In this document: positions 1 through 14,196 of the stretch, piece after piece | Position numbering within the stretch: the stretch's first letter is position 1 | Layout of the letters: every line of letters starts with the position of its first letter | NCBI GenBank assembly: GCA_044222065.1 | Contig: JBGAOA010000086.1 | Location: 1 to 14,196, forward strand | DNA: 14,196 nucleotides | Origin: Candidatus Eiseniibacteriota bacterium | GTDB lineage: Bacteria > Eisenbacteria > RBG-16-71-46 | Direction of reading: 5' to 3' | The notes under the pieces: model-generated | What the model was told of the DNA's origin: nothing | Databases searched by the model: none | Seen by the model: the letters and a program-made list of their open reading frames with translations, nothing else | Program-made: the position numbers and the translations under genes

Positions 1-86
1 CGAGGCTCGGAGACCGCGAGAGCTGACTCGTCGCGTTCCTCGCGCGGCGGCGCGGCGCTCGCGGCAGCGCGCGGTGCGGCGAGCCG

Positions 87-965
87 TCAGCGCGCGTCGG
101 CCTCGCCCACCCGCCCGAAGCCGAGCGATGCCCACGTGCTCTCCCAGTCCGCCGCGTCGCGTGCCTCGCTCGGCACCATGTGCACGGCGCTGACGAGCCA
201 CTCGCCGGGCGCGGCGCAGCGAATCCGCGCGACGCCGTCGGCGCCGGTCCGCACCTGCTGCTCGGCTCGGCCCCGGCGATCCTCGCCGCAGGCGAACGGC
301 GACGCGCCCGACGCGAACGGCGCGTACCACGCCTGCACGAGTGCGTTGGCCAGCGGCCGGCCGTGGAAAATCACGCGCATGTCCAGTTGCGCGCGGGCGC
401 CGGGCACGTCGAGCGGAACGAGCTCGAGCGGCAGCCCCATCGGCGCCGTGGATCGCTCGCGCGCCGCGGCTCGATCGGCCGCCGACGCTGCCGGGGACGC
501 CGCGAGCCAGAGCTTCGTGCAGCGCCGGTAGCGCTCGCGCCCGGCACTCGTGTCGCGCGCGGCGCGCCGTGCGGCGAGCGGGCCGTCGAGTCCGTCGGAA
601 GCGAGGTAGTCGTCGAACTTCGTCGCCTCCATCACGTGGCCGGCGAAGTTCGACTCGAACGCGAGCAGCGCGCCCGCGTCGTCGCTCGCGGCGAAGCGCG
701 CCCACACGGAATCCCCGTTCGCGGCGAGCGGCGCCAGATCGAGCGTGCGCTCCGCTCGCAGCGCGAAGCGCACGGTGCGGCGCGCGTCGTAGGGCCTGGC
801 CGGCCCGCACAGCGTCTCTCCCACGCGCGCGCGCACCTCGACCGTGCGGCCGCGCGCGGCGACGTAGTCGCTCGGCGAGAACCAGTGCTCGTGCGCCTTC
901 GAGCGAGCGGGAGACGCCGCGAGAAGCGCGAGCGACAGCGCGACGGCGAACGGACGGCGATGCAT
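87..965 (-). CDS. DUF4198 family secreted protein (NikM-like, putative metal-uptake associated), 292 aa
   Basis: ATG at 965 preceded by GAAGGAG. Signal peptide followed by mature N-terminus (A)HEHWFSP. Family-typical segments 'FDDYLASDGL', 'ERYRRCTK', 'GLPLELVP', 'G+PLANALV', 'TGADGVA', 'GEWLVSAVHM' and terminal 'ADWESTWASLGF'. Confidence 0.88.
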   Translation of the reverse strand: MHRRPFAVALSLALLAASPARSKAHEHWFSPSDYVAARGRTVEVRARVGETLCGPARPYDARRTVRFALRAERTLDLAPLAANGDSVWARFAASDDAGALLAFESNFAGHVMEATKFDDYLASDGLDGPLAARRAARDTSAGRERYRRCTKLWLAASPAASAADRAAARERSTAPMGLPLELVPLDVPGARAQLDMRVIFHGRPLANALVQAWYAPFASGASPFACGEDRRGRAEQQVRTGADGVARIRCAAPGEWLVSAVHMVPSEARDAADWESTWASLGFGRVGEADAR

Positions 966-1007
966 GACGGGCTCCTTCGAAGGAAAGGTGGATGCGCGCG
1001 AACGGGA

Positions 1008-1013
1008 ACACTA
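1008..1013 (-). promoter_or_regulatory. Candidate sigma70-type -10 element (TAGTGT) for the DUF4198 gene
   Basis: TAnnnT hexamer ending 43 nt from the ATG, about the same distance as the candidate -10 boxes at 4550-4558 and 5003-5011. No convincing -35. Confidence 0.35.
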
Positions 1014-1251
1014 CGTCGCGCGCGCCCGATCGGATGAGCCCCGGCGCGCGCGAACGCGTCGCTCATCCGCTCGCCCGCGACCTCCGTAGAGCGCGTGGTA
1101 CGGCAGCTCGAGACCGGGCGGATTCGACCGCCGCTCGATGGCAGCGACTCGTCGTGCCGGCGGCGGAGACACCGTCGCCTCGCGGCGGGGAGCGGCGCCG
1201 AACGGCGCACTCGTCCCCGCGGAACCGTTGCGTGAGAAAGGACCACACCCC

Positions 1252-3057
1252 ATGTACCGCCCACTCCAGAGAGCCGTGCTCGCCGCAGCGCTGTTCGCCG
1301 CGCTCGGCGGCGCGAGCGCGCACGCCTCGAGCCACAGCGAGGCGCCGGGAACCTCGAAGGACCGCCTCGCCGACGACACCGACCTGTACGCGTGGGTCGC
1401 GCCCGATGCGCCGGACGCCGTGACGTTCGTCGGCAACTGGGCGCCGCTGCTCGAGCCCAACGGCGGGCCGAACTTCTACGGCTTCGACGACGACGCGCGC
1501 TACTACATCAACGTGGACAACGTCGGCGACGCCCGGGATCACATCCGCTACGAGTTCGCGTTCCGCACCGTGCGCACGAACGGCGGCACGTTCCTCTACA
1601 ACACCGGACCGGTGACCTCGCTCGACGACCCCGACCTGAACGTGCGGCAGTTCTGCACGATCACGCGCTGGGACAACGGCGCGCCGACGGTGCTCGCGAC
1701 CGACGTCGCGGTCGCGCCGAACAACGTCGGCCCGGTGTCCATGCCGGACTACGGTTCGCTCGCTGCCGCCGCGGTCCGCAACCTGCCCGACGGTTCGCGA
1801 GTCTTCATCGGACCGCGTGACGATCCGTTCTTCGTGGACCTGGCGGCGATCTTCGACCTGCTGACGATCCGGAAGGTCCCGGGCAACCGCGGCCGCGGCG
1901 TGGACGGCCTCGGCGGCTTCAACGTGCTGAGCGTCGTGCTGCAGGTGCCGAAGACGCGCCTCACCTCCGACGGCCTCGCCCCGAACGCGAACAACGGCGT
2001 GATCGGCATCTACGACTCGGTCGAGCGCTTCGCGACGCGCACGATCAACGGCGACGGCACGACGAGCGCGAGCGGCCCGGAGGTGCAGGTGTCGCGGCTC
2101 GGCATGCCGCTCGTCAACGAAGTCGTGATCGCGCTCGGCGACAAGGACCGCTTCAACGCCACGAAGCCCACGGGCGACGGCGCGTTCCTGCCGTACGTCA
2201 CCGACCCCGAGCTCGCTCGCCTGTTCACGGCGATCTACGGCATCGCGACGCCGCCCGCGCCGCGCAACGATCTCGTCACCGTGTTCCTGACCGGCATCCC
2301 CGGGCTCAACAAGCCCGCGAATCCGGCGCAGGTGCCGTGCGAGATGCTGCGCCTCAACATGACGATCCCGCCGGCCGCGAAGCCGAGCCGCTTCGGCATC
2401 CTCGCGGGCGACGTCGCGGGCTTCCCGAACGGCCGGCGCCTGTTCGACGACGTCGTGGACATCGCCGAGCGCGTGGTCGCGGGCGCGACGCCGTTCACGC
2501 CGGCGTTCAACGTGCCGCTCAACAGCCAGCTCGGTGACGGCGTGGACTTCAACGACCGTCCCTTCCTGTCGCGCTTCCCGTACGTGGCGCCGCCGCACGG
2601 CCCGTTCCGCCACGAGCACCACCCCGAGCAGCGCGGTCACCGTCGCCCGTGGGAGTCGCAGGCCGGGGCGCCGGGATACGACGATCCCTCGAACGACGAC
2701 TCGGCGCAGAAGCTCGGCGTGTCGCTCGACGACGAATCCGAGTCGCTCGAGGCGACCGGCGGAGACGCGACGACGACGGCGCCGCTCACCGGCGGGCTGC
2801 GCTTCGCGGGCGCGAACCCGGCGTCGGCGAGCCGGCTCGAGTTCACCGTGCCGCGGGCCGGGCGCGCGAAGCTGGTCGTGATGGACGTGCAAGGCCGCGT
2901 CGTGCGGAACCTGTTCGATCAGGACGCCGCCGTCGGGACCTTCAGCGCGCGCTGGGACGGGCTCACGGACGAGGGCGTCCGCGCCAACCGCGGGATCTAC
3001 TTCGCGCAGCTCTCGACCAGCGGCCAGACGTTCCAGAAGAAGATCGTGCTGGAATAG
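1252..3057 (+). CDS. DUF4331 family secreted protein with His-rich/acidic linker and C-terminal FlgD/T9SS-like Ig domain, 601 aa
   Basis: Start moved from 1138 to ATG 1252 (GAAAGGA upstream, signal peptide ending AHA). Mature N-terminus SSHSEAP and motifs 'DDTDLYAW', 'GGPNFY', 'GPRDDPFFVDL', 'QVSRLGMPLVNEV', 'GFPNGRRLFDDVVDI', 'FPYVAPP' match DUF4331. Tail 'NP...F.VP..G..KLVVMDVQGRVVR.L...WDG...GIYF..L...KKIVLE' is FlgD_ig-like. Confidence 0.92.
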   Translation: MYRPLQRAVLAAALFAALGGASAHASSHSEAPGTSKDRLADDTDLYAWVAPDAPDAVTFVGNWAPLLEPNGGPNFYGFDDDARYYINVDNVGDARDHIRYEFAFRTVRTNGGTFLYNTGPVTSLDDPDLNVRQFCTITRWDNGAPTVLATDVAVAPNNVGPVSMPDYGSLAAAAVRNLPDGSRVFIGPRDDPFFVDLAAIFDLLTIRKVPGNRGRGVDGLGGFNVLSVVLQVPKTRLTSDGLAPNANNGVIGIYDSVERFATRTINGDGTTSASGPEVQVSRLGMPLVNEVVIALGDKDRFNATKPTGDGAFLPYVTDPELARLFTAIYGIATPPAPRNDLVTVFLTGIPGLNKPANPAQVPCEMLRLNMTIPPAAKPSRFGILAGDVAGFPNGRRLFDDVVDIAERVVAGATPFTPAFNVPLNSQLGDGVDFNDRPFLSRFPYVAPPHGPFRHEHHPEQRGHRRPWESQAGAPGYDDPSNDDSAQKLGVSLDDESESLEATGGDATTTAPLTGGLRFAGANPASASRLEFTVPRAGRAKLVVMDVQGRVVRNLFDQDAAVGTFSARWDGLTDEGVRANRGIYFAQLSTSGQTFQKKIVLE

Positions 3058-3217
3058 CGGTCCGAAACCCGACGCCGCTTCGCCCGCGGGGAGCGGACGG
3101 CCGGCGCGAGACGAGCACGCGGCACGGGGTCCGGCGAGCGATCGCCGGGCCCCGTGCGCGCGCGGGCCCCGCGGCGCCACGTCCCCGCCCCGCTCGTCCG
3201 CTTCCGACACGGAACGC

Positions 3218-3247
3218 CGAAGCCCCGGCTTTCCGACCGGGGCTTCG
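3218..3247. terminator. Hairpin between convergent genes, likely intrinsic terminator
   Basis: Perfect 11-bp stem CGAAGCCCCGG (3218-3228) / CCGGGGCTTCG (3237-3247) with 8-nt loop, 17 nt past the stop at 3265. No long U tract. Confidence 0.7.
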
Positions 3248-3264
3248 CCAGGCGTCCGAGCACT

Positions 3265-3552
3265 TCAGTCGCGGTAGAGCGCCTTGATCGCGCCCCACGT
3301 GCTCGGCTTCGCCGGCAGCACGAAGTCCACGAGGAACTCGAGCGAGTAGGACTGCGTGATCGCGCTCGTCTGCTGGATCACGAAGCAGTACGTGCCGGGC
3401 GTGAGGAACGGAATCGCGAGGTGGTTCGTCGTGACCGAGTTGCTCACGAACGCGGGCATGAGGTTCGCGCCGACGTCGCCCGCGTCCGCGTGAATGCCCG
3501 CGAGGAAGCTCGCGGCCGTCGCGCCGCTCGGCACGAAGCTCGTCGCGCCCGA
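3265..3552 (-). pseudogene. 3' fragment (about 95 aa) of a probable secreted beta-rich protein ending PAKPSTWGAIKALYRD; 5' part missing
   Basis: From SGATSFVPSG onward the codons are GC3-rich and the sequence is protein-like, and it ends in the same tail as the neighbouring gene. Upstream of 3552 the frame is Arg/Pro-rich, with no signal peptide or good RBS in the frames I read. Could be a real deletion or an assembly error. Confidence 0.6.
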
Positions 3553-3788
3553 TAGGAGGCGCGGCGCTGCTCGGGGCGGGACGCGCGAGCGGTCCGTTCC
3601 TCGTCGCGGCGGCCGCGCTCGCACTGCTCGTCGTCGGCATCCACAACTCGTGGGACACCGTTACGCACCTCGTCACGACATCGCGGTCGTCCGATCGCGC
3701 GACCGAACGCAGCGATCCGCCGACGACGGCGCGTGCCCCCGAAGCGCCGGGCACGTCGCCCGCGACCTGACGTCGCCGCGCGGGACCG

Positions 3789-4508
3789 TCAGCGGTAGAG
3801 CGCCTTCACGCGGCCCCACGTGCTCGGGGTGACCGCGGTCGCGACGTCCTGGATGAATCGGAACGAACGAATGTCGCCGCGCGCGTTCGCCCCGCCCGTG
3901 CCGTCGCCGAACAGCACGCGGTTCGCCGCGACCGCGCCACCGCCGCTGCCGGTGCCGATCAGCACGCCGTCGCGGTACATCTGCCACGAACCGCCCGGCG
4001 CCCAGTCGAACAGGTAGTCGTGGAAGGTCGTGTTGTCGAACAGCGCCGGGAGCATGGACCAGCCGCCGGCCTGCAGGAGGCCGACCTTGCCCGCCGTGAG
4101 CGTGAATCCGTACTGCACGCTGCCGGTCGTGAACACGAAGCACAGCCCGCCTTCGCCGAACGGAAAGGACGCCGTGCCCGCCGTCTGCAGGCAGCGCGCA
4201 TTCACGCGGATCTGCTTCGCCTCGGTCGTCGTGATGCCGGTCAGCCGCTGGTAGTAGATGCCGGCGCCGGTGGTGCCGAGGTACTGGCCGATCGTGTTCT
4301 GGGCGAGCATTCCGCTCCCGACCGTGAACACGGACGACTCCAGCACGCCGGCGTGCGCACCGGTCGCGACGTAGGTGAAACCCTGCGACGAGGGCAGCGA
4401 AGCGAAGTTCAGGGTGAGGTCGAGCGGGGCGGCGAGCGCGGCCGCGGTGGCGAGCAGGGATGCGAAGCTGGTTGCGACGAACGCGATCGTCGGGATGCGA
4501 CGGAACAT
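3789..4508 (-). CDS. Secreted beta-sandwich (concanavalin A/lectin-like) protein with C-terminal TWGRVKALYR motif, 239 aa
   Basis: ATG 4508 with GGAGG upstream. Signal peptide MFRRIPTIAFVATSFASLLATAAALA. Beta-strand-rich body with 'TTFHDY...WQMYRDG.LIG...N.V.FGDGT', resembling ConA/LamG-like folds (fold call is inference). Ends DVATAVTPSTWGRVKALYR. Confidence 0.8.
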   Translation of the reverse strand: MFRRIPTIAFVATSFASLLATAAALAAPLDLTLNFASLPSSQGFTYVATGAHAGVLESSVFTVGSGMLAQNTIGQYLGTTGAGIYYQRLTGITTTEAKQIRVNARCLQTAGTASFPFGEGGLCFVFTTGSVQYGFTLTAGKVGLLQAGGWSMLPALFDNTTFHDYLFDWAPGGSWQMYRDGVLIGTGSGGGAVAANRVLFGDGTGGANARGDIRSFRFIQDVATAVTPSTWGRVKALYR

Positions 4509-4549
4509 GGAGCGGCCTCCGGGGAGTGGAGCGGATTGAGAGCGCGGAA

Positions 4550-4558
4550 AGGCTAGCA
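4550..4558 (-). promoter_or_regulatory. Candidate extended -10 promoter (TGC-TAGCCT) for the lectin-like gene
   Basis: TGn-TAnnnT pattern 42 nt from ATG 4508; matches the box at 5003-5011 at 8 of 9 positions. Confidence 0.5.
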
Positions 4559-4580
4559 TCCCGAGGCGCCTCGACTCCGC

Positions 4581-4602
4581 AAAAAAAGCGCCGTGGACGG
4601 CG
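4581..4602 (-). terminator. Candidate intrinsic terminator after the lipoprotein gene
   Basis: Minus strand CGCCG-TCCA-CGGCG-C-TTTTTTT: a 5-bp GC stem followed by T7, about 50 nt past the stop at 4651. It is the only long A/T run I saw in the window. Confidence 0.55.
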
Positions 4603-4650
4603 GCGGTTGAGCACGGCCAAACACGCGTGCCGTGCCGCTGCACCCCGGCG

Positions 4651-4959
4651 TCAGCGCCGCTCGATCATCGCGAAGCGCACCATCGTTCCCGCCTGGCAGA
4701 TGCTCATCATCCCCTTCTGCTCCTGGGCGGCGTAGCGCACCGCGAGGCCTTCCTTCTGGAACGCCGGGTCCTCGACCGGCCACAGCCGGAGGCCGTTCGA
4801 GGTCTCGATCACCCACGTGTCCGGACACTCGGGCCCGATGCCCCTGCGAATGGTCCCGGCGCCCGCGTGCGCGCCGTCGGCGTGGATCTCGGTCGTGGCG
4901 TCCTCCCGGCAGCCGGCGGCGAGCGCGGCGAACAGGAGGATCGTGAGCAGCCGCCGCAT
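4651..4959 (-). CDS. Small hypothetical lipoprotein, 102 aa
   Basis: Strong SD GAAGGGAGG. MRR plus hydrophobic stretch plus lipobox LAAG-C. Compact beta-rich domain with two further Cys (ECPD, SICQ). Confidence 0.85.
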   Translation of the reverse strand: MRRLLTILLFAALAAGCREDATTEIHADGAHAGAGTIRRGIGPECPDTWVIETSNGLRLWPVEDPAFQKEGLAVRYAAQEQKGMMSICQAGTMVRFAMIERR

Positions 4960-5002
4960 GCGTGGCCTCCCTTCGGTGACGTTCGGATTCTTGAACGCGC
5001 GG

Positions 5003-5011
5003 AGTCTAGCA
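5003..5011 (-). promoter_or_regulatory. Candidate extended -10 promoter (TGC-TAGACT) for the lipoprotein gene
   Basis: TGn-TAGACT 44 nt from ATG 4959, within a 102-bp intergenic gap. Confidence 0.55.
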
Positions 5012-5061
5012 GCGTCCCGCGCCCGCGCGCCGCGCCGGCGGACCGGGCGGGCGCGGCGCGT

Positions 5062-5550
5062 TCACCAGCCGAAGCCGATCGAGACCGAGTGCAGGACTCG
5101 ATCGTCCGACACGTCCTCGTTCCCGAACCGGCGCGCCGTGTAGTCGAGCCTCACGGAACGGCGCGCGTTCGCGCCGAACACGAGCCCCGCGCCCGCGTTC
5201 ACGCCGCTCGCGACCCCGAGGAAGTCGCCGCCCCCGACGAGGAGTCCGCTCACCCCCGCGCGCGGCACGAGTCGCACGCCGTCGTTCAGCGCGATCGGCA
5301 GCGCGAGATCCGCGTCGCCGGCGACGATCGCCGCCGGCACGACGAGCGCGTCGACGGCGACGTCGACCGCGGGCCGGGCCGGAGCGAGTCCGGCGAAGCG
5401 CCCGCCGACCTGCGGGTACTGCGCGTGATCGAAGGCGAACGTGCCCGCGTGCAGCCAGCCGTGCACGTCGGCGCCGTCGGCCGCGGCGGGACGCGCGGCG
5501 AGGGCGGCGGCGATCAGCACGAGCGCGAGTCCGATCCGCGGGCGCGTCAT
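5062..5550 (-). CDS. Small outer-membrane beta-barrel-like protein, 162 aa
   Basis: ATG 5550 overlaps the upstream stop (ATGA). Signal peptide ending PAAA. Alternating amphipathic strands ('GVNAGAGLVF', 'VRLDYTARRF') and terminal 'HSVSIGFGW' ending in an aromatic residue, as in BAM substrates. Confidence 0.75.
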   Translation of the reverse strand: MTRPRIGLALVLIAAALAARPAAADGADVHGWLHAGTFAFDHAQYPQVGGRFAGLAPARPAVDVAVDALVVPAAIVAGDADLALPIALNDGVRLVPRAGVSGLLVGGGDFLGVASGVNAGAGLVFGANARRSVRLDYTARRFGNEDVSDDRVLHSVSIGFGW

Positions 5551-6116
5551 CGTCCGTACGCCCACGTGTCGCGCCGCACGGCGTAGCCCGCCAGGACCGA
5601 GACGCGCTGGCCGTCCTGATTCGTCACGAGGACGACGTTGAGCGGCACGTGAACGCCCTGCACGTCGAACGACCGGCCGGCGGCGAAGAACAGCGCGGAA
5701 CTCCCGCCCGAGGTTCCGCTCCCGCTCGAGAACGAGGGTCCGAGACCGAACTCGGCGCCCGACGGCAGGCGCACGCCCACACCGATGCTCAGGCTCGGCA
5801 CGATGCGTCCGAACTCGACGCCGCCGAACAGCGGCACGACCTCGGTCAGGAACTGCGGTCCGCCGCCGCTCGCACGCACGTGGTGTTCGAAATGCCATCC
5901 GAACTGGCTCACGAACGGGCCGTAGCCGGGCGGCGCATCGGGCACGTAGGTGAAGCCGACGCGCGGACCGCTCAAGTCCCGCTCCACGAGCCGCTCATTG
6001 CCGTCGAGCGACGGCGAGGCCACCGCGGCTTCGGACGTCCGCGGCGCGGCCGGCGAGAGCGCGATCACTGCCGCGACGACGATCGCGGCGCACGAAGGTT
6101 GGAGCACGAGTCGCAT
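5547..6116 (-). CDS. Hypothetical secreted protein, probable small beta-barrel, 189 aa
   Basis: ATG 6116 with GGGAG upstream. Signal peptide-like N-terminus. Gly/aromatic amphipathic strands 'LSGPRVGFTY', 'SQFGWHFEH', 'SIGVGVR', 'EFGLGPSF', 'RVSVLAGY'. Confidence 0.75.
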   Translation of the reverse strand: MRLVLQPSCAAIVVAAVIALSPAAPRTSEAAVASPSLDGNERLVERDLSGPRVGFTYVPDAPPGYGPFVSQFGWHFEHHVRASGGGPQFLTEVVPLFGGVEFGRIVPSLSIGVGVRLPSGAEFGLGPSFSSGSGTSGGSSALFFAAGRSFDVQGVHVPLNVVLVTNQDGQRVSVLAGYAVRRDTWAYGR

Positions 6117-6128
6117 GGGTTCGCTCCC

Positions 6129-6163
6129 GGCCGCGGCTCGCAACGTCGGTGCGAGCCGCGGCC
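6129..6163. repeat. Perfect 14-bp inverted repeat abutting the RBS of the 6116 gene
   Basis: GGCCGCGGCTCGCA (6129-6142), 7-nt loop, TGCGAGCCGCGGCC (6150-6163). Confidence 0.85.
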
Positions 6164-6281
6164 CTCGGGTCTCACGAACCGGCGCGCGAGGCCGCGCCGG
6201 CGATCGAGCCGCGGCATCCGGCTCCACTGCCTCGTCGCGCCACTTCGGCGGGCGTGACCGCGCGCGCGCCGGCCGTACGAC

Positions 6282-7257
6282 CTAGGGCTGCGGCGATTGC
6301 GCCCGCAGCTCGAAGCGGTAACGCGAGGCGCGCGTGAAGCGCTCGCCGTGCTTCTCGACCTCGCTCGCGAGCACGACCGCGTACTGGCCGGGCGTGAGCG
6401 GCTCGTTCTCGCGGTCGATGACGATCATGCGGCGCGGCTCGAACTCCCACTGCCGGTACTGCACGGCGAACAGCTGGCGTCCCGCCGCATCGAGCAGCGA
6501 CACGGTGACGAGCGACGTGTCCGGCACGTTGAGCGGTTTGATGCCGAGCGCGAGGCTCGTGAGCGCGCCCGCGACCGGAATCACGTTGAGCTTGCCTTCG
6601 CCCGGGCTCGCGTCTTTCACGGGGCCCGAGAGCGAGCGCGGCTTCGGCGCGATGCGCAGCGTGAGTCCCGTCAACGGTTCGCTCGCGATCGTGCTCGCCG
6701 TGGGCCGGATGCCCGCGGGCGCCGAGAGCGGACGGCTGTCGAACTGGCGCGCGCGCAGGTCGAACACGAACACGAGCACGGCCGCGGCGGTCGCGAGCGT
6801 GCCCCACGCGAACAGCACGCGTTCGCGCCGCGTCCGCAGCGCGGGATCGAAGCGAACGATGCGCACGTTCGGCGCGGCGGGCGCCTGCGGTGAGGCTGCC
6901 GCCTCGTCGAGTTCGCGGCCGGTCTCGAGTTCGGCGCGGAACTCGAGCGCGGGCGAATGCCCGAGGGCCTCGAGGTCCTGCCGGCACTCGGCGCAGCGCT
7001 CGAGGTGCCGGCGCACGAGCGCACGCTCGAGCCCGCGCAGCGTCCGCGCGCGCGCGGCCAGCTCGCAAGCACCGCGGGCGGGACGTGCCGTCCGCCCGGC
7101 GTGTCGCTCGCGTCCGCGAACGCGTCCGCGTGCGCGCGCACGCCGCGCAGCCGGCGACGTGCGACTCGAGACGCGACGTCTCGTCGTCCGTCAGCAGTCC
7201 CGTCCGCCACGCGCCGAGGCGCGTTCTCACCCAGTCGTGCGTCACCCGGTCTTCCAT
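6282..7257 (-). CDS. Transmembrane anti-sigma factor with two zf-HC2 (ZAS) motifs; two apparent 1-nt deletions (about 325 aa when restored)
   Basis: ATG 7257 with GAGGAG, 9 nt after the sigma stop. First frame MEDR...HVAGCAAC; shift near 7135 to HADAFADASDTPGGRHVPPAVLASWPRAR; shift near 7045 to TLRGLERALVRRHLERCAEC, then TM helix VLFAWGTLATAAAVLVFVF and a beta-rich C-terminal domain. Span 976 nt + 2 = 326 codons. Confidence 0.8.
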
Positions 7258-7266
7258 CGGTGCTCC

Positions 7267-7851
7267 TCACTCCTCCCCGAGGCCCGCGAGCAGCGGATCG
7301 CCGCCCGCGCCCGCCGCCGCGCGCAGCAGTTCCACGCAGCGCGACCATTGCTTGCGAATTCCGTCGTGGCTGCGGCCCGTCGCCGCCGCCACGCGCTTCC
7401 AGTCCCAGCCGTCGAAATACGCGACCGCGAGGTCGCGGCAGCGCGCATCTCGCGCCGTGAAGTACTCCAGCACCACGAACTCGATGCGCTCGAGCGGATC
7501 GCCGAGCGACTCCGCGCGCGCGCGCGGGTCGGCCGCGGTCTCGATCGCGGTCTCGTCCTCGCGCACGAGCGCCGTCCAGCGCGTGCGCCGTCGCAGCGCG
7601 TCGATCGCCGTCCGGCGAGCGACCTCGGTGAGCAGCGCCTCGAGGTTCTGGACCCGTTCGCGGCGCAGGTAGCGCAGCAGGCGCACGAGGCACTCCTGAG
7701 CGAGGTCGTCGATGAGCCCGTGACTCGCGGGCGGCAGCTCGACCGCGAGCCTGCGGCGCACGAAGTCCGAGGCCTGGTCCCAGCGGACCTCGGCCTCGTT
7801 CGCCGCGCCCGCAGGGCCGGCGTCCGGGTTTCCGCGCTCGAGGGATGTCAT
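7267..7851 (-). CDS. ECF-type sigma-70 family RNA polymerase sigma factor, about 194 aa
   Basis: Region 2 'DDLAQECLVRL...L.ALLTEVARRTAIDALRRR' and region 4 HTH 'YFDGWDWKRVAAATGRSHDGIRKQWSRCVELLR'. Lies directly upstream of a ZAS anti-sigma. Start uncertain (ATG 7851 lacks a clear SD; GTG 7866 is an alternative). Confidence 0.88.
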   Translation of the reverse strand: MTSLERGNPDAGPAGAANEAEVRWDQASDFVRRRLAVELPPASHGLIDDLAQECLVRLLRYLRRERVQNLEALLTEVARRTAIDALRRRTRWTALVREDETAIETAADPRARAESLGDPLERIEFVVLEYFTARDARCRDLAVAYFDGWDWKRVAAATGRSHDGIRKQWSRCVELLRAAAGAGGDPLLAGLGEE

Positions 7852-8038
7852 ACCTGACGCACGCAATCAGAGTCGGCGGCAACGCGCAACCGCGTCCGGG
7901 GCTTCCGGCGCCCGGGTGCCGCGCGGGCCGCCGGCCCTGAGTGTGCTCGTCCCCCGGTTCGTCGCGCGAACGACCGCCGTGTGACGCGGCGATCGCGGCC
8001 GGAATCCGCGGCTTTCGAACCGCCCCGCCGCGGTGCGG

Positions 8039-9280
8039 TCAGCGCACGAACAGCAGGCGGCGGACGAACGCCCGCTCGTCCGCCACGAGCCGGCACAGGT
8101 AGACGCCCGGGGCGAGCGCCGAGCCGTCGACCTCGACGACGTACTCGCGCGCCTCGTGCCGGCCGCGCGCGAGCGTCGCGACGCGGCGGCCGGCGGTGTC
8201 GAACAGCGCGAGATCCGCCTCGCCCGCGCGGGCGAGCGTGAAGCGCACGCGCGCGCGGCCGGCGACCGGGTTCGGCTCGATCGGCGCGAGCGCGAGCCCG
8301 GCGGGGCGCGCGTCCGAAGCGACGCCCGTGACGAACGACGTGCTGCGCCACACGCGGCGTCCGCCGGCGAGCAGCCGCCCGCTGGCCGTGAGCACGAGCG
8401 AGGCGAGCGCTTCGTTCGCCGGAATGCCCGCGCCCGTGTTCGTCCAGGTCGCGCCTTCGTTCACCGACTGCCACACGTGCGTGTCCTCGGCGCCGTAGAG
8501 CGTGCCGTCCGGCCCCGCGACGAGCGCGCTCACGTACGGGGCGCTGCCGCTCAGCCGCACCCAGCTGTCGCCGCGATCCACGGAGCGGTAGAGACCGTCG
8601 AACGACGCCGGGAACAGCGTCTCGATCACGACGTGGTCGTTCGGCAGCACCGCGAGCGAGCGCACGTTGAGGCCCGAGAGCCCCGAGACGAGCCGCGTCC
8701 ACGTGAGGCCCTGGTCGAGGCTGCGGTAGAAGCCGTCGATCGAACCCGCGTAGGACTCGCCCTGCGAGCCGAAGCCGAACTGCGACGTCGCGCTGCCGCC
8801 GCTCGCGCCGGGAAGCGCGATGGACTGCCACGCGTCGCCCGCGTTCGTCGAGCGGTGCACCTTGCCGTTCCCGGTGTACGTGAGGCCCGCGAGCACGACG
8901 CCGCCGGGATGCACGGCGATGCCGTCGCAGCCTTCGGTGACGAGATCGCCGCTCCACGTGAGGCCGCCGTTCGTCGAACGGTAGAGCCCGAGTGCGAAGT
9001 CGCTCGCGAACAGCGCGCCGTCGGGCGCGATCGCGAAGCGGCCGACGTAGCGGCCCGGAACGAACGGCGCGACCGGCGACCACGATTCGCCGTCGTCGTT
9101 CGACACGTACACGGAGCCGCCGCCGAACGCGTACGTGGGCCCGGCGGGCGAGGCGGCGAGACGATAGACGTAGCCGGACGGCAGGCTCGTCGGCTCCCAG
9201 TCGAGCGCGAGCGCCGGAGCGGCGAGCGCGGCGGGCAGCGCGAGGACGAGCGCGAACGCGAACGGAACGCGAGGGATCAC
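8039..9280 (-). CDS. Secreted Asp-box (BNR/Ycf48-like) beta-propeller with C-terminal T9SS/FlgD-like sorting domain, 413 aa
   Basis: GTG 9280 with GGAGG. Signal peptide ending ALA. Six Asp-box-type repeats (SNDDGESW, STNGGLTW, STNAGDAW, SLDQGLTW, SVDRGDSW, SVNEGATW). Tail 'VTGV...PNP...F.L...L.LFDTAGRRVATL...LAPGVYLCRL...RRLLFVR'. Confidence 0.88.
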   Translation of the reverse strand: MIPRVPFAFALVLALPAALAAPALALDWEPTSLPSGYVYRLAASPAGPTYAFGGGSVYVSNDDGESWSPVAPFVPGRYVGRFAIAPDGALFASDFALGLYRSTNGGLTWSGDLVTEGCDGIAVHPGGVVLAGLTYTGNGKVHRSTNAGDAWQSIALPGASGGSATSQFGFGSQGESYAGSIDGFYRSLDQGLTWTRLVSGLSGLNVRSLAVLPNDHVVIETLFPASFDGLYRSVDRGDSWVRLSGSAPYVSALVAGPDGTLYGAEDTHVWQSVNEGATWTNTGAGIPANEALASLVLTASGRLLAGGRRVWRSTSFVTGVASDARPAGLALAPIEPNPVAGRARVRFTLARAGEADLALFDTAGRRVATLARGRHEAREYVVEVDGSALAPGVYLCRLVADERAFVRRLLFVR

Positions 9281-9380
9281 GGGGACCTCCGTGGAGGGAG
9301 CGAGCACGCACGGTTCGAGGTCGGATCGCGCGGGAGTGTCCGCGAGCGACGGCCCCGCGTCCAGAGGGAAGGTGCCCGGC

Positions 9381-9409
9381 GTGACGCCTGCCGGCGCGCG
9401 CAGTACCGT
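9381..9409 (+). promoter_or_regulatory. Candidate sigma70 promoter for the tricorn gene
   Basis: GTGACG (9381-9386), 17 bp, TACCGT (9404-9409), 48 nt upstream of ATG 9458. Confidence 0.45.
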
Positions 9410-9457
9410 CGCGCGACCCGGCAGCACCCCGAACCACGTCGATCCGGAGGCTCCCCG

Positions 9458-12400
9458 ATGTTGCGCCCCGTTCTCGCGTTGTGCCTCGCCCTGTCCGCGA
9501 CGATCGCGTCGCCCGCCCCGCCCGCGCTCGCGGCCGACGGCGCATCGCCCACCCGCATGCTGTGCTCGCCGACGGTGAGCGCGACCCACATCGCCTTCGC
9601 CTACGCGCAGAACATCTGGATCGTGCCGCGCGCGGGCGGCGCCGCACGGCAGCTCTCGACCTTCCAGGGCCGCGCCTCCGATCCGCACTTCTCCCCCGAC
9701 GGCCGGTGGATCGCGTTCACGGGCGAGTACGCGGGCAACCTCGACGTGTACGTCGTCGCGGCCGACGGCGGAACGCCGCGCCGCCTGACGTGGCACCCGA
9801 GCGACGACCTCGCGCAGGGCTGGACGCCGGACGGCTCGGCCGTGCTGTTCGCCTCGAGGCGCGGAGCGTGGGCGCCGACGGCGTCGTGGCGCTTCCACAC
9901 CGTGCCCGCGACGGGCGGCCCCGAGTCGCCGCTCGCGATCCCGCGCGGCTACCAGGGCCGCATCGCGCCCGACGGTCACGCGATCGCCTACCGCATGAAC
10001 GACTCGTGGGACGAAGAGCGCCGCAACTACCGCGGCGGACAGAACCGCCCGATCTGGATCACCGACCTGAAGACGAACGAGACGGTGACGCCGCCGTGGA
10101 CCGACTCGAAGGACATGATGCCCGCGTGGGCCGGCGGCAAGGTGTACTTCCTCTCGGACCGCGACGGCGTCGCGAACGTGTGGGTCTACGACCCGACGTC
10201 GAAGGCGCTCGCCCAGGTGACGAAGTTCACGGACTTCGACGTGAAGACGCTCGACTCGGGCGCGAACGCGCTCGTGTTCGAGCAGGCGGGACGCGTGCAC
10301 GTGCTCGATCCCGCGACCGGCGCCTCGCACCCCGTGGACATCGTCGCGAACGGCGACTTCCCGTGGATGCTCCCCCACTGGGAGGACGCCGGACGCTTCG
10401 TCGCGAACCTGGCGCTCTCGCCGACGGGCAAGCGGGCGTTGATCGAAGCGCGCGGCGAGATCTTCGCGGCGCCGGCCGAGAAGGGCGACACGCGCAATCT
10501 CACGCGCGCGAGCGGCTCGTTCGAGAAGGCGCCCGCGTGGTCGCCCGACGGCAAGTGGGTGTCGTACTTCAGCGACCGCACGGGCGAGTACGAACTCGTG
10601 ATCGAGTCTCCCGACGGCATCACGCCGCCGCGCTCGATTCCGCTGCGCGGCAAGGGCCAGTACTACACGCCGAGCTGGTCGCCGGACTCGAAGAAGCTCG
10701 TCTACCACGACACCGACATGAACGTGTGGGTGCTCGACGTCGCCTCGGGGAAGGCGAAGGTCGTCGGCAACGAGCCGTGGATGGTGCCGTTCCGCTCGCT
10801 GCTGCCGACGTGGAGCCCGGACTCGCGCTGGGTCGCGTTCGCCGCGCGGCTGCCGTCGCTGTTCCGCGCGATCTACGTCGCGAACGTCGAGACCGGCGAG
10901 TCGCGCGCGATCACGGACGGGCTCGCGGACGCCGCGTACCCGGTGTGGGATGCGGACGGCAAGCACCTCTGGTTCCTCGCCTCGACCGACCTCGGGCTGC
11001 GCTCGCAGTGGCTCGACATGAGCAGCTACGACCACAACCCCACGTACGGGCTGTACGTCGCGGTGCTGAAGAAGGACGGCGCGAATCCGCTCGCGCCCGA
11101 GAGCGACGAGGACGAGGGCGTGAAGTCCGCCGACAAGCCCGCCACCGAGGAGCGCGGCGCGAAGCCCGGCGCGAAGGCCGAGGCGAAGGGCGAGGCGAAG
11201 CCCGCGGGACCGGCGGCCGTGACGATCGACTTCGACGGACTCCAGGGCCGCATCGTCGCGGTGCCGATGGTGACGCCCGGCGCCTACGGACCGATCCGCG
11301 CGGGCGCCGCGGGCACCGTGTTCCTGCTCGAGGCGGCCGCCGGCGCGAGCCCGTTCGGCGGCGGCGCGTCCACGCTCCATCGCTTCAAGCTCGGCGAGCG
11401 CAAGTCGGAGACGTTCGTGAAGGGCGTCGGCGACTTCGCGGTGAGCGCCGACGGCAAGAAGCTGCTGTACCGAACGGCGGTCGTGCCCGGTCCGCGCGGC
11501 GCGCCGCCCGCGAAGGCGCCGCGCTTCTTCATCGTGGACGCCGACAAGGCCGCGCCGAAGCCCGACGACGGCGAACTCAAGCCCGAGTTCCGCATGTGGC
11601 TCGATCCGCGCGCCGAGTTCGCGCAGATCTTCGCCGAGGGCTGGCGGAACCAGCGCGACTACTTCTACGTGCCGAACCTGCACGGCACCGACTGGCCGAA
11701 GATGCGCACGATGTACGGCGCGTTTCTCGGCGACGTGAACCACCGCGAGGACCTGAACTACCTGCTCGACCAGATGGGCGCCGAGACTTCGATCGGCCAC
11801 TCGTACGTGTACGGCGGCGCGATGCCCGACGTGCCGGACGATCCCGCGGGGCTGCTCGGCGCCGACTTCGCGATCGAGTCGGGGCGCTATCGCATCACGC
11901 GCATCTACGACAACGAGAGCTGGAATCCCGAGCTCAAGGCGCCGCTCGCCGCGCCGGGACTCGACGTGCGCGTCGGTGACTTCGTGGTCGCGATCAACGG
12001 CGAGGAACTGGCGGCGCCGGACAACCTGTACCGGCTGCTGAACGGCACCGCGGGCAAGCAGACCGTGATCGAGGTCAACGACCGTCCGACCCGCACGGGC
12101 GCGCGCAAGGTGACGGTCGTTCCGGTCGAGAGCGAGCAGGCGCTGCGCACGCGCGCGTGGGTCGAGTCGAACCGCCGCCGCGTGGACGAGCTGTCGGGCG
12201 GCAAGCTCGCGTACGTGTACGTGCCGAACACCGGCCAGGGCGGCTACCAGAGCTTCAACCGCTACTACTTCGCGCAGCAGGATCGCGACGGCGTGATCGT
12301 GGACGAGCGCTACAACGGCGGCGGCTCCGCGGCCGACTACATCGTCGACGTGCTCGCCCGCGAGTTCGACGGCTACTTCAACAACGTCGCCGGCACGCGC

Positions 12401-12824
12401 CGGCCGTTCACGAGCCCGGCGGCCGGCATCTGGGGTCCGAAGGTGATGATCGTGAACGAAATGTCGGGCTCGGGCGGCGACTACCTGCCGTACCTCTTCC
12501 GCTGGCGCAAGGTCGGCCCGATCGTCGGCAAGCGCACGTGGGGCGGGCTCGTGCACACGGCCGACACGCCGCGCTTCCTCGACGGCGGCGCGATGATCGC
12601 GCCGCGCGGCGGGTGGAGCCCACCGCCGACCTGAAGTGGGCGGTTTGTAGGCCCAGGGCGTCGCGCCGGACGTGGACGTCGAGAACTGGCCGAAGGACGT
12701 GATCGCCGGCCACGACGCACAGCTCGAGCGCGCGGTCGAGGAAGCGATGCGGCTGCTGAAGGCGAATCCGGTGCGGCGCAGCGACCACGAACCGCCGCCG
12801 CCCACGACGGGCCGGCGCCGGTAG
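9458..12824 (+). CDS. Tricorn protease homolog (peptidase S41B: PD40 propellers, C1, PDZ, catalytic domain); two frameshifts at 12614-12656
   Basis: ATG 9458 with GGAGG and a signal peptide. PD40-like repeats (FSPDG, WTPDG, WSPDG, WSPDS), 'RNYRGG', 'IGHSY' (His codon 11798), PDZ region, 'DERYNGGG', nucleophile motif 'SGSGGD' (Ser codon 12470), 'GKRTWGG'. Main frame stops at 12634, but TADLKWAV and GVAPDVDVENWPKDVIAGHDAQLERAVEE...PPPPT continue in the other two frames to TAG at 12824. Confidence 0.93.
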
Positions 12825-12839
12825 CGCCGCGCTCCGAAC

Positions 12840-12875
12840 GCGACGGCCGGAGCCTCGATCGCTCCCGGCCGTCGC
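12840..12875. terminator. Hairpin between convergent tricorn and TPR genes
   Basis: 11-bp stem GCGACGGCCGG (12840-12850) / CCGGCCGTCGC (12865-12875), 15 nt after the restored tricorn stop, which supports 12824 as the true end. No U tract. Confidence 0.6.
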
Positions 12876-12930
12876 CGTCTCGGCGCGCGTCACTGGACGG
12901 CGGTCCTCTTTCGCGGCCCCGCTCGCGGCG

Positions 12931-14196
12931 CTACTTCGCGTTCGCCGCCGCCGCGCTGTCGCGCGCGGCCTGCTCGAGCTCGGCGCGCACGCGCGCCGCG
13001 TCGGCGGTGCGGCCGAGCGCCTCGTACTCCGCCACGAGGTCGCGACGCGCGTTCGCGACCCACGACGCCGCGTCCTGCCGCGCGACGATCTCGTAGCCCG
13101 CGCGCGTCTCGCGCTCGGCCTCGGCGTAGCGGCGCTCGCGCAGCAGCGTGCGCCCGAGCTTGAGCCGCGCGCCGCCCGCGTAGAAGTGGTCCGCCGGCAG
13201 CGTCGCCTGGTACGTCGCGATCGCCTCGCGGAACTGCCTCTCGGCCGTCGCGAGATCGCCGCGGTCGAACGACACGCTGCCCATGTTCGAGGTCGCGAGG
13301 CCGATCAGGTAGTGCTTGCCGCCGTAGATGCGGCGGTAGATGTCGAGCATGCGCCGGTAGTACGCGTTCGACTCGTCGTAGCGCTTGCGGTAGAGCGCGA
13401 GCAGCCCGAGTTCGTTCAGCGTGGAGGCCACGCTCGCGTGCACGGGACCGTAGATGCGTTCGCGCGCGGCGAGTGCGCGCGTGAGCGGGTCCACCGCCTC
13501 GTCGAGCCGCCGCTGCACGACGAGCATGCGGCCGACCATGTTGAGCGCGGACGCGGTTTCGAAGTGCGCCTCGCCGTACCAGCCGCGGTAGATCTCGTAC
13601 GCGCGCCGGAAGTACGACTCGGCCGCGGCCGCTTCGCCGCGCTCCTGCTGCGTCGCCCCGAGGTTGATGAGGTCGGCGGCCACGCGAGGGTGGCGCTCGC
13701 CGAAGGTCGCGCGGTCGAGAGCGAGCAGCTGGCGGTTGAGCGAGTCCGCGACGTCGTAGTGGCCCGCGTAGAAGTGGCTGTTCGCGAGGTCGGTCAGCGT
13801 GAGTCCGATCTCGGAGGCGGGCAGCCCCGCGAGCGAGTCGAGGCGCACCGCCGCCGTGAGCACGCGGATCGCCTCTTCGTAGTCGCCGTTGTTCTGGACG
13901 ACCTTGCCGAGCGTCGTCGTCGCCCGCGCGATCGCCGCGGGATCCTTCGTCGCGCGCGAGCGCTCGAGCCCGAGGCGCGCGAGGCTGTCGGCCTCCTCGG
14001 GGCGCGACTGGTAGGCGCGCAGCTCGGCGAGCGCGAGGAACGAGCGCGCGACGTCCGGGTGGCGCTCCCCGAGGCGCTCGCGCCGCACGGCGAGCGCGCG
14101 TTCGAGCAGCGAGTCGGCGCGGTCGAAATCGCCGAGCGACAGGTAGGCGCTCGCGAGCGTCTGGAACAGCTCGCCCTGAACGGCGGGCTCGCTCGC
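12931..14196 (-). CDS. Tetratricopeptide-repeat protein, 5'-partial; probably the C-terminal TPR region of a membrane Ser/Thr kinase
   Basis: The frame stays open to the window edge (ASEPAVQGELFQTLASAYLSLGDFDRADSLLERALAV...). It has about 42-aa TPR_10/12-type repeats with 'G..HP.VA..L..L(G/A)'. The kinase domain is not in the window; it is inferred from the typical architecture. Confidence 0.85.
   Translation of the reverse strand, partial: ASEPAVQGELFQTLASAYLSLGDFDRADSLLERALAVRRERLGERHPDVARSFLALAELRAYQSRPEEADSLARLGLERSRATKDPAAIARATTTLGKVVQNNGDYEEAIRVLTAAVRLDSLAGLPASEIGLTLTDLANSHFYAGHYDVADSLNRQLLALDRATFGERHPRVAADLINLGATQQERGEAAAAESYFRRAYEIYRGWYGEAHFETASALNMVGRMLVVQRRLDEAVDPLTRALAARERIYGPVHASVASTLNELGLLALYRKRYDESNAYYRRMLDIYRRIYGGKHYLIGLATSNMGSVSFDRGDLATAERQFREAIATYQATLPADHFYAGGARLKLGRTLLRERRYAEAERETRAGYEIVARQDAASWVANARRDLVAEYEALGRTADAARVRAELEQAARDSAAAANAK

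Follow-up and report, generated by a model that had tools for sequence, protein, structure and literature searches.

A C-terminal peptide of 17 residues, here called the TWG tail, is a real feature of the genome of a Candidatus Eiseniibacteriota bacterium and not a product of chance. As judged from sequence, it appears to be a portable tag on small Sec-exported proteins, and we give about an even chance to the reading that it is a miniature signal for a T9SS without motor. The tail was noticed in a stretch of 14,196 nucleotides (hereafter the window), in which two neighboring genes end in it. We describe its distribution in the source genome and beyond, the anchors with which it is exchanged, the secretion genes that could read it, and the explanations that compete with the one we prefer.

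The source genome (4.2 Mb, 72% GC, 94% complete) was scanned over all of its 50,555 stop-to-stop frames with the pattern [ST]WG.[IVLM]K, which recovered 45 C-terminal and 0 internal matches. Five residue shuffles returned 1 to 4 matches anywhere and 0 or 1 terminal match per run, a comparison that excludes chance. An HMM of the tail added one SFG variant and one degenerate copy, and its scores left a gap between 25 and 17.5 bits; the conservation of the tail is consequently not merely imposed by the regular expression. The 45 matches and the variant make a total of 46 tail-bearing proteins, mostly small and exported, with the consensus [TV]-[PA]-[ATS]-x-x-x-[TS]-W-G-x-[VIL]-K-x-L-Y-R, the R being the last residue in 44 of them. 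They sort into 32 BLAST groups (sizes 11, 3, 2 and 2, plus 28 singletons). A crude hydrophobicity heuristic detected a candidate signal peptide in 40 of the 46, and a stricter rule accepted 39, compared with 400 of the 1041 frames that served as controls (Fisher p 3e-10). Of the six proteins left without one, four are fragments at contig ends, one is a piece from a frameshift, and one is a remnant in the window that is described below. Complete tail proteins are short (190-339 aa, median 252, n=40) and the CTD proteins of this genome are longer (median 670 aa for the 175 with a predicted start). The last 16 residues carry a net charge of +2 to +5, and the tail contains no hydrophobic or transmembrane segment.

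These counts support in part the sequence-only reading of the window, which had proposed to scan the proteome for the motif and to count the matches with signal peptides. The motif is confined neither to two genes nor to one family, it is never internal in this genome, and it is absent from Pfam and NCBIfam, no family of which covers the tail in the 40 tail proteins scanned. A strictly terminal position holds in this genome but not everywhere, since other lineages fuse the motif ahead of a T9SS domain. No description of the tail was found in the literature searched, with few queries on the tail itself and most subscription papers outside the coverage. Tail genes are scattered over the genome and do not cluster with T9SS genes. 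Their proximity to CTD genes is a weak signal, with 22 of 46 lying within 3 kb of one against a random mean of 14 and a maximum of 23 in 500 draws.

In the window, both tails lie on the minus strand where they had been placed at the outset. The complete gene (3789..4508) encodes a protein of 239 aa that starts with the Sec-type signal peptide claimed for it (4431..4508; about 26 aa with an A-x-A site at its end, predicted by eye and with the crude hydrophobicity rule). A concanavalin/LamG-like passenger follows, with a weak match to PF13385 (LamG-like) that falls below the cut-off (E 4e-4). The protein ends in the first tail copy, ATAVTPSTWGRVKALYR and a stop (3789..3842), in which a small-residue linker precedes [ST]-W-G-x-[IVL]-K-x-x-[YFW]-R. 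The second copy, VLPAKPSTWGAIKALYRD and a stop (3265..3321), was recognized by sequence, regular expression and HMM. As had been proposed, the two passengers are dissimilar, and they fall in separate groups in an all-against-all BLAST comparison (E 1e-4). The picture of two adjacent tail proteins must however be amended, because both tails are present but the downstream one closes a 5'-truncated remnant (3265..3555, minus strand) rather than a whole gene. The remnant is without a signal peptide and approximately the first 100 of 192 codons are missing; according to the codon-position GC profile the frame is coding-like only from about 3555 to 3265. This stretch matches the last 90 or so residues of a 192-aa signal-peptide-plus-tail protein in a relative (G014; 75 residues aligned at 65% identity). 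The break is spanned by contigs from three public DNA runs, each of a different study (X1 at 3102-3755, X3 and X6 at 3473-3584), so that the truncation is genomic and not an assembly error, unless all of them stem from the source sample. One RNA run (X15) covers the window in scattered pieces only.

Other features of the window deserve mention. A perfect 10-bp hairpin, found by eye at 3219-3246 between the tail genes and a convergent DUF4331 gene, looks like a shared terminator. The DUF4331 protein (1138-3057, plus strand) and a BNR-repeat protein (8039-9331, minus strand) each have a terminal T9SS type A CTD above the TIGR04183 cut-off. At 6282-7866 on the minus strand, an ECF sigma factor precedes a probable anti-sigma factor that starts like a zinc finger and includes a membrane segment, and downstream of the pair are small beta-barrel-like exported genes without family matches.

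The tail extends well beyond the source genome. Its DNA pattern was found in 116 of 121 genomes of this phylum, in up to 60 copies, when a reversed-pattern control gave 0 or 1. SprA is encoded in 117 of the same 121 genomes and is thus so nearly universal that co-occurrence of the two within the phylum has no statistical power. A scan of a genome collection yielded at least 123 tail loci, and the titles of the 80 listed include Eisenbacteria, Krumholzibacteriota, Latescibacterota, Zixibacteria, Ignavibacteria, Kapabacteria, Calditrichaceae and KSB1. In a viral scan, six loci were recovered, with two terminal tails and one internal in-frame match.

A single family of about 135 aa, composed of a signal peptide, an FN3-like sandwich and the tail, accounts for 52 tail proteins among the matches listed. 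Its tail, which reads S-[GS]-V-K-R-T-W-G-S-I-K-A-M-F-R with S-G-V or T-A-V as linker, is the best-conserved part of the family, and large proteins of these genomes contain a domain homologous to the FN3 domain of the small protein. The protein matches no Pfam, NCBIfam or named Atlas family, the Atlas matches being unnamed clusters at 0.97-0.98. In one genome (G240) it carries the only terminal tail in 2.0 of 2.19 Mb. Its gene lies among housekeeping genes (SpoIID-like, Maf, MatE and others) in the 31 loci examined, and no machinery gene adjoins it in these 31 neighborhoods. A second small family of about 136-140 aa, with signal peptide and tail and no Pfam match, adjoins a SpoIIE-type phosphatase gene (L065:3614-4030, L074:4004-4447, and L164); one of the records is labelled Zixibacteria.

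The phylogenetic profile of the FN3-tail protein was drawn from 151 genomes of the phylum of G121, with SprA in 120 and GldM above cut-off in 37. The full-length protein was present in 56 of 83 genomes that have SprA and lack GldM (56 among the matches listed), in 0 of 37 with GldM, and in 0 of 31 without SprA. A second profile gave, among the matches listed, no tail-covering match in the 27 remaining SprA-positive, GldM-negative genomes, 14 SprA-negative genomes and 12 GldM-positive genomes. A motor-less T9SS therefore does not need the FN3-tail protein, given the 27 such genomes that are without it. Since the GldM-positive group would correspond to Bacteroidia and the small SprA-negative group to green sulfur bacteria, the profile reflects few independent events, perhaps four clades.

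Passengers of the tail overlap with those of known anchors. Among 40 tail proteins scanned, NHL propellers, cupredoxin, PPC and DUF642 exceeded Pfam cut-offs and choice-of-anchor V and X exceeded NCBIfam cut-offs, with weaker matches to GEVED, DUF4114, LamG, lamin-tail and choice-of-anchor C. For 8 of the 46 tail proteins, in 5 families, the same genome encodes CTD-bearing homologues, and in the alignments printed the start of the tail coincides with the start of linker plus CTD. A paralogue of the window gene (C87:11672-13228, 45% identity) has a T9SS-type CTD in place of the tail. A database search limited to lengths of 107-343 aa returned 79 homologues of the window passenger, of which 67 fit the tail regular expression and 10 end in recognizable variants of it (G being replaced by A or S in some); the other two are a short fragment and a protein (P0078) that ends in PEP-CTERM (TIGR02595, 31 bits against a cut-off of 16); no CTD form occurs among these length-limited homologues. 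By homology, then, one passenger type is assigned to three different anchors: TWG tail, T9SS CTD and PEP-CTERM. The search for homologous passengers with T9SS or PEP-CTERM tails, which had been suggested as a check, thus turned up both. The original interpretation of the tail as a sorting or anchoring tag gains support from these swaps. Homologues of another tail protein (C25:5351) in the source genome (C122:4470-6207 and C23:9779-10693) have a twice-repeated dockerin-like D-x-D-G ending, possibly a fourth alternative anchor. In family f7, where the tail is low in copy number, it is retained on a lamin-tail-like protein encoded next to an ABC permease-like gene (L048, L052, L056), and a similar protein of the source genome (C52:1-891) has a degenerate tail, with N for K, and reads on past it. 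No machinery was detected near the retained tail gene of several f7 genomes.

A fused form in which the motif precedes a CTD was sought in metagenomes, and 123 loci were found, 111 of them in frame, representing 98 distinct proteins; because the search pattern demanded this arrangement, the count establishes existence and not frequency. The spacer between the K of the motif and the first conserved stretch of the CTD, L-x-x-N-Y-P-N-P, is 3 residues in 85 proteins and 2 in 13, and [AS]-V-E-P precedes the fused motif. Two fusions tested against TIGR04183 scored 41.6 and 36.1 bits, above the cut-off of 23. AlphaFold models give the fused TWG segment a pLDDT of about 50, with no confident packing on the CTD. 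A comparable linker motif, [TVL][GDAS]V[EDGP], lies ahead of 52 of 149 CTDs, where shuffles averaged 12; in the tail linker, proline mostly takes the place of the G, A or D of the CTD linker.

The source genome encodes SprA (530 bits, cut-off 200) and a porU-porV pair (PorU at 469 bits, cut-off 420), two further C25 peptidases, at least three PorV-family barrels above cut-off and two more by similarity, and 208 terminal CTD-like matches to a purpose-built HMM. GldM, GldL, GldN and PorP were not found in this 94% complete genome, and G163 was positive for GldM, GldL and GldN. Several candidate readers of the tail were considered. A predicted complex of PorV with the FN3-tail protein (both from G240) scored 0.01, in a run in which controls were not folded, and speaks neither for nor against binding. 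An outer-membrane protein of about 1180 aa (C77:27271-31617, L043; also L192, L193 and L194), with a short SprA-like stretch and without a family of its own, is encoded in the porU-porV operon beside an Omp85-family gene. This second barrel was rejected as a tail-specific reader: it occurs in 103 of 151 genomes, many of them GldM-positive and without the tail protein, and was not found in some tail-positive genomes, G240, G216, G201, G169, G122 and G260 among them. It follows SprA, present in all 103 carriers, rather than the tail.

Exosortase was rejected as a reader as well, for its occurrence goes with PEP-CTERM rather than with the tail. Genomes of family f2 have 35-60 tails each, and exosortase and PEP-CTERM were each present in 0 of 5 of them; G001, 100% complete, has 44 tails and no exosortase; and G240, G220 and G127 have the FN3-tail protein and no exosortase. 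The source genome has one PEP-CTERM match and an exosortase locus (C95:5496-13474, L481) with a sugar transferase, a TPR protein, a kinase and a regulator. In the phylum sample, tails are few and PEP-CTERM proteins more numerous in families f3 and f7, the opposite holds for f1 and f2, and both tags abound in f10 and f13; the trade-off between the two is partial. A recurrent operon, mostly in motor-less genomes, combines a barrel resembling TonB-dependent receptors, a large protein whose CTD is unusual, and a PorV-family barrel (C55:30792-39086, C84:2500-9556 and C38:25273-34814 in the source genome, and L288); the C55 and L288 copies include a GWxTD protein. This operon stays a weak candidate for the reader. 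When G240 (2.0 of 2.19 Mb) was compared with the source genome, 525 signal-peptide-like frames were shared, 116 were left after filters, and 79 were Pfam-scanned; none could be singled out as tail-specific.

Taken together, the anchor swaps, the fused form and the genome profile are most simply explained if the peptide is part of the T9SS signal. On this account it would represent the stretch between a PorU-type cut site and the CTD fold, standing alone on small passengers where the system has no motor. Proteins would be exported by Sec, and the folded passenger would then offer its short basic stretch, with W, G, K and aromatic-R at the end, for recognition by a component of the T9SS, which might be PorV, another PorV-family barrel, PorU or SprA. 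The passenger would be moved to the surface, where a PorU-type C25 peptidase might cut at the small-residue linker ([TV]-[PA]-[ATS] in this genome, S-G-V or T-A-V in the FN3 family) and so release or anchor it. There are precedents in PMC11969387, where PorU cuts include T/GI and T/SL, CTDs of 40-55 residues are functional in Prevotella intermedia, and 22 residues of Hbp35 suffice for GFP; PorU cutting is described as sequence-independent in PMC4804311. Several observations weigh against the T9SS reading. The characterized CTD signals in these two sources (PMC11969387, PMC4804311) are all beta-strands, whereas the tail is without motifs B, D and E and is predicted to be helical or loose. Furthermore, AlphaFold shows no confident packing of the motif on the CTD, there are motor-less genomes without the tail protein, and Kamke et al. 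(PMC3909097) report no Por structural genes in CTD-carrying Poribacteria single-cell genomes. Note also that exchange with PEP-CTERM fits any envelope anchor.

What competes most seriously with the T9SS reading, with a probability well short of even, is an uncleaved docking peptide that would tether small exported proteins to a conserved partner in the envelope but not in the T9SS core, be it a protein of the periplasm or outer membrane, a surface layer, or a carrier with a CTD; co-occurrence with T9SS would then be a matter of shared ancestry. The retention of W, G, K and terminal aromatic-R across 32 unrelated groups would suit a protein-binding site, and the tag swaps with two mechanistically different anchors. 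The TonB-barrel, large CTD-like protein, PorV-family barrel and GWxTD operon is common to the source genome and G240, and a search with one query placed its large protein in 32 of 151 genomes, 28 of which have the FN3-tail protein. That single query, however, missed half of the tail-bearing genomes, and the PorV barrel of the operon is more simply the shuttle of the neighboring CTD protein, as for type B CTDs (PMC12618676). No dedicated gene adjoins the tail genes in the neighborhoods examined. The fused form is also awkward for a docking peptide, as it puts the motif downstream of the presumed cut site, from where it would be lost together with the CTD.

It is improbable that the tail is a basic amphipathic helix in direct contact with a membrane face or with LPS. 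C-terminal helices of DacA-type carboxypeptidases bind the membrane face in this manner, the charge of the tail and the spacing of W, I/V/L, L and Y roughly on one helix face would agree with it, and no machinery is encoded nearby. The helix itself, part of the sequence-only reading, proved weakly supported: AlphaFold predicts a C-terminal helix with a pLDDT of about 70 in one family (FN3) and about 50 in the fused form, and the hydrophobic moment is no higher for 100 degrees (0.47) than for 170 degrees (0.49). Membrane anchors tend to be longer than ten residues, and it is uncommon for lipid-binding helices to preserve an invariant G, K and terminal position in families that are unrelated, as the tail does; the fixed spacing of 2-3 residues before CTDs would be left unexplained. 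Descent from PEP-CTERM with loss of the transmembrane segment, and processing by the exosortase of the genome, is very unlikely. Tail passengers are indeed similar to the cargo of PEP-CTERM in their size and in their families (choice-of-anchor C, DUF4114, ScyF-like NHL), one homologue of the window gene has PEP-CTERM, and the source genome has an exosortase, but the tail-rich genomes without that enzyme contradict the proposal, as does a tail with no transmembrane segment. Finally, a functionless relic of paralogy or chance is given virtually no credence. It could appeal to the one group that holds 11 of the 46 proteins and to the broken gene that carries the second copy in the window, but it is refuted by the 28 singletons among 32 groups, the lack of internal matches and the shuffle counts, and the tail is what the FN3 family conserves best.

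Returning to the motor-less T9SS signal, a less probable extension of it would make the peptide ancient and CTD-independent. It would have been kept on the FN3 protein in genomes labelled Ignavibacteria, Kapabacteria, Calditrichaceae and KSB1, expanded in Eisenbacteria and relatives onto dozens of small proteins, fused before the CTD elsewhere, and lost from lineages that have the GldLM motor or no longer have SprA. If this were so, 17 residues would suffice as a tag to send a folded protein through SprA, or onto it, with no rotary motor. More generally, the tail would constitute a new class of protein-sorting signal across several mostly uncultured phyla, would supply a family rule covering thousands of proteins that are at present annotated as hypothetical, and would offer a handle on how SprA/PorV/PorU machines without a detectable GldLM motor select and move their cargo. 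Complete genomes of lineages with record titles including Ignavibacterium and Melioribacter encode the FN3-tail protein; these names suggest cultured relatives, which makes the question testable at the bench. A display tag of this length would also be useful for the engineering of surface display.

Comparison with known systems places the tail close to, but apart from, several of them. Like the T9SS type A CTD (TIGR04183/PF18962; FlgD_ig PF13860-like here), which is carried by PorV and cut by PorU, it is C-terminal on Sec-exported proteins with the same passengers and a small-residue linker before both; fused TWG-CTD proteins exist, and the host has SprA, PorV and PorU. Unlike this domain, it spans 17 residues instead of 70-100, is predicted to be a helix or loose instead of a beta-sandwich, and lacks motifs B, D and E; its passengers are small, motor or ring genes were not found, and neither the two tail proteins of the window nor 40 others match TIGR04183 or PF18962. 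In P. intermedia, the short CTDs (40-55 aa, three strands; PMC11969387) are likewise shrunken T9SS signals that are still cleaved and anchored, but they retain the last two strands and motif B, whereas the TWG tail represents the stretch before the CTD and has none of these. With PEP-CTERM/exosortase (PF07589, TIGR02595; PF09721) it shares a short portable format, small surface-type proteins, overlapping passengers and one swap. It differs from that system in having no transmembrane segment or basic cluster after it and in the many tail-rich genomes without exosortase, and none of the 40 tail proteins scanned matches PF07589 or TIGR02595. Type B CTDs with dedicated PorP/SprF shuttles (PMC12618676) show that a second class of signal can have a shuttle barrel of its own. 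The source genome similarly has several PorV-family barrels beyond PorV; type B CTDs are however long, and their genes usually neighbor that of the shuttle, whereas genes with the tail are scattered and PorP/SprF was not found. Although it shows the defining features of neither the type A CTD nor PEP-CTERM, the tail works like a portable C-terminal sorting signal, being present in many copies, terminal, attached to unrelated exported proteins, and exchangeable with other anchors.
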